Assembly (NCBI GenBank): GCA_021807125.1 | Contig: JAKAPK010000001.1 | Span: forward strand, 251,079 to 315,078 | Source of the DNA: Nanobdellota archaeon | GTDB taxonomy: Archaea; Nanobdellota; Nanobdellia; Parvarchaeales; Parvarchaeaceae | Direction of reading: 5' to 3' | Length of the DNA: 64,000 nucleotides | Shown: piece by piece, positions 1 through 64,000 of the stretch | How the letters are laid out: the number at the start of each line of letters is the position of its first letter | How positions within the stretch are numbered: the stretch's first letter is position 1 | Notes under the pieces: model-generated | Told to the model about the DNA's origin: nothing | The model's input: only the letters and a program-made list of their open reading frames with translations | The model's database searches: none | Position numbers and translations under genes: made by a program

Positions 1-413
1 AGTTCGTTTTTTACCATTTTTACATCGTTCAGCGGCTCGTAATTTGACGTATGCATACCTTCGGAGTCGGTTGTGCCAGACGCGTCAACCACTTCTATAA
101 GCCCGTCAGCTTCCATAGCATCGCTTAGAAATTTGTTTCCGAGACCCCTTCCTTCGTGAGCGTTCTCTACCAATCCTGCGACATCTATCATCTCCAGAGG
201 TACAAAACGTGTTCCATGTTTACACGGAGCGTTGTGCGGACTGCATTTCTTTCCAAATTCGGATTCTGGACACTTAACTGTAACATAAGCTATGCCTCTG
301 TTCGGTTCTATTGTAGTGAAAGGCCGGTCTTCTATTTTTATATTTTCGAGAGTAAGCGCTTTAAAGAAAGTGCTCTTTCCAACATTTGTTCTGCCTATTA
401 CGCCTATTTTCAT
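1..413 (-). CDS. ychF: YchF/Obg-family translation-associated GTPase (runs off the window start)
   Basis: Manual translation from ATG 413: MKIGVIGRTNVGKSTFF (P-loop), PFTTIEPN (G2), DVAGLV...EGRGLGNKFL (G3). Not in the ORF track because it is truncated. Confidence 0.93.
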   Translation of the reverse strand, partial: MKIGVIGRTNVGKSTFFKALTLENIKIEDRPFTTIEPNRGIAYVTVKCPESEFGKKCSPHNAPCKHGTRFVPLEMIDVAGLVENAHEGRGLGNKFLSDAMEADGLIEVVDASGTTDSEGMHTSNYEPLNDVKMVKNE

Positions 414-766
414 AGTAAGATATAAATTATAACCGAGCCGATTATACAAGGTATTAAGAACAAGACTTGATAATTTATTATCCGGGTAAGGTCAGATTTT
501 ACTGCCGTATAAAACGCAGATAACATTACGTTTAATATAGCCACAAGGTATAATATCACTACATAGAAATCACCTGCGTATGCATAAGACGCCAGTATAA
601 CTAGGACTTCAACCGCTATAACTGCGAACCCGAATAATTTGTTTATCTTTATCCTTTTGCCTAGCTTTTCTATCTCCGATTCTGCGTAAAACCCTACAAA
701 GTAACCGCCAGGAAAAGAGAATGATAAAAATAACGCGGCGAGTATTTCGTTTATAAGTGAAATCAT
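410..766 (-). CDS. Small multi-pass membrane protein, unknown function
   Basis: 118 aa with about 4 hydrophobic segments; stop overlaps the ychF start (ATGA). Confidence 0.75.
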   Translation of the reverse strand: MISLINEILAALFLSFSFPGGYFVGFYAESEIEKLGKRIKINKLFGFAVIAVEVLVILASYAYAGDFYVVILYLVAILNVMLSAFYTAVKSDLTRIINYQVLFLIPCIIGSVIIYILL

Positions 767-842
767 TTAATCTATTGTACAGATTCTAATAAAAGGGTTA
801 TTATATATAACTATAGCAATCTAAACTGTTAATTGGTATCCG

Positions 843-2390
843 ATGGCAGAAAAGGAGTATGTCAGCGAAGAACTCGAAGAAGAAAGGCGCACGGTAGCGA
901 CAAACAGCGTATATTCCTTTAGCAGATCGATATCGCGTTTCGTGCTGTCATTTATAGTGAGCATATTTCTAGTAAGAGTTCTCGGAGCACAAAACTACGG
1001 ATTATATTCTTTAGTAGTTATTTATTGGACGGTCTTTGAAGGATTGTCAACGTTCGGCATAGACGGAATGATAAGTTACGCAGTGGCAAGATATCGCGCG
1101 CAGGGCAAATATAGTAAGTTAAAATGGGTAGTTAAACATTATTTTTATTTAATCGTCGTTACTTCGATAGTTTTGTCGTTCGTGATGTTCATAAGTGCGA
1201 ACATAATATCTTATTTTTACAATTTGCCGCAGATGGCATATCTTCTTAAGATATTGTCAGTAGGGCTGGTTTTTTATGTGATAGCTGACAGGTTCATTCC
1301 AAACATATTTCAGGGATTCCAAAAAATGAAATATACTTTAATAGCAGGAGTAACGCTTGATGCTTTACGCGGAGTACAAGTAGTCGTGGTTGTAATAGGA
1401 TTCGGGCTTGTTGGCGCAATAGCGTTTTATGATATAACTTACGCAATAATAGCAGCAATATCAATATATTTCTTGTATTCCCTAACAAAGAACATTAAAT
1501 CTTATTCAATACCCTCAAAAAATGAGAGCAAGAGATTGATGCACTATAGCGTGTTCACTTACGAAAGCATGTTAATGTTTCTCGTTTCTAGCCCAATGAT
1601 AACTCTGTTGCTTGGTTATTTCGCCTTCAACACCAGCTATGTAAGCTTTTTCAGGGTAGCGAACCTGATGTCGGGTATAATCTACATGCCAATGGGTGCG
1701 TTAGGATCCGCTTTCTTTGCAACAATAACGAAGTACTTTGTAAAAAAAGACTATACTAACTTTTATGCTCTTCAAAATACTCTTATAAGGTATTCTGCAC
1801 TGTCGGTTATACCCTTAGTCGTAGCTTCTATAATAGCCTCAAATCAAATAATAGAGTTCTTTTATCGTTCGGCAATGTCCAGTGCCGTAATACCATTTAT
1901 AATTTTGCTTATACCAATAGCAATATCGAGTGTATTCGGGCCTATAGTAATAGTACTTAGCGCTATAGGAAAACAAAAGTATTTCATGTACTCTAATCTG
2001 GCTGCGACGATAGTCAGCATAGTGGCATCGATAACGCTTATACCTATGTTTTTATCAGAAGGCGCAGCCATCGTTTCAATGGCCGTTAGTATGTCGGCGC
2101 TGTTTACTAATCTGTATTTTACATCTAAATACATAAAAATAAGACTTCCCATAATTGCGATACTTAAATCTATATTTTCGACTGGGATAATGGGAATCTA
2201 TACATTTCTGTTGTTGGCTATTACACCCTTGATAATGCTGCCGCTTGTCCTCATATCTGCCATAACTCTGTATGTCTTTATACTGTACTTTGTAAAAGCC
2301 ATAACCGACAAGGATATAAAATTTATACTGAGATTAAGCGGTCTGGGTAATTTATTAAGGAGATATGGTTTATACAACGGCAAAAGCTGA
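843..2390 (+). CDS. Polysaccharide/oligosaccharide flippase (Wzx/RfbX, MOP superfamily)
   Basis: 515 aa, about 14 TM segments, N-terminal 'RVLGAQNYGLYS' typical of Wzx-like flippases; close to aglB. Confidence 0.85.
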   Translation: MAEKEYVSEELEEERRTVATNSVYSFSRSISRFVLSFIVSIFLVRVLGAQNYGLYSLVVIYWTVFEGLSTFGIDGMISYAVARYRAQGKYSKLKWVVKHYFYLIVVTSIVLSFVMFISANIISYFYNLPQMAYLLKILSVGLVFYVIADRFIPNIFQGFQKMKYTLIAGVTLDALRGVQVVVVVIGFGLVGAIAFYDITYAIIAAISIYFLYSLTKNIKSYSIPSKNESKRLMHYSVFTYESMLMFLVSSPMITLLLGYFAFNTSYVSFFRVANLMSGIIYMPMGALGSAFFATITKYFVKKDYTNFYALQNTLIRYSALSVIPLVVASIIASNQIIEFFYRSAMSSAVIPFIILLIPIAISSVFGPIVIVLSAIGKQKYFMYSNLAATIVSIVASITLIPMFLSEGAAIVSMAVSMSALFTNLYFTSKYIKIRLPIIAILKSIFSTGIMGIYTFLLLAITPLIMLPLVLISAITLYVFILYFVKAITDKDIKFILRLSGLGNLLRRYGLYNGKS

Positions 2391-2455
2391 ATGATACGTT
2401 GTTCATAAAAACATATAAAACATATAACCTAGCTGTGCATAGTCAATAATGAGAA

Positions 2456-3229
2456 ATGAATGCAAGTGAAATTATGCGATTGAATACAAAATCTGTCAAT
2501 TTAGAACTGAATATAGAATCAAAAAAACTCTTATGCAACGGCTCCGAAGTGCCCTTTTCTGTAAGAAGGCTCGGTGATATGTCACCCGTACTGTTGAGTG
2601 CGAATCTTATTAACAAGAACAATCGCGATGATGTCTTATATTATATGTATAGAGCTGCCGGTCTTTCGATAAATCCAACCATATTCGAGGCGCACAACAT
2701 GCGCTATGATGTCACTATGATGGTAAATTACAATCTTGGAAAGGAATTTAATAAGACGTTCGGACATTACCATCCGCTTGCCGAGAACGACCTAAGTTAT
2801 CCAGAAATATACGAACTGCTATATGGTGAAGCAATGTATGTTCTTCAGGCAAAACAAGGCGATGAGTATAAAGTTAGACTCGTACGCGCTAAAAAAGGAG
2901 ATCGTATAATCATGCCGCCTAACTACGGGCATATAACCGTTAACGTAGGTAACGGACCATTGGTGGAAGCCAACCTTGTTAGTTCGAAATTCAAATCCGA
3001 CTATATGCCTATAAAGGATATGGGCGGCGGCGCGGTATACGTGTTAAATGATAACAATATAGTAGTGAATAAAAATTACAGCAACGTTTCGATAGGCTAT
3101 TTTGAAGAGCCAGAAGAGCTTGCATTTCTTGACAACAGCAAGAGCCTTTATGATGAGTATATAGCGCATCCAGAGCATTTTGAGTTCCTTGAAAAACCGA
3201 GTTTACTTGCTGGGAAGATAACGCAGTAA
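2456..3229 (+). CDS. pgiA: Cupin-type glucose-6-phosphate isomerase
   Basis: Motifs 'LYYMYR', 'RYDVT', 'KTFGHYHP', 'YPEIYELLYGEA', 'PPNYGHITVN'. Confidence 0.85.
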   Translation: MNASEIMRLNTKSVNLELNIESKKLLCNGSEVPFSVRRLGDMSPVLLSANLINKNNRDDVLYYMYRAAGLSINPTIFEAHNMRYDVTMMVNYNLGKEFNKTFGHYHPLAENDLSYPEIYELLYGEAMYVLQAKQGDEYKVRLVRAKKGDRIIMPPNYGHITVNVGNGPLVEANLVSSKFKSDYMPIKDMGGGAVYVLNDNNIVVNKNYSNVSIGYFEEPEELAFLDNSKSLYDEYIAHPEHFEFLEKPSLLAGKITQ

Positions 3230-3312
3230 AGTACTTTATTACAGGCGAAGATAATATCTATCCAAATAACCTTTAAAAAGCACTGTTGTATTGTTTAATA
3301 CTATAAAGTTTT

Positions 3313-6300
3313 ATGGACGAGAGTGAAATAAAAAACCTTGAAAAGAAGATAGATTCTGATTACTCAAAACTCGGCAGCGAAATAAAGAAGGAAGAAAAAT
3401 TAGTTGAAAAGGAGATAGAAAAGACGCATGCTGAAAAAACGGCGATAACGGAAATAGAGCTTGAAATAAACGCCGAAAGTATAAAGCGTTTCGGTAGAGT
3501 ATTGTATGATATATTCATAGCTAAAAAGGTACTTTTTTATGTCATTTTGGCACTGGCGGTCATAATCGGTTTTGAGATAAGAATCGCCAGCCTTCCCGCA
3601 CTCGGTGCATCACCTCTAATAGGCAATAATTATCTTAACGTAGGCGGTTCTCTGTCAGGTTTGGACCCATATATATTCTATATAGAAGCTGTAAACATAC
3701 TCCATTTCGGTAATGTGCCGCTTACCGAGCACTTAGAATATTTACCCATAGGTTATCCTGCTAGAGTAGATAGGTACGTAGTTTCTTTCTTTGGCGCGTA
3801 TGCGTATAATCTGCTGCATTTTATAGAACCATCGGCGACTTTGATGACGTGGTTTATGGTGATACCGCCGTTTACTGCGATATTTATGACGATATTGTTA
3901 TTTTTTATAATACTGGAATTGTTTAATGATTACTGGGCCGCCTCTATAGGAGCGCTAATGTTCCCCGCGTTCCAGACTCTACTTAGTCGTGCAGTGGCCG
4001 GTTTTTCAGACAAAGAGATGATAGGTTTCATGTTTATGCTTTTAGCCATCTTAATGATTATAAAACTCATAAAGAGCAAGAATGTTAGTTCTAAAGTCGT
4101 CTTTGGTTTCATGCTAGCTCTTGCTACAGGATTAACTGGCGCCTCGACAGGTTATGTGCAGTATCTTGCTCTTGGTATACCTGCAGTGTTTATCGCTCTT
4201 ATAATGTTGGATTTCGCAAAAAAAGGGGATCTATACGCGTTCCTGCCATTTGGGCTATGGATTCTATTTACAGAAAGTATGGTCTATCAGCCAATCAGCT
4301 CGCTACTTACTAATATAATATATTTACCCACTTATTTTGTTTATTTATTGATTTTGTTTAAATTGTTTGTATACGACAAATACAAGTCAAAGCTAAAGAT
4401 TCCTTTTGTTGGACATGGAGTCTCTTTAGTCGTCTACAGCGGACTCGTGGCTATAGGGCTACTTGGAGTTACAGGACTTAACCGTCTGTTTAACATATTT
4501 TCCACTATAGTGTCTGAAATCGCTTATCCTCTTGGTATAGGACAACCTAATCCCGTGTCATTGACCGTTGCGGAATATGCCCCACAGACCCTCGCACAAA
4601 GAATATGCGATTATAACTTCTTCTTAGGCTCATGCGGAGACCCAAATACCATAGGCCTGAATTTGATTTTATTTTACGGAGGAATGTTCTTCTTATTATA
4701 CCTTATAGCAAAAAGATTTAAACACGGAAATGCGCTGTACCTTTTCGCACTGCCTATAATTATGCTGCTAAATGGAGGTACGTTCACGCCTGGAAACGGC
4801 TCAAATTCGCTTGTAGCACTATTTTCCTTCGCAGCTCTTTTACCGTTGGTTGATTGGGCAATAAACAGGAAAAAATCACAGCGAAAAATTTCAGTATCCA
4901 TATTATTGGTGTTAATACTGGTTTCTATGATATTATCAGTGTCGTTTTCAGGTATAAACCAGACAACTAATTATTACAAATACGCAGCCATAGCATTTGC
5001 AGTGCTTATTCTTATTTGGGCCGCGTTCGATAAACTGGAAGACGATGCACAAAACAAGCCCATATATCTTGTGATGCTTATATTTTTCGTATTGACGATG
5101 GCCCTTTCAAACCTTGAAACATGGCTCATACAAATAACCGAATTAATAGCGGCAGTATTGATACCGTTTGCGATAGTATTTATGACACGTTCTGGCGTTA
5201 CACTATCTAGAATGCTATTTAAGAAGCATGGATACGTGCTATTTGCAGGCGCCATAATAATCCTAGCAATTGCTTTCGTTGCTTACGATCTTTACACCAG
5301 TCTTAATTACTCTTATGCTGTGGCACAGAGCAGCGGGAGCGGCCTAGCACTCTGGGGGCCTTCGCTTCTTTGGGTAAATCAGAATACACCTTATAATTCA
5401 ACGCTGATATCGTGGTGGGATTACGGTTATTGGGAAGAAGCAATAGGAAACCGTACAACGGTTGCTGATGGAAGCAACGCATTCGGTTATCAGTCTATGA
5501 TAGCAAAATACTTCTTTGAAGCTACCTCGCCTTATCAATATGCTACATACCTGAATTTCGTGCATCAGCCCACTTATGCAGTTATAAGCGGGAGTGAAGT
5601 ACTGAAGTTTTCTGCTATATCGACTATAGCGCTCAATTACACCCAGTTTACTCCTATGACACAATCACCTAGCTCTGCACTCAATACGCAGAACATAGGA
5701 AACAAGAGCTACAAATACTTGGCTATTTTTGGAGGTAACAACGCAGGGATAGGTCCTGTAGAACAAAATATGGTGGTCAATGGAGAACCGTGGAACTCTT
5801 CTGAAACGTTATTGGTAAATGTATTGATACCGTTCAATTATACGAACGGTACATACGTTGAAGGACCACCTTATGGCGTGGTTTATAACCCACTTACTCA
5901 ACAGCTGTCAAACGCATTACCGATTAATAATTACTGTGTGTACGGCTCGGGATGCGTGAATGAGAGTAATAGTGGCATACCTGGAGCGATAATGCTTCTT
6001 AATGGTACAGACACCCCTGTATTGCATATAGGCGGTTATTCTCAATTCCCGGGAGGGTACGCTACCGCTCCGATTAACATGCAGGCCTACGGAAATTCAC
6101 CGTCGCTACTGTACATGCCACAGAAATCGCTTAACACGTTGTTTGTTAAATTATACCTTCTAAATGAAACGGTTCCTGGATTCAAGCTTGTTTTCACTGA
6201 TAATCTGCCAGCAGATTCTCTTCTCAGCATTGAGAACCAAGTGCTTACCAACATAAACATCTATCAGATTAACTACACAGCGCTTCAAAAATACATGCTA

Positions 6301-6411
6301 ACGGGACAATGTTCGATAGATACATCGGCACAGAACTATTGTGCAAACCTGAATTATTTACCAGGAGTATACTTTAACAATACGCAGCTCATTTCTGGTA
6401 CGCCGATATGA
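3313..6411 (+). CDS. aglB: Oligosaccharyltransferase AglB (STT3)
   Basis: 'DPY' near the N-terminus, 'GFSDKE', 'TVAEY', WWDYG motif, many TM segments. Confidence 0.95.
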   Translation: MDESEIKNLEKKIDSDYSKLGSEIKKEEKLVEKEIEKTHAEKTAITEIELEINAESIKRFGRVLYDIFIAKKVLFYVILALAVIIGFEIRIASLPALGASPLIGNNYLNVGGSLSGLDPYIFYIEAVNILHFGNVPLTEHLEYLPIGYPARVDRYVVSFFGAYAYNLLHFIEPSATLMTWFMVIPPFTAIFMTILLFFIILELFNDYWAASIGALMFPAFQTLLSRAVAGFSDKEMIGFMFMLLAILMIIKLIKSKNVSSKVVFGFMLALATGLTGASTGYVQYLALGIPAVFIALIMLDFAKKGDLYAFLPFGLWILFTESMVYQPISSLLTNIIYLPTYFVYLLILFKLFVYDKYKSKLKIPFVGHGVSLVVYSGLVAIGLLGVTGLNRLFNIFSTIVSEIAYPLGIGQPNPVSLTVAEYAPQTLAQRICDYNFFLGSCGDPNTIGLNLILFYGGMFFLLYLIAKRFKHGNALYLFALPIIMLLNGGTFTPGNGSNSLVALFSFAALLPLVDWAINRKKSQRKISVSILLVLILVSMILSVSFSGINQTTNYYKYAAIAFAVLILIWAAFDKLEDDAQNKPIYLVMLIFFVLTMALSNLETWLIQITELIAAVLIPFAIVFMTRSGVTLSRMLFKKHGYVLFAGAIIILAIAFVAYDLYTSLNYSYAVAQSSGSGLALWGPSLLWVNQNTPYNSTLISWWDYGYWEEAIGNRTTVADGSNAFGYQSMIAKYFFEATSPYQYATYLNFVHQPTYAVISGSEVLKFSAISTIALNYTQFTPMTQSPSSALNTQNIGNKSYKYLAIFGGNNAGIGPVEQNMVVNGEPWNSSETLLVNVLIPFNYTNGTYVEGPPYGVVYNPLTQQLSNALPINNYCVYGSGCVNESNSGIPGAIMLLNGTDTPVLHIGGYSQFPGGYATAPINMQAYGNSPSLLYMPQKSLNTLFVKLYLLNETVPGFKLVFTDNLPADSLLSIENQVLTNINIYQINYTALQKYMLTGQCSIDTSAQNYCANLNYLPGVYFNNTQLISGTPI

Positions 6412-6956
6412 ACGTCATAATATCCGGACTGACGGCCTCCGGAAAATCTACACTTGCTAGAAATATAGCAGCGGATTTTAATCTTACTTATTTCTCTGCA
6501 AGTTCGAAGCTGCGTGAACTGCTTCCGCCAAAAGAATTTCAGTTTTGGGAATCAAAAAAAGGGATAGACGCGATAAAATTCAGGTTATCTCATCCGAAAT
6601 ACGATAAACTGCTGGATTCTTATATAATAAAATACATGTCTGAAAACGATAATCTGATAATAGACAGTTGGGTTGCTTCATGGAAAGTAAAAGATGATAG
6701 GACAATTAAAATATATCTTAAGGCCACGATTGAAGAACGTGCAAGAAGAGTTAGCGGAAGAGACGGAGTAGATTATAAGAACGCTCTTGATTTCATGAAA
6801 ACAAAGGACAAACTAACATCGAAGATATACAAACAAGTCTATGATATAGACGTTATAAGTGATTTGACTCCCTTTAATCTTGTGGTTGACTCGACAAAAT
6901 TGGATGCGGAAGTCCTAAAAACCGTTTGTGAAACTTTCTTACACAGCGTAAAATAA
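6408..6956 (+). CDS. cmk: Cytidylate kinase, archaeal type
   Basis: 'IIISGLTASGKST' P-loop, 'YLKATIEERARRV..RD'; upstream of cbf5 as in many archaea. Confidence 0.85.
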   Translation: MNVIISGLTASGKSTLARNIAADFNLTYFSASSKLRELLPPKEFQFWESKKGIDAIKFRLSHPKYDKLLDSYIIKYMSENDNLIIDSWVASWKVKDDRTIKIYLKATIEERARRVSGRDGVDYKNALDFMKTKDKLTSKIYKQVYDIDVISDLTPFNLVVDSTKLDAEVLKTVCETFLHSVK

Positions 6957-6986
6957 TTATTTAACCTAACTCTGAGCAATTATTTA

Positions 6987-8000
6987 ATGGGTTTACCATT
7001 TGAGAACATAAAGCGCGATGTGCATGTGCTTCGTGATGAATCTACGGAAGACGGATACGGAATATACCCCGAAAAAAGGACTATATCCCAAAAGCTTGAA
7101 GGAGGATTTATACTTCTGGATAAGCCGTCCGGTATAAGGTCTAGGACCGCCGCAGAAACCGCAAAACGCATGCTGTCCTCTTTAGGCGTTAGTAAACTGG
7201 GTTACTCCGGGACCTTAGAACAATGAGGAAATCCTGCAGTTACAGGTTTATTACCGCTAACATTGAACCGCGCAAACAAAGTCGTATCTATGCTCTTATT
7301 GGGCGGTAAAGAATACGTCGGTATTATGCACCTCCACGGCGCCGTTTCGTCGGAAACGCTTGAGAAAACAATAAAATCTTTTACCGGGAAGATAACTCAG
7401 CTTCCGCCAGTAAGATCAAACGTCAAGCGCGCTCTAAGAGAAAGAGAGGTCTTCTATCTTGATATCCTTGAAGTAATGGACAAAGACGTGCTGTTTAAAA
7501 CCGGTGTTCAATCCGGTACTTATATAAGAAAATTAGTCCATGATATCGGACAAACACTAGGTACTGGCGCACACATGTCAGAATTGAGAAGAACAAAAGT
7601 ATGTTCGCTTAAAGAAAGTGACAGGCTCGTTACTCTACAGGATATAGACGATGCCGTTTTTTATTATGTCAACGAAAACGATGGCAAATTCCTAAATTAC
7701 TGCGTTCAAAACATAGAATCTGCTATTGATTTCATGCCGAAGGTATTCTTATCAGATTATGCGGTGGACACCATATGTCATGGTTCACCGGTAGCAGTTC
7801 CAGGAATAGTAAAATTCAATGATTTTTCTAAAAATGAAAAGATAGCACTATTCAGCCTTAAAGGGGAACTCGTGGCGATTGGGGATTCAATTGTGGAATC
7901 ACAAAATCTTTATGGAATGGAAAAAGGCATTGTTGTTAAAACGGATTCGGTTGTTATGCCTATAGGCACATATCCAAAATACGAACGTGAAAAGGTTTAA
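6987..8000 (+). CDS. cbf5: tRNA/rRNA pseudouridine synthase Cbf5 (TruB family), interrupted by a 12-nt intron at 7219-7230
   Basis: ORFs 6987-7226 and 7263-8000 are in the same frame. Motifs 'LDKPSG', 'GYSGTL[D]PAVTGLL', 'KEYVGIMHLH', 'GTYIRKL', C-terminal PUA domain. Removing 7219-7230 removes the TGA and rebuilds TTA-GAT-CCT (L-D-P). Confidence 0.93.
7219..7230 (+). other. Bulge-helix-bulge (BHB) intron in cbf5 pre-mRNA (AACAATGAGGAA)
   Basis: CGGGA(7208-12) pairs TCCTG(7232-36); helix CCTT(7213-16)/GAGG(7225-28); 3-nt bulges AGA(7217-19) and AAA(7229-31). Cutting after the 2nd bulge nucleotide restores the catalytic Asp codon. Confidence 0.88.
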
Positions 8001-8026
8001 TTTGCCCAGCGCGCGGTATCTAATCA

Positions 8027-8100
8027 GGGGTGGTGATCTAGCTTGGTATGATGCCAGACTCGGGCTCTGGCAGTCCTGGGTTCAAATCCCAGCCGCCCCA
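8027..8100 (+). tRNA. tRNA-Pro(CGG)
   Basis: Acceptor GGGGTGG/CCGCCCC, anticodon arm CCAGA-CTCGGGC-TCTGG, T-arm CTGGG-TTCAAAT-CCCAG; no encoded CCA. Confidence 0.95.
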
Positions 8101-8325
8101 TAGCGAATATATAATAATTGCTCTCTAAGAGGGAAGACACTCCCATGGGCGAGTGGAGTTTAGGCCCGCATGTTTATGATGCTACGGATCCGGGTTTTGA
8201 GAATTCTGAAATTTACGTAGATACCATAGCTAAATTAGGATAACTATGATCTATTAGGCAGGCTGGCTACAAAATATCCTTGACTGGTGCGATCTTTGAC
8301 TTATACATAACTTTTCTTAAAAATG

Positions 8326-8437
8326 TGGGGTCAGCCGGATTTGAACCGACGTCAAGCGCTTTCACCTTTAATCATCCTTGCGTCATTTTTCCAGTCAAGC
8401 TGGAGGCGCTTGTTCTACCGGGCTAAACTATGACCCC
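8326..8437 (-). tRNA. tRNA-Trp(CCA) with a 39-nt intron at position 37/38 (8361-8399)
   Basis: Reverse complement: GGGGTCA...AGCGC-CTCCAG^intron^A-GCGCT...GTCGG-TTCAAAT-CCGGC-TGACCCC-A; relaxed BHB (CTCC/GGTG helix). Confidence 0.92.
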
Positions 8438-8439
8438 AC

Positions 8440-8970
8440 TTAAGTGAATATTCTGTATTTATCCTTTCCTTCAAGCTCTTCCATTACTCTTTCAGCTATG
8501 TCTTTTTCTATGCTTGATGGTAACTGCAGTCTTTTATTTATATCTTCATAATCCAAAAATGGCTGTTTTTTTCGTTCATCTATTATTTTCTGAGTCATTT
8601 TTTTGCCTATATTTGGTATCAATTCCAATGAATTTAGCCTTACGTTTACAGGTCCCAAAACATTTATTATCGTAGTGAATTTTTGCTCTTCTTCTTTAAC
8701 TCTCTTAGATATTAATTCGGCCAATCTTTCTTTTCCTGCACCACTTAGTTTTTCTGGTTTTATCCTGCCGATTATATGGTGTATTTCATCTCTTTTGTTC
8801 TCACCTATGTATACTTTCTTTTCTGATTCAAGAGATACGTCTTTTTTTGTAGCTGCTACAAGTAATGATAGAGAATCTGTGAGTATTATTGCGGATGCCT
8901 TGTGGTCTTTTGAGTCCATAAGACCGTGTGGTAGGTATTCTATCACATAAGCATATTCGTCTTTTCCCAT
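8440..8970 (-). CDS. DUF655 family RNA-binding protein (HhH)
   Basis: 'EYAYVIEYLPHG', 'VYIG..KRDEI', 'RLNSLELIPNIGKK'; conserved rpl21e-rpo4-DUF655 synteny. Confidence 0.9.
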   Translation of the reverse strand: MGKDEYAYVIEYLPHGLMDSKDHKASAIILTDSLSLLVAATKKDVSLESEKKVYIGENKRDEIHHIIGRIKPEKLSGAGKERLAELISKRVKEEEQKFTTIINVLGPVNVRLNSLELIPNIGKKMTQKIIDERKKQPFLDYEDINKRLQLPSSIEKDIAERVMEELEGKDKYRIFT

Positions 8971-8989
8971 AAGGATATAAGGATTTTAC

Positions 8990-9313
8990 TTAGCTATATT
9001 TCTTTAGAACCGCAAGAATTTTCTTTATATCCTCCTCTTTTACTACTTCTTTTAGGGGAGAAAGTATCGCACGTACCTGGTCGACAGAAGTAGGCGCTGC
9101 GTCGATTATCATGCGTATATAGTCATCGCGTATAGAAAGATTTAAAGCCTGAATATCGGAAAATGCTTTATCAAAATCCGACAATTTTATGTTTTTGGTT
9201 ATATGTTCGACCAATTTCTTACCTAGTTCTAAGTTTGAATCAACGTACTTAGCGTATTTCTCCTTTACTTCAGTTTCGCTTATCAACTTTTCATCAACTA
9301 TTTCGTATTCCAT
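8990..9313 (-). CDS. rpo4: RNA polymerase subunit Rpo4 (F)
   Basis: Size, 'IIDAAPTSVDQVRAIL', position between rpl21e and DUF655. Confidence 0.85.
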   Translation of the reverse strand: MEYEIVDEKLISETEVKEKYAKYVDSNLELGKKLVEHITKNIKLSDFDKAFSDIQALNLSIRDDYIRMIIDAAPTSVDQVRAILSPLKEVVKEEDIKKILAVLKKYS

Positions 9314-9316
9314 GTT

Positions 9317-9607
9317 TCAGACCTTTTTTAAGTGGACTGGTAGTATATTTACGTACTTTATCGCTTTTCCCGAAATGAATTCCACGGTGTAGGACCTACC
9401 GCGCTGCTCTATCACCTTTCCAGCCACACCAAAAAATCTCCTGTGAGGTATGTTCTTTTGTACGGATGGATCAGGGATTACAACGACTCTATCATTAACA
9501 TTGAAAGATTGAAGAGCAGCTTTTATGTTTATTTTACCGTGTTCATCAACGGCTCTGGTTAGTCTATTTCTAGATCTTCTGTGCATTCCTTTTCCTGTTG
9601 TTGCCAT
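9317..9607 (-). CDS. rpl21e: 50S ribosomal protein L21e
   Basis: 'KGMHRRSRNRL', 'DPSVQKNIPHRRFFG', 'PVHLK'. Confidence 0.95.
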   Translation of the reverse strand: MATTGKGMHRRSRNRLTRAVDEHGKINIKAALQSFNVNDRVVVIPDPSVQKNIPHRRFFGVAGKVIEQRGRSYTVEFISGKAIKYVNILPVHLKKV

Positions 9608-9738
9608 ATTAATCCTGTATTGAGATATACAGATTTTTTGCCATTATAAACTTTGCTATCCTTATATATGCTTATTATTTTTACGCTTATTGTGCTTATT
9701 AAGTTTATAAGCAAGTATACTTCTAATAATTATTTGTC

Positions 9739-10782
9739 ATGGCAGGAAAAGGGGATTATTATAGAGTTTCTTTGGAGGACATGATAGCCTCACAAAAGAC
9801 ATTAAACGCTTATTTTGAGATCTTTGATAGATACAAAGAATTTAAACCGGAAGCATACGCGTTTGCGCTCCAGGTGATGGGATACAAGCGCATGAATTCT
9901 AAATATAACATAAATTGGCTGGATCAGAGTGCGACCGAACTTCACGTTTATGCGAAACAAAAGACTTTTTTTGATGAGTCTGGAAAAGCGCTCGATTTGA
10001 ATGATTTATATGAGAGCTTTGGTGAGAAGGACGTATCGAACGACATTAAAATCCTAACATATTCGATAGAAAGCACTCTTTCAACAGAAGGTTCGACATT
10101 TTTAGAGATTGACAAAAATTCAACACTAAAAGAAAACAAGTCAAATTACATTCCACCGTGCCTTGCAGGTATGAGAATAAAAATAGGGCAGTCAGAGAAA
10201 ACGCTAGACAAGGTGCTACTGCTTGACAGTTCCGCTAATTTCAGCTTCAGCGGAAATACGATCGAATTCGAAACTTTATCCACCAACTTCAGTTTCAATG
10301 AAAACGTATATTCGCTAAATATCAGCAAAACCTTAGACAAAAGCAGCAGTGAGCCGATTTACAGGCTTAAATACGTAATAAGAGAATTCGGTCCCGAAAA
10401 TCGCGATGTTACCATAGTAGACGAGGCAAATACTAAGATTTTAATCGCATTTGCGAAAGCAATAAAGAATGATATGATATTCTCAACAGTAACGTTGAAC
10501 GGCAATACGGATTCGCTTAGGGCAGCAGACTTGATCACCAAGAGAAAGATTACCAAACAATCGCTACAGGACCAGCTGTATAAAGAAGCCGAAACTATCA
10601 ATTCCGAGATAAAGGAAAGTGCAGCTTCTTACGTCCTTAATTCCGGTAGATATAAATTAAACAATGGACTTGTATGCGACGGTTTGAAATGTGTGCCTGT
10701 GAAGGTCTTTATAAAAAGCTGTGAAAATCTGGTAGACGAAATTACACTGTCAAAACTAAGCCGAATTGAAGGCTTTGGATAA
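9739..10782 (+). CDS. Hypothetical protein (orphan)
   Basis: 347-aa ORF with TATA-like TTTATAA about 30 bp upstream; no recognised motif. Confidence 0.7.
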   Translation: MAGKGDYYRVSLEDMIASQKTLNAYFEIFDRYKEFKPEAYAFALQVMGYKRMNSKYNINWLDQSATELHVYAKQKTFFDESGKALDLNDLYESFGEKDVSNDIKILTYSIESTLSTEGSTFLEIDKNSTLKENKSNYIPPCLAGMRIKIGQSEKTLDKVLLLDSSANFSFSGNTIEFETLSTNFSFNENVYSLNISKTLDKSSSEPIYRLKYVIREFGPENRDVTIVDEANTKILIAFAKAIKNDMIFSTVTLNGNTDSLRAADLITKRKITKQSLQDQLYKEAETINSEIKESAASYVLNSGRYKLNNGLVCDGLKCVPVKVFIKSCENLVDEITLSKLSRIEGFG

Positions 10783-10969
10783 TTACAATTTTTTTATAAA
10801 ATATCGCGCATTTCCAAGTATTTAGACTCGACTTTTCTATGTACCTGACAGCGTACGATCCTTATTCACGTCGCAGTACCATCAGCTGTGCCACATAAAC
10901 TTTCATTTTTTATTGTGTATTTCACTAATTAAAATACATACATTAGAAGACATCGTGAAAATGCGAAGT

Positions 10970-11584
10970 TTAAGGGGGTGATGCTAAATGTCCCGGTAAC
11001 GCCGCACCACCTATAATGAACGCAACTATTCCAGCGGCTATAAGAAGGATCCAAAGAACAGCAAGTAATATATTCCAGCTCATTGGCATGTCAATCTTTC
11101 TTTTTGGAAACTTATCAAGTATAAGAGAGGCTGGGAAAGTGAATATTGCCGCTAATCCAAACAATATAAATAAAGCGAGAAGCTCAAACGGCTCCTTTGT
11201 GAGCCCTAGAGAATAACTCGATATACCGTACCATATCGTCATGCCTCCAAACATTAGAGATAGGAAGCCGGCGTAACTCGTTTTTACGCGCAGTCTTATA
11301 CTTAATGAGAAAGCTAGCATTATTATGCCGAATGCGACAAGCGGATCAAAAAATAATATGTTGTACGGACCAGGTAAGAACCACATAAATTGAGATACTA
11401 CTCCTATGATCAGCGTATAAACGGCGACTATCGCCATGGTAATTGATAGGCTTTCTAACATCGGCTTCAGCGACATTTGACCCCTTCTATAGGCCCAATA
11501 CGCATCGGCCATCAAATAAGCCAATAAAAGCGCAGAAAACGAGATAGAGAAAAGATAAAAGGCAAGCTCATCTGTGAATGCCAT
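10970..11584 (-). CDS. DUF981-like membrane protein
   Basis: Likely start MAFTDELAF (ATG 11584); 'WFLPGPYNILFFDP', 'LTKEP'; about 6 TM segments. Confidence 0.75.
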   Translation of the reverse strand: MAFTDELAFYLFSISFSALLLAYLMADAYWAYRRGQMSLKPMLESLSITMAIVAVYTLIIGVVSQFMWFLPGPYNILFFDPLVAFGIIMLAFSLSIRLRVKTSYAGFLSLMFGGMTIWYGISSYSLGLTKEPFELLALFILFGLAAIFTFPASLILDKFPKRKIDMPMSWNILLAVLWILLIAAGIVAFIIGGAALPGHLASPP

Positions 11585-11707
11585 AGTCGCTACACTACTA
11601 TAAAGCAACCTCTCAATTTAAAGATTGATTTACAAAATAGTTTTTCCGGAGAGGTAATGAATAAGTAATATATCTCTAATACGGGCCGACTTCATTTAGA
11701 AGATAAT

Positions 11708-11790
11708 TGCAGAGGGAGGGATTCGAACCCTCGAAGGCCTGAGCCATAAGGTCCTTAGCCTTACGCGTTTGACCGCTTCGCTACCTCTGC
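11708..11790 (-). tRNA. tRNA-Leu(AAG), long variable arm
   Basis: Reverse complement: GCAGAGG-TAGCGAAGCGGTCAAACGCG-TAAGG-CTAAGGA-CCTTA-TGGCTCAGGCCTTC-GAGGG-TTCGAAT-CCCTC-CCTCTGC-A; anticodon AAG at 11756-11754. Confidence 0.93.
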
Positions 11791-11916
11791 ATTAATAAAT
11801 CTAATCTTATTATTTGTTGCTTATAAAAGATTAGTGGGACTCTCTTAAAAGAGAAAAAGCACATTAAGATCTAATTTTAATTTAGAAGCTATATCGCAGA
11901 GATGTCTTCTTTGTCA

Positions 11917-13005
11917 CTATAGCACTTCTGTACCGTTTTTTCTTATAACTATATCATCTTCGAACCTTACTCCGCCGAATCCCTCTATATATATGCCTGG
12001 TTCGACTGTGAACACCATATTGTCGGCAAGTTTTATATCGGAATATGAACCTAAGCCACCTCCATCGTGTACTTCCAGACCCAAAGAATGACCTAAGGAG
12101 TGTATAAACTTTCCTTTGTATATACCACCCGCATAAGAGTTTATATTTGATTCTGCCAACGAGTGTATAGATTTCGCTAGTTCTCCCGGTCTAATACTTT
12201 TTATAGCTAGATTTTGAGTTGCCAATACCAAATCGACCATCTCTTCCTTTTTTTTATAATCGTTTCCCTTGCCGAACAATATAGTTCTTGTGATATCACT
12301 GCAGTAATTGTCTACTTTCGCACCGACATCTATCAAAACGAAATCTCCATTTTTTAGCTTAGTCATATCAGGTGAATGGTGTGGTTGAGACGCATTCTTG
12401 CCGAAGCAGACTATACTTTCAAAAGATGTTGAATCTGCGCCTTTTTCGACCAGAATCTCAGCAAATTTTTCCGCAATATTTTTTTCGGTAACATTCTTTC
12501 TCAATAATGTCATTGTTTCCTTTATAGCCGCCTTCGTCAATTTGCAGGCTTTTTTAATTCTGCGTATTTCGTACTCATCCTTTGTTATTCTGGCATCCAT
12601 AAGTGATTTTGATATATCTAATGGAGTTTCTGAGGATATGTTCTTTAATAATGTGTAAGTATTCAACGGCAGATATCCTCCGTTTACACCTGTCCTTTGG
12701 TTATGGAGTTCATTTATCAGGCTATCGCGCATTTTATCCCAACTATCTATACGAACGACGTCAATATCTTTTGAGGACTGTTTTATCGCAGTCTCATACT
12801 CAAGGGGATAACAAAATAGCTTTATTCCATTTCTGTCAGCTATTAGATAGTCTCCTTCAAAAAGACCAGAAGTAAAATCCGTAAGATACTTGAAATTCGC
12901 ATCCTGGCAGCCGGATATCGCGTTAGATATAACTAATTTATCAATATCACACACAGAAAATATCTTTTTAAGCCGATTTAGGATTACCCCTTTTCTCAGC
13001 ACCAT
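11917..13005 (-). CDS. pepQ: Xaa-Pro aminopeptidase/prolidase (M24B)
   Basis: 'PHH', 'DVGA...YCSDITRT', 'HSLGHSLGLEVHD', 'TVEPGIY', 'GVRFEDD'. Confidence 0.92.
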   Translation of the reverse strand: MVLRKGVILNRLKKIFSVCDIDKLVISNAISGCQDANFKYLTDFTSGLFEGDYLIADRNGIKLFCYPLEYETAIKQSSKDIDVVRIDSWDKMRDSLINELHNQRTGVNGGYLPLNTYTLLKNISSETPLDISKSLMDARITKDEYEIRRIKKACKLTKAAIKETMTLLRKNVTEKNIAEKFAEILVEKGADSTSFESIVCFGKNASQPHHSPDMTKLKNGDFVLIDVGAKVDNYCSDITRTILFGKGNDYKKKEEMVDLVLATQNLAIKSIRPGELAKSIHSLAESNINSYAGGIYKGKFIHSLGHSLGLEVHDGGGLGSYSDIKLADNMVFTVEPGIYIEGFGGVRFEDDIVIRKNGTEVL

Positions 13006-13084
13006 CTCATCTTATCAAGTTTGTGATATTTAATAAATCAGATTTTTAAGAAAAGTTTATAAATCGCAGTTTTGTATCCTTTGG

Positions 13085-14341
13085 ATGAATAGTACTTACG
13101 CTTACATATTTTTTGCTTTTGTTAGCGTACTTGTAATCGCGTTAGGGATATATTATATAAGCAGCCTCATAAGTACTACACAAATCCCCGTATCTTCTAT
13201 GCAAGTCAGCGTAAGACTTACAGATCCATCGGACGTTCCCCTTGGTACGACAAGCCTGACTATAAACTACTCCGAGATATATTTACACGTTATCGCTAAC
13301 GGCTCATCTGAATGGATTACTGAGAATTCGAGCGGCAGTATAAACTTGCTGGCTCTCGTTAATCGCAGTGCTTTTCTGGGGATAATCAACCTATCTGGTA
13401 GTCTTATAATAGAGGGGGCTGGCTTTAACATTAGCGCGGCAAGCATAACCATAAATGAGTCTCAGCATGACGTTATAGCTTCTGGTAACAGATTTTTGGT
13501 GAACGTAAGCAATCAGTTAAATCTAAATAGAAGTGCTAGCGTGCTCATAGACCTTAACCCGACTATCTTGATAATGCTTACCGCAAACGCACCTTTGTTT
13601 GTAATAGTACCTTCCCTTGGGGCGATAATTGAGAATAATTCCGAAACTATTCCATTAAACACCGGAAAAAACAATTTAAACCCGGTATCACACAGCGAGA
13701 TGAATCTGTTAAATAGAGCAAGACCCAATATAAGCATAACGTCTGCTTTTCTAGGAGTTTTCGATAATTTCACAAGTTTGTCACTAACCGTGAGAGATAA
13801 TTCAAACGCCAGCATTGCACTTAATAGCCTTAAAGTTTATGGGCCTTTAGAAATGATAATAAACGAAACAGACTTGGGCATTTTGAACGATACGCTCCTA
13901 AATTTTACTAAAGATATCGCTAATTTTAGCGTTGGATTAGAACATAACATCAGTGAAAACGGACGTGAATTCGTAGGAATGCAGGGGGTAAATTTTTTAA
14001 TAAACTCCAATGGGGCTTTATTCTTACCGTTCAACAGACTGGAAGCCGTTTCATCGCAGGCTCAAAACAGTCAGACTGTGTCTAGTAGCCTGCACTGTGG
14101 TACTATACTCCCTTTGCTATCCCCCAAGACTGAGTCACAAATAAACGGCGCAATTGCCTCCTGTGTTGAGAATAATGCGTTTATTCTTGGCGCCTCGCAA
14201 TCGGCGACGTTATCATTCAATGACATTATACGTTTTGGTTTTGGTGCATTAGTGGTAAAGCCGATAATAGGCGATAGTTATAAGATTATTTTGCACGGAA
14301 ATTCAGATTCTGCCGCAATAGCGAACACTAGCGCAAACTAG
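13085..14341 (+). CDS. Membrane-anchored surface protein, DUF4382-like
   Basis: N-terminal TM segment, 'VRLTDP' motif, many N-glycosylation sequons; paralog of 55132-56823. Confidence 0.65.
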   Translation: MNSTYAYIFFAFVSVLVIALGIYYISSLISTTQIPVSSMQVSVRLTDPSDVPLGTTSLTINYSEIYLHVIANGSSEWITENSSGSINLLALVNRSAFLGIINLSGSLIIEGAGFNISAASITINESQHDVIASGNRFLVNVSNQLNLNRSASVLIDLNPTILIMLTANAPLFVIVPSLGAIIENNSETIPLNTGKNNLNPVSHSEMNLLNRARPNISITSAFLGVFDNFTSLSLTVRDNSNASIALNSLKVYGPLEMIINETDLGILNDTLLNFTKDIANFSVGLEHNISENGREFVGMQGVNFLINSNGALFLPFNRLEAVSSQAQNSQTVSSSLHCGTILPLLSPKTESQINGAIASCVENNAFILGASQSATLSFNDIIRFGFGALVVKPIIGDSYKIILHGNSDSAAIANTSAN

Positions 14342-16131
14342 TCAATCTTTACATCCTTTTCTAGCTTTATATTGAAATCATCTTTTAATCTCCCAGAGTT
14401 TATACTACTAGGAGACGAATCTAAAGGAGACTGCCCCCGTCTGTTTTTAGGAAAAAGAATGAAATCTTTTATATCATCGTCTCCCATTAAAACGGATATT
14501 ACTCTATCGAGCCCAAGCGCTAAGCCGCCGTGTATCGGTGCACCGTAGCTCAATGCTTCTATAAGGAAACCCATCGAACGATCTATGTCTTCTTTAGGAA
14601 CTCCTATTATTTCAAATATCTTCCTTTGCATATCAGAATTCTTTATTCTTATCGCACCGCCACCTATCTCTATGCCATTTAAAACCAAGTCATATTTTCT
14701 GCCTATCACCTTTTCAGGCTCTGAATACAGAAGTTTTTCGGTTTCGGCATTTGGACTAACGAACGGATTGTGTGACGGCTGCAATGCTCCTGTTATCTCG
14801 TCTTTTTCAAAAAGTGGAAAATTGTCAACCCATAGGAAGGCCGTTTCAGTATCGAATTTGCCTATTTTTTTGTCAAATATTCGCCTTAGTTTCGAAAGCG
14901 CAGAAAGAAGAATCGGCTCTGACATGTCAGCACCAATAACGATTATATTTCCTTCTTTTGCTCCTAACTTTTTAAGCAATGGTTTTTCTATTGGTTTCAT
15001 AGTTTCGGCTATCGTAATCGGTTCCGATTCAAGTGCGTCGTTATGCATAAACATCCAGGTCAGTCCCTTCAGTCCGAGTCTTTTCGCGAGGTCTATTAAC
15101 TCTAGCATATAATTCTTTTTTATTGTGCATTCTTTAGAAGTGAAGTCTACGTCAAAAACCACAGCTCTTACGTTACCTCCATTGGAGGCTATCCGTTTTA
15201 TTATGTCATAATTGCTTAATTTCGCTTCTGTAGTTATATCGATTAATTTATTGCTGAATCGCAAGTCTGGTTTGTCATTTCCATAGTCGTTCATAGAATC
15301 CTTATAGTCCATGTGTGCGAATGGTATTTTTAGATCTTTTCCAAGAACCTCCTTAAAAAGTCTCTTAAAAAGCCTTTCTATGAGATCCTGAATGTAATTT
15401 TCATCCTTAAATGAGACTTCCAGGTCTACCTGTGTAAATTCCGGCTGTCTGTCCTCACGCGGGTCTTCATCCCTGAAAACTCTAGCTATCTGAAAATACT
15501 TGTCTAATCCACCTATCATGCACAGCTGCTTATATATCTGGGGTGACTGAGGCAGCGAATAAAATTTACCTTTGTTAACGCGTGATGGTACTAAAAAGGT
15601 TCTAGAACCGCTTGCGTCATAGGTGTCTCTCACTAAGTATGGCGTTTCTAGTTCAAGAAAATCGTTGTCCCAGAAAAATTTTCTTATAGTTTTAGTTGCC
15701 TTGTCTCTAAACTCTATCGTTTTTATCATTCTTTTTCTTCTTAAATCAATATATCTATATTTGAAACGAATGTCCTCCGACGGAAGAAGATTTTCTCTTT
15801 CTTCAGTTATTTCAAAAGGTATTAGTTTTGACTTATTGACTAATTCGAAGGCGTCCACGTTTATTTCTACCATACCGGTAGGGTTTTTCGTATCTATTGT
15901 TTCTCTGGATCTTTTTCTTACTTTTCCGTTGACTTTTATAACATATTCTTTACCGAGTTCATCAGCCTCCTTTTTTATTTCTTTTTCAAATACTAGTTGA
16001 GTAATCCCGTATCTGTCCGCAAGATCTATAAAAAGTTTTCCACCGTGATCGCGTATGTACCTGCACCAACCATATACGGTTACTTCATCACCATCATTTT
16101 TTTCGTTTATTTTACCGCAGTTTATTTCCAT
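14338..16131 (-). CDS. aspS: Aspartyl-tRNA synthetase, bacterial type (probably non-discriminating)
   Basis: 597 aa with a GAD-type insertion; 'RDHGG', 'LPQSPQIYKQL', 'FRDED.R.DRQPEFTQ.D.E', 'YGAPIHGGLALGLDR'. Confidence 0.93.
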   Translation of the reverse strand: MEINCGKINEKNDGDEVTVYGWCRYIRDHGGKLFIDLADRYGITQLVFEKEIKKEADELGKEYVIKVNGKVRKRSRETIDTKNPTGMVEINVDAFELVNKSKLIPFEITEERENLLPSEDIRFKYRYIDLRRKRMIKTIEFRDKATKTIRKFFWDNDFLELETPYLVRDTYDASGSRTFLVPSRVNKGKFYSLPQSPQIYKQLCMIGGLDKYFQIARVFRDEDPREDRQPEFTQVDLEVSFKDENYIQDLIERLFKRLFKEVLGKDLKIPFAHMDYKDSMNDYGNDKPDLRFSNKLIDITTEAKLSNYDIIKRIASNGGNVRAVVFDVDFTSKECTIKKNYMLELIDLAKRLGLKGLTWMFMHNDALESEPITIAETMKPIEKPLLKKLGAKEGNIIVIGADMSEPILLSALSKLRRIFDKKIGKFDTETAFLWVDNFPLFEKDEITGALQPSHNPFVSPNAETEKLLYSEPEKVIGRKYDLVLNGIEIGGGAIRIKNSDMQRKIFEIIGVPKEDIDRSMGFLIEALSYGAPIHGGLALGLDRVISVLMGDDDIKDFILFPKNRRGQSPLDSSPSSINSGRLKDDFNIKLEKDVKID

Positions 16132-16159
16132 AGAACCAACCCGTGAGTAGTTAGACTAC

Positions 16160-17455
16160 TCAATTATTATCGATTATATCTTTAAGTACAATGCTTAGTC
16201 TTTCTGATACTAATTTTGATTGTAATCCAAAATTCTTTGTTATACTACCGACCATGAAATCATATACTTTCCTATCCTTTTTATACTTTTCAACCATATC
16301 TGTGTTTTTCTGCAAGAATGCGCGTATTATTTCGTCTATGCGTTCCGGCGAACTGTATACTGATTCTATCTGCATTCCCTTCTCAAGTTTGATTATTGTC
16401 TCCTTTGTTATATCGATCTTTCTTTTTAAAAGATCCATTAAGGCATCAAACACCTTGTCCTTTATGCTCGTGCAATCAAATCTTTTCAGTATTTCTAGAA
16501 GGTTTATTATCGATTGACTGTCATATTTATTTTTAGCGTATTCTACCAACCGTAGAGAATCTTTATCAAAGTAAATAAGTTCGCTTAATGTCTTTAGATT
16601 GAATCCGTACGAAACGGAAAGTTCATGGGCTATATGTCTAGCTATTATGGGCACAGGTATATTGACATCTATAGAATAATATTCTGTAAGATCTGGTTCA
16701 TATATGAAACCGTATTCCTCATCGCTTTCTTTTTCTCTTGAAGTTTCCGTAATCTTTCTAGATTCATCGTAGGATCTCGTTTCTTTTAGGACTTGTCTTC
16801 CACCTTCTATAAGTAATGATTGTCGTTTAATTTCATATCTTGCGGCATCCATCAGGTTCTTTATACCAGTTATATTTTTCACCTCGACACGTTCATCGGC
16901 TAACGATATATTAAGGTCTGCTTTCATTTCACGGTCTATATCTATGCCCTGGTAGTATAACAAACTGCGCAGCTCATATAAGAATTCGTGTGCCTCATCT
17001 TCGCTGTAAATATCTGGTTCAGTAACTATCTCGACTAGTGGAACGCCGGACCTGTTAAAATCCAAGAGTGAGTAATTCTTCTCCCTTAATATTTTTGCAG
17101 GATCCTCCTCCAACTGAATTCTTCTTATACGTATCGTTTTTCCTGTTATATTAACTTCGCCATCGAAGCCGCTAGGTTCATACAACTGCGTAATCTGGTA
17201 AGACTTCGGAAGATCTGGGTAGAAGTATATTTTTCTTACGAATGATACTCTATCATTTGTTTTGCATTTAAGAGCTCTTGTTATGCTTAGCGATATCCTA
17301 AGCGCTTCCCTATTAAGCATTGGTTTTGATCCGGGAAATCCCATACATATTGGACATATATTCAGATTTGGAACTTCATTATCTTGATTCAAACATCTGC
17401 AGAAAAGTTTAGTTTTTGTAGGAAGAGCTACATGTATTTCAAGTCCTATTTTCAT
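16160..17455 (-). CDS. gatB: Asp/Glu-tRNA amidotransferase subunit B
   Basis: Start MKIGLEIHV (ATG 17455); 'YFYPDLPKSYQITQ', 'NRSGVPLVEIVTEPD', 'RVEVKN'. Confidence 0.95.
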   Translation of the reverse strand: MKIGLEIHVALPTKTKLFCRCLNQDNEVPNLNICPICMGFPGSKPMLNREALRISLSITRALKCKTNDRVSFVRKIYFYPDLPKSYQITQLYEPSGFDGEVNITGKTIRIRRIQLEEDPAKILREKNYSLLDFNRSGVPLVEIVTEPDIYSEDEAHEFLYELRSLLYYQGIDIDREMKADLNISLADERVEVKNITGIKNLMDAARYEIKRQSLLIEGGRQVLKETRSYDESRKITETSREKESDEEYGFIYEPDLTEYYSIDVNIPVPIIARHIAHELSVSYGFNLKTLSELIYFDKDSLRLVEYAKNKYDSQSIINLLEILKRFDCTSIKDKVFDALMDLLKRKIDITKETIIKLEKGMQIESVYSSPERIDEIIRAFLQKNTDMVEKYKKDRKVYDFMVGSITKNFGLQSKLVSERLSIVLKDIIDNN

Positions 17456-18798
17456 ATTGCACCAATGTTGTATTTGAATTTTGGCTTGAATGATTTTTCC
17501 CAAGCCTCCAAAAATGAAATCAATGCATAATCATTGAAATGATCCGTAACTATTTGTGCCCCGACTGGCATACCATTCAGGTATGTGTACGGAAAAGACA
17601 TATGTGGCAATCCGGAAAGATTCGGAGGTATAGTTATAGCATCCATAGAATAATTTTGTACTGGAGTAAGCTCCTTTACTTCGGAGAATTTTGGTGTGAA
17701 TACCGGCATTGTCGGTGATATTATTAAGCTGTCTTTTAAAGTTTCTTTCAGCGCAGCGATTATCGTATTTCTTATGTTCAAGGCTTTGAAATAATACCTG
17801 TTTTTTACACTTGCACTTCTTACGAAAGTACCGAGTATTACGCGTCTTTTCGCCTCAGTCCCAAACGCCGTCCTAGAATTGGTGAAGAAAAGATTGTAGT
17901 TTTCGGTGAATTCCATATTTTTATGACCATATTTAAAACCAGTATATTTTGCAAGATTTGTAGAAGCTTCTGCCATTGATATTATATAGTATGCTGGTAT
18001 CGATTGTTTCAATATTTCTAGGCTTTTATATTCTACGGAGTATCCCTGTCCCTTTAACGTATCCAAAAGAGAATTAAATGGCTCTAATATCTCAGAGTCG
18101 ACATTTTCAACCAGTTCTTTAATCACTGTCAATTTGTTCGTACTAAAATTTTCTATTGCACGATTCGTGCATGTTGAATCATAATCATCTGTCCCGCGGA
18201 TAATATCAAAAGCATATCTGAGATCAGATGAGTTTCTAGCCATTACTCCTATCTTATCAAGAGAATTCGCGTAATCTATTAACCCATATCTTGATACAGC
18301 TCCATAGGTGGGTGTGAACCCGACAACGCCACAAAACGCTGCAGGAGCGGATATGGACCCTCCAGTTGATTCTGCGATAGCAATGTGATGTTTTAGTATT
18401 GCAGTAGCGACGGCTGCACCACTACTAGAACCACCGGCGACCCTCTCTTCATCAAACGGGTTTTTTGCTGGAGTATCACAGTTTATACCAAAAGTGCCGA
18501 AGCCAAATTCGTCCATAGATGTCTTTCCAATGAAACTGAATGAAGCCTGTTTGATTTTTTCGACAACAGTAGCATCAAAAGGCGGTATATATCCTTTCAA
18601 TATCGGCGAGCCTGCAGTGGATTCTACACCGTTTACGCATATATTGTCCTTTACGCTGAACGGGACGCCTCGGTCTATTTTTGATAATAGGTTAAATGCA
18701 TGGAGTCTATTATTTAGTTCGTTTATGTCGCGGTTTAATTTTTCGTAATATGAAGGTGGCTTGTCAACACTTGCGAATTCTTCTATTGTCTCCGTCAT
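17452..18798 (-). CDS. gatA: Asp/Glu-tRNA amidotransferase subunit A
   Basis: Amidase signature 'VKDNI', 'GGSSSGAA', 'STGGSI..PAAFCG', 'EAKRRVILGTF'. Confidence 0.95.
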   Translation of the reverse strand: MTETIEEFASVDKPPSYYEKLNRDINELNNRLHAFNLLSKIDRGVPFSVKDNICVNGVESTAGSPILKGYIPPFDATVVEKIKQASFSFIGKTSMDEFGFGTFGINCDTPAKNPFDEERVAGGSSSGAAVATAILKHHIAIAESTGGSISAPAAFCGVVGFTPTYGAVSRYGLIDYANSLDKIGVMARNSSDLRYAFDIIRGTDDYDSTCTNRAIENFSTNKLTVIKELVENVDSEILEPFNSLLDTLKGQGYSVEYKSLEILKQSIPAYYIISMAEASTNLAKYTGFKYGHKNMEFTENYNLFFTNSRTAFGTEAKRRVILGTFVRSASVKNRYYFKALNIRNTIIAALKETLKDSLIISPTMPVFTPKFSEVKELTPVQNYSMDAITIPPNLSGLPHMSFPYTYLNGMPVGAQIVTDHFNDYALISFLEAWEKSFKPKFKYNIGAI

Positions 18799-19064
18799 AT
18801 TTTTGGTCCTACGATGTAGAAACGATACGTCCTTGTATTCTTGAGAATACCTTCGACGTTATCAAATTTTTTAGGTACATCTTCGCCTAGATTCTCTTTT
18901 ATATTTATAGGGTGATAAGCAGGGTTTTCCTGGCATTGGGTGTTGTCTATGCTGTTAAAATAGGATATTATAGATTCTATATCGTTCTTTATTTTGTCGT
19001 ATTCCTCTTTTGTAAGTTTTATTCTGCAAGTCTTAAGCAATCTGTCAAATTCCTTCTCTTCCAT
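18795..19064 (-). CDS. gatC: Asp/Glu-tRNA amidotransferase subunit C
   Basis: 89 aa, overlaps the gatA start, C-terminal 'FYIVGPKI'. Confidence 0.85.
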   Translation of the reverse strand: MEEKEFDRLLKTCRIKLTKEEYDKIKNDIESIISYFNSIDNTQCQENPAYHPINIKENLGEDVPKKFDNVEGILKNTRTYRFYIVGPKI

Positions 19065-19065
19065 T

Positions 19066-19626
19066 TTATGTCGGGCTCTTTGAGTCTAATATATAGTTTG
19101 TTATATCTATGCACGATGCAGCGAGGTACTTATTGCGTCCCAAAGAAACTTTTTTTGCTCCCTCTCTTTCTAAAAAGCCCTCAAATTTCTTTGGCAGACC
19201 TATATGATCTCCTAGAAAGAAAACAGGGTTTTCGTTGAATTTCATATTGTCTATAATGTTACCGTTCTCACTTAATACATATTTTTCATTGACAGTTTTT
19301 ACGAAATTTTCTATGCCTTCCTTTGTAAGTGATACGCCAGCGTGTTGCTTGTTCATCAACACTTCATTTATTATTACTCTCCATGTATCTTCGTCAATTC
19401 TTACATCATATAATTCTGCGCCGTTAACTTTCAGATGCAACGGAGGATTAGGACGGCCGTATAGAAAAGCGTGGAATTCCACTTCTCTTCGTATAGTGTG
19501 CGACGCGAACAGACTTGTAAGTATGCACTGATATACTATATCTAATCTTCCGGCTAGCCTTAAGTTTCCTTTGAAAGGAACTGTGCTTCCGGTTCTAGAA
19601 TAGAGCACGAAAGTTCTTTTTGACAT
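19066..19626 (-). CDS. trmY: tRNA (pseudouridine54-N1)-methyltransferase (SPOUT)
   Basis: 'AGRLDIVYQC', 'SHTIRR', 'FFLGDHIG', 'VSLG...YLAASCI'. Confidence 0.88.
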   Translation of the reverse strand: MSKRTFVLYSRTGSTVPFKGNLRLAGRLDIVYQCILTSLFASHTIRREVEFHAFLYGRPNPPLHLKVNGAELYDVRIDEDTWRVIINEVLMNKQHAGVSLTKEGIENFVKTVNEKYVLSENGNIIDNMKFNENPVFFLGDHIGLPKKFEGFLEREGAKKVSLGRNKYLAASCIDITNYILDSKSPT

Positions 19627-19836
19627 ATAGTAAATAACATAACATATAATTTATATTGTTAAATTAATCCAAAAAAGAAAGTATTTAAATGAATACTATC
19701 AAAATAAGTAATCGTCTATAACTCCCGGAAAAGGTCGGAGTGCCGATATTCGGTGCGTTGATGACTTACTTTCAGTTATAGATGAGCTAGATGTCCGAAT
19801 GGACAGATGAAAATTGTGAGTGCATAAACTCATGTT

Positions 19837-21418
<1,582 letters not shown>

Positions 21419-21449
21419 CTTTTATGTTTATAACTTTCTAAGAATAGCT

Positions 21450-21752
21450 ATGAAAAGCCTTAAAAATGTAATAGCGAATCTAGTGTCCCAACTCTCTTAT
21501 GACGTGAGCAGTTCGCATAGAGATCTTCCGTTTATGACAAAGGATGGGCTAATCGGTAAGGACTTGAAAATTTTAAGGATAAGAAATGCATGGACTAAAT
21601 ACGGCGTTAGAAGAGTCTATGAGACCTCATCGTTCAAATTCTTTGGTTCCGAGGTCTTGGACAATGAACCGGAAAGCAGCGTTCTTAATCAGACGAGACA
21701 CATAAAGAATGGTACGTCGAAAGACGGGAAGAACTATTATGCTTGGCAGTGA
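21450..21752 (+). CDS. Hypothetical protein
   Basis: 100-aa ORF with TTTATAA about 23 bp upstream of the ATG. Confidence 0.55.
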   Translation: MKSLKNVIANLVSQLSYDVSSSHRDLPFMTKDGLIGKDLKILRIRNAWTKYGVRRVYETSSFKFFGSEVLDNEPESSVLNQTRHIKNGTSKDGKNYYAWQ

Positions 21753-21800
21753 GCAACCGGTCGACTGGAAAGCATTTTTAATAGTATAGGCAATCTGAAT

Positions 21801-22115
21801 ATGTCTATGAAAACTCTTGAAGATTTGATAAAGGAACTGACATCAAAAATCTCCGACGGCGTTGAGTTAAGGTGCTGTGCCGCATCAACAAGTCGATTCG
21901 CGGATGGACGGGGATATTCTACACCGATTTCCACTGTGTATAAAAAATCTGGGATCATTGACGATGCAATATCGACTGGCGGAAATTTTCCGCATGAGAT
22001 AGTTTTTAATGATGATTATTCGATAGGAAGATATCTGATTACGCATGCCGACACCGGCACAATAGACGGAACTTTATGCCTAAATATCCCTAAAACAAGG
22101 GAGGGGTGCTTATAG
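21801..22115 (+). CDS. Hypothetical protein
   Basis: 104-aa ORF, starts MSMKTLEDLIKEL. Confidence 0.55.
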   Translation: MSMKTLEDLIKELTSKISDGVELRCCAASTSRFADGRGYSTPISTVYKKSGIIDDAISTGGNFPHEIVFNDDYSIGRYLITHADTGTIDGTLCLNIPKTREGCL

Positions 22116-22372
22116 CAATATTATCACACGATCCAAGGTATCTCTGCGAAAAATATAGGGGTGAAATCAAGAAAACAAATGAAGGTCTATATACTTTAGA
22201 AATCCATAACGAAGATACCACTACGCGAATAGAAATACATATCGATAACGACGAGCTTAAAAAGTTGGTGTCCATTACAGAAGACATATTATTGAAAAAC
22301 GCAACGATAAGCGGAAAGGATGTTTTGCTCTCCTATTTTAAATACGAAGTAAATTTCTGCAATAAAAATTAA
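22106..22372 (+). CDS. Hypothetical protein
   Basis: GTG start just after GGGAGG, overlapping the previous ORF. Confidence 0.45.
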   Translation: MLIAILSHDPRYLCEKYRGEIKKTNEGLYTLEIHNEDTTTRIEIHIDNDELKKLVSITEDILLKNATISGKDVLLSYFKYEVNFCNKN

Positions 22373-22438
22373 TTGAATTCCTGTTCAATTATATTTAAAA
22401 ATGACAAAACGCTTATTGTAGATAATAATGGAGGAAAA

Positions 22439-24721
22439 ATGCCCGTAGAATTACCTAGTGAGACCCTTGAATTTTTTCAAAACGATGAACTTCATGCAAG
22501 GATATTCTACGAAAAATATGCTATCAAGGACATTGACGGAAATATAATAGAAAAGACGCCGGTAGAGATGTGGAAGCGTCTTGCAAAAGAAATTTCCAGT
22601 GTTGAAAAAGACCAAAAAACTTATGAAGAAAAGTTTTTTTGGTTGCTAAACGATTTTAAATTTGTTCCTGGAGGTAGGATACTTTTTGGCACTGGTTCAC
22701 CGAGGAGGGCCACTCTTCTTAATTGTTATTATCTGCCAATAAAAGAAGATTCTATTGAAGGCATATTCGAAACTGCCAGGGAAATGGCTAGAACATACTC
22801 TTTCGGTGGGGGGGTCGGCATTGATATTTCTGTATTAAGACCCAAAGGGTGTTTTGTTAACAATGCGTCAATAAGGACTACTGGTGCGGTTTCCTTCATG
22901 GAATTATATTCTGTTACTACTGGAACGATAGGACAATCTGGCAGACGCGGTGCGCTTATGATAACTATGGATGTCCATCATCCAGATATAGAAGATTTCA
23001 TCGTTGCAAAAAGCGACAAAAGGAGTGTCAGATACGCAAACATAAGTGTAAAAGTATACAACGATTTCATGCACGCGGTGGAAGAAAACAGCGATTTCGA
23101 ACTGCATTTCAAGAACAACCTTGCAGAAGCGAAAAGAAAGGTTAATGCCAGAGTTATTTGGGAAAAAATAATAGATACTGCTCTTAATACTGGTGACCCG
23201 GGCATAATATTCTGGGATCACGTCAAGGATGAATCACCGGTAGAATACGATCCACGAATGTCTGTGAAGGGTACAAACCCCTGTGCAGAACAGCCTTTAG
23301 AGAACTATGGTGCTTGCGATTTAGGTGCAATAAATCTAGAGTACTTCGTCAAAGATTCATTTACGAAAAATGCGAACATAGATTGGAAAACGCTTGAAAC
23401 CACAATAAGATACTCTGTCAGGTTCCTAGACAACGTACTTGATTATAGCTATCCTAGACACGCTTTGAAAGCACAGGCAGAGCAAACTGTATACACAAGA
23501 AGAATAGGTTTAGGGGTTATGGGTCTGGCAAACATGCTTATAAGATTAAACATAAAATATGATACAGACGCCGCTATAAAATTTGTAGATGAATTTTTCG
23601 GAAAATTCAAGGAAATCGCATATGACGAGAGTTCAAATATAGCAAAAGAGAAGGGATCTTTTAAGGGGTTCAATGCGGAAGAGCACGTAAAAAGAAATTT
23701 TATAAAAAGATTAAGCAGTGAACTGAAGAAAAAAATAAAAGCACAAGGTCTAAGAAATGGCGCAGTTCTTACAATAGCTCCGACCGGTTCGATATCTTCT
23801 ATGATAGGAGTAAGCGGTGGCGTTGAACCTATATACGCATTGAGCTACACGCGCAGATCAGAATCCTTATCAGAAGAAAAATTTGAGATTCTTGATCCTA
23901 TAGTAAAGACATACATGAATGAATTCAAATTAAAGGAAAAGAGACAACTGCCCGATATTTTTGTGGTTGCGCACGCAGTAGACCCATTTTTTAGAGTTAA
24001 AATGCAGGCAACTATACAGAAACACATAGACTCATCAATATCTTCAACTGTGAATCTTAAAAACGACACTGGGAAAGATACAGTTAATAAAATATACATT
24101 GAGGCGTGGAAACAGGGCTGCAAATCGATAACGATATACAGAGAAGGTTCTAAAGAAGACATATTGACAGCAACCGATGAAGCGGGACAACAGCCTCCGC
24201 CAGAAAAAATAGAAGCAGAACTTAGCGAGCTTGAGGAGAGACCGTTTATAATGCAGGGAACTACAATAAAATTCCCGCTTCCACAGGGAAACCTTTACGT
24301 TACGGTAAACAAAGGTCCAAATGATGCGATAAAAGAAGTTTTTATAAGTATGGGTAGATCGGGTGAAGCGGAAAAGACATATACCGAAGCGATAGGTAGA
24401 TTAATAAGCGTATATTTACAATCAGGCGGAAACGTAGAAAGAATAATAAATACTTTAAAGGGAATAAGGGGCGATACTACGGTGTGGTTCAATGGAATAA
24501 GACTTCTATCGCTTCCCGACGCCGTTGCAAAAGGGTTAGAACTGGTAGAAAAAGGGGCTAAGATAACCACATTGAAAGGAAACGAACAGACCGAAAATCT
24601 AAAAGGAAAAATAGAGCCGGTTTCAATGACTAAAAGATGCCCGTCTTGTTTGCAGGATACGCTAATATTTGAGAACGGTTGCTTCGTGTGTAAGTCATGC
24701 GGATATACAAAGTGCGAATAA
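22439..24721 (+). CDS. nrdJ: Class II (adenosylcobalamin-dependent) ribonucleotide reductase with C-terminal TSCPD/zinc-ribbon region
   Basis: ATG 22439 after GGAGG; 'FVPGGRIL', 'LLNCY', 'RRGALM', 'TNPCAEQPL', 'TIAPTGSIS', C-terminal CPSC...CKSCGY. Confidence 0.93.
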   Translation: MPVELPSETLEFFQNDELHARIFYEKYAIKDIDGNIIEKTPVEMWKRLAKEISSVEKDQKTYEEKFFWLLNDFKFVPGGRILFGTGSPRRATLLNCYYLPIKEDSIEGIFETAREMARTYSFGGGVGIDISVLRPKGCFVNNASIRTTGAVSFMELYSVTTGTIGQSGRRGALMITMDVHHPDIEDFIVAKSDKRSVRYANISVKVYNDFMHAVEENSDFELHFKNNLAEAKRKVNARVIWEKIIDTALNTGDPGIIFWDHVKDESPVEYDPRMSVKGTNPCAEQPLENYGACDLGAINLEYFVKDSFTKNANIDWKTLETTIRYSVRFLDNVLDYSYPRHALKAQAEQTVYTRRIGLGVMGLANMLIRLNIKYDTDAAIKFVDEFFGKFKEIAYDESSNIAKEKGSFKGFNAEEHVKRNFIKRLSSELKKKIKAQGLRNGAVLTIAPTGSISSMIGVSGGVEPIYALSYTRRSESLSEEKFEILDPIVKTYMNEFKLKEKRQLPDIFVVAHAVDPFFRVKMQATIQKHIDSSISSTVNLKNDTGKDTVNKIYIEAWKQGCKSITIYREGSKEDILTATDEAGQQPPPEKIEAELSELEERPFIMQGTTIKFPLPQGNLYVTVNKGPNDAIKEVFISMGRSGEAEKTYTEAIGRLISVYLQSGGNVERIINTLKGIRGDTTVWFNGIRLLSLPDAVAKGLELVEKGAKITTLKGNEQTENLKGKIEPVSMTKRCPSCLQDTLIFENGCFVCKSCGYTKCE

Positions 24722-24755
24722 TCAAATTTAAAAAGGCTAAATACTTATCTAATAG

Positions 24756-25028
24756 ATGGAAATTGAAGTACTAGAAAAGAGCGATTCGTCTATTAAATTC
24801 AGGGTTAAGGGCGGTTCGCAATCAATACTTAACCTATTAAAGGAAGAGGCAGATTCGATAGAAGGCATATCTTTCGCGGGTTTTGCAACTGAACATCCTT
24901 TGGAACGTTCATCTATTTTTGTGCTTCGTACGAAATCTAAGGACGCTGAAAAAGTATTTAAAAAAGTTGTCGAAAAAGCAATGGATGATTTAAACGAAGC
25001 GAAGAAATTATTCAGCAAGCTTTCTTAA
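24756..25028 (+). CDS. rpo11: RNA polymerase subunit Rpo11 (L)
   Basis: 90 aa; 'ILNLLKEE', 'FAGF..EHPL'. Confidence 0.85.
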   Translation: MEIEVLEKSDSSIKFRVKGGSQSILNLLKEEADSIEGISFAGFATEHPLERSSIFVLRTKSKDAEKVFKKVVEKAMDDLNEAKKLFSKLS

Positions 25029-25040
25029 ATATAAAAAGGC

Positions 25041-25610
25041 ATGAAATTTTCAAAAGATAAGTTTGTCTCTCTTATCAAACAACTAACAGGGGGACAAAGC
25101 TGGATATCTTTTTTGTTTTATATAATAATAGTATATCTTGGCGTTAGCTATATATTTCTGCCTGCTTTGTATCATTTTACTTCAATAAATTACATAAGTG
25201 CAGTCGTTTCCGGGAGCATGGACCACTCTGCGCCAGATATACAGTATACTTATAACTTCTGGCTTCAGCAGCGCGGATTTAATTACACGTCATGGCCGTA
25301 TCCTAACGGCGTAAGTATCGGTTCTTTGGTGATAGCATATAAAACGCCAGCAAGCCAAATAAACATAGGAGATGTTATAGTGTACGATATAAAATACCAG
25401 GGAATAACGGAAGAAGTTATCCATCGAGTAATAAACCGCACGGAAATAAACGGAACGTATTACTTTACGACTAAAGGCGATGCGAACCCGGCTTCTCTGC
25501 CTTTTGAAATAAATATACCTTACTCGGATATAACAGGTAAGGTACAGACAGTAGTACCGTATCTGGGTTATCCAAGGTATTTATTATACTTACTTTACAG
25601 TTTAATATGA
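25041..25610 (+). CDS. sec11: Signal peptidase I, archaeal Sec11 type
   Basis: 'VVSGSM', 'GDVIVY', 'VIHRV', 'TKGDAN', 'VPYLGY'. Confidence 0.92.
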   Translation: MKFSKDKFVSLIKQLTGGQSWISFLFYIIIVYLGVSYIFLPALYHFTSINYISAVVSGSMDHSAPDIQYTYNFWLQQRGFNYTSWPYPNGVSIGSLVIAYKTPASQINIGDVIVYDIKYQGITEEVIHRVINRTEINGTYYFTTKGDANPASLPFEINIPYSDITGKVQTVVPYLGYPRYLLYLLYSLI

Positions 25611-26170
25611 AAACGATAATATGTTTTACTGGTATGCCGGGCAGCGGGAAATCTATAGCTGCTGAAGCTCTTAAGAAAAAGGGTTACATAGTTTTGAGTA
25701 TAGGAGATGCCGTAAGAAATGAGATGCGAAGACAGGGAATACCTATTAACATAAAGACTTTGGACACTTTTTCTGTAGAAGCTAGGCAAAATCTTGGAAA
25801 AGACTATGCGATACGGCTTCTTGAATCAGAGATTGACGAAGCCTTAAAAACAAAGGATACTTTATTCGTAGACGGGATAAGGACTATGGGCGAAATCGAC
25901 AGACTTAAGAGCCGTGGATATAAAGTGGTAGCGCTAGCCTTGATATCCGACAAAAAAACTAGATTCGAAAGATTGATGAAAAGACAGAGGGAATCGGATC
26001 CAAAAGACTTAGAAGACTTTCTATGGAGAGAGAAAAAGCAGCTTGAAATGGGAATAGCTGAAGTAATAGCCACCACAGATTATTTCTTGGAGAATGGAAA
26101 CAGCGTCTCAAAATTCCAAAACAGTCTCCTTAAAAAAGTAAAATTTATAATAAACTCCGAAAAATCATAG
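25607..26170 (+). CDS. UPF0200 P-loop kinase (archaeal dephospho-CoA kinase family)
   Basis: 'FTGMPGSGKS', 'SIGDAVR', 'VDGIR', 'RFERL..R.RESDP'. Confidence 0.82.
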   Translation: MKTIICFTGMPGSGKSIAAEALKKKGYIVLSIGDAVRNEMRRQGIPINIKTLDTFSVEARQNLGKDYAIRLLESEIDEALKTKDTLFVDGIRTMGEIDRLKSRGYKVVALALISDKKTRFERLMKRQRESDPKDLEDFLWREKKQLEMGIAEVIATTDYFLENGNSVSKFQNSLLKKVKFIINSEKS

Positions 26171-28066
26171 TAATATCTTAAAATTATCCGCAGTTTCTTC
26201 TAAATTGACATTGGACTTAAGTTTTTTGCCGTCAAATTCTAAATCTATCTGCCCCATAGGTGTACGCAAATGTCTCTTAAACTTGACAGCATAATTTTTC
26301 TTGTCTATTGTTATAGTTTTATTAAGAATGTCCGGTCTTATGCCAAGAATACATCTGTCTATTATCTCAGGCAAACAGCACATAGACCATGCTTGTGATG
26401 GGCAACCTTGCGGCTTACCGTCGGGTTGTATTATTTCGTTTATTCTAGATGAACATTGAGAACCGAGATTCCTTTTTGAAACTATATTTAGAATTTTTTC
26501 TCCTAAATTAGAGTCCCCATACATGTATGAGCCACCCGCTGCAAAACAGCTTATGAACGGCCATATTTGACCATCGTGATAGCCGTTTATGGAGAATGTG
26601 GGGTCGTTTTTTGCCATGCTGAATACGCCGTCCTCGGAAATCATGTTAGCTTTTATATTTTCAATAACCTTATTTGCTGTATTCTTGCTTAAAGAACCGA
26701 GGTAAAGGGGAAAAATCTGATTGCAGGAATTAATATCTCTGCTTAACTGATCGGAAAGAAAACCTTCCCTTTCGTATAAATTAATATTGTTTCTTAACGT
26801 CTTCGATAGTTCTAGGAGCCCTAAATAGTCTTGGCCTATTTTACGTAAAATTCCGGATATGGCAGAAAGCGCGTTTTCCCACAATGCCTGTATCTCTATA
26901 GAGAATTCTCGGTCTTTAGAGTCCATCCAAGTTTCCCTTCCTTTATCATGTATAAGCCCGTTTGATACTCTGGATCTTGCATACGTTATTATGCGCATAA
27001 TATTGTCATAGTTCGATCTGAAAAAATCTATATCGCCTGTATATGCTACATAGTCGGATACATCTTTCAGAAATATCGCAGGCACATCCAGTGGATAAAG
27101 TTCGCTAGAAGAGGTACTTGGCATTTTACCGTCGTGTATTAGGTTTATAGTGTGTAGTAGTATTCTTTTTACGAAATCTGGATTATTCAATATTAGAAAC
27201 GATGGTGCGATAAGAAGGGCATCGCGAAGCCAAAACTCGTTGAAATATGGGAATCCCGCATATATTTCAGAATCATTAAAGTTAGAATATGAATACATTG
27301 CATCAATGACATCCAGTAAAAAAGAATTATCAAACGCAGTTGAACTGCCGTAAGCAGTTGCCGCTGCCTTTATTATACCGGATATATCCACTGCATATCT
27401 CTTTCTGTTCTTAGAATTTCTGTATATGGTTTCATCGTCTGCAGGGTATGTAAAAAAAGATAAATTAAATTCTTCTCCTTTCTTAAGGTTAGCGGTTATT
27501 ATGCCAGGAACATACTTGTTTTGCGGCTGAGAATCATCAAAATATTTACTGAAACCCTTTTCTTTGGCGTATTTTCCTGGTATATGTATACCATAGTATT
27601 CGCTTTTACTGAATTCACCTTTGTCAAATGTAAACATAAGACCTTTATTATTTAGCAAAATTTGCACTTTTTTGTCTTTTTGAAACAAACCGTATAATTT
27701 AGACTCGACATAATTTTCGGATCTATCCCGTATATTTACCCCTGTTTCGAATACCATTTTACAGTCGAAATCTGGCTTTACCGTAATAAATACGGATCTG
27801 TCCGTGCAGATATCTTCTTCAGTAATTTTTCCATATCTAGTAGTGTAATCATAGCTGCAGAAACCGGAGTTGTAAAACTTGAAATCTGAGATATTTTCAT
27901 CTGATAAGAAGTCTTCGTTCATCTTAAACGCAAAATAATCTACGAACTTGGTGGTTTTTTCCCATATACCACACCATTTCGAACCGAAAGCGCCATTATT
28001 GAATCTGAATAAGAACGTTCCATTACGCGAAATAACATTCACTTTCTTATCTAATAAACTGTCCAT
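26165..28066 (-). CDS. Glycogen debranching enzyme (amylo-alpha-1,6-glucosidase-like)
   Basis: 'YAGFPYF..FWLRD', 'TWMDS', 'IEIQALW', 'YHDGQIWP', 'GCPSQAWS'. Confidence 0.88.
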   Translation of the reverse strand: MDSLLDKKVNVISRNGTFLFRFNNGAFGSKWCGIWEKTTKFVDYFAFKMNEDFLSDENISDFKFYNSGFCSYDYTTRYGKITEEDICTDRSVFITVKPDFDCKMVFETGVNIRDRSENYVESKLYGLFQKDKKVQILLNNKGLMFTFDKGEFSKSEYYGIHIPGKYAKEKGFSKYFDDSQPQNKYVPGIITANLKKGEEFNLSFFTYPADDETIYRNSKNRKRYAVDISGIIKAAATAYGSSTAFDNSFLLDVIDAMYSYSNFNDSEIYAGFPYFNEFWLRDALLIAPSFLILNNPDFVKRILLHTINLIHDGKMPSTSSSELYPLDVPAIFLKDVSDYVAYTGDIDFFRSNYDNIMRIITYARSRVSNGLIHDKGRETWMDSKDREFSIEIQALWENALSAISGILRKIGQDYLGLLELSKTLRNNINLYEREGFLSDQLSRDINSCNQIFPLYLGSLSKNTANKVIENIKANMISEDGVFSMAKNDPTFSINGYHDGQIWPFISCFAAGGSYMYGDSNLGEKILNIVSKRNLGSQCSSRINEIIQPDGKPQGCPSQAWSMCCLPEIIDRCILGIRPDILNKTITIDKKNYAVKFKRHLRTPMGQIDLEFDGKKLKSNVNLEETADNFKILL

Positions 28067-28223
28067 ACCGTTCACTATACACAAGGAACGTCAACATAAG
28101 ATTAATAATTTAAATTTTTAGAAATGCGGCACATATAATAAATATTCATAAAATTCAGTTAACGGCTAAAGTAAGATATCTGGAAAAGAAATATTTAAAT
28201 ACTCTAAATCTATTAAAATGTAG

Positions 28224-28667
28224 ATGATAGTTAATTACCTTATAACCAAAATAGAAGCTAACAGAGACATTGTAGCTCCTGCTAATTCTCAGATAAGCAT
28301 AACTGACAATATATCGCTTACAAACCTTGAAAAAGACGATAAACTTAATATCTTAAGATTCAGCTTCAGATTCGATGCATCGGTAATGGCAGATCAGAAA
28401 AATTTCGGTAAAATAGGTGTAGAAGGTGTATTGTTCTATGCTGGTGATAAACTTGAGGAAATATTTAAGGGCTGGAATGAAGGAAAAAAAATAGAGCCTT
28501 CTCTTGCAGTGGAAGTAACGCAAGCGGCCTCTGACATAGGGTCTATAGAAGCTTTGGCATTGTCAAAAAGTCTTCAACTTCCACCTGTTATAACATTACC
28601 AAGAGTTACTGCACAAACTACAGAAAATCAATCTCAGGAACCTCCTAAGAAAAGCTCAAAAAAATAA
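28224..28667 (+). CDS. Conserved archaeal protein, possible SecB-like fold, first gene of the grpE-dnaK-dnaJ cluster
   Basis: Alternating beta-strand pattern followed by a helix and 'LQLPPVITLP'; the fold call is inference. Confidence 0.6.
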   Translation: MIVNYLITKIEANRDIVAPANSQISITDNISLTNLEKDDKLNILRFSFRFDASVMADQKNFGKIGVEGVLFYAGDKLEEIFKGWNEGKKIEPSLAVEVTQAASDIGSIEALALSKSLQLPPVITLPRVTAQTTENQSQEPPKKSSKK

Positions 28668-28716
28668 TAGCTTGGTAGCTACTTAAGCCAAAAATCTCTT
28701 AATTCGAATTAAAGCT

Positions 28717-29148
28717 ATGACTGAAAATGAACAGACAGAAACTGTAAAAACAGAAGATGTAGACTATAAGAGCAAATATTTATATCTATTAGCAGAAGTT
28801 GATAATTATAGGAAAACGAGAGAAAAAGAAGAAACACAATTTATAAAATCATCCAATGAAAAATTAATGAGGGATATGCTTAAAGTTTTAGATGATTTCG
28901 AAAACGTTATGAAACACAATGACAACGAAGCCATAAAATCGCTTTTTAACTCTCTTTACTCTTCATTATCAGCTAATGGACTAACTAGAATGAAGGTTTT
29001 GGGCGTGGATTATTCATCAGAAATAGCAGAGGTCGTTAGCACGGAGCAAACGGAAAAAGAAAAAGGGAAGATTTTGGAAGAAGTACAGGCAGGATACAAG
29101 CTTTTTGATAAGGTTATAAGGTATCCGAAGGTGAAAATAGGAATATGA
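28717..29148 (+). CDS. grpE: Nucleotide exchange factor GrpE
   Basis: 'LAEVDNYRK', 'VLDDFE', '[15 protein letters not shown]'. Confidence 0.92.
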
Positions 29149-30947
29149 CTGAAAAAGAAAAGATAATAGGTATAGACCTTGGAACGTCCAATTCGCAGGC
29201 GGCGGTGGTAATAGCGGGAAAACCTTCAATAATACCTAGCGCGGAGGGTGCAACGATTGCCGGCAAGATGTTTCCATCAATTGTCGCGTTTACAAAGAAA
29301 GGCGAAGTCATAATCGGCGAACCTGCGAGAAGACAGGCTGTGTCAAATCCTGAAGGTACGATTTTCGCAGCTAAGAGAAAGATGGGCAGCGATTTCAAGT
29401 ACAAAGTAAACAAAACCGAATATTCGCCCCAACAAATATCTGCATTTATACTACAGAAAATAAAAAGGGACGCAGAGGCTTTCTTAGGTACTAAAATTTC
29501 AAAAGCAGTAATAACGGTGCCTGCATATTTCAATGACAATCAAAGACAGGCGACTAAGGACGCTGGCATAATCGCTGGGCTTGACGTCGTCAGAATAATA
29601 AATGAGCCCACTGCCGCAGCTATGGCATACGGTCTTGACAAAAGTACTGAAACAAAGATACTCGTATATGATCTTGGAGGCGGCACTCTTGATGTTACTG
29701 TGATGGAAATAGGCAGCGGTACGTTCCAGGTTCTTTCAACTTCAGGGGATGTACAGCTCGGTGGCGTAGACATGGACAATGCGCTTGTCAATTATATAAT
29801 CGATTCGTTCAAAACAAAGGAGAAAATAGACCTAAAAAGTGATAACACTGCGATGCAAAGAGTAAAGGATGCAGCAGAACGTGCAAAGATAGAACTGTCA
29901 ACTATGCTCGAAACGGACATAAACATACCATATATAACGGTAACAAAAGATGGCCCTAAAAATCTGGAAATAAAAATCTCTCGTGCAGAATTGGAAAAAC
30001 TTGTTAAGCCGATAATTGAACGATCACGACAGCCGATAGAAAACGCCATAAAGGATGCTGACATATCAAAATCAGATATATCAAAAATAGTTCTTGTCGG
30101 CGGGCCGACGAGAATGCCAGCAGTACAAAAATTTCTTACTGACATATTTGGTGAAAAGATAGAACGCAGCGTTGATCCTATGGAGGCAGTAGCTGTAGGC
30201 GCTGCAATACAGGGCGCTGTATTGGCTGGAGACATAAAAGATATTGTTCTTCTGGACGTGACTCCACTGACGCTTAGTATTGAGACCTTAGGGGGAGTTT
30301 CCACTCCAATAATAGATAGAAATACCACTATACCAGTTAAAATGAGTAAAGTGTTCACGACAGCTGGAGATTATCAAAGCGCAGTAACTATAAACGTTGC
30401 ACAAGGAGAAAGACCTATGATAAAAGATAACGTCATTCTAGGTTCCTTCAATCTTGAAGGTATACCTCCTGCGCCGCGTGGAGTCCCGCAAATAGAGGTT
30501 ACTTTCGATATAGATGCAAACGGTATACTGAACGTATCCGCGAAAGACATGGCGACGAAAAAATCACAGACTATAACGATAACGGCTCCGAACAAACTTT
30601 CAAAAGAAGAAATAGAAAAAATGATGAAGGATGCTAAAGAGCATGAGGAAGAAGACAAAAAGCACAAGGAACAAATTGAAATGAAGAATGAAACGTCTGC
30701 ACTAATGTATTCTCTTGAGAAAAGTCTAAACGAGTTTAAGGACAAGATAAGTGATGAAAACAAAAAAGATGCTGAAGAAGTCATATCAAAACTAAAGGAA
30801 TCTCTTGAAAAGGACGAGATCGATAGCATAAAGGAATATAAGGAAAAACTCACAGACTTAATAAACAAAATAGGAACCGAGATATACAAAGACGTAAACC
30901 AAAAGCCCGAGGATAAACATGAAGACGACACGGGACAAACGACCTGA
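29145..30947 (+). CDS. dnaK: Chaperone DnaK (Hsp70)
   Basis: '[11 protein letters not shown]', 'TVPAYFND', 'DLGGGTLDV', '[11 protein letters not shown]'. Confidence 0.98.
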
Positions 30948-30956
30948 GTCGAATAA

Positions 30957-31949
30957 ATGGAAAAAGATCCGTATCAGGTTCTTGAAATCAAGCAAGGGTC
31001 TTCTGAAGAGGAAATAAAGTCTGCATTCAAGCGCTTGGCTAAAAAATATCATCCCGACCTCAACCCTAATAATAAACAAGCGGAGGAAAAATTCAAGGAA
31101 ATAAACGAAGCATACCGTATCCTAATGAATAAGGGTTCATATAATAATGAAAACGTTAGAGGACAGAGCGGCGGATTCGAGGATATATTTGGTTTTAATT
31201 TCGGGGATTTATTTGGAGGGTTCAGTTTTAGACAAAGAGGGGAAGATCTAAAATATGAACTAAACATAGACTTGAAGGACTTGATAAAAGAACAGTATAA
31301 AACAATAAAAATAGACAGGCCAGTCCCATGCAAAGCATGTAATGGCTCTGGCGCAAAGACAAAAAAGAAATGTTCTAGATGTGACGGTCTTGGAAAAATA
31401 AGGGGTGTTTCCAGGCATGGTGCATCCACTTTCATAACAATGACCGAATGCAGGGCCTGCAACGGAAAAGGATATAATGTAGAGACTAAATGCGACAAGT
31501 GCGGTGGAGTTGGATATGAGAATTCCGCTGAAGAGATCCGTATACCAATAAGACGAGGTATAATAGAAGGAGATACTATACTCTTAGAACGTGCCGGCGC
31601 TGGATCATTGGATGGCGACTACGGCGACTTATATGTAATTTTTCATATAAACAGAGACCAATACTTTAAAATTGAAGGCCGTAACTTAGTCACTACTCTG
31701 TTTGTAGATGTTAGAGATCTGATAGATCAAAAAGATATAGAAGTAGATACGCCGATAATGAAAAAGAAAATAAAATTAAATAGAGAACAAAGATGGCCAT
31801 TAATAATAAAGGGTGAAGGATTATTTGATAAAAAAGGAAAAAAAGGTGACTTAGTAATAGAACTTTCACCGATAATACCTGGCAGTAAAGAAGAAGTGCT
31901 AAGGACTTTTTTCTCCGGTGAGAGGGTAAAACCTTACCTGCTGTCTTAG
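30957..31949 (+). CDS. dnaJ: Chaperone DnaJ
   Basis: J domain with HPD and four CxxCxGxG repeats. Confidence 0.95.
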
Positions 31950-31992
31950 ATTAGCGCATAAACTATTTATTACACGGTAATTTTATAGGGAT

Positions 31993-34059
31993 ATGTTTAA
32001 TAGAAAATCTCAAAGTCTTTTAGAGTTCATGACAACTTGGGGGTGGGTTATTCTTATCATAGTAATCGTTATAGGACTGCTTTTCAGCTTTGGTGTATTT
32101 ACTAGCCCGACGATAACCGCACCAGTCATTAATGGGTTTTCAGGTGTAACGGTTAGCAATGGCGCTGCCAATAGTTCTTTGATGGTTCTTCAATTCCATA
32201 ATGACGAGAACAAACCAGTGTATATAGATAATGTATCCACAAACTTAAATGGTAATGTTTACAGTTCATTCCAGTGTGCTCAGCAGACTGTCGCTCCGGG
32301 CAGTTCTACGTTCTGCAGGGTCAAAATATCAAATGATCAATCATCTTATACCGCGTCTGTCTCTGTAAAATATAATATAACTAATCTAAATTTTTATTCA
32401 TACTCTAACGGTACTATATCAAGTCAGACGGTCTCAAATCTTGAACCGATAAACAATCAAATAACTTACTTCAATGAAACCGGGCTCGTGCCTGGCAGCG
32501 TATGGAACGTAACATTCGATGGCATAAAAAAGAGCACTACTGGAAACAACATATCATTTGATATACCGTTTGGTGAATACAACTACAGCGTAGCTGTAGG
32601 CAATTTTACCGGTTGCAATAATTCCATAAGCGTAGATTCTGGTACAGCACAAACGGGCTATTCGATAGTTCTACCATTCAAGTCTTCATGTAAGATTACT
32701 TTCATAGAAAGCGGGCTGCCTACTGGAATAAATTGGACCGTTACTCTCGTTCAACCGGGTTGTATTGTGCTTGGAAAGATACATTGTCTTGAGAGGGCAA
32801 CATATGATAAAACAAATTCTTCAAAAGGCACGACGATAACTTTTGTACTTCCGTATGGCTCGTATGCATATCTAGATAGTGCGTATGCTAATTCTACATA
32901 TGATTTCATAGAGAGATATTCCTCTAATAGCACATCCGGCAGCATCGTGGCTGGAATTTCTAAATATCTTTCTTTCTCGCCTGATAACTCTGTAGTATAT
33001 GTATATGCCGCAAATCCAAGCATGAACATAGTGTCTGTTATAAACGCCACTTCGAATGCTGTAATAAAGAATATAACAGTTGGTACATATCCACAGTACC
33101 TTACTTTGTCAACAAATGGGCAGTTCGTATTTGTACAGAATCAAAAGGCAAACACAACTTCTATAATAAATACGACTTCAAATACATTACTAAACACGAT
33201 AAATGACTATGGAACGGGCACATCTGAGAATCATTCAACGGGAGTTACGTACTTCCTGAATGCTTCTGACGGTTATCCAAAAGGCACGGTCTTCGTTCCT
33301 GGAACGCCCGGCATAGACGATGTAGGCTTGATAAACGCTTCAAACAATGATTTTGTAGGAGAACGCGGTCCTAGTTCGCCAACGACAGGAGGAGTAATTA
33401 TCCAACAATGCCTGAACGTAAGCAATCCTCCGACCAATATTAGCTGTGAAGGTTATGTACTATCCCAGTTTGATGCAGCCTATATCGGTACCGGCTCTTA
33501 CGTCCCTTTTACAGCAAATGGAAGCGGCATAGCCTTGGAGAGGTGGGGGAGCGAAGCCAATAAGATAGCTTACGTTTCTCTTCCAAAACAAAACATGGTA
33601 GTAGTGCTTAATGTTTCCTCTGCGCCGGGATCAATTTGTTCCGGAGGTCACTGCTACACGCCTAATCTTATAATAGCCAATATAACATCACCTTCAGGCT
33701 CTCCAACGGCATGGTTCAACGGTGTAAACGCCGTACAATTTAATCCAAATGGCAGACTCGCATATGTACTTAATACTGGAGGGGCAGGAATAGGAGTATA
33801 TGTGTCCGTTATAAACGTGACTACAAGCAAGATAATCACAAACGTCACATTAACAACAAATAGCGGCGCACAGGGCGAAGACCTTGCAGTAACCCCAGAC
33901 GGAAACTATGCATATATTTCATACTATTCAACAGCTGGCGGTGACCGTATAAGCGTAATAAATTTGAATACTTATTCCACTACATTGATAAGCGGTGTTG
34001 CAAGCGGTGCGGGAACTTATTTTGGAATAGCTGCCGCCGCACGCGATGAGAGTATTTAA
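31993..34059 (+). CDS. Class III signal-peptide (pilin-like) surface protein with E[ST]GL repeats and a YVTN-like beta-propeller
   Basis: 'RKSQSLLEFMTTWGW' plus hydrophobic helix; two 'F.E[ST]GL.....W.VT' repeats; 'VSVINATSNAVIKNITVG', 'LAVTPDG..AY'. Confidence 0.8.
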   Translation: MFNRKSQSLLEFMTTWGWVILIIVIVIGLLFSFGVFTSPTITAPVINGFSGVTVSNGAANSSLMVLQFHNDENKPVYIDNVSTNLNGNVYSSFQCAQQTVAPGSSTFCRVKISNDQSSYTASVSVKYNITNLNFYSYSNGTISSQTVSNLEPINNQITYFNETGLVPGSVWNVTFDGIKKSTTGNNISFDIPFGEYNYSVAVGNFTGCNNSISVDSGTAQTGYSIVLPFKSSCKITFIESGLPTGINWTVTLVQPGCIVLGKIHCLERATYDKTNSSKGTTITFVLPYGSYAYLDSAYANSTYDFIERYSSNSTSGSIVAGISKYLSFSPDNSVVYVYAANPSMNIVSVINATSNAVIKNITVGTYPQYLTLSTNGQFVFVQNQKANTTSIINTTSNTLLNTINDYGTGTSENHSTGVTYFLNASDGYPKGTVFVPGTPGIDDVGLINASNNDFVGERGPSSPTTGGVIIQQCLNVSNPPTNISCEGYVLSQFDAAYIGTGSYVPFTANGSGIALERWGSEANKIAYVSLPKQNMVVVLNVSSAPGSICSGGHCYTPNLIIANITSPSGSPTAWFNGVNAVQFNPNGRLAYVLNTGGAGIGVYVSVINVTTSKIITNVTLTTNSGAQGEDLAVTPDGNYAYISYYSTAGGDRISVINLNTYSTTLISGVASGAGTYFGIAAAARDESI

Positions 34060-34077
34060 CAGAAGAATTTAAAATAA

Positions 34078-34110
34078 AGAGGCTTTGAGTCCGAGTTACT
34101 CAAAACCTCT
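34078..34110. terminator. Hairpin between convergent genes
   Basis: AGAGGCTTTGAGT / ACTCAAAACCTCT, 13-bp stem with one mismatch and a 7-nt loop. Confidence 0.55.
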
Positions 34111-34178
34111 TAAAACCATATTATTAGTTCTAATTAGCCCTTTAAAATAACTTCCTGGAAACTATTGGAAACTGTTTC

Positions 34179-34775
34179 TTAATCAGAATTGTCAAGCACG
34201 AAAACTTCTTTTGATTTCCAGAGTTTTTCTGAGTTGGTTATTACATTTTGCGTTGCGGTATAGAAAAGAATTTTGTCGTATACTTTTCCAGACGCGGAGA
34301 CTGCGCCCCCCTTTACCGTCCCTATCTCGTTGAAGCCAACGCTTTTTATGAACTTTAACCCTGAGAGATTATCGGCAATCACGTCAGCGTACATCAAAGT
34401 CACACCTTGCTTGAAAAGCTTTTCAGCCATATTATATATCATGAACTGCGCAAGCCCGCTATTCCTAAAATCTTTGGCAACTGAAACATTGACATCAGCC
34501 GCGTGCTCTTCAGTAGATTTCGCTCTTCTATGTGCGTCGATTATACTGGCTATCTTGTCATTATACACTGCTATTAACATCAATTTGGTGCGCCAATCTA
34601 TGCTTTTAAGAGTCTTATCCTCTTCTTCCAAAGTCATTCGTTGGCTTCCCAAGGCCACGGAAACGTAAGCTTTCTCTTCATAAAGCGACTGCAGAAAATC
34701 CAATGCCTGATGCGATATGCCGGGGTCAGTCTTTCTTATTGTTAGCTGTCTTTCATCCTTTAATTTTATTATCAT
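34179..34775 (-). CDS. GNAT acetyltransferase
   Basis: 'VSVAKDFRNSGLA', 'VIADNLSGLKF..SVGF'. Confidence 0.82.
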   Translation of the reverse strand: MIIKLKDERQLTIRKTDPGISHQALDFLQSLYEEKAYVSVALGSQRMTLEEEDKTLKSIDWRTKLMLIAVYNDKIASIIDAHRRAKSTEEHAADVNVSVAKDFRNSGLAQFMIYNMAEKLFKQGVTLMYADVIADNLSGLKFIKSVGFNEIGTVKGGAVSASGKVYDKILFYTATQNVITNSEKLWKSKEVFVLDNSD

Positions 34776-34806
34776 ACTATTATTCTTTACTTATTGTTTA
34801 AATAAT

Positions 34807-35319
34807 TTATTCCTTATCCGATCCGGAAATTTCGATAATACGTTCTACACCGTTAAAATCTTTTATCAGCTTTAACACTTCATCTGGCACAAATTCCTGC
34901 CAGTTACCTTCTTTAAGCATGAGCTCTCTAATCCTTGTACCTGAGAGTTTGTTCCGCGTTTTCAAAGGCGTTCCGCTTACTTTGTATCCTTTCTCGGCAA
35001 AAAGTCGCTTTACTAGTGGATTGTTTGAAAACACTGTATCAAACTTCGGACACAGCGTTTCTACCTTAGATACCCATACCCCATTTGATTTAGTGTCTTC
35101 TATAGGCACAACGAAAAAATTCTTTAATCCTTCAGCATGCAGAGTATTATATATCATTGTCGTTCGCTCGCCAGCAGTAAACGGGTTGGAAAGAGTATGA
35201 GATTCCTCTGCGCTACCTATTGCTATTATAACGTATGATGACGCATTGCAAATTTCTTTTATAAACGCAAGATGTCCATTATGAAACGGCTGAAATCTTC
35301 CTACAAAAAGTGAACGCAT
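34807..35319 (-). CDS. nadM: Nicotinamide-nucleotide adenylyltransferase
   Basis: 'GRFQPFHNGH', 'NPFTAGER', 'SGTRIR'. Confidence 0.93.
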   Translation of the reverse strand: MRSLFVGRFQPFHNGHLAFIKEICNASSYVIIAIGSAEESHTLSNPFTAGERTTMIYNTLHAEGLKNFFVVPIEDTKSNGVWVSKVETLCPKFDTVFSNNPLVKRLFAEKGYKVSGTPLKTRNKLSGTRIRELMLKEGNWQEFVPDEVLKLIKDFNGVERIIEISGSDKE

Positions 35320-35401
35320 ATATTAATAATATCTACATTGGTATTTTATAGTTTCTACCCGCGAAATGCATGCTTTTAAAGACTATTTTGCATTATATTT
35401 T

Positions 35402-35677
35402 ATGTCAGACCGAATAAGATGCGCGCATATCCTTGTTAAGGACAAATTAAAGGCTGATGAGCTATTAAAAAGAATAAAAGATGGAGAAAGCTTTTCCAAG
35501 ATTGCAGAAGAAAATTCAATTGATGGCTCTAGAAGAAGAGGTGGTGATCTTGGCTTTTTTACGCGTGGAGTAATGGTAAAGGAATTCGAAAAGGCCGCGT
35601 TTGCCCTTGATAAGGGCCAGGTATCAGAAGTAATAAAGACACAATTCGGATATCATATAATAAAACGCCTTGAATGA
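35402..35677 (+). CDS. ppiC: Parvulin-type peptidyl-prolyl isomerase
   Basis: ATG 35402; 'CAHILVK', 'GGDLGFF', 'EFEKAAF', 'TQFGYHIIK'. Confidence 0.93.
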   Translation: MSDRIRCAHILVKDKLKADELLKRIKDGESFSKIAEENSIDGSRRRGGDLGFFTRGVMVKEFEKAAFALDKGQVSEVIKTQFGYHIIKRLE

Positions 35678-36740
35678 AATGGCAATAAAAACTGCTCCGG
35701 GCAAAAGAAAGAATAATGATGTAAAAATCATACATTCCAGAAAATTACAATCGGCTCTAGAATATCTGATGACATACGGATGGGTGATACTATTCATCGT
35801 TATAGCAATGACTATCCTTTATGAATTTGGCATATTCAATCCGTCTTCCGTGATAACTTCTACTCCCATAATCACCGGTTTTAATGGTTTATCTATAGTA
35901 TCACCAGCCGCAAATCAAACGATGTTAAAGTTCTCATTGATGGATAACATTGGACTTCCAATAGAATTGACAGCGATAAATTTTACCCAGGGTTCAGCTC
36001 ATTATTCGAAGGTAAGCTGCCAAAGCAATTACCTACAAGCTGGCGGACTAACAACGTGCTATTTCAACGCTACTTTTCCAAGTACTGTCTTCGTTTCTAT
36101 GAGTATTTCATATTTGGAGCTTACGGGTTTTTCATCCAATCCGGAACTTGAAAGCGGTTCTATTCTTATGCAAAGAACAAACGGGTTTGTTTTACCCCCC
36201 GCAAACTCGCCTCAACAGACGAATTTTATAGAAAGCGGGTTGCCGAACAATGCGTCGTGGAGTATATTAGTAAACAACAGCTTTTACACATCAAAAGGGG
36301 GCTTTCTTAGAATAAGTCTTCCGCCCGGCAATTTTAGTTCTATTTTAGAACCGGTGTACATGTCGCCGCCATCATCGGGCTGTAAATCGAACAGCGTTTA
36401 TTACGTTCCGACTATAAATATAAGCCGAATAGATTCTGGTTCTTCTTATTCCTTCTCATATACCAAAAGAACAGGCACCGTGTGCACTACTACTGTTTCG
36501 GAAACAGGTCTCCCACTCGGATACAAATGGTATTCTTTGTATGGATTCGATTTCAATTATACGACCACGAACAGGTTAGAATTCACTACTTTATCTAGCA
36601 AGTGGCTCTATTTTGGCTTACCGATATTTATGCAGTTAAACAGTAGTTGCTCCAGAACTTATACGGAGAGCCCTCTGCTGTCCTTCTTAAGCGCAGGAAA
36701 TTCAAAAGCTATAGTCTTTTTGAATAGCACTGTTTGTTAA
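35670..36740 (+). CDS. Class III signal-peptide (pilin-like) surface protein with E[ST]GLP repeats
   Basis: 'RKLQSALEYLMTYGW' plus hydrophobic helix; 'FIESGLP', 'SETGLP'. Confidence 0.8.
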   Translation: MNEMAIKTAPGKRKNNDVKIIHSRKLQSALEYLMTYGWVILFIVIAMTILYEFGIFNPSSVITSTPIITGFNGLSIVSPAANQTMLKFSLMDNIGLPIELTAINFTQGSAHYSKVSCQSNYLQAGGLTTCYFNATFPSTVFVSMSISYLELTGFSSNPELESGSILMQRTNGFVLPPANSPQQTNFIESGLPNNASWSILVNNSFYTSKGGFLRISLPPGNFSSILEPVYMSPPSSGCKSNSVYYVPTINISRIDSGSSYSFSYTKRTGTVCTTTVSETGLPLGYKWYSLYGFDFNYTTTNRLEFTTLSSKWLYFGLPIFMQLNSSCSRTYTESPLLSFLSAGNSKAIVFLNSTVC

Positions 36741-36820
36741 TTGCAACCGCAATTGCCGCCGCACGCGCATGCATGCGAATCTTCAGCCTTCTGTTCTTTT
36801 TTCTCTATTTTCTTTGCCAT
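36737..36820 (-). CDS. 27-aa Cys-rich micropeptide (MAKKIEKKEQKAEDSHACACGGNCGCN)
   Basis: Manual translation; TTTAAATA box about 25 bp upstream of the ATG (36842-36849, minus strand); below the ORF-track cutoff. Confidence 0.65.
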   Translation of the reverse strand: MAKKIEKKEQKAEDSHACACGGNCGCN

Positions 36821-36873
36821 AATCAAAGCTAAGAAGCGCGCTATTTAAATCCTTTTGCTTGTCGTCAGAATTA

Positions 36874-37146
36874 TCAACTTAATTCTTTCAGTACTTGTTC
36901 GGCCTTTTCAAGGCTATCCTCGTTCATTGCTTCCAAAAGCCTTAATTTGAATTTCTTCCTAAGCTTTACTTTTTGCCCGTTTTTTAGCACCTTTACGCTT
37001 TCCTTACGGATTTCTACTGGAGTTTTTCCTTCTTGGGGCGGGTGAAACGATTCCTTTGCCTCTTTTCTGGAGAACAGTATCTCGTATTCCCCGAACTTGA
37101 AACTCCGCTTAGTCTGTGCGTTATACAGCTTGTACCAATTTTCCAT
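36874..37146 (-). CDS. Hypothetical basic protein
   Basis: 90-aa ORF with a TATA-like box upstream. Confidence 0.6.
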   Translation of the reverse strand: MENWYKLYNAQTKRSFKFGEYEILFSRKEAKESFHPPQEGKTPVEIRKESVKVLKNGQKVKLRKKFKLRLLEAMNEDSLEKAEQVLKELS

Positions 37147-37234
37147 ATAAGAGGTATACGATTGACATTTAAAAATCTTTCTCTAAAACTGATACAAATA
37201 GCGGATTTTAAAGCAAGTGTACATATACTATAAG

Positions 37235-37879
37235 ATGATAGATACTGTCCTTTTGGATATGGATGGGGTAATTTCCGACACCGTAAACACTCATTTTACG
37301 ATAGATCGACAGGTGCTCGGGGAAAACGGGATAAATCTCAGCCTAAACGGGGTATTGGCAGCCCATCAGGGAATAAAGGACGGTGAATTCTTCAATAAAA
37401 TATTCAGATTAAATAAAACCCCGGAAGAAATTAGAGGAATAGAAGCAAGAAAATGGGAAATAGCAGAGCAATTGCCGCCGAATAAGATAAAACCCGTAGA
37501 GGGTCTGTATCACTTTCTAGGACTTCTTAAGAAAAGAGACATGAAACTCGGCATAGTATCTTCTTCGCCGCGCAAGTTCATAGATTTAGTTCTATCCTCT
37601 CTCAAAATAAGCGACATGTTCCGAGTCGTAATAAGCTGTAGTGATGTGAAGGCGCTCAAGCCCTCATCGGAGGGACTTTTGCTAGCTGCGAAAAGACTGT
37701 TTTCCGAGCCTTCAAATTGCCTTGTGATAGACGACGGCATAAACGGAATGCTTGCGGCAAAAGAAGCCAAAATGCATTGCATAGGTCTCGTCCGTGAAAA
37801 ACGTAGGTTGTCTTATCCTGCGGATATTATCGTCGGGAAACTTTCTGATATAACGCTCTCCTTAATTTCGTCTTTTTAA
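37235..37879 (+). CDS. HAD-superfamily phosphatase (beta-PGM-like)
   Basis: 'LLDMDGVISDT', 'VSSS', 'KPS', 'VIDD..NG..AAK.A'. Confidence 0.9.
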   Translation: MIDTVLLDMDGVISDTVNTHFTIDRQVLGENGINLSLNGVLAAHQGIKDGEFFNKIFRLNKTPEEIRGIEARKWEIAEQLPPNKIKPVEGLYHFLGLLKKRDMKLGIVSSSPRKFIDLVLSSLKISDMFRVVISCSDVKALKPSSEGLLLAAKRLFSEPSNCLVIDDGINGMLAAKEAKMHCIGLVREKRRLSYPADIIVGKLSDITLSLISSF

Positions 37880-37881
37880 GA

Positions 37882-38469
37882 TTACTTTTGATAGGAATTT
37901 AAAGATTCTATCACAGAATCTAAAAATGCGCATTCCATGTCCACATCGTACTCCCGACGCAAGTCTATCAAGTATACCTTGCCGGTCTCATCAACCATTA
38001 TATTACGCAGAGCGATGTCGCCGTGGCCTGTATTGTATAACTTGAACAATCGACGAATGTCTTCCAGGTCGGAGACTATGCGTTTACCGAATTTAATGCG
38101 TGCGTCTCCATCGCAAAGAATCTCATCCAGAGTCCTGCCGTTTATCTTTTGCATTATGACGCCAACGGTATCACCGGTGCACCTGTTTCTTACCTTGCTA
38201 AAAATGCGTGGCAGATAACCCTGCATCAACTTACTTCTTTCTTCGATTATCTCCGGCTGGTCGCTTTCGGAGCCACTTATGTCCTTATAGAATAAATACG
38301 GGATTGAAGCAGTATCCAGAGGCTTATCTAAAGAATAAACAAGCGGATCAAAGACCACATCTTTAAGCTTATTTAGTGAGTATCTATTGGCCACACGTCC
38401 ATACTCGTTATTACGGAAACGCATATTCTCTAATTCTTCAAGACATGGATTACTCTCTGGATGTTCCAT
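37882..38469 (-). CDS. Small protein kinase-like protein
   Basis: 'FYKD', 'IMQKINGRTL', catalytic loop 'HGDIALRNIMV', 'YLIDL'. Confidence 0.75.
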   Translation of the reverse strand: MEHPESNPCLEELENMRFRNNEYGRVANRYSLNKLKDVVFDPLVYSLDKPLDTASIPYLFYKDISGSESDQPEIIEERSKLMQGYLPRIFSKVRNRCTGDTVGVIMQKINGRTLDEILCDGDARIKFGKRIVSDLEDIRRLFKLYNTGHGDIALRNIMVDETGKVYLIDLRREYDVDMECAFLDSVIESLNSYQK

Positions 38470-38546
38470 AGGTTAATTTAGACGATAAAACTATTTAAAA
38501 TTTACTATTTTAAAGTATTTATATAAGTTAATTTCAAGAATTTGCC

Positions 38547-39197
38547 ATGGAGAGTGTAAAATACAGAATAAAGAGCATGTACGGTGTATTAAAGATCACG
38601 AGACATGCTGGAGATTTTGGCAGAGCTACCATATATTCGCTTGATATACCTTCTCTAAAGGGTGATAGTTTAAATTATATCGATAATGAAATTGTTGGCC
38701 GCGAAGCGAGTGTAAGCTATCTTGCGCACCGTGGGCTCGTGAAACCCGACGGCACGCGTATCAAAAGTGAAAACCCTTCTGGTATAGAAACCGTACTTGG
38801 AGTTTTAGAGGACCTTGGTTGGAGTATCAAAAGGGATCCTTACAACTCAATGCTAAAACTGACCTTAAAGAACAGTAAGTACAGCGAAAATAGCGATATT
38901 CTGCCACGTACCTTTTCTGAAACAACAGAATACTTAGTCGGCACCCTTTCGACGAGCCGATGTAGATTGAACGCAGAGAGAGTTAAAAAACTAAGATATG
39001 AACTGGACCTGCCTTCATTAAATATGCATGAGATATCGGAGGATCCTTCGAACATAGAAAGCGCGCTGGAAACGCTGCAAAACGACAAAAGATGGGAAAT
39101 TGTCAGTGACATCGGCGACCTTTTGATACTTAAGAGAAAAATGACTAGGTTAGGACAGACTAGAATCGCCGGAAACTCCTCAAAAAGACAGGTATAA
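38547..39197 (+). CDS. Hypothetical protein
   Basis: 216-aa ORF with TTTATATA upstream. Confidence 0.6.
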   Translation: MESVKYRIKSMYGVLKITRHAGDFGRATIYSLDIPSLKGDSLNYIDNEIVGREASVSYLAHRGLVKPDGTRIKSENPSGIETVLGVLEDLGWSIKRDPYNSMLKLTLKNSKYSENSDILPRTFSETTEYLVGTLSTSRCRLNAERVKKLRYELDLPSLNMHEISEDPSNIESALETLQNDKRWEIVSDIGDLLILKRKMTRLGQTRIAGNSSKRQV

Positions 39198-39293
39198 ATA
39201 TTCTTTTAGGCCTTTTAGCTATTAGCAGATAAATGCCGTAATACTATGTGGTGTTTATAGGCGCTTCCAGTCACTTTTGGACCGTAAATTAGG

Positions 39294-39854
39294 TCAGATT
39301 CTACCCTTCGATTCGCCCCTGGTAATTCCACTTGCAACTAAATTCGCTAATCTTAGAAAATACACGGAATTTTCGACCAGATTATTAACGTCTACATTTG
39401 CAGGATAAACCTGAACAAAGAAGCCAATTTTCCTGTGTATCTTTATGTTCTTATACACTCTATTTACCGTATCTATCCTTTTTCTATAGTCTCCTTTAGC
39501 GGATTTTTTAATTGCGGCATTGAACAGTGTCCTTCTCGGCCTTCTCCTTGTAAACATAATTATCGGTATTTTGAGCGCTTGATTGATCTTTTCAACATCT
39601 ATAACATTAAGGCCTGCAAGCGCTATTCCATTCAGGGCCAACGCTTTTATTTGAGGGCTAAATCTTGATCTTTTAACCGCATTTATTATTTCTTCGGTGC
39701 TGTCGTCACCGTCTATAGATACATCGAAACTTATTACACCTTCGATTATATACTCTCTTCCTATTATGCCTACTATCTTGTCTTTCTTGTCATTCTTTTT
39801 AAAAGGCGCATCATCCGGCGCAAGAATCCTGACGCCGTTTTTTGAGTATAACAT
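39294..39854 (-). CDS. DUF99/UPF0215 endonuclease V-like protein
   Basis: 'RILAPDDAPF', 'IDGDDST', 'NGIALAGLNVID', 'LRLANLVASG'. Confidence 0.85.
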   Translation of the reverse strand: MLYSKNGVRILAPDDAPFKKNDKKDKIVGIIGREYIIEGVISFDVSIDGDDSTEEIINAVKRSRFSPQIKALALNGIALAGLNVIDVEKINQALKIPIIMFTRRRPRRTLFNAAIKKSAKGDYRKRIDTVNRVYKNIKIHRKIGFFVQVYPANVDVNNLVENSVYFLRLANLVASGITRGESKGRI

Positions 39855-39893
39855 AATAATATCTGTCGTCCTTGCGGATAAATCAGTATGGTT

Positions 39894-40805
39894 TTATACC
39901 TTGTCCAGCCATTCATCAAAATCTGATTCCTGCCCGGATATAACTCGATTATAGAAGTTCTTCAATTTTTCATATACCTGCGCATTTTTAACATTAAGTT
40001 TTCTGCTGTCTATTTCTGAAACAAATTTCAAACCAGCTGCCGTGCCCGTTAAGAACGCCTCATCCGCACTCATTAGTTCCTCCGTAGTGATGTCAGTTTC
40101 TGCTACAGGTATATTCAATTTTTTGGCTATCGTTATTATACTGTCACGTGTTATCCCCTCGAGTATGCCTGCAGATAATGGGGGTGTCTTCAAATTCCCA
40201 TTCTCGACTATGAATAGATTTTCACCGGTGCATTCTGCAACTGTCCCTTTTGTATTAAGGAGTATTGCCTCTTCGTAGCCCCTTTCTATTGCTTGGCGTT
40301 TTGCAAGGCTGGAATTGGCATAATTTGCCGTGCATTTTGCATATTGCGGTAGACTCTCGTTAGGTATCTTCCGCCAGGAGGATACTGTGCATCTTACGCC
40401 CTCATCTTTACCTTCCTTTCCAAGATAGCTTGGCCACATCCAGACCATTATTGCTGTCTCCACCGGATTACCTGAAGCATTTAGTCCGAGTGCACCAGTT
40501 CCATAATACACTAGTGGACGAATGTAAAAGTCCTTTGAACCGTTTTCTCTTACTACTTGTTTGCACGCCTCAATTATTTGAGTCTCTGTGTAGGGTATTA
40601 TCAAGTTATATTCTTTGGCACTATTGAATAAACGTGACACGTGTTCCTTAAGTCTAAATACTATAAGTCCTTTTTTGGCTTTGAAACAGCGTATTCCCTC
40701 GAAAACTGCGGTGGAATAATGCAATGAATATGTAAACAGCGATGCACTCACTTTATTTGCATCCAAAATCTGGCCGTTTAACCAGAGTTTAGAGCCAAAT
40801 TCCAT
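39894..40805 (-). CDS. ilvE: Branched-chain amino acid aminotransferase
   Basis: 'LHYSTAVFEGIR', 'YIRP', 'AKCTANY', 'ECTGENLF', 'ILEGITR', 'FLTGTAA'. Confidence 0.93.
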   Translation of the reverse strand: MEFGSKLWLNGQILDANKVSASLFTYSLHYSTAVFEGIRCFKAKKGLIVFRLKEHVSRLFNSAKEYNLIIPYTETQIIEACKQVVRENGSKDFYIRPLVYYGTGALGLNASGNPVETAIMVWMWPSYLGKEGKDEGVRCTVSSWRKIPNESLPQYAKCTANYANSSLAKRQAIERGYEEAILLNTKGTVAECTGENLFIVENGNLKTPPLSAGILEGITRDSIITIAKKLNIPVAETDITTEELMSADEAFLTGTAAGLKFVSEIDSRKLNVKNAQVYEKLKNFYNRVISGQESDFDEWLDKV

Positions 40806-40857
40806 ATCGATGTAGATATTAAATTGCTATAATATAAAAAGTATTTGGTATAGAAAC

Positions 40858-41937
40858 TTAGTGAGACCTGACGGTAGATTCGTAAATTTTTTTATATTCA
40901 TCGTTCAACTTAACGGTGTCTACGCTAAGGAGCCTGTTAAAGCGATAATTCTTTATTGCTTGGGATAGAAACATGTATCCCATACCGGCAAAAATCGCCG
41001 TAGTGAATATGCTGTTTAAAGTCACATCTGATAGATATCCTGGTGGGGGTGGAAGATTGAATTTTATCTGAATTTGATAATACAAAGGTTCGTTCATTAA
41101 ATCTGATAAAAACATGTGCAGTTGTATCGGAGTTCTCTTTCCACCGGGCAATGTGCTCTCACCTGGCAGAGATATCAAAGGTATAAAACCAGTTCCTTGC
41201 ATGTCTGAAATCGAGATTATTAAAGCCACATAACCACTGATTACTGTAATCAGTCTCTTGGCATAATACCTAAATGAGTCAGAAACTCCATCAAATAGAG
41301 CATCCATTCTTGTTAATTTATCCTTAAAGGGGTGAGTCGAAAAAACACGGGCAGTCTCGTTACGTTTGTAACCATAATTTGAGCCGGTGCCGCCGTTTAT
41401 TACAATGGTTTTGCTCTTGTTCGCAAATGCGCCAACATAATCAAGAGCTATAACGTCTTCGCTATCAAATTTTATCTTCTTGATGTGATCTGATACGTTT
41501 ATAAGATAACTAAGAACTAGTCCACCCATTTGTCTTGGTGAAAGAGGAAGATTTCTAAAGGGCGGTTCTCTTTTTATATTATCTGGAAGAAAATTGGATT
41601 CGTATCTCCTTGTAAAATCGTTTTTACGGAGCGTATCGTGCAGCAGAGGGGCGGCTGTTTTTACGTCTTCAGCACGCATATGCCTAAATACTTCCTTGTC
41701 CAATACTGCCTCTAAGGTTTCATAAAATTTGTCAACTGCTTCTTCCGATCCGAATTCCAAATCTTTACATTTAGATATGGCGTCTGAATATATCAAAAGC
41801 GCAGCTTTCGTACCAAATTCGATACGTGAACATATATTTTTTCTATAAATTTTTATATTATCAGCTGATTTTCGTCTTTCTAGCAGTTTCTGCAATAGAC
41901 TTGGTTTATTTGTGGCATCTGTTTTTTTATCTAACAT
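40858..41937 (-). CDS. Hypothetical protein with two C-terminal TM segments
   Basis: 359-aa ORF; hydrophobic segments near residues 230 and 315. Confidence 0.65.
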   Translation of the reverse strand: MLDKKTDATNKPSLLQKLLERRKSADNIKIYRKNICSRIEFGTKAALLIYSDAISKCKDLEFGSEEAVDKFYETLEAVLDKEVFRHMRAEDVKTAAPLLHDTLRKNDFTRRYESNFLPDNIKREPPFRNLPLSPRQMGGLVLSYLINVSDHIKKIKFDSEDVIALDYVGAFANKSKTIVINGGTGSNYGYKRNETARVFSTHPFKDKLTRMDALFDGVSDSFRYYAKRLITVISGYVALIISISDMQGTGFIPLISLPGESTLPGGKRTPIQLHMFLSDLMNEPLYYQIQIKFNLPPPPGYLSDVTLNSIFTTAIFAGMGYMFLSQAIKNYRFNRLLSVDTVKLNDEYKKIYESTVRSH

Positions 41938-42073
41938 ACAAACATAAAGAAACTATAAATTATATAAAGATTTAACTAAAAAGTTGCAATTAATATGATA
42001 TTTAATATTGATTTTAATTTTTTATGTACGTGATACGGTTTACACTTAAATTAGTTAATGGACATAGATATAT

Positions 42074-42559
42074 ATGAAAGACAAAATAAGCATCACCCTT
42101 GATGAAAAATTAATGAAGTATATCGATATAATACGCGGTGACATTCCGAGGAGCAAATTTATTGAAAATTACCTCAGAGACAGTAGTGGGTTGTTTGAAG
42201 CAGTTTGGATCTTCTCAGATGAGCTAAAAAAAGTAAATTGGAGATCGCAATTTTCTGCACATACTTCTCAACCGTTGGGTAAACCTTTACACAAGCATGA
42301 GGGATTTATAGGGATAGTTCCTAATGAAATAAAATTTTATGACGGGCAGCTATTACCCTTATTTAATGTAGCTAAAAAAGATGCTAAAAAAATAAAAGTC
42401 GGATACGATGATAATTTTAAAAGATTCGGAGATTCGCGTGGATTAATGCCTCCGCTACATTTCTCATTTGATAAAAAAACGATCTATATATTCACGAGAC
42501 AAATTGGAAAAGTGTTTTTCACGGGAAACGATGAAGAAATTTTAAGAAAGGTAAAGTAG
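42074..42559 (+). CDS. Ribbon-helix-helix (CopG-like) regulator with a C-terminal domain
   Basis: 'KISITLDEKL...ID..RG..PRSKFIE'. Confidence 0.7.
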   Translation: MKDKISITLDEKLMKYIDIIRGDIPRSKFIENYLRDSSGLFEAVWIFSDELKKVNWRSQFSAHTSQPLGKPLHKHEGFIGIVPNEIKFYDGQLLPLFNVAKKDAKKIKVGYDDNFKRFGDSRGLMPPLHFSFDKKTIYIFTRQIGKVFFTGNDEEILRKVK

Positions 42560-42700
42560 ACTGCACATTTTCACGAGCAAATAAGCTGTTGATTTAATTC
42601 TTAAAAAGAAAATGCGCAGCGGCATCTTCAATTAAATGTACCATATAATGATACGCGATTAAATAACCATTAAATATAATGCAGTAATTATATAAACAAT

Positions 42701-45700
42701 ATGCCTAAATCACAATCTGCCTTAGAATATATGATGACTTATGGCTGGGCAATCCTGATAATAGTCCTTATAGCGGCGATACTTTTCTCCTTTGGTATAT
42801 TCAATCCTTCGACCAGCGTTACAAACGCCCCTCTGATAACAGGTTTCTCCGATATTCCAGTAACTACAGCGGTGGCTAATAATAGCTTCTTCAAGATAAC
42901 TCTGTCAAACCAGTATGGGCAGACAGTAAGGCTAAACAACGCAACTATGCTCTTTGGAAGCACAACGTTCACGAAAAACAACTGCACGAACATCGTGTTA
43001 ACAGCTGGACAGTACGCAAGCTGCTACGTTGAAGGAACTTTCTCAGGAAGCACGATATCCGTAGTTGGGACGATATTTTATACCATAATCGACAGCAATT
43101 TTAACACGTCTACGACAGGAACTATAAGGGTTCAGAATAGCGGCGAGCCGTTATACCCTGCAAGTGTAGCGATGTGTTCTCTTAGTTATTTACTTAATAA
43201 GACAAGTGATAATAAATCTGGAGTTAATTTAGACAATGTAAGCTGGAAGATAGCCAATGCCGGTGAATTTGCTGTAGTAATGGCTGCCAGTGGCGCTAAA
43301 TTGTTCGGTGGAAGTTTTAAGATTCCTTCTGGTTGCTATTTCGCAGAACAGAAATCTGACTCATCGAATTCAAGTATAGTCATCTGTCCTAATCAATCTC
43401 CTGGCAGTTACAGTGTGAATGTCACGAATAACGGTGATTCTGTAGCTTTAGCTGCTTACATATTCCATGGGCCTATGTGTTACTATTCTATCAACGGCAC
43501 GACAGGAGGAACTATACTAAAGTCCTCTTTGCCAGCTGGCGCCAGCCTCTATCTATGTGATGCAGCTTCAAATACTGCCTCTGATTTTCTTAATTCTTCT
43601 GTGACGGATGTGAACGCTACAAACGCTGAAATAGGCCATCAAACGGGCAATATCTGCTATGGTATAGACCCGACTATGCCGGTATTCGGACAAAGCTTAT
43701 CGTTTATAAGTCTGAATAGTAGTTTCGCTAACGTCACGACATTCTCCGAAACCGGACTGCCTTCAAATATCAAGTGGAATGTTACTTATGACGGAACACT
43801 AAAGGGTACTAAATCGCCGGCGAATATAATATTTGTTACATTACCAGGTAACTATTCATATTCTGCAACAGCTCTGAGCAACTCTTCATCAAATTGCACC
43901 TCTGTATATACTCCTTCAGCGGCTTCAGGATATGATGTCTCTGGCACGCCAAAAAGTATAATATTTTCTACTTCCACATCTTGCTCTACGACTTTCAGCG
44001 AGAGCGGGCTGCCCAGTGGCTCTCTGTGGAACGTTACCTATAGTTCTGTATATAATGCTTCTACCGCAGTAAACGTAACCGCAACTACTACCGTAGGTAT
44101 ACACAGCTTTGCGCTATACCGACAGGATGTGAACGGCTGTGTATATATACCGCTCAATTCTTCCTCACTTCAGCCCATGTTCAGCGGAAATCTGAAGGCT
44201 GGTGCTTTCCAAAAAGTGAAGTATAACCTTACTTACTGTCTTACGACCTTTGACGAATCCGGTCTTCCTTTAAGTACTATCTGGAATGTGACATTCAATG
44301 GGACATTACAGCAGTCAACGTCAACTAAAATAATATTCAATACTACTAATAGATCACTTCCCTTTTTGACTCATATCGCATACAGTGGCGGAACACCATA
44401 CTGTCAGGCGCCGGTTTCAGGAAACTTATTTGCTGGGTCTATTATTACAGTTACTTATTCGTCTACGTGTATCACGACTACTTTCACTGAAACAGGTTTG
44501 AAATCAGGTAAAATCTGGTCGGCGGTCTACGATAACGAATCAAATACTTCTTCTGATAGCGTTATAACGCTAAGATCGATACCTGGAACTTTTGCATTCA
44601 CGATACCAGCCCAATTTAATTCTTCTTCTGTTTGTGAGATGGCTTTACTTTCTTCAAACAGCTCCGGCAGACTGGTAGCAGGTTCCACAAAATCAGAAAC
44701 ATTCAATGAAACTTGTGCTATATATTCCAATGAACATATAATTGCGGGACAAAAGATAGTCTATAACTGGTCTAGTTCGGTTGTACCGGACTTGTATTAT
44801 CCAACGAATGGCATTATGTATACTGAACACCCTATAAACAGCAGCTGGCGTGAGTGGTACGAAGTAAATGGCACTTATATACAATATATATCATCACCAT
44901 TTAAACCCCCTGCTGAGTTTATTAGAACTTGCCCATCCGAGTGTCCGGCTGCGGGAGTAATCGGCACGGAAGGTTACTTCTTTGACAGTAATACTGGCTA
45001 TATCTACTCATCAAAGGGAGAGATATTCAATGGAAGCAGCACGTCGTTTCTAGGTTTTGATAACGGTTTTGGCCTGACAAAAATCCCGTATGATTTCAGC
45101 GTAATAAACAATTCGGGATATGTCTACTTACCGAACCCGAATGGACAAATATCCTTGATAAATAAAAAAACCCTGTTAACAAATATAACGGTAGGCAACT
45201 TCTCCAGGCTTTCTACTCCTTATTATGGCAATGGCGATCAATATGCTGGTGAACAAACAGGTTTGACTATGGATAATGTTAATAACTATACCTATGTTAT
45301 TGCCTTTCCTTTAAACAGGACGCTGGTGATTAGTGGTACTTCGGTAATCGCAAATCTGTCGATGATAAGGCCTTTGTATGACATAGTCGATACATTCCAT
45401 AATTATGTATATGTAATAGATGGATTAAATGGAACCAATATAGACATATTAAGCGGTACAAGTGTCATCGGGAGCTTAACTGTAGACAAAACATTGGATG
45501 TTTGTTCACCTCCTTTCTCCGCTACTAAGAGTAGCTGTATGTATTCAGCATCAAATCCAATTTATAACCCTGGCAATCACTTATTATATGTTGCCACTGA
45601 GGGAGGCTATACAAATATAATAAACGGCACGTTACTTGTAGGGAACGTATCCTCTCTAAACCCAAAAAATACAACTATAACCGGTTTAGGATATGATGCA

Positions 45701-46006
45701 GCCAAAAGTTACGTTTACGTCGGAAGCAGGGGTTATAATTCCAATTCTAGTGGGACTTACTATCACGACTATATCACAGTGATAAATGGCACCAAGGGAA
45801 TAGCAAATATAACTGTAACCACGGGCGCAAAAGGCAGTGGAATACAAGCTCTTGGTCAACAGATATACGATCCCTCGAATGGGTTCATGTACATTGGTGA
45901 CCCGCAGGATAACCAAACGATAATAATGAATCAAACGACGATAGTAGAACGACTCCCGTTAACACTGAGCGGTGCCACTCTTGTTGGCAAATACTACGAA
46001 GTATAA
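42701..46006 (+). CDS. Large class III signal-peptide adhesin-like protein (4 E[ST]GL repeats plus beta-propeller)
   Basis: 'PKSQSALEYMMTYGW'; repeats FSETGLP, FSESGLP, FDESGLP, FTETGLK; 'YNPGNHLLYV' and 'YDPSNGFMYI' blades. Confidence 0.8.
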   Translation: MPKSQSALEYMMTYGWAILIIVLIAAILFSFGIFNPSTSVTNAPLITGFSDIPVTTAVANNSFFKITLSNQYGQTVRLNNATMLFGSTTFTKNNCTNIVLTAGQYASCYVEGTFSGSTISVVGTIFYTIIDSNFNTSTTGTIRVQNSGEPLYPASVAMCSLSYLLNKTSDNKSGVNLDNVSWKIANAGEFAVVMAASGAKLFGGSFKIPSGCYFAEQKSDSSNSSIVICPNQSPGSYSVNVTNNGDSVALAAYIFHGPMCYYSINGTTGGTILKSSLPAGASLYLCDAASNTASDFLNSSVTDVNATNAEIGHQTGNICYGIDPTMPVFGQSLSFISLNSSFANVTTFSETGLPSNIKWNVTYDGTLKGTKSPANIIFVTLPGNYSYSATALSNSSSNCTSVYTPSAASGYDVSGTPKSIIFSTSTSCSTTFSESGLPSGSLWNVTYSSVYNASTAVNVTATTTVGIHSFALYRQDVNGCVYIPLNSSSLQPMFSGNLKAGAFQKVKYNLTYCLTTFDESGLPLSTIWNVTFNGTLQQSTSTKIIFNTTNRSLPFLTHIAYSGGTPYCQAPVSGNLFAGSIITVTYSSTCITTTFTETGLKSGKIWSAVYDNESNTSSDSVITLRSIPGTFAFTIPAQFNSSSVCEMALLSSNSSGRLVAGSTKSETFNETCAIYSNEHIIAGQKIVYNWSSSVVPDLYYPTNGIMYTEHPINSSWREWYEVNGTYIQYISSPFKPPAEFIRTCPSECPAAGVIGTEGYFFDSNTGYIYSSKGEIFNGSSTSFLGFDNGFGLTKIPYDFSVINNSGYVYLPNPNGQISLINKKTLLTNITVGNFSRLSTPYYGNGDQYAGEQTGLTMDNVNNYTYVIAFPLNRTLVISGTSVIANLSMIRPLYDIVDTFHNYVYVIDGLNGTNIDILSGTSVIGSLTVDKTLDVCSPPFSATKSSCMYSASNPIYNPGNHLLYVATEGGYTNIINGTLLVGNVSSLNPKNTTITGLGYDAAKSYVYVGSRGYNSNSSGTYYHDYITVINGTKGIANITVTTGAKGSGIQALGQQIYDPSNGFMYIGDPQDNQTIIMNQTTIVERLPLTLSGATLVGKYYEV

Positions 46007-46009
46007 TTT

Positions 46010-46420
46010 TGCGGCATAAAAAATTTGTGAGTATCACCGCATAATAACGAAGAAAAAACGCTTGGATTTTTGTTAAATTTTGTATTTTTGTGTGTTAGTT
46101 TTTAAAAGTATGATTTATCCTACTTATCTTACTATTAAAGATTATCAGATATCCCCTCTTATATTTAACAATATTATTATAATATCATATTATTAAATAA
46201 TAAATAAAATATTATAATATTATTATAGATGCTTTAATTTTTTCTATTTTATATATTTTATAAATTATATTATTTTAGTAATTATATTAATATATATAAA
46301 TATTAGTTTTATATTATTATTTATATTAATTAATCCATAGTGCGAAGATTTATTTACTGCAAAAAGGTAAAAGTATTTATATAAATAACTTCTAATAATT
46401 ATTATAGTGTAAAATTGGGG
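46010..46420. other. Long, extremely AT-rich intergenic region containing TATCCTACT-TATCTTACT
   Basis: Nearly pure A/T from about 46160 to 46335; 9-mer tandem at 46116-46133. Confidence 0.6.
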
Positions 46421-46428
46421 GTAATATT

Positions 46429-46920
46429 ATGGCATATGAAGGAACAATTCATTCGAGAGAAGTTGTAAAGTCAAATGGCTTCCCGGTGAAGCTTTACAAT
46501 TTTAAATCAGCTTTTGCAAGTGAAGCGTTTCCCGATAGACGTTCGTCAGCCCAGCATTTGCTCGAGATATTAAACAAAGAATTAACTGAAAATTCTAGAA
46601 AACGTTATTCTCATGGCATAGCAGGAGCATGGGGCTTCAAATCTGAATCTTCTCATTCTGGAGTGGACGATCGATACGGCGTCAAGGCAATGGATCTTTT
46701 TTTGTATTCACGTGAACCTAACTGGAAAACAAATCCCGTAATGTTGGCTTCGGTGTACAATGATGGTTCTCTTGTTAAAACGCCTTCAGAAACAACTTGC
46801 GAGACGATGACTATAATATTGGGCGAAGAAGGAAAGCTCAGGAGAAGATGCCAAAATCTGGATGAATTCATTGGATCATGGCCCGATATACAACCACTTG
46901 GGCCTACGAACAGCGAATAG
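46429..46920 (+). CDS. Hypothetical protein
   Basis: 163-aa ORF after a GGGGGT ribosome-binding site. Confidence 0.6.
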   Translation: MAYEGTIHSREVVKSNGFPVKLYNFKSAFASEAFPDRRSSAQHLLEILNKELTENSRKRYSHGIAGAWGFKSESSHSGVDDRYGVKAMDLFLYSREPNWKTNPVMLASVYNDGSLVKTPSETTCETMTIILGEEGKLRRRCQNLDEFIGSWPDIQPLGPTNSE

Positions 46921-46977
46921 ATTCTCAAATAGATTGTTATAGAAACATTATTAATGCGATGACTGTTTTGCTGTCAT

Positions 46978-47955
46978 ATGATAGCACCGAAATTAAAAGC
47001 TGGAGACGGAGTAAGGATAATCGCGCCTGCAAGAAGCAGGAAACTGCCATTCATAAGCGATGATATAAAAAAAGATGCGCTCCAAAATCTTGAGAAACTC
47101 GGCTTAAGTGTAAGTTTTGGAAAACATATAGATGAAGTAGACGAATTTTATTCTACAAGCGTAGAACACCGGCTTGAAGACCTGCACGACGCATTTGCTG
47201 ACAAAAACGTTAAAGCGATATTGACCGTGATAGGCGGCTTCAATTCGAACCAGCTTCTTCAATACATAGACTACAAACTAATAAAAAAGAATCCGAAGAT
47301 ACTTTGCGGATATTCTGATATTACAGCGCTACAACACGCTATATATAAGGAGACTGGCCTGGTTACCTATTCCGGTCCGCATTATTTCACCTTCGGGAGA
47401 CCTCCGTTTTATGATTACACTGTGGATTACTTTAAGAAATGTCTTTTTGATGATAAACCTTTCGAAATAATGCCGGCTAAACTGGTCGGTGAGCATTCCT
47501 CAAAGGAGTCCATCGAAATAGAGTACCAAAATTCCGGTTTTTGGCTATTTCAGAAAGGCACTGCGAAAGGCAAAATACTCGGTGCGAATTTGTGCACATT
47601 AAATCTCTTACAAGGTACAGAATTCATGCCCGATATACGAAATTGCATACTCTTTGTGGAGGACGATGGCGTTAGCGACAAAGTGACATTTGACAGGGAC
47701 CTGCAGTCTCTCATGCAGCTGCCAGGCGCAAAGAGTATAAAGGCCCTGGTTATAGGCCGCTTTCAGAAAGAAAGCGACATAAGTATGGATATCCTAGAAA
47801 GGATAATACGCAGCAAAAAGGAACTCAAAAAGGTACCTATAATTGCAAATGTTGACTTCGGACATACATATCCTATGATAACTTACCCAATAGGCGGAGA
47901 AGCGAGCATAAAGATTGGAAATGAATCTGCTGAACTCAAGATAATCAAGCATTAA
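46978..47955 (+). CDS. S66 peptidase (MccF/LD-carboxypeptidase family)
   Basis: 'IGGFNSNQLL', 'GYSDIT' (catalytic Ser), 'TYSGP', 'FVED', 'DFGHTYP'. Confidence 0.9.
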   Translation: MIAPKLKAGDGVRIIAPARSRKLPFISDDIKKDALQNLEKLGLSVSFGKHIDEVDEFYSTSVEHRLEDLHDAFADKNVKAILTVIGGFNSNQLLQYIDYKLIKKNPKILCGYSDITALQHAIYKETGLVTYSGPHYFTFGRPPFYDYTVDYFKKCLFDDKPFEIMPAKLVGEHSSKESIEIEYQNSGFWLFQKGTAKGKILGANLCTLNLLQGTEFMPDIRNCILFVEDDGVSDKVTFDRDLQSLMQLPGAKSIKALVIGRFQKESDISMDILERIIRSKKELKKVPIIANVDFGHTYPMITYPIGGEASIKIGNESAELKIIKH

Positions 47956-47992
47956 GTCGATTATTTATACAACATGTTTTCTATACAATATT

Positions 47993-48457
47993 ATGGGGGA
48001 AATGGAAGAAGTTGGTATAAGCAGTTTAGATGAGCTTGTCGAACTTAAAAAACAGGAAGCCGTATCAAAAGGCATATATGAAACCGCGTACGAAGTAGCT
48101 AAAAAATACGGTAGCTTCAGAGGAGGTCATACTTTATTATATGAAGAGCGCGAGCCGAACGGCAAATTCCTCGGTATAATCCCTAAGACTAAACGCATAT
48201 TTGCCATAGAATACGATGAAGTGAGAGACCTTTACTGCGGCATTTATAGCAGGCATATGAAAATATACGAAGGAAATAATTTGATCTTTAAAGCGGATGC
48301 AGAAGACTTTGAAGGACTGGCCCGAGTTTGGGGGTGGAGTGACCCAAAAATAGAACGTTATATATCTTCTGAAGGCTGGGAAAAGCACCTCAAAGACCTA
48401 CTTTTTAATGGGCCTAAACCGTTGCAGGAAAGAGTCCGCGAGAACTTTAATCTGTAA
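47993..48457 (+). CDS. Hypothetical protein
   Basis: 154-aa ORF with TTTATA upstream. Confidence 0.6.
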   Translation: MGEMEEVGISSLDELVELKKQEAVSKGIYETAYEVAKKYGSFRGGHTLLYEEREPNGKFLGIIPKTKRIFAIEYDEVRDLYCGIYSRHMKIYEGNNLIFKADAEDFEGLARVWGWSDPKIERYISSEGWEKHLKDLLFNGPKPLQERVRENFNL

Positions 48458-48539
48458 TTTCCGTCTTTTGGGAAAATCTCACGCTTAATTTCAAATGTTT
48501 CCTTAAAGCTTTAAATCTTTTTAGTGTTTACACATCAAT

Positions 48540-48901
48540 ATGAATCGAAATATAAGCATGGAATATTCGGAAATAGCGGAAAGTTTTTCCAAGTATTTAA
48601 GTGCTGAAATGGGGAAAAAAATAGATGCGATAATTATCTATGGATCGGTTGCCAGAAAACAAGCGAAAAAGGCAAGTGATATAGACCTTATGATCGTTAC
48701 CAAATACGCAAATAGCCCGGGCTTTATAAGGAAATTATATCACATAAAAGGCACATTTGAGCAGCTTGGGGATTTCAAGTTCCTAATATCACTATTTGTC
48801 ATAACGCCGGAGACGTTAAAAAAGGAAAAAAAATGAATACCCCGTTTATAGCGAATGTAAAAAGCGATGCTGTAAGGCTGTATGGAAAAAAGGTCATCTA
48901 A
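48540..48901 (+). pseudogene. Minimal nucleotidyltransferase (MNT antitoxin), frameshifted in an A8 run
   Basis: 'IIYGSVAR...SDIDL'; the typical C-terminus 'NTPFIANVKSDAVRLYG' continues in another frame after A8 at 48826-48833. Confidence 0.75.
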
Positions 48902-49001
48902 AGGCTTGCTTGAGAGTTATTTGAATCTCGCGGATAAGACTCTCGGCTACGATTATGAGAAAAACAATAAACACAAAAATATAAAATATCTAAAGAGATA
49001 A
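48882..49001 (+). pseudogene. Truncated HEPN toxin N-terminus
   Basis: MEKRSSKGLLESYLNLADKTL overlaps the MNT end and resembles HEPN helix 1, then runs into unrelated sequence. Confidence 0.5.
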
Positions 49002-49100
49002 GATAGCTAGATTAGTTCGCGAAAGATCGGTTTTCTCAATAAAAAGACACTCAATTCTCCTTTTAGGATAATAGATATGCACTTTATTCCTCTCCAAAAC

Positions 49101-49275
49101 AAGTACCCCTATAAAAGGTATCCTCGACACTTGATGTGGATCAAAGGCCCACTTTACCCTATTTTAGGCCATTTTCTAACCTACAAAGGTATCCGATAGG
49201 TGCCTTTATGGGTACTGTGGTATCTATTTTGTACGGTTTCAGATACTATTGTAAAAGGTACCAAAAGAGCTAAAA
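49101..49275. repeat. Degenerate GGTAYC repeat array
   Basis: AAAGGTAYC three times (GGTA at 49117, 49188, 49257) plus variants at 49199, 49211, 49219, 49231, 49241. Confidence 0.45.
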
Positions 49276-49292
49276 AGCACCAAAATCAGACT

Positions 49293-49772
49293 TTATGCTA
49301 TAAACCAATGCATAAATGGTGCCCCTTTATCGAAAGCAGCACCCAGCTTCTTATAAAATTTTATCGCCGATTTATTCTTATCCCAAACACAAAAGTAGAC
49401 CGCAAAGCCCCCTTTCTTTTTACATATGTCCGCAGCTCGCTTCATTAATAATTTACCTACGCCTTGGCCGCGCGCATATGAGCTAACAAACAAATCGACT
49501 ACATGTATTACCGGTCCCAACATCTCATCCGGATCGTATCCAAAATGATAACAGAGATATCCGACAGGAACACCGCCTTTTTTTGCTATCAACGTATAGA
49601 ACAGGCGCTTCTTACCAAAGCCGTAACGCATGAAGGCTTTTTGCCGCTTTTGGGCATAGTTTTTACGTTTCTTGGTAGTAAGACTCTGCAGGTATGCATC
49701 AAATTCTTTCTGAAGTCTAAACACATCTATTGCATCGGATTTCCTGGCAGGCACGATTTCGATTTTGACCAT
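49293..49772 (-). CDS. GNAT acetyltransferase (SSAT-like)
   Basis: 'VDLFVSSYARGQGVGKLLM', 'VWDKNKSAIKFYKKLGA'. Confidence 0.88.
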   Translation of the reverse strand: MVKIEIVPARKSDAIDVFRLQKEFDAYLQSLTTKKRKNYAQKRQKAFMRYGFGKKRLFYTLIAKKGGVPVGYLCYHFGYDPDEMLGPVIHVVDLFVSSYARGQGVGKLLMKRAADICKKKGGFAVYFCVWDKNKSAIKFYKKLGAAFDKGAPFMHWFIA

Positions 49773-49913
49773 ATGATAACTTACTGTAAACGAATTATAT
49801 AAATATTAAAATTGATTCGAGCGGAATTAGAGGGGGGTAAAATTGCCATTTTGATGCTTTTTGACGGTAAATTAAGTCTCAACTATGCTTTTTAGCTGTG
49901 CTATGTCCTTGAT

Positions 49914-50372
49914 CTATACTTCTTTATGAGGACATTCTTCAAATGCTTTTTTGCACGCCTTACAATTGTCCTGATTGCGATTATGTAAAGTTTCTCTTAT
50001 TACCCTTGCTTTAGTAGGGGCGAATAAAAGATACTCAACGTAGTGTTTTACGCCGTCGTACCCACGACTTTTAGCTAAACTATTAAGAACATCGTCTCCT
50101 TTCATGTCTGCAGCAGCGAGTTCTGGGTCTTTTTCTTCTAACAAATCCAGAATTTTCACGCGTCTTAAACGTATTGTGTAAGTTACAGGTAAACTATGAC
50201 GATTACGACGTTCTTCGGCGTGCGTATGAGCATATAGCCCGGCTTCATGCTTGCAATCGGTAAGATAAAGCCCATAGCCAAACCTGCCATTGCTTTCGTG
50301 CAACACATCCATCAGACTCGAAACACCCCTGTAAAGCGTAAGGTCTTTGATTTTTCCCATAGTTTTGATCAT
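49914..50372 (-). CDS. ADP-ribosyltransferase-like protein (ART-PolyVal-like), paralog 1
   Basis: 'LYRGV', 'FGYGLYLT', 'A.LYA', 'ILDL', 'GYDGV', 'EYLLF', C-terminal H..CxxC. Confidence 0.6.
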   Translation of the reverse strand: MIKTMGKIKDLTLYRGVSSLMDVLHESNGRFGYGLYLTDCKHEAGLYAHTHAEERRNRHSLPVTYTIRLRRVKILDLLEEKDPELAAADMKGDDVLNSLAKSRGYDGVKHYVEYLLFAPTKARVIRETLHNRNQDNCKACKKAFEECPHKEV

Positions 50373-50447
50373 TAACGGTTTAAGTTATAATTTTAATGTA
50401 AGATTCGAAGAGATATATAAGCATTAAACGCCCTTTTTGACTGGAAG

Positions 50448-51083
50448 CTAAGGAGTGCACATTGACCTCGGACCGTACATCGGGACACCAAGGACCATCT
50501 CTCTCTTACCGCCAAGGTTTCTATATATATCCCACCATCCATGTCCGTGGGCCGCTTCTAGATCGTTTCGATACCCGTGTATTATCCTATCCAGCTTGTG
50601 GGCTTCTTCGTGTATTATGGTCTGTTTTAATCCCGTACGGCCTTGTGAATACGGCGTACCTATCAGGGCATCCCTGATCACTAACACTAAATTTATCCTT
50701 ATTTCCCCGGTTACTTGATTATAGTCTGCTTCTTTGTCTCTCGACAACAAGGCGATATGATAACTATGTGGTTCGGGAAGGATCAATGATTTCGGAAGCT
50801 TTAAACTTTCAATATAATTTCTATATTTTGGGTTATTCGTGTAAGAATCTCTGACTTCCCAGATTCTTTCAGCAAGCCGACTTTCCAGCATTTCGAGTGT
50901 TATTTTACCTTTCAATGGAGCCAAGCCCATCCAATTTACAAGGGCCCTCTCAAGGTCGGATTTTGTGACGTCTGAGTAAGGCGCTTGCTCACCCCGATAC
51001 GTCCAATTGTAATGATCCGGTACTTTTATTCTACTCAGGTCTAAAATACCTTCTATTGGTCTTTTTTTCATAGTTTTGATCAT
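50448..51083 (-). CDS. SprT-like zinc metallopeptidase
   Basis: 'TIIHEEAH...AHGHGWW..Y..LGG'. Confidence 0.72.
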   Translation of the reverse strand: MIKTMKKRPIEGILDLSRIKVPDHYNWTYRGEQAPYSDVTKSDLERALVNWMGLAPLKGKITLEMLESRLAERIWEVRDSYTNNPKYRNYIESLKLPKSLILPEPHSYHIALLSRDKEADYNQVTGEIRINLVLVIRDALIGTPYSQGRTGLKQTIIHEEAHKLDRIIHGYRNDLEAAHGHGWWDIYRNLGGKREMVLGVPMYGPRSMCTP

Positions 51084-51111
51084 TAACCAATAATATTAAG
51101 TTAATTTAGAT

Positions 51112-51597
51112 TTAAGGACGTATATATGGATTCCAATACTCTGAGTTGCTTAATACTCTTACTTTCGGTTTCAGCATCATCCGTTCGATTGCGTCATTTG
51201 CAGCGTCAAAATCATCATGCGTGTACGATATTATGCCGAACGCGTTCTTCAGCACCAGTTTCTGGTCATTTTCGTTGTATCGTCCTATACCTAGATAAGC
51301 TATCTGCGCCTTATATCTTGCAGGATGATGGACCTTTCCGTCGGCATGCATCAGTTCGTGAAGCAGGGAACGGTCGATAACACGCCACGAGGCTTCTTCT
51401 ACAGGTAATCTTGTTTTCTGTGTGTATTGATATAACGGAAGATGCATTAGCCTGTTCACATAAATGGATATGCTGCCGCCCGGAAGCATCATTGCCGTGA
51501 TACTATCGTCCGCAGTACCCTCATAAGATCTTGATGTGTAATTTACCCGTGCCGGTGGTTTGATCTTTAGAATTCCTTCTATAAATCGCTTTATCAT
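51112..51597 (-). CDS. HExxH zincin-like protein
   Basis: 'ISIYV', 'SLLHELMHADGKVHH'; start overlaps the stop of the upstream ORF. Confidence 0.6.
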   Translation of the reverse strand: MIKRFIEGILKIKPPARVNYTSRSYEGTADDSITAMMLPGGSISIYVNRLMHLPLYQYTQKTRLPVEEASWRVIDRSLLHELMHADGKVHHPARYKAQIAYLGIGRYNENDQKLVLKNAFGIISYTHDDFDAANDAIERMMLKPKVRVLSNSEYWNPYIRP

Positions 51598-52214
51598 GTT
51601 TTTACCGCCGGAACGTATTTTGTGCGACTCTGCTTCATGTAGCTTAAGCCTAAATCAACGCCTAAAATTATTGTTGCAGCACCGATCAGACCTTCAACCA
51701 CATTCGATACTGGAGCACTATAGAGAATATCATTAACGACAGGCAAGAAGGATTGTGCTCCTATATATAGCCCGCCTGCCAGAAGTCCCAACGATGCTGC
51801 AGCTTTAGCATATAGGCTGCCGGAAGTCGATTTGTAACCGCTTGGAAATTTCGTACTTTCATGGATATAAGATCTTGCAGCAATTGTTCCTACGCCTAAC
51901 AAAGCAGCCGCTGTCAATATTCCCAATGTATTGTTAGGCCCTCCGGAAATGCCTGTAGAAACGAAGAAAGAAGATATTCTATGGAACAGAGGATTTGAAT
52001 AAATCTGACAGAAGATTCCGCACTGTCCCGGCGCTGCGGAAACGGATGTTGGCGTGCTGACCGCTCCGACGTCGTTTAACCTATCTAAAGTATCGACTTC
52101 TGTTAGACCTGTTCCTGAACTTAAGCCGAGTACGGCCAATAGGTGCTTTGGTTTGATAACGCGAATATTGCTCTTGTGATTCGTCAGACTGTCTTCTAAG
52201 GTGTTTTTTGCCAT
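51594..52214 (-). CDS. Gly/Ala-rich membrane protein
   Basis: Likely start MAKNTLEDSL (ATG 52214, TATA about 25 bp upstream); 3-4 hydrophobic helices. Confidence 0.65.
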   Translation of the reverse strand: MAKNTLEDSLTNHKSNIRVIKPKHLLAVLGLSSGTGLTEVDTLDRLNDVGAVSTPTSVSAAPGQCGIFCQIYSNPLFHRISSFFVSTGISGGPNNTLGILTAAALLGVGTIAARSYIHESTKFPSGYKSTSGSLYAKAAASLGLLAGGLYIGAQSFLPVVNDILYSAPVSNVVEGLIGAATIILGVDLGLSYMKQSRTKYVPAVKT

Positions 52215-52328
52215 CTTAAGCGGTATAAGAGAATATATTATATAAGTACTTTTGTTGCTGATAACTTGCATTAAATCCTCTGGATAATAAAATATGAGCG
52301 GAAAATTTTTTCATGATTATAAACTGCC

Positions 52329-52781
52329 TCATGAACTATTCCCCGAAAAGCGCCTGCAGGTATCAGAAAACCCCTCTGGGTCCTCGCACACGGCACATCT
52401 GTATCCCTTACCATGGACCTGTCTTTCCACTATCCTGGCGTTATCCGTATCGAAAAGAAGATAAGTAGTGCCGAAACGGTTTTCGCCCTTGACCACGTTG
52501 CAGTCTTTTGATCTTGCCAATTTCTCATAATCATTGTCTTCCACGGACTCATGCAAGCTATCGAGATCCAGTACTCTTGCATTCTCTATTCTTATCGTAT
52601 AAGTAACAGGAGACTCTTTATTTCTCATAGAATGCCCGTGCGCGTAAATGTCCGCTTCATGCTTGAAATTAGTTAGATAGAGCCCTCTGTTCCAGCAGCC
52701 GTTCGTCTTTTTTAAGGCGCTCTCCAATCTGGAAACTCCCCTATAAAGCGTGATTTCTTTTTTCTCGATACTTTCACCCAT
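52329..52781 (-). CDS. ADP-ribosyltransferase-like protein, paralog 2
   Basis: 'LYRGVS', 'GLYLT..KHEA..YAH', 'PVTYTIR', 'VLDL', 'LARS', 'YLLF', H..CxxC; clearly alignable to 49914-50372. Confidence 0.6.
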   Translation of the reverse strand: MGESIEKKEITLYRGVSRLESALKKTNGCWNRGLYLTNFKHEADIYAHGHSMRNKESPVTYTIRIENARVLDLDSLHESVEDNDYEKLARSKDCNVVKGENRFGTTYLLFDTDNARIVERQVHGKGYRCAVCEDPEGFSDTCRRFSGNSS

Positions 52782-52972
52782 TTAATTATAATAGAAATCA
52801 TTGAATAAATGGTTCACTACTTTTGTAAAGTCAATTTACTGCATTATCTATTGCATTTAATATGTTATTATATCAGTTTATTTGATATATTTATATATTA
52901 AAGTTATTAATATATTATCATACTATGCGCATATGACTTAAAGCTTATAAAGTCTAATTAAGCGTTTCATAT

Positions 52973-52992
52973 TTATCCTACTAGTAGGATAA
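52973..52992. repeat. Perfect 20-bp palindrome TTATCCTACTAGTAGGATAA in an AT-rich spacer
   Basis: Direct inspection. Confidence 0.8.
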
Positions 52993-53209
52993 GTAAGATT
53001 ATATTATTACTGTTTACAAAAACGGAAAACTGCTTAATTCGGACGGAAATAAAGCGTTCACGATTACAACCAGTGAGAAATAATTTTGTCACAAACTGCA
53101 TGTTGATTAGAATCAACGCACTCGACTTTATTATAATAAAGCGACCTTTTTAGTGATTCAAGATACTATTTCATGCTATCGATTACTATTACAAGTTATA
53201 CTATATAGA

Positions 53210-53527
53210 TTAGAAACTGTCAAAATCGTCAGAAAAGTACTCGCTATTGATTCTTTGCATTCTGTATTTGGAGTATGTTGAAACACCGAGGTCCTTATCG
53301 AGCATTAATTCCGCTAATTGTTTACCATTTATTAAAATTAGATGTAAGTTTGGCTGACTGGCTGCTGATTCCAAAGCTTCTTTTGTGAAATCAGAGGTCG
53401 TTATAAAAATACCTTTACTGCCTTTTTGATTTACAGCACCAGCAAACTTTTGTATGTCTGGTCTACTAATTGTATTTTCCCATCGTTTTGCTTGTATATA
53501 AATTTTATCTAAGCCGAGGGTATCCAC
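53210..53527 (-). pseudogene. mrr: C-terminal fragment of Mrr restriction endonuclease
   Basis: 'LGLDKIYIQAKRW', 'IQKFAGA', 'GIFITTSDFT', 'LINGKQLAELM'; the N-terminal domain and the DGGID motif are absent. Confidence 0.8.
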
Positions 53528-53769
53528 ATATCTGAATCCAGATCAGACCAGCCAAAACATTCTGTAAGTAGATATTCCGGTTTATACTTTTTTAACAGTT
53601 CTAGTTCGTAAGCTTTGTCCTCCAAACTTGTATGCGCCTCCCCGACTAGGATTATGTCATATTTACTAAGATCTTCGGTTAGTAATGGGTCTTTAGGTAG
53701 TTTTCCACACTTTTGGATATCAAAAACTAAAGATTCTAAATTATTAGCAGCTCCATCTTCTTTTACCAT
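53509..53769 (-). pseudogene. N-terminal fragment of a ChaN/TraB/EreA-like protein abutting the mrr remnant
   Basis: 'IILVGEAHT', 'YKPEYLLTE' and then ends within the mrr fragment. Confidence 0.5.
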
Positions 53770-54021
53770 ATATCACTATAGAGTAGTAGTAATATATAAA
53801 GTTTTCAATACTTTAACTTTGGTTTACAAAGTCGACTTCTTGTTTATAAAGTCGCAGTTTTGTTTATATTCGATGGGCGTGATGGCACAAGTAACAGTGC
53901 TATATGTTGTAATTGGTGTTATCTAATACTTACCATTACAAATTTAATAAAAAGCCAAGTTATTTAAGTAGTACTATACGGATAAAAAATTTATATACTA
54001 GATTCAATCTAATAAAAAACT

Positions 54022-54885
54022 ATGGAAAATGCGATTTCGGCACCGGTCTTTGATGAGATGGGGGAAGCGATTTCTGTTCTTTCAGAAACTGAAAAGGATG
54101 AGACTACGCGCGCGGTCAGGATAGCCCTAAATATGGTCGATAGAAACGAATTAAAAGAGATGTTTGACGACCCGGAAACTAAGAAAAAAATTGCAGATGA
54201 CGTTAGCCAGAATATTCGTGAAAGTGGTCTTTTAGAGCTGCTTTATGACGAAACGCCAGACGATCAGATTGACGTAAGCACTATCACTGGGCAGATTTTA
54301 AACGCTACATTTGAAACGGCTTATAAGACTACATCTTACCTCATAGGTTCAAACCAAATAAAACCATACATAAGTAGATTAAGGGGCTATCTGGATAAGA
54401 TACTAGTGTACGCGCGTGAAGAATTCAAGGATATTGATGACCTGCACAGCGGTGCTGTTCTTAAACACTTTCAAAAAGGATTCGACAGTATTATTGCGCT
54501 TATTCCGGAAAATCAACCATACCTGGTGTTACAGGACAAGATAGTAGATGAACTTGCACTTAGCGCAAAAAAGAGTGGCCTTGGAAGTGCTATTACACAA
54601 CAGAATATAGACGCTGCCATAAGAAAGACAATCCCGACAAAGGCAGATTATACGAATTTTTACCAGGATTCTTATAGGGAAATTAAGTTGATCGGACACA
54701 CTATGATAAATAAACTTGGCGAGATCATTGCCAACGTTTTAAGGGATGTGACAGACGATGAGTCAGAGAGTGAAATTTCCCCCATACAGTCCATGATGAA
54801 TTCTATGTATACCGCAACAGAGAACGCATTTGAAAAAGTGATATTCTCAAAAAAAGAGAATGACGCAAAAAGAATTTATGGCTAG
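54022..54885 (+). CDS. Hypothetical acidic helical protein
   Basis: 287-aa ORF with TTTATATA upstream. Confidence 0.65.
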   Translation: MENAISAPVFDEMGEAISVLSETEKDETTRAVRIALNMVDRNELKEMFDDPETKKKIADDVSQNIRESGLLELLYDETPDDQIDVSTITGQILNATFETAYKTTSYLIGSNQIKPYISRLRGYLDKILVYAREEFKDIDDLHSGAVLKHFQKGFDSIIALIPENQPYLVLQDKIVDELALSAKKSGLGSAITQQNIDAAIRKTIPTKADYTNFYQDSYREIKLIGHTMINKLGEIIANVLRDVTDDESESEISPIQSMMNSMYTATENAFEKVIFSKKENDAKRIYG

Positions 54886-55131
54886 CTTATAAAATTATAC
54901 ACAAATTATTAATTACCATATAATCTTGAGAGGTATAATGTCACTATGACCGCTATCACAGTTACTGCTACCGGATGGATGGTTGATATGGGCCTTATAA
55001 AAATAAATGACATATGGCTTTCTGAGGCTCCGCAAGGTGTTATATACAACGAACAGAAAGGTATGCGAGCTACTCTAATATACTAAACCTAGCTTACGAA
55101 GAACCTTGGCATGTGTCTGCTTGCAAAATTA

Positions 55132-56823
55132 TTAGCTTGCTGTTATCTGTGTCTGGGCATGCGCCCCTGCCATACCGATTACGGATATGCCATAAACATT
55201 ACCCGAGATAGGGACTGCGAACGGCGGCGAGATGACAATGTTGGACGGTGCTCCCGTAGGTGACGTGGGTGAAGGGCCCATAACAAGCAATCCGTTTAGA
55301 GTGAACGTGACCGATGAATTCGCCGCTAAAGTATAACCCTTAGGTATCTGTGCTGACGATGGCGGCTGTGAACTGATATTTGAGACCTCAAACTCGGAAG
55401 CGGGGCCGGATGCGGCCTGCTGTGTCATTGACACCGGCGGGAATCCTATGGTGCCATTGGGAAATATCATGAAAAACGTCGGCGCATTCCTGAGCTGCGT
55501 TAACACCGTCTGTGGGACAGAAGGCATTTTTGGCGGCGTCATACTGGAAGGAAAACTGATGTACATGGTGGTTCCTATGGGAAGCGTTATAACCGTAGAG
55601 TTTTGCGGGATCGTGATATTGCCGGGAACCTGATGCCCGTTTTGATCCGTATAGGAAGGACCCATGTTCTGATTTAGAGTGCTCGGAGGAACGGAATCTT
55701 CCACTACTACGTTTTCACCGCTCATGTTGATTACCGCACCGGTCGAATTAAGGGATATCGCGTATGCTGGCTTGATGAGATCTATGATGTAAATCTTCAT
55801 CTGCTGTTGAGGAGGAGTGTAATTACTGCTGTTAGGAGGAGGCTGCATGGGGAAGCTGTCCGTAGTATTCATGACCGTTCCGTTGGGGAAAGTCACTGTG
55901 AATTCCGGCGTTACTGCGCTTGCGTTGGCTGGCATTATGCTGCGTGGTACTGCTGGGAAAGGAAATATTATCGATGGCATTTTGAAAAGCAGGGATGCGG
56001 GCGGAAGAGGGAAAAACACTTCTTTGCTCCCGTTAAGCATTAAACCGTTCAACTGGACGCTTGAATTCCCCGTATTTCTCACCGTCACGCTAAGGCTGGT
56101 ATCGTTTCCACTAGTTGATAACGACGCGGATGTTATGCTAATGGTAGGGGTGACTGCCCTGAATACCTGGGACAAATTGGTTCCAGACGTGAAATTTTGT
56201 ATCTGGCCTGGAGGAGGTTGTATACCATTTGCTCCCGGAGCCCTTGCGAACATTCCTGGTGGAGGCATTACGCCCCTTACGTTCGGAGTGAGTACATATA
56301 TTGTTTTGTCTATCGTTTCTATGACCGTTATTGCCGGTATCAGGTCCAATACAGCGTGCTTCTGCCCAAAAACAGTATTATTAGTGGTGAGGTTGACGAC
56401 TAGCGTGCCTTCTCCTATAACCACCGTATAGTTTTTGCCGCCTATAGTTATCACGGCGTTTGAAATATTGACTTTTACCTGTGTCACCTTTGAGCCGTTC
56501 GGCACGTTTGCCGTGGCGAGTATTATAGAAGCGTTTCGCAGATTCAATACATTAACAGTCCCGCTGCCGGGTAAAGATTGTGTACTTGTCTGGCCGTTAT
56601 TTGACACTTGTATCTGCATTGCCGAGAAAGTAACGAAAAGAGCCGTAGTCCCCGCCGGCACCGTAGCCGGGTCCGTAAGACTTAGAAGAAGGTTTTTCTC
56701 CGCGGCTGCCTGGCTGCCTGTCTGGGTCGCTGTAGAGAATACTCCACTGACGAGAACGTAACCGACGACCGCCACTATGGCTATCGCGACAATTGTAATA
56801 AACAGGTATCCCTGGAAACCCAT
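55132..56823 (-). CDS. Membrane-anchored Pro-rich surface protein, DUF4382-like
   Basis: N-terminal TM segment, 'LSLTDP', 'ISITSASL....TSLSVTVRN' shared with 13085-14341. Confidence 0.7.
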   Translation of the reverse strand: MGFQGYLFITIVAIAIVAVVGYVLVSGVFSTATQTGSQAAAEKNLLLSLTDPATVPAGTTALFVTFSAMQIQVSNNGQTSTQSLPGSGTVNVLNLRNASIILATANVPNGSKVTQVKVNISNAVITIGGKNYTVVIGEGTLVVNLTTNNTVFGQKHAVLDLIPAITVIETIDKTIYVLTPNVRGVMPPPGMFARAPGANGIQPPPGQIQNFTSGTNLSQVFRAVTPTISITSASLSTSGNDTSLSVTVRNTGNSSVQLNGLMLNGSKEVFFPLPPASLLFKMPSIIFPFPAVPRSIMPANASAVTPEFTVTFPNGTVMNTTDSFPMQPPPNSSNYTPPQQQMKIYIIDLIKPAYAISLNSTGAVINMSGENVVVEDSVPPSTLNQNMGPSYTDQNGHQVPGNITIPQNSTVITLPIGTTMYISFPSSMTPPKMPSVPQTVLTQLRNAPTFFMIFPNGTIGFPPVSMTQQAASGPASEFEVSNISSQPPSSAQIPKGYTLAANSSVTFTLNGLLVMGPSPTSPTGAPSNIVISPPFAVPISGNVYGISVIGMAGAHAQTQITAS

Positions 56824-57034
56824 AATAAATAATAAAATATTGTTCTATATATATCTTCTTTAGTGTATTTGGGTTACACCGACGGTGATTAAGCTTATGC
56901 CTTTCACAAAATCCTGTCTTGACGGGGATATTAATAATTAAGCGGTGACTTTGCCGCTAAACACATTGCATAATGGCAACAAAAGTTCGGAAAACATATT
57001 TATAGCTGCACCCCCCTATATGGGTTTAACGATT

Positions 57035-57943
57035 ATGGCACTCAAAGGACTAGATTTGAACGGCCTTCTTTCTAGAGCCCCAGAACCGACGCGGGATTGC
57101 GTCAAGGCGCTTTATAGTGGCTGCAAAAACCCGTCGTCTGTCAAATACGAGCCGTTCAACAAAGGCGAGCTCCTCAAGAAATATTCCGATCTTCCAGCAT
57201 TGCGCGAACCTGTGCCGGGTGACATGGTATACGATGAGAGCTCGGACAGCGATTATGGTTACAATCTGAAGGGCTACAGCATCCGTATCCCTGCACCCAA
57301 AGATATAACCGAATTTTTAGAAAGATTCCGTGCATATGCGGATGGAGTCCACGGCATGAAGCGAGTCTTCTCTGCAGTGGAATTCACCGAGCTGAACGTA
57401 CCGCAAATAGGCACGGGAATGTCGAAAGCCAGACATGTGTTTGATAAGCAGAGATTTAGTGATGCTGTGAGCGTACTATTCGATGGAAAAACTTTTGATC
57501 TTGCGGATTTCATGGCCGGCAACATCGGCGCTATATGCTTCAGCAGCGCACTGTCGCTCTACGTTCTGATAAAGAACGACGAAGAGTTGTCGCGTGGTGC
57601 GTTCAAGCCTTATCTCGGCACGGGAATATACGGAGACGAAGAAGGGGGCCTCCACGCCTGGGTAAATTTGCACGTAAATCCCTCTGGAAGGGACGGGAAT
57701 TTTAAATACGAAGATTACGTACTAGATTCGGCCTTAAACATGGTCGGAGTTTACGAAAACTCCATAAGGACAGCCTGTCCGGGTGACCCGACGTCGGTAG
57801 TCAGGATAGATAACGATTGCATACCGCGATGGTCCGAACTTTACTCCTATAAAGAGCTTGAAAACTGGCACGAATATAATAATGGAAGTCGAAAGATTGT
57901 CCTTAGGACCGGTATACTCAGGCCGAAGTCCGCATGTTTGTAA
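57035..57943 (+). CDS. Transglutaminase-like (papain-fold) protein, paralog 1
   Basis: Likely start MALKGL (ATG 57035); Cys 'AICFSSALSL', His 'LHAWV', Asp 'YVLDSA'. Confidence 0.68.
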   Translation: MALKGLDLNGLLSRAPEPTRDCVKALYSGCKNPSSVKYEPFNKGELLKKYSDLPALREPVPGDMVYDESSDSDYGYNLKGYSIRIPAPKDITEFLERFRAYADGVHGMKRVFSAVEFTELNVPQIGTGMSKARHVFDKQRFSDAVSVLFDGKTFDLADFMAGNIGAICFSSALSLYVLIKNDEELSRGAFKPYLGTGIYGDEEGGLHAWVNLHVNPSGRDGNFKYEDYVLDSALNMVGVYENSIRTACPGDPTSVVRIDNDCIPRWSELYSYKELENWHEYNNGSRKIVLRTGILRPKSACL

Positions 57944-58011
57944 GCTACTAATATTGATTCTTATCCCTTTGGATTAAACGTTAGTCCGTACTCGATGACA
58001 ACACCGCGTTT

Positions 58012-58230
58012 TCAATCGTGTTTTATCTTCATTAAATCGAAAAGCCAGTTTCTTTTTATTAAAAAATACCACCCTGCTCCTAAATAAACCAGGGCTAAGA
58101 TACCTGCGTCGTTTGCTCCTACGACATACCCTAAAAATAAAACTATCGAAAAAAATCCGACAACAAAATACAAGACTACTATTGAAAGCAAAAGTGTCTT
58201 TTGGCGGGAAGTAGGTTTTTCGGTAATCAT
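58012..58230 (-). CDS. Small two-TM membrane protein
   Basis: 72 aa, two hydrophobic helices. Confidence 0.6.
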   Translation of the reverse strand: MITEKPTSRQKTLLLSIVVLYFVVGFFSIVLFLGYVVGANDAGILALVYLGAGWYFLIKRNWLFDLMKIKHD

Positions 58231-58299
58231 ATCAATAAATTTAGTACGTTGTTCGTTAAATAACCGCCCCTGCGCATTTTTCAGTATATGCCGTAAAAA

Positions 58300-58887
58300 C
58301 TAGCCGAGCCACTTTATCAGCTCATTGGTTGGGATGACATCGAAAAGCTTCGCCATATTTATAAGCGAACGTTGGTGGGCTTCTTTGTCCATACTGGACG
58401 AAGAATCGGACGCGACCACTGTGTAGAATCCGTGGTTTATAGCGTCACGGGCACTGGATTCTACGCCTACCTCGGTTGCTATGCCCGCTATTATCAGTGT
58501 TTCTATACCGGCATTTCTGGCCATAAGTTCGAAATTCGTCCCAACGAATACGCTTGCCGTATTTTTGTTGAGCACAATCTCATTTTCCTTGGGCGTTATC
58601 TCCAACTCGAACGCCTCCTTAGGCAGCTGTGAAAGATTATACTTCATCTTGGAGGAAGAGTATTTTCTCGCCGGTGATTCGAACTCGTGCGGCAAAGGTG
58701 TTATCTTTGTGAAGAATATCGGCATATTTTTCTCGCGCGCCTTTGCTATCAATTTATTCATATTAGACAGAAATTCTTCCCTGTTGTAAACTCTCTCCAC
58801 CAGCATCTTCTGCACGTCCCATACTATAAGTGCACTGTGCTCCGGGTTTACTATTTCATTTATATTTTCATATGCTTTTCTTACCAT
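58300..58887 (-). CDS. Isochorismatase-family cysteine hydrolase
   Basis: 'ALIVWDVQ', 'KNTASVFVGT', 'AGIATEVGVESSARDA'. Confidence 0.88.
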   Translation of the reverse strand: MVRKAYENINEIVNPEHSALIVWDVQKMLVERVYNREEFLSNMNKLIAKAREKNMPIFFTKITPLPHEFESPARKYSSSKMKYNLSQLPKEAFELEITPKENEIVLNKNTASVFVGTNFELMARNAGIETLIIAGIATEVGVESSARDAINHGFYTVVASDSSSSMDKEAHQRSLINMAKLFDVIPTNELIKWLG

Positions 58888-59030
58888 TTCATGTTATAGC
58901 ACTAACGGGTTATAAATTGTAAGTCAGAACATACGATTCATGTCCGTATTTGTCATATGTGTACAAAATATTTATATTTACTATAACATAGTAGTTAAAG
59001 ATTTATATACTAATACGAATTATAAGTGAG

Positions 59031-59867
59031 ATGAAAGCAACGCGTATCAACTTAGAAACTGTAGGCGAGAAATACACAGATGAAGACCTGGAGTTTATAC
59101 ATAAAAGAAGCTTAGAGGAACAATTGTGGCTAAGTGACCAAAAGCTCTTGGAAACCTACAACGGGCGTCTGATTCAGGGCTACCCTAAATTAAAAACTGG
59201 TGTTCTGCGGCCTATGCCAGCCCAACAAAACGAGTTTTATTCTCAGCTTTCTTACCAGAATAATGAAATTAACGGCGGTGATCTATGTTTTTCGACCAAT
59301 TACGCAGTAGAAATACCGAAAGATGAAAAACTTAGAGAAATGATTTCAAAGTATGGAGAGCAGAAAGAAGTTAGTTTAGAAAGCATACTATCAAAGGTGG
59401 TTGCCGTTTATAGGGGTGTAAAGGACTGCTGTCGCCATCCAAACGGCACAGTTAGAAGCGATGCAAATTTTATGCTATGTTCGATGGCAAATCGCTATGA
59501 AGGTAAGGTAGTCCCACTTGAAAGTGTCCTGACTGGAGAGCTTCCTGGTGCATGCTTTGAGAAAGCAATAACTTTGCAGTTGGCATTGCAAAACGACGGG
59601 CGATTGAAAGCACTGGGTATACGCTCTTATCTCGGTGTAGGCACGTTTCTTTCCGAAGATAAAAAGGCATATGGGCATGCCTGGGTAAAATTAGAAGTCC
59701 CAAGCAGATTAGGAGAACTTGGTTTTGAACATACGGAGTATATTCTGGATGCTTCTAGAGGAAAGATTTTTGCCTTAGATAAAAATTTGAGTGATTACAA
59801 AGAAAAATATGTAGAATATCCGGAAATAGATGACGGACTTTGTCGAATATACCGCCAAACAATTTAA
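59031..59867 (+). CDS. Transglutaminase-like (papain-fold) protein, paralog 2
   Basis: 'GACFEKAITL', 'YLGVG', 'GHAWV', 'YILDAS'. Confidence 0.7.
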   Translation: MKATRINLETVGEKYTDEDLEFIHKRSLEEQLWLSDQKLLETYNGRLIQGYPKLKTGVLRPMPAQQNEFYSQLSYQNNEINGGDLCFSTNYAVEIPKDEKLREMISKYGEQKEVSLESILSKVVAVYRGVKDCCRHPNGTVRSDANFMLCSMANRYEGKVVPLESVLTGELPGACFEKAITLQLALQNDGRLKALGIRSYLGVGTFLSEDKKAYGHAWVKLEVPSRLGELGFEHTEYILDASRGKIFALDKNLSDYKEKYVEYPEIDDGLCRIYRQTI

Positions 59868-60209
59868 ACGGGATTGGCTTGTACTGGAATGTCCTTTTTG
59901 TGTGTACGAATATTTTAAAAATATGTAAGCGCCGATAAAAATATTATTTACTAAGTCCTACTTCCTCGACCCGTAACAAGCTTGTTAGGCTTACAGGGGT
60001 ACCATTTTTATCCGGGACTCAAGTCAGCGGCTCTTTATAAACCTTGTTATTTTGCATCGCATTTGTATCTGACATAATTCACCAAAATGATTGGATTATG
60101 CGGGAGAGCAAACAGGATGTTTTATCTGATGCGGTATGAACGGGCCTAGAAAATTTTGGTTTATATGATCCTATAAAAGATTTATTGGAAACGTGACGTA
60201 TAATCTCAT

Positions 60210-60956
60210 ATGCTAAAGGAAAAGAACATCGCTGCGATATATGACAGAATAGCGGACGATTACTACCGTTCAAGGACTTTAGATACAAAGGCACGCATAT
60301 ACCATGACTATCTGGAAAAGCCGGCTTTGAAGTCTGTTGTCGGCGGAGTGAAAAACAAGAGAGTCCTGGACTTGGGATGCGGCCCCGGCATACTTACGGA
60401 TTATTTCAGACGCAAGGGCGCAAAGATAAGCGGCGTCGATATATCTAAAAAAGAAATAGAGATAGCGCGTTCTGAGTTCAAAGGGATTGATTTTAAAGTC
60501 GCGTCCGCATATAAACTGCCTTATCCTCCCAATACTTTCGATATGGTCATATCCAGCTGGGTGATACACTATCTGGATCTTGACAGGGCTCTGAAAGAGG
60601 TACGCCGCGTGTTGAAGAAAGGCGGCTTCCTCGTCTTCTCGACGAACAACCCTCTACAGGAGGTGACACGGCACAAAAAAAGACTGCCAAGATTTATAAG
60701 GGAATTCCATGACTATTTCAAGGAAGGGGTCATGTCCTCCACATGGTGGGGACACAGCGGATTTCAGAGGATAACCATGCCTTACATACACCTCACTTAT
60801 GAAACTATCATAAAATCCATAATAAAAAGCGGATTCAGCATAGCGGACTATAAAGACGCGAAACCCTTGCCGGGTATGAAAAGACTAAGCCAAAAAACAT
60901 ATGAATATTTATCCAAGGTCCCGAATGTTTGCGTTTTTAAGATTCGAAAGCTGTAA
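60210..60956 (+). CDS. Class I SAM-dependent methyltransferase
   Basis: 'VLDLGCGPG', 'GVDIS', 'FDMVIS', 'RVLKKGG'. Confidence 0.9.
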   Translation: MLKEKNIAAIYDRIADDYYRSRTLDTKARIYHDYLEKPALKSVVGGVKNKRVLDLGCGPGILTDYFRRKGAKISGVDISKKEIEIARSEFKGIDFKVASAYKLPYPPNTFDMVISSWVIHYLDLDRALKEVRRVLKKGGFLVFSTNNPLQEVTRHKKRLPRFIREFHDYFKEGVMSSTWWGHSGFQRITMPYIHLTYETIIKSIIKSGFSIADYKDAKPLPGMKRLSQKTYEYLSKVPNVCVFKIRKL

Positions 60957-61035
60957 AAATAAGAAGCAAGCGTCCTTTTCGTATTAAGACACTAGTAAAT
61001 GAAAAACTCAAGACATACTGCTGTTTATTGCCGAC

Positions 61036-61218
61036 TCAATAGATCCTTCTTAGGCCACTTTCCTGCATGTTCTTCCAGTATCTGTAAATGGCATAACCTG
61101 TCCCTAATGTCACGGCAACGCCAAGTCCAACGAATGCCAGCGCTGGATCCACGCCTGCTCCGACAAATCCGCTCAGAGTTCCTGCTTCGCCCAATATCTT
61201 TGATAAATCCTGTTTCAT
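61036..61218 (-). CDS. Small Gly-rich hydrophobic protein
   Basis: 60 aa with TTTATATA about 25 bp upstream; Gly-rich TM segment followed by a basic tail. Confidence 0.6.
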   Translation of the reverse strand: MKQDLSKILGEAGTLSGFVGAGVDPALAFVGLGVAVTLGTGYAIYRYWKNMQESGLRRIY

Positions 61219-61357
61219 TGAATTATACAGAAATTACCAGATATATAAACTTTTATACACTTTTGAATAGTGAATTAATTATCAATAATAGCGTGCTTTG
61301 AACAGTTGGATATATTATTCGCTCAATGTTAAACATCACAAGTTTAGCTATCACAAC

Positions 61358-61861
61358 CTAATAGTTCTTCGGCACCAGCAAGCCCACATCCAGACTCATA
61401 CCGTAAAACCCCCCTTCGAATGATACTATCTGGAATCCAAACCTTTCATACAGGTGCACGCGCTCTTTGCGGCATGTGAGCTTTAATATCTCGCAGCCCA
61501 TTTTCAGTGCTTCCTGCCCCATCTGCCATATCAGCCTTGAGCCTATGCCTTTCCCACGCTCCTTATCATTCGTTACAAAATCGTTTCCATAGCCGATCTT
61601 CTTGCCGAAAAATCTGTATTCCCTGTATACTTCCAATGTGGCAGTGCTTACTATGCTGTCGCCGGCCTGCACTACATACAGGTAACATTTGTGGCCGTTG
61701 CGCTTCTTATGCCGTATAACACTATTAATTTCTTCGTTATAAGCCCAGTTAGCTGTGTCATCAAGTGCATGATCCAAGTCTACCCATAAACTATTGACCT
61801 GCTCTATATCATCCTGCGATGCGCGGCGTATTATTATGTCCTCCAGTGATTTGTCAGCCAT
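61358..61861 (-). CDS. GNAT acetyltransferase
   Basis: 'DFVT...RGKGIGSRL', 'LYERFGF'. Confidence 0.85.
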   Translation of the reverse strand: MADKSLEDIIIRRASQDDIEQVNSLWVDLDHALDDTANWAYNEEINSVIRHKKRNGHKCYLYVVQAGDSIVSTATLEVYREYRFFGKKIGYGNDFVTNDKERGKGIGSRLIWQMGQEALKMGCEILKLTCRKERVHLYERFGFQIVSFEGGFYGMSLDVGLLVPKNY

Positions 61862-62020
61862 ATCCGAAACGAACCTGTATTCTAGACATAAAGAATCCGA
61901 TTTCTATTTAAGCTTTTTAAGCATCACGTTCCATGATTTTTAGAATCAAATCGAACAAGTTTGCCGTATAAATGAACAATTTTTTATCTTGGATGATCAA
62001 AGACAAGACTCCTGCGAGTT

Positions 62021-64000: not shown

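What the first reader, a model, noticed from the sequence alone, without database searches (positions are those of the whole stretch)
7208..7236. 12-nt BHB mRNA intron splits the catalytic Asp codon of cbf5 in a DPANN-like archaeon
Seen: the frame reads G-T-L-E-Q-*-G-N-P where the TruB motif requires G-T-L-D-P. The insertion folds into a BHB: 5-bp outer stem, CCUU/GAGG 4-bp helix, AGA and AAA bulges, and a minimal inner hairpin. Cutting after nucleotide 2 of each bulge gives exactly UUA-G|AU-CCU. Established: cbf5 pre-mRNA introns at this codon, removed by the tRNA splicing endonuclease, are known from Crenarchaeota (Sulfolobales, Desulfurococcales). Inference: I do not recall one in DPANN, and this one is shorter than those I know. 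It implies mRNA splicing in a reduced genome and couples Cbf5 expression to EndA activity. Standard annotation would call the gene a pseudogene.
Basis: partly seen in the sequence, partly recalled or inferred. Interest (0 to 1): 0.88.

Follow-up and report, generated by a model that had tools for sequence, protein, structure and literature searches.

The report
Twelve-base splicing intron inside cbf5
A 12-base insert that splits the catalytic aspartate codon of the pseudouridine synthase gene cbf5 in this tiny acid-mine archaeon is very probably a real intron cut out of the messenger RNA by the tRNA-splicing enzymes, and the same intron site turns out to be used in many archaeal groups.

Summary
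cbf5 (window 6987-8000, +) reads G-T-L-E-Q-stop-G-N-P. Removing 7219-7230 restores TTA GAT CCT (L-D-P).

It is not a pseudogene or an artefact:
- 29 of the 39 cbf5 genes found in the window's family carry an insert of 12, 15 or 16 nt between letters 1 and 2 of the same Asp codon.
- The 4-bp central helix is paired in every distinct sequence, with a two-sided C-G/U-A change.
- Loop bases vary freely.
- Synonymous exon sites are fixed only where the insert is present: Gly is GGG in 29/29 insert-bearing genes against 0/10 insert-less ones.

The genome encodes EndA and RtcB. No RNA data exist, so splicing itself is inferred.

By record title they include Bathyarchaeia, Desulfurococcales/Sulfolobales, Aigarchaeota, Asgard, Woesearchaeota, Aenigmatarchaeota and Parvarchaeota.

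This is therefore a new member of a known kind. It is the shortest form seen here, and it sits in a lineage with a single, loop-less, M. jannaschii-like EndA. The papers I found still restrict the cbf5 intron to Crenarchaeota.

The parts
6987..7218 (+). cbf5 exon 1: 77 codons plus G, the first letter of the catalytic Asp codon. Read unspliced it gives a 79-aa product ending at TGA 7224-7226.
   Evidence: DKCLD domain, 30.7 bits; the intron-less orthologue aligns over residues 1-330 at 63% identity with one TGA inside; the 79-aa product is held as a separate protein in the public collection.
7219..7230 (+). 12-nt intron: one base of bulge 1, the 5-nt loop ACAAU, GAGG (3' strand of the central helix), and two bases of bulge 2.
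   Evidence: Same-site inserts occur in 29 of 39 family cbf5 genes. The middle three loop bases vary among species while the first A and last U are kept.
7231..8000 (+). cbf5 exon 2: AT of the Asp codon, 255 codons, and TAA.
   Evidence: TruB_N, TruB_C_2, PUA; Cbf5 equivalog NF003280, 291.4 bits against 242.
7208..7236 (+). Relaxed bulge-helix-bulge motif. Outer stem 7208-7212 with 7232-7236; central helix 7213-7216 with 7225-7228; 5' splice bulge 7217-7219 (cut G7218|A7219); loop 7220-7224; 3' splice bulge 7229-7231 (cut A7230|A7231).
   Evidence: fold, z = -2.70; the central helix is 100% paired in 20 distinct sequences, with pair types UA:16 CG:4 and UG:16 UA:4. The four proximal outer pairs are at least 95% paired. 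The fifth outer pair forms in only 3 of 20.
8326..8437 (-). tRNA-Trp(CCA) gene with a 39-nt intron, next to cbf5: another substrate of the same splicing enzymes in this window (context only).
   Evidence: Rfam tRNA, 52.9 bits. (ARAGORN with introns allowed: C7 259403-259515, complementary strand). I did not check its BHB.

Best explanation
The 12 nt at 7219-7230 are an archaeal bulge-helix-bulge-type intron in the cbf5 pre-mRNA.

How the motif forms (shown). The exon codons GGG-ACC-TTA-G / AT-CCT supply the outer stem (GGGA with UCCU) and the 5' half of the 4-bp central helix (CCUU). The intron supplies the other half (GAGG).

How it is processed (inferred). The tRNA-splicing endonuclease EndA cuts after the second base of each 3-nt bulge, at G7218|A7219 and A7230|A7231. 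The RNA ligase RtcB joins the exons. This recreates GAT (Asp) and an mRNA for a 333-aa Cbf5. Unspliced mRNA would give only a 79-aa fragment, because the helix strand creates an in-frame TGA.

Shown and inferred. Shown here are the sequence, the fold, conservation, covariation, exon-site constraint and the presence of the enzymes. Inferred are the cleavage, the ligation and any regulatory use.

History within the family (inferred from one gene tree). The intron was probably present in the ancestor of the family and was lost at least twice.
For: 1. Same-site inserts. They occur in 29 of 39 family genomes with cbf5: 24 of 33 in the window's genus (12 nt), 4 of 5 in a second genus (16 nt) and 1 of 1 in a third (15 nt). 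All were read at sequence level.
2. No translational reading fits. The 16-nt form shifts the frame and has a full hBHBh' with a 3-bp inner stem. The 15-nt form carries TAA and the 12-nt forms carry TGA.
3. Covariation. The central-helix variants are CCUU/GAGG (window), CUUU/GAAG (the other 23 in the genus), CUUU/AAAG and CCUU/AAGG. The helix is 100% paired in 20 distinct rows. Sliding the partner strand drops pairing from 89.7% to 34-60%, and 0 of 500 shuffles reach the observed covariation score. The window's nearest relative in the tree (L037) has the U-A form, so the window's C-G is a two-sided change within the genus.
4. Free loop. The middle three loop bases vary freely.
5. Exon synonymous sites. 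Insert-bearing genes have Gly GGG in 29/29 and Leu TTA in 29/29. The 10 insert-less family genes have GGG in 0/10 and TTA in 3/10.
6. Intact exons. Both exons stay open and conserved; the only stops inside the matches are those in the insert.
7. Enzymes. EndA is present and so is RtcB (497.5 bits). The genome has intron-bearing tRNA genes.
8. Precedent. The codon and phase match the crenarchaeal cbf5 introns, for which cDNA of the spliced mRNA is reported (PMC2738675, section 8).
9. The 12 nt are in the DNA of independent assemblies.
Against: No transcript, cDNA or peptide evidence exists for this organism or any relative examined.

The motif lacks a real inner helix: the 5' cut site lies in an 8-nt terminal loop, or a 6-nt loop in the computed fold. 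Passages read in PMC5829648 say that only (alpha-beta)2 and epsilon2 endonucleases carrying inserted 'specific loops' cut such relaxed motifs.

The genome shows one EndA gene. It is co-linear with the M. jannaschii alpha4 enzyme and lacks the inserts present in the N. equitans and ARMAN-2 enzymes. G000 is only 78.6% complete, so a second subunit could be unassembled; however, three insert-bearing genomes of the genus at 92-98% completeness also gave a single match.

The fold z-score alone is modest (-2.70).
Confidence: 0.9

Rival explanations
1. cbf5 is a decaying pseudogene and the 12 nt are a random insertion carrying a stop codon.
For: The frame is interrupted by TGA. TGA is an ordinary stop in this genome, closing 105 of 327 open frames of at least 250 codons.
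Against: The insert is at exactly the same place in 29 genomes of three genera. No other stop or frameshift occurs in either exon. There is covariation, and exon-site constraint is tied to the presence of the insert. Exon 2 alone passes the Cbf5 equivalog cut-off.
Confidence: 0.02
2. The insert stays in the mRNA and is translated, by stop-codon read-through, recoding of TGA or ribosomal bypassing, giving a Cbf5 with four extra residues.
For: The 12- and 15-nt forms keep the reading frame.
Against: Read-through would replace the catalytic Asp by E-x-x-x-N. The 16-nt form in the sister genus shifts the frame. G042 has two stops in the insert, TAA and TGA. TGA is a normal stop here. Nothing in a translational model explains the paired helix or the GGG/TTA constraint.
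Confidence: 0.02
3. Assembly or sequencing artefact.
For: None found.
Against: Contigs of runs X2 and X3 cover the site without indels. Independent genomes from many projects carry the insert.
Confidence: 0.01
4. The BHB-like motif is cut by EndA but the halves are mostly not re-joined. The element would then act mainly as an mRNA-destroying switch, or another, unknown nuclease/ligase pair would process it.
For: The motif is relaxed, and the only EndA is of a type that the literature describes as strict.
Against: cbf5 exons are under clear conservation and no second, intact cbf5 copy was found in G000 (one match). The cell therefore needs the joined mRNA if it needs Cbf5. RtcB is present. The cut register dictated by the BHB rule is precisely the one that restores the Asp codon.
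Confidence: 0.05

Closest known systems
Crenarchaeal cbf5 pre-mRNA intron (Watanabe et al. 2002 and Yoshinari et al. 2006, seen only as citations; Yokobori et al. 2009, PMC2738675, abstract and sections 7-8 read)
   Same: Same gene, same codon and same phase: the boundary lies between letters 1 and 2 of the catalytic Asp codon. The motif is BHB-type and mostly relaxed, with cuts between the second and third bulge residues. It is too short to encode anything. Loss is lineage-specific: there in Pyrodictiaceae and Ignicoccus, here in one subclade of the genus and in one genome of the sister genus.
   Different: It is 12 nt against the published 16-44 bp, with no inner helix. The host is a DPANN archaeon with a genome under 1 Mb. 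The published link is to hetero-oligomeric (alpha-beta)2 endonucleases, whereas here only one alpha4-like EndA gene is found. That paper describes the N. equitans cbf5 as intron-less.
Archaeal pre-tRNA BHB introns, including very short ones (PMC2738675 quotes 11-175 nt for tRNA introns)
   Same: Same motif geometry, same cut rule and same enzymes (EndA, RtcB). This genome has tRNA introns of 14, 24, 39 and 41 nt by ARAGORN.
   Different: The substrate is an mRNA. The exon strands of the helices are made of codons, so protein coding and RNA pairing constrain the same bases.
BHB intron in the 5' UTR of HVO_1309 mRNA of Haloferax volcanii (Schwarz et al. 2020, PMC7714728, passages read)
   Same: An EndA substrate in an mRNA outside Crenarchaeota.
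   Different: That one lies in an untranslated leader. This one interrupts the coding frame at a catalytic codon.
Putative 12-bp inserts in protein genes of an archaeal virus (Peng et al., known to me only through the mention in PMC2738675, section 8)
   Same: Same length, 12 bp, and lies within coding sequence.
   Different: That paper says splicing was not demonstrated there and that the inserts may be translated. Here translation would abolish the active site.

Membership tests
Archaeal BHB intron (EndA substrate) | Two 3-nt bulges on opposite strands separated by a 4-bp helix, flanked by helices h and h' | tested here: inconclusive
   The outer helix (4-5 bp), the 4-bp central helix and the 3' bulge AAA are present. 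The 5' bulge is not closed, because the inner part is 5 nt with at most one A-U pair. This gives a relaxed hBH / bulge-helix-loop form. The 16-nt relatives have the full motif.
Archaeal BHB intron (EndA substrate) | Cutting after the second base of each bulge gives a functional product | tested here: met
   The cuts G7218|A7219 and A7230|A7231 give TTA GAT CCT = L-D-P. The same holds in all 29 family inserts.
Archaeal BHB intron (EndA substrate) | Helices maintained by compensatory change | tested here: met
   pair 8-28 is UA:16 CG:4 and pair 10-26 is UG:16 UA:4, and the helix is 100% paired. The slide controls give 34-60% pairing.
Archaeal BHB intron (EndA substrate) | Cognate endonuclease and ligase encoded | tested here: met
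   EndA: PF01974 at 97.5 bits and TIGR00324 at 111.8 bits against a 59.6 cut-off. RtcB: 497.5 bits.
Archaeal BHB intron (EndA substrate) | Removal from RNA shown (cDNA, RNA-seq or in vitro cleavage) | not testable with these tools
   No RNA run holds this sequence, and no bench work was possible.
cbf5 pre-mRNA intron of Crenarchaeota | [quoted passage not shown] | tested here: met
   compared with the PMC2738675 section 7 passage.
cbf5 pre-mRNA intron of Crenarchaeota | Length 16-44 bp | tested here: not met
   The insert is 12 nt. The range comes from PMC2738675 section 8.
cbf5 pre-mRNA intron of Crenarchaeota | Host has a hetero-oligomeric (alpha-beta)2 splicing endonuclease | tested here: not met
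   There is one EndA gene in G000 at E up to 10. Each of 3 insert-bearing genomes at 92-98% completeness also gave one match. The protein is co-linear with the M. jannaschii alpha4 chain 1a79 (residues 10-171 against 10-170) and lacks the inserts of 3iey_A and 4fz2. A very divergent beta subunit cannot be excluded.
cbf5 pre-mRNA intron of Crenarchaeota | Common descent with the crenarchaeal intron | tested here: inconclusive
   The host genes follow taxonomy: a DPANN-like cluster separates from a TACK plus Asgard cluster in the exon-2 tree. Transfer of a crenarchaeal cbf5 is therefore unlikely. Whether the intron is ancient or was gained repeatedly at a site pre-shaped by the GTLDP codons was not resolved.

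The most novel reading that the evidence does not exclude
The Asp-codon intron of cbf5 is not a crenarchaeal curiosity. Either it is an ancient, pan-archaeal feature, or it is gained again and again because the universal G-T-L-D-P codons (GGG A / CNYU / .. / A / UCC) already encode the outer stem and half of the central helix of a BHB. In Parvarchaeum-like DPANN it has been trimmed to a 12-nt bulge-helix-loop that a plain alpha4-type EndA without any known specificity loop must cut. That would contradict the current rule that relaxed motifs need (alpha-beta)2 or epsilon2 enzymes.
Probability: 0.4. Interest if true: 0.75.

Novelty: new member of a known kind. Interest (0 to 1): 0.6.

Why it matters
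Annotation. Gene callers cut this essential-looking gene at the in-frame TGA; the 79-aa piece is on record as a protein. Cbf5 is therefore likely to be scored as truncated, missing or pseudogenised in many DPANN, Bathyarchaeia and other MAGs. That distorts marker-gene and 'reduced genome' inventories.

Biology. The reviews I could read still state that only a small group of related archaea (Crenarchaeota) have a cbf5 intron (PMC7714728, 2020; PMC10485636, 2023). The scans here show same-site inserts in records titled as at least ten further lineages, including DPANN and Asgard. This gives a concrete data set for three questions:
- how protein-gene introns arise and are lost in Archaea;
- whether they track the endonuclease type;
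- what minimal RNA an alpha4-type EndA can cut.

The 12-nt form is a ready-made minimal substrate for that last experiment.

Tried and rejected
RNA evidence. The look-up of sequencing runs listed no RNA holder, only six DNA rows from mine-drainage or mine-tailings metagenomes. Expression and splicing could therefore not be examined. Read laying used Logan contigs only.

Baker et al. 2010 (the ARMAN genomes paper) is not held. I could not check whether the interruption was remarked there.

Supplements are closed. Additional file 1 of PMC2738675 (per-species intron sizes) was not seen.

Genome-wide scan for further mRNA introns in G000. I searched for 4+4-bp BHB geometry with an inner part of 3-45 nt, and kept cases where splicing fuses two open frames of at least 70 codons that are broken when unspliced. 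There were 22,379 motif hits and 196 were flagged, among them the cbf5 intron (C7 258296-258308). The flag is far too unspecific, since adjacent genes and antisense frames pass it. I did not follow the other 195, so nothing can be said about other mRNA introns.

Checks of other interrupted cbf5 genes.
- The stops inside cbf5 of G214 and G321 do not lie at the Asp codon; GTLDP is intact there.
- My motif regex did not find the site in G136 or G028, and these were not pursued.
- G026 showed one TGA but none.
- The second matches in family f22 genomes (G065, G079) are weak PUA-domain paralogues (E 1e-4 to 1e-6), not split cbf5.

Trees. In the large tree my group table is wrong: loci from the genome search were labelled 'other' and counted as TACK. 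Only the topology is used. 7 of 139 rows were dropped (exon 2 under 180 aa, or no match). The family tree is a quick single-gene tree. The clade of nine insert-less genes has only 81% SH-aLRT, so 'two losses' is the minimum count, not a demonstrated history.

Bias of the pattern. The pattern used forces Y opposite R in three central-helix pairs, and forces GGG, so helix pairing in those loci is partly built in. For covariation I rely on the 31 sequences found by protein homology. The pattern also misses variants such as G103 (GGA; found by the protein search), so the counts are lower bounds.

tRNA introns. I tried to draw the BHB of the 14-nt tRNA-Asn and the 39-nt tRNA-Trp introns by eye and could not place a clean 4-bp helix. 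I make no claim about them.
Full report
**What is in the window**

An open frame starts at ATG 6987 and reads ...GYSGTLEQ*GNPAVTGLLPL.... The stop is TGA at 7224-7226. The same frame then runs on to TAA at 7998-8000.

- The first piece (79 aa) has a DKCLD domain.
- The second piece has TruB_N, TruB_C_2 and PUA. On its own it passes NCBIfam's Cbf5 equivalog model at 291.4 bits against a 242 cut-off, aligned to profile positions 68-319.
- An intron-less orthologue from the same genus (L003, 332 aa) aligns to the window over residues 1-330 at 63% identity, with one TGA inside the match.
- Where relatives read G-T-L-D-P, the window has 12 extra bases. Taking out 7219-7230 gives TTA GAT CCT.

**Fold**

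RNA 7200-7245 folds at -14.0 kcal/mol, with z = -2.70; 3 of 200 shuffles fold at least as well.

- Outer stem: 7208-7212 pairs with 7232-7236.
- Bulge: A7229-A7231 is a 3-nt bulge.
- Central helix: 7213-7216 pairs with 7225-7228, extended in the computed fold by A7217-U7224.
- Both splice bulges lie 3' of their strand of the 4-bp helix, as in pre-tRNA.
- Cutting after the second base of each bulge (G7218|A7219 and A7230|A7231) restores the Asp codon.
- The inner part is only ACAAU, so the 5' cut site sits in a terminal loop. This is a relaxed hBH / bulge-helix-loop form rather than the full motif.

**It is in the DNA**

Contigs of three mine-drainage metagenome runs cover the site with no indel. 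X1 may be the source. X2 spans the whole gene with two substitutions. X3 gives a 510-nt contig.

**Comparative evidence in the family**

This is the core of the case. The window's order holds one family of 40 species genomes, and cbf5 was found in 39 of them.

- An insert between letters 1 and 2 of the same Asp codon is present in 29 of the 39. I read every one at sequence level.
  - Window's genus: 24 of 33, always 12 nt.
  - Second genus: 4 of 5, 16 nt. This form shifts the frame and has a complete hBHBh' with a 3-bp inner stem.
  - Third genus: the one genome with a match, 15 nt, with TAA inside.
- No other stop or frameshift interrupts either exon. G042's second stop also lies inside the insert.
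- The central helix occurs as CCUU/GAGG (window), CUUU/GAAG (the other 23 of the genus), CUUU/AAAG and CCUU/AAGG.
- I aligned 31 sequences that were found by protein homology, of which 20 are distinct. This helix is paired in 100% of cells, with pair types UA:16/CG:4 and UG:16/UA:4.
  - The four proximal outer pairs are at least 95% paired.
  - Sliding the 3' partners drops overall pairing from 89.7% to 34-60%.
  - 0 of 500 shuffles reach the observed covariation score. Relatedness inflates that last control, as the tool warns.
- The window's nearest relative in the gene tree has the U-A form. The window's C-G is therefore a two-sided change within the genus.
- In the 12-nt forms the first A and last U of the 5-nt loop are kept and the three middle bases vary.
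- Synonymous exon sites are frozen only where the insert exists.
  - Gly is GGG in 29 of 29 insert-bearing genes and in 0 of 10 insert-less ones (five GGT, five GGC).
  - Leu is TTA in 29 of 29 insert-bearing genes and in 3 of 10 insert-less ones.
  - The third G of Gly pairs with the first C of Pro in the outer stem.

These patterns are expected of an RNA structure under selection. They are not expected of a pseudogene, a translated insert or an artefact.

**Machinery**

- G000 encodes one EndA of 172 aa, with the N-terminal and catalytic domains and TIGR00324 at 111.8 bits against 59.6.
- It encodes RtcB at 497.5 bits.
- ARAGORN with introns allowed predicts six intron-bearing tRNA genes. 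One is tRNA-Trp, next to cbf5 in the window. At least one of the six, the 227-nt 'tRNA-Pro', looks false.
- TGA is an ordinary stop here: it closes 105 of 327 open frames of at least 250 codons.
- No second EndA-like gene was found in G000 at E up to 10. Three insert-bearing genomes of the genus at 92-98% completeness also gave a single match.
- The protein is co-linear with the M. jannaschii alpha4 enzyme (1a79, residues 10-171 against 10-170). It lacks the extra residues that the N. equitans alpha subunit and the ARMAN-2 enzyme carry near the catalytic His.
- Passages read in PMC5829648 say that relaxed motifs are cut only by (alpha-beta)2 and epsilon2 enzymes with inserted loops. They also say that the DPANN 'L3' loop is missing in Ca. 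Parvarchaeum acidiphilum.
- So a minimal motif sits beside a plain enzyme. This mismatch is unexplained, and it is the main reason my confidence is not higher.

**History**

A quick tree of exon-2 proteins was built from 50 rows. The family is monophyletic at 97% SH-aLRT. The insert-bearing third genus is basal. The nine insert-less genes of the genus fall in one weakly supported clade (81%), and the insert-less gene of the sister genus lies apart. The fewest changes within the family is two, which fits an ancestral intron lost at least twice. Yokobori et al. inferred lineage-specific loss of the same kind for Desulfurococcales.

**Wider distribution**

Scan of 185,579 species genomes.
- The pattern encoded the exon context plus a purine-rich 3' helix strand.
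- 117 of these are in archaeal records and 3 are bacterial chance hits.
- The Cbf5 context was checked by translation for the first 80, of which 79 are real. The rest were checked by inclusion in the exon-2 tree; 7 of 139 rows were dropped.

Count by record title:

| Record title | Loci |
|---|---|
| Bathyarchaeia/-ota | 68 |
| Desulfurococcales-type | 11 |
| Woesearchaeota | 11 |
| Unspecified Thermoproteota | 5 |
| Sulfolobales-type | 4 |
| 'Nanoarchaeota' | 4 |
| Parvarchaeota/-um | 2 |
| Aenigmatarchaeota | 2 |
| Calditenuaceae | 2 |
| Unspecified archaeon | 2 |
| Heimdallarchaeota | 1 |
| Borrarchaeum | 1 |
| Nezhaarchaeales | 1 |
| Methanomethylicota | 1 |
| Nitrososphaerota | 1 |
| Methanosarcinales-labelled | 1 |

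- Archaeal insert lengths run from 12 to 40 nt.
- The nine archaeal 12-nt cases are Parvarchaeum-like, apart from two titled Aenigmatarchaeota.
- In the longer inserts the inner helix, which the pattern does not force, forms with very different sequences.

Sample of 401 genomes of the window's class.
- cbf5 was found in 389.
- The pattern hits 41 genomes, and the reversed-pattern control hits none.
- 29 of the 41 are in the window's family of 40. The other 12 are among the 361 remaining genomes, spread over at least nine families, with inserts as short as 13-14 nt.
- One more case (G103, 19 nt, Gly GGA) came only from the protein search. These counts are therefore lower bounds.

In the exon-2 tree the DPANN-like genes form one cluster (39 rows), apart from TACK plus Asgard (93 rows). 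The host genes follow taxonomy and were not imported from Crenarchaeota.

**A structural reason for the shared site**

This follows directly from the sequences. The codons of G-T-L-D-P can themselves supply GGGA...UCC(C/U) (the outer stem) and C-N-Y-U (the 5' half of the central helix). Any insert needs only about ten bases of its own. Whether this means one ancient intron or repeated gains was not resolved.

**What is known**

- The cbf5 intron at this codon, cut by the splicing endonuclease, is established for Desulfurococcales and Sulfolobales. The published sizes are 16-44 bp, the motifs are mostly 'unconventional' BHBs, and there is a proposed link to hetero-oligomeric endonucleases. N. 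equitans is described as intron-less (PMC2738675, abstract and sections 7-8).
- Later texts still confine it:
  - 'only one example... in the cbf5 mRNA in crenarchaeota' (PMC7714728, 2020, passage);
- Six full-text searches found no paper reporting a cbf5 intron in DPANN, Bathyarchaeia or Asgard. One search listed only 40 of 115 papers and only 25 of 187. Subscription journals are mostly outside the library, so this is 'not found', not 'not published'.

**Verdict**

- It is a new member of a known kind. It is the same intron site in a new superphylum, in the shortest form seen here, beside an endonuclease type not expected to handle it.
- On its own it would be a modest extension.
- The broader picture raises the interest to about 0.6. 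That picture is a pan-archaeal, codon-templated intron site that current reviews treat as a crenarchaeal oddity and that gene callers mis-handle.

Noticed in passing
G000 C3 165268-165353 (outside the window): ARAGORN calls a 'tRNA-Phe(AAA)' with a 12-nt intron at position 33/34. The anticodon assignment looks wrong, and the true boundaries may mark a non-canonical mini-intron of the same size as the cbf5 one.
   Followed up: partly
window 43925-44243 (-), = C7 295003-295321: ARAGORN's 'tRNA-Pro(TGG) with a 227-nt intron' has 33.7% GC and poor stems. Rfam finds no tRNA there. It is probably a false call.
   Followed up: partly
window 19866-21362 (+): A complete archaeal 16S rRNA gene (1378.9 bits). 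No 23S or 5S match reached threshold in the window, so the rRNA genes appear unlinked here.
   Followed up: no
G192:C29:28789-28827, G120:C15:30456-30494, G368:C46:3242-3281: Other families of the same class carry cbf5 inserts of 13-14 nt at the same codon. Miniaturised introns are thus a general DPANN trait, not only a Parvarchaeum one.
   Followed up: partly
L130 and L163 (records titled Aenigmatarchaeota): Both carry a 12-nt insert with the same central helix as the window (CCUU/GAGG), although their Cbf5 proteins lie far from the window's family in the tree. This is either convergence on one minimal solution or shared ancestry.
   Followed up: no
L087 (record titled Methanosarcinales): Its Cbf5 clusters inside the DPANN-like group next to Woesearchaeota-titled genes. 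The 5-kb contig may be mis-binned.
   Followed up: no
L046 (G214), L050 (G321), L048 (G136), L049 (G028): These cbf5 matches hold stop codons that are not at the Asp codon; GTLDP is intact in L046 and L050. They could be errors, other introns or real breaks.
   Followed up: partly
window 6987-7226: The 79-aa exon-1 product is stored as a protein of its own in the public protein collection (sources NCBI, Logan, ENA; 3 contigs). Annotation pipelines thus split this gene.
   Followed up: yes
window 6408-6956 (+) and 3313-6411 (+): Directly upstream of cbf5 lie a cytidylate-kinase-like gene (Pfam PF13189) and a 1032-aa multi-pass membrane protein. The two overlap by 4 nt (ATGA). The large protein was not examined.
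   Followed up: no
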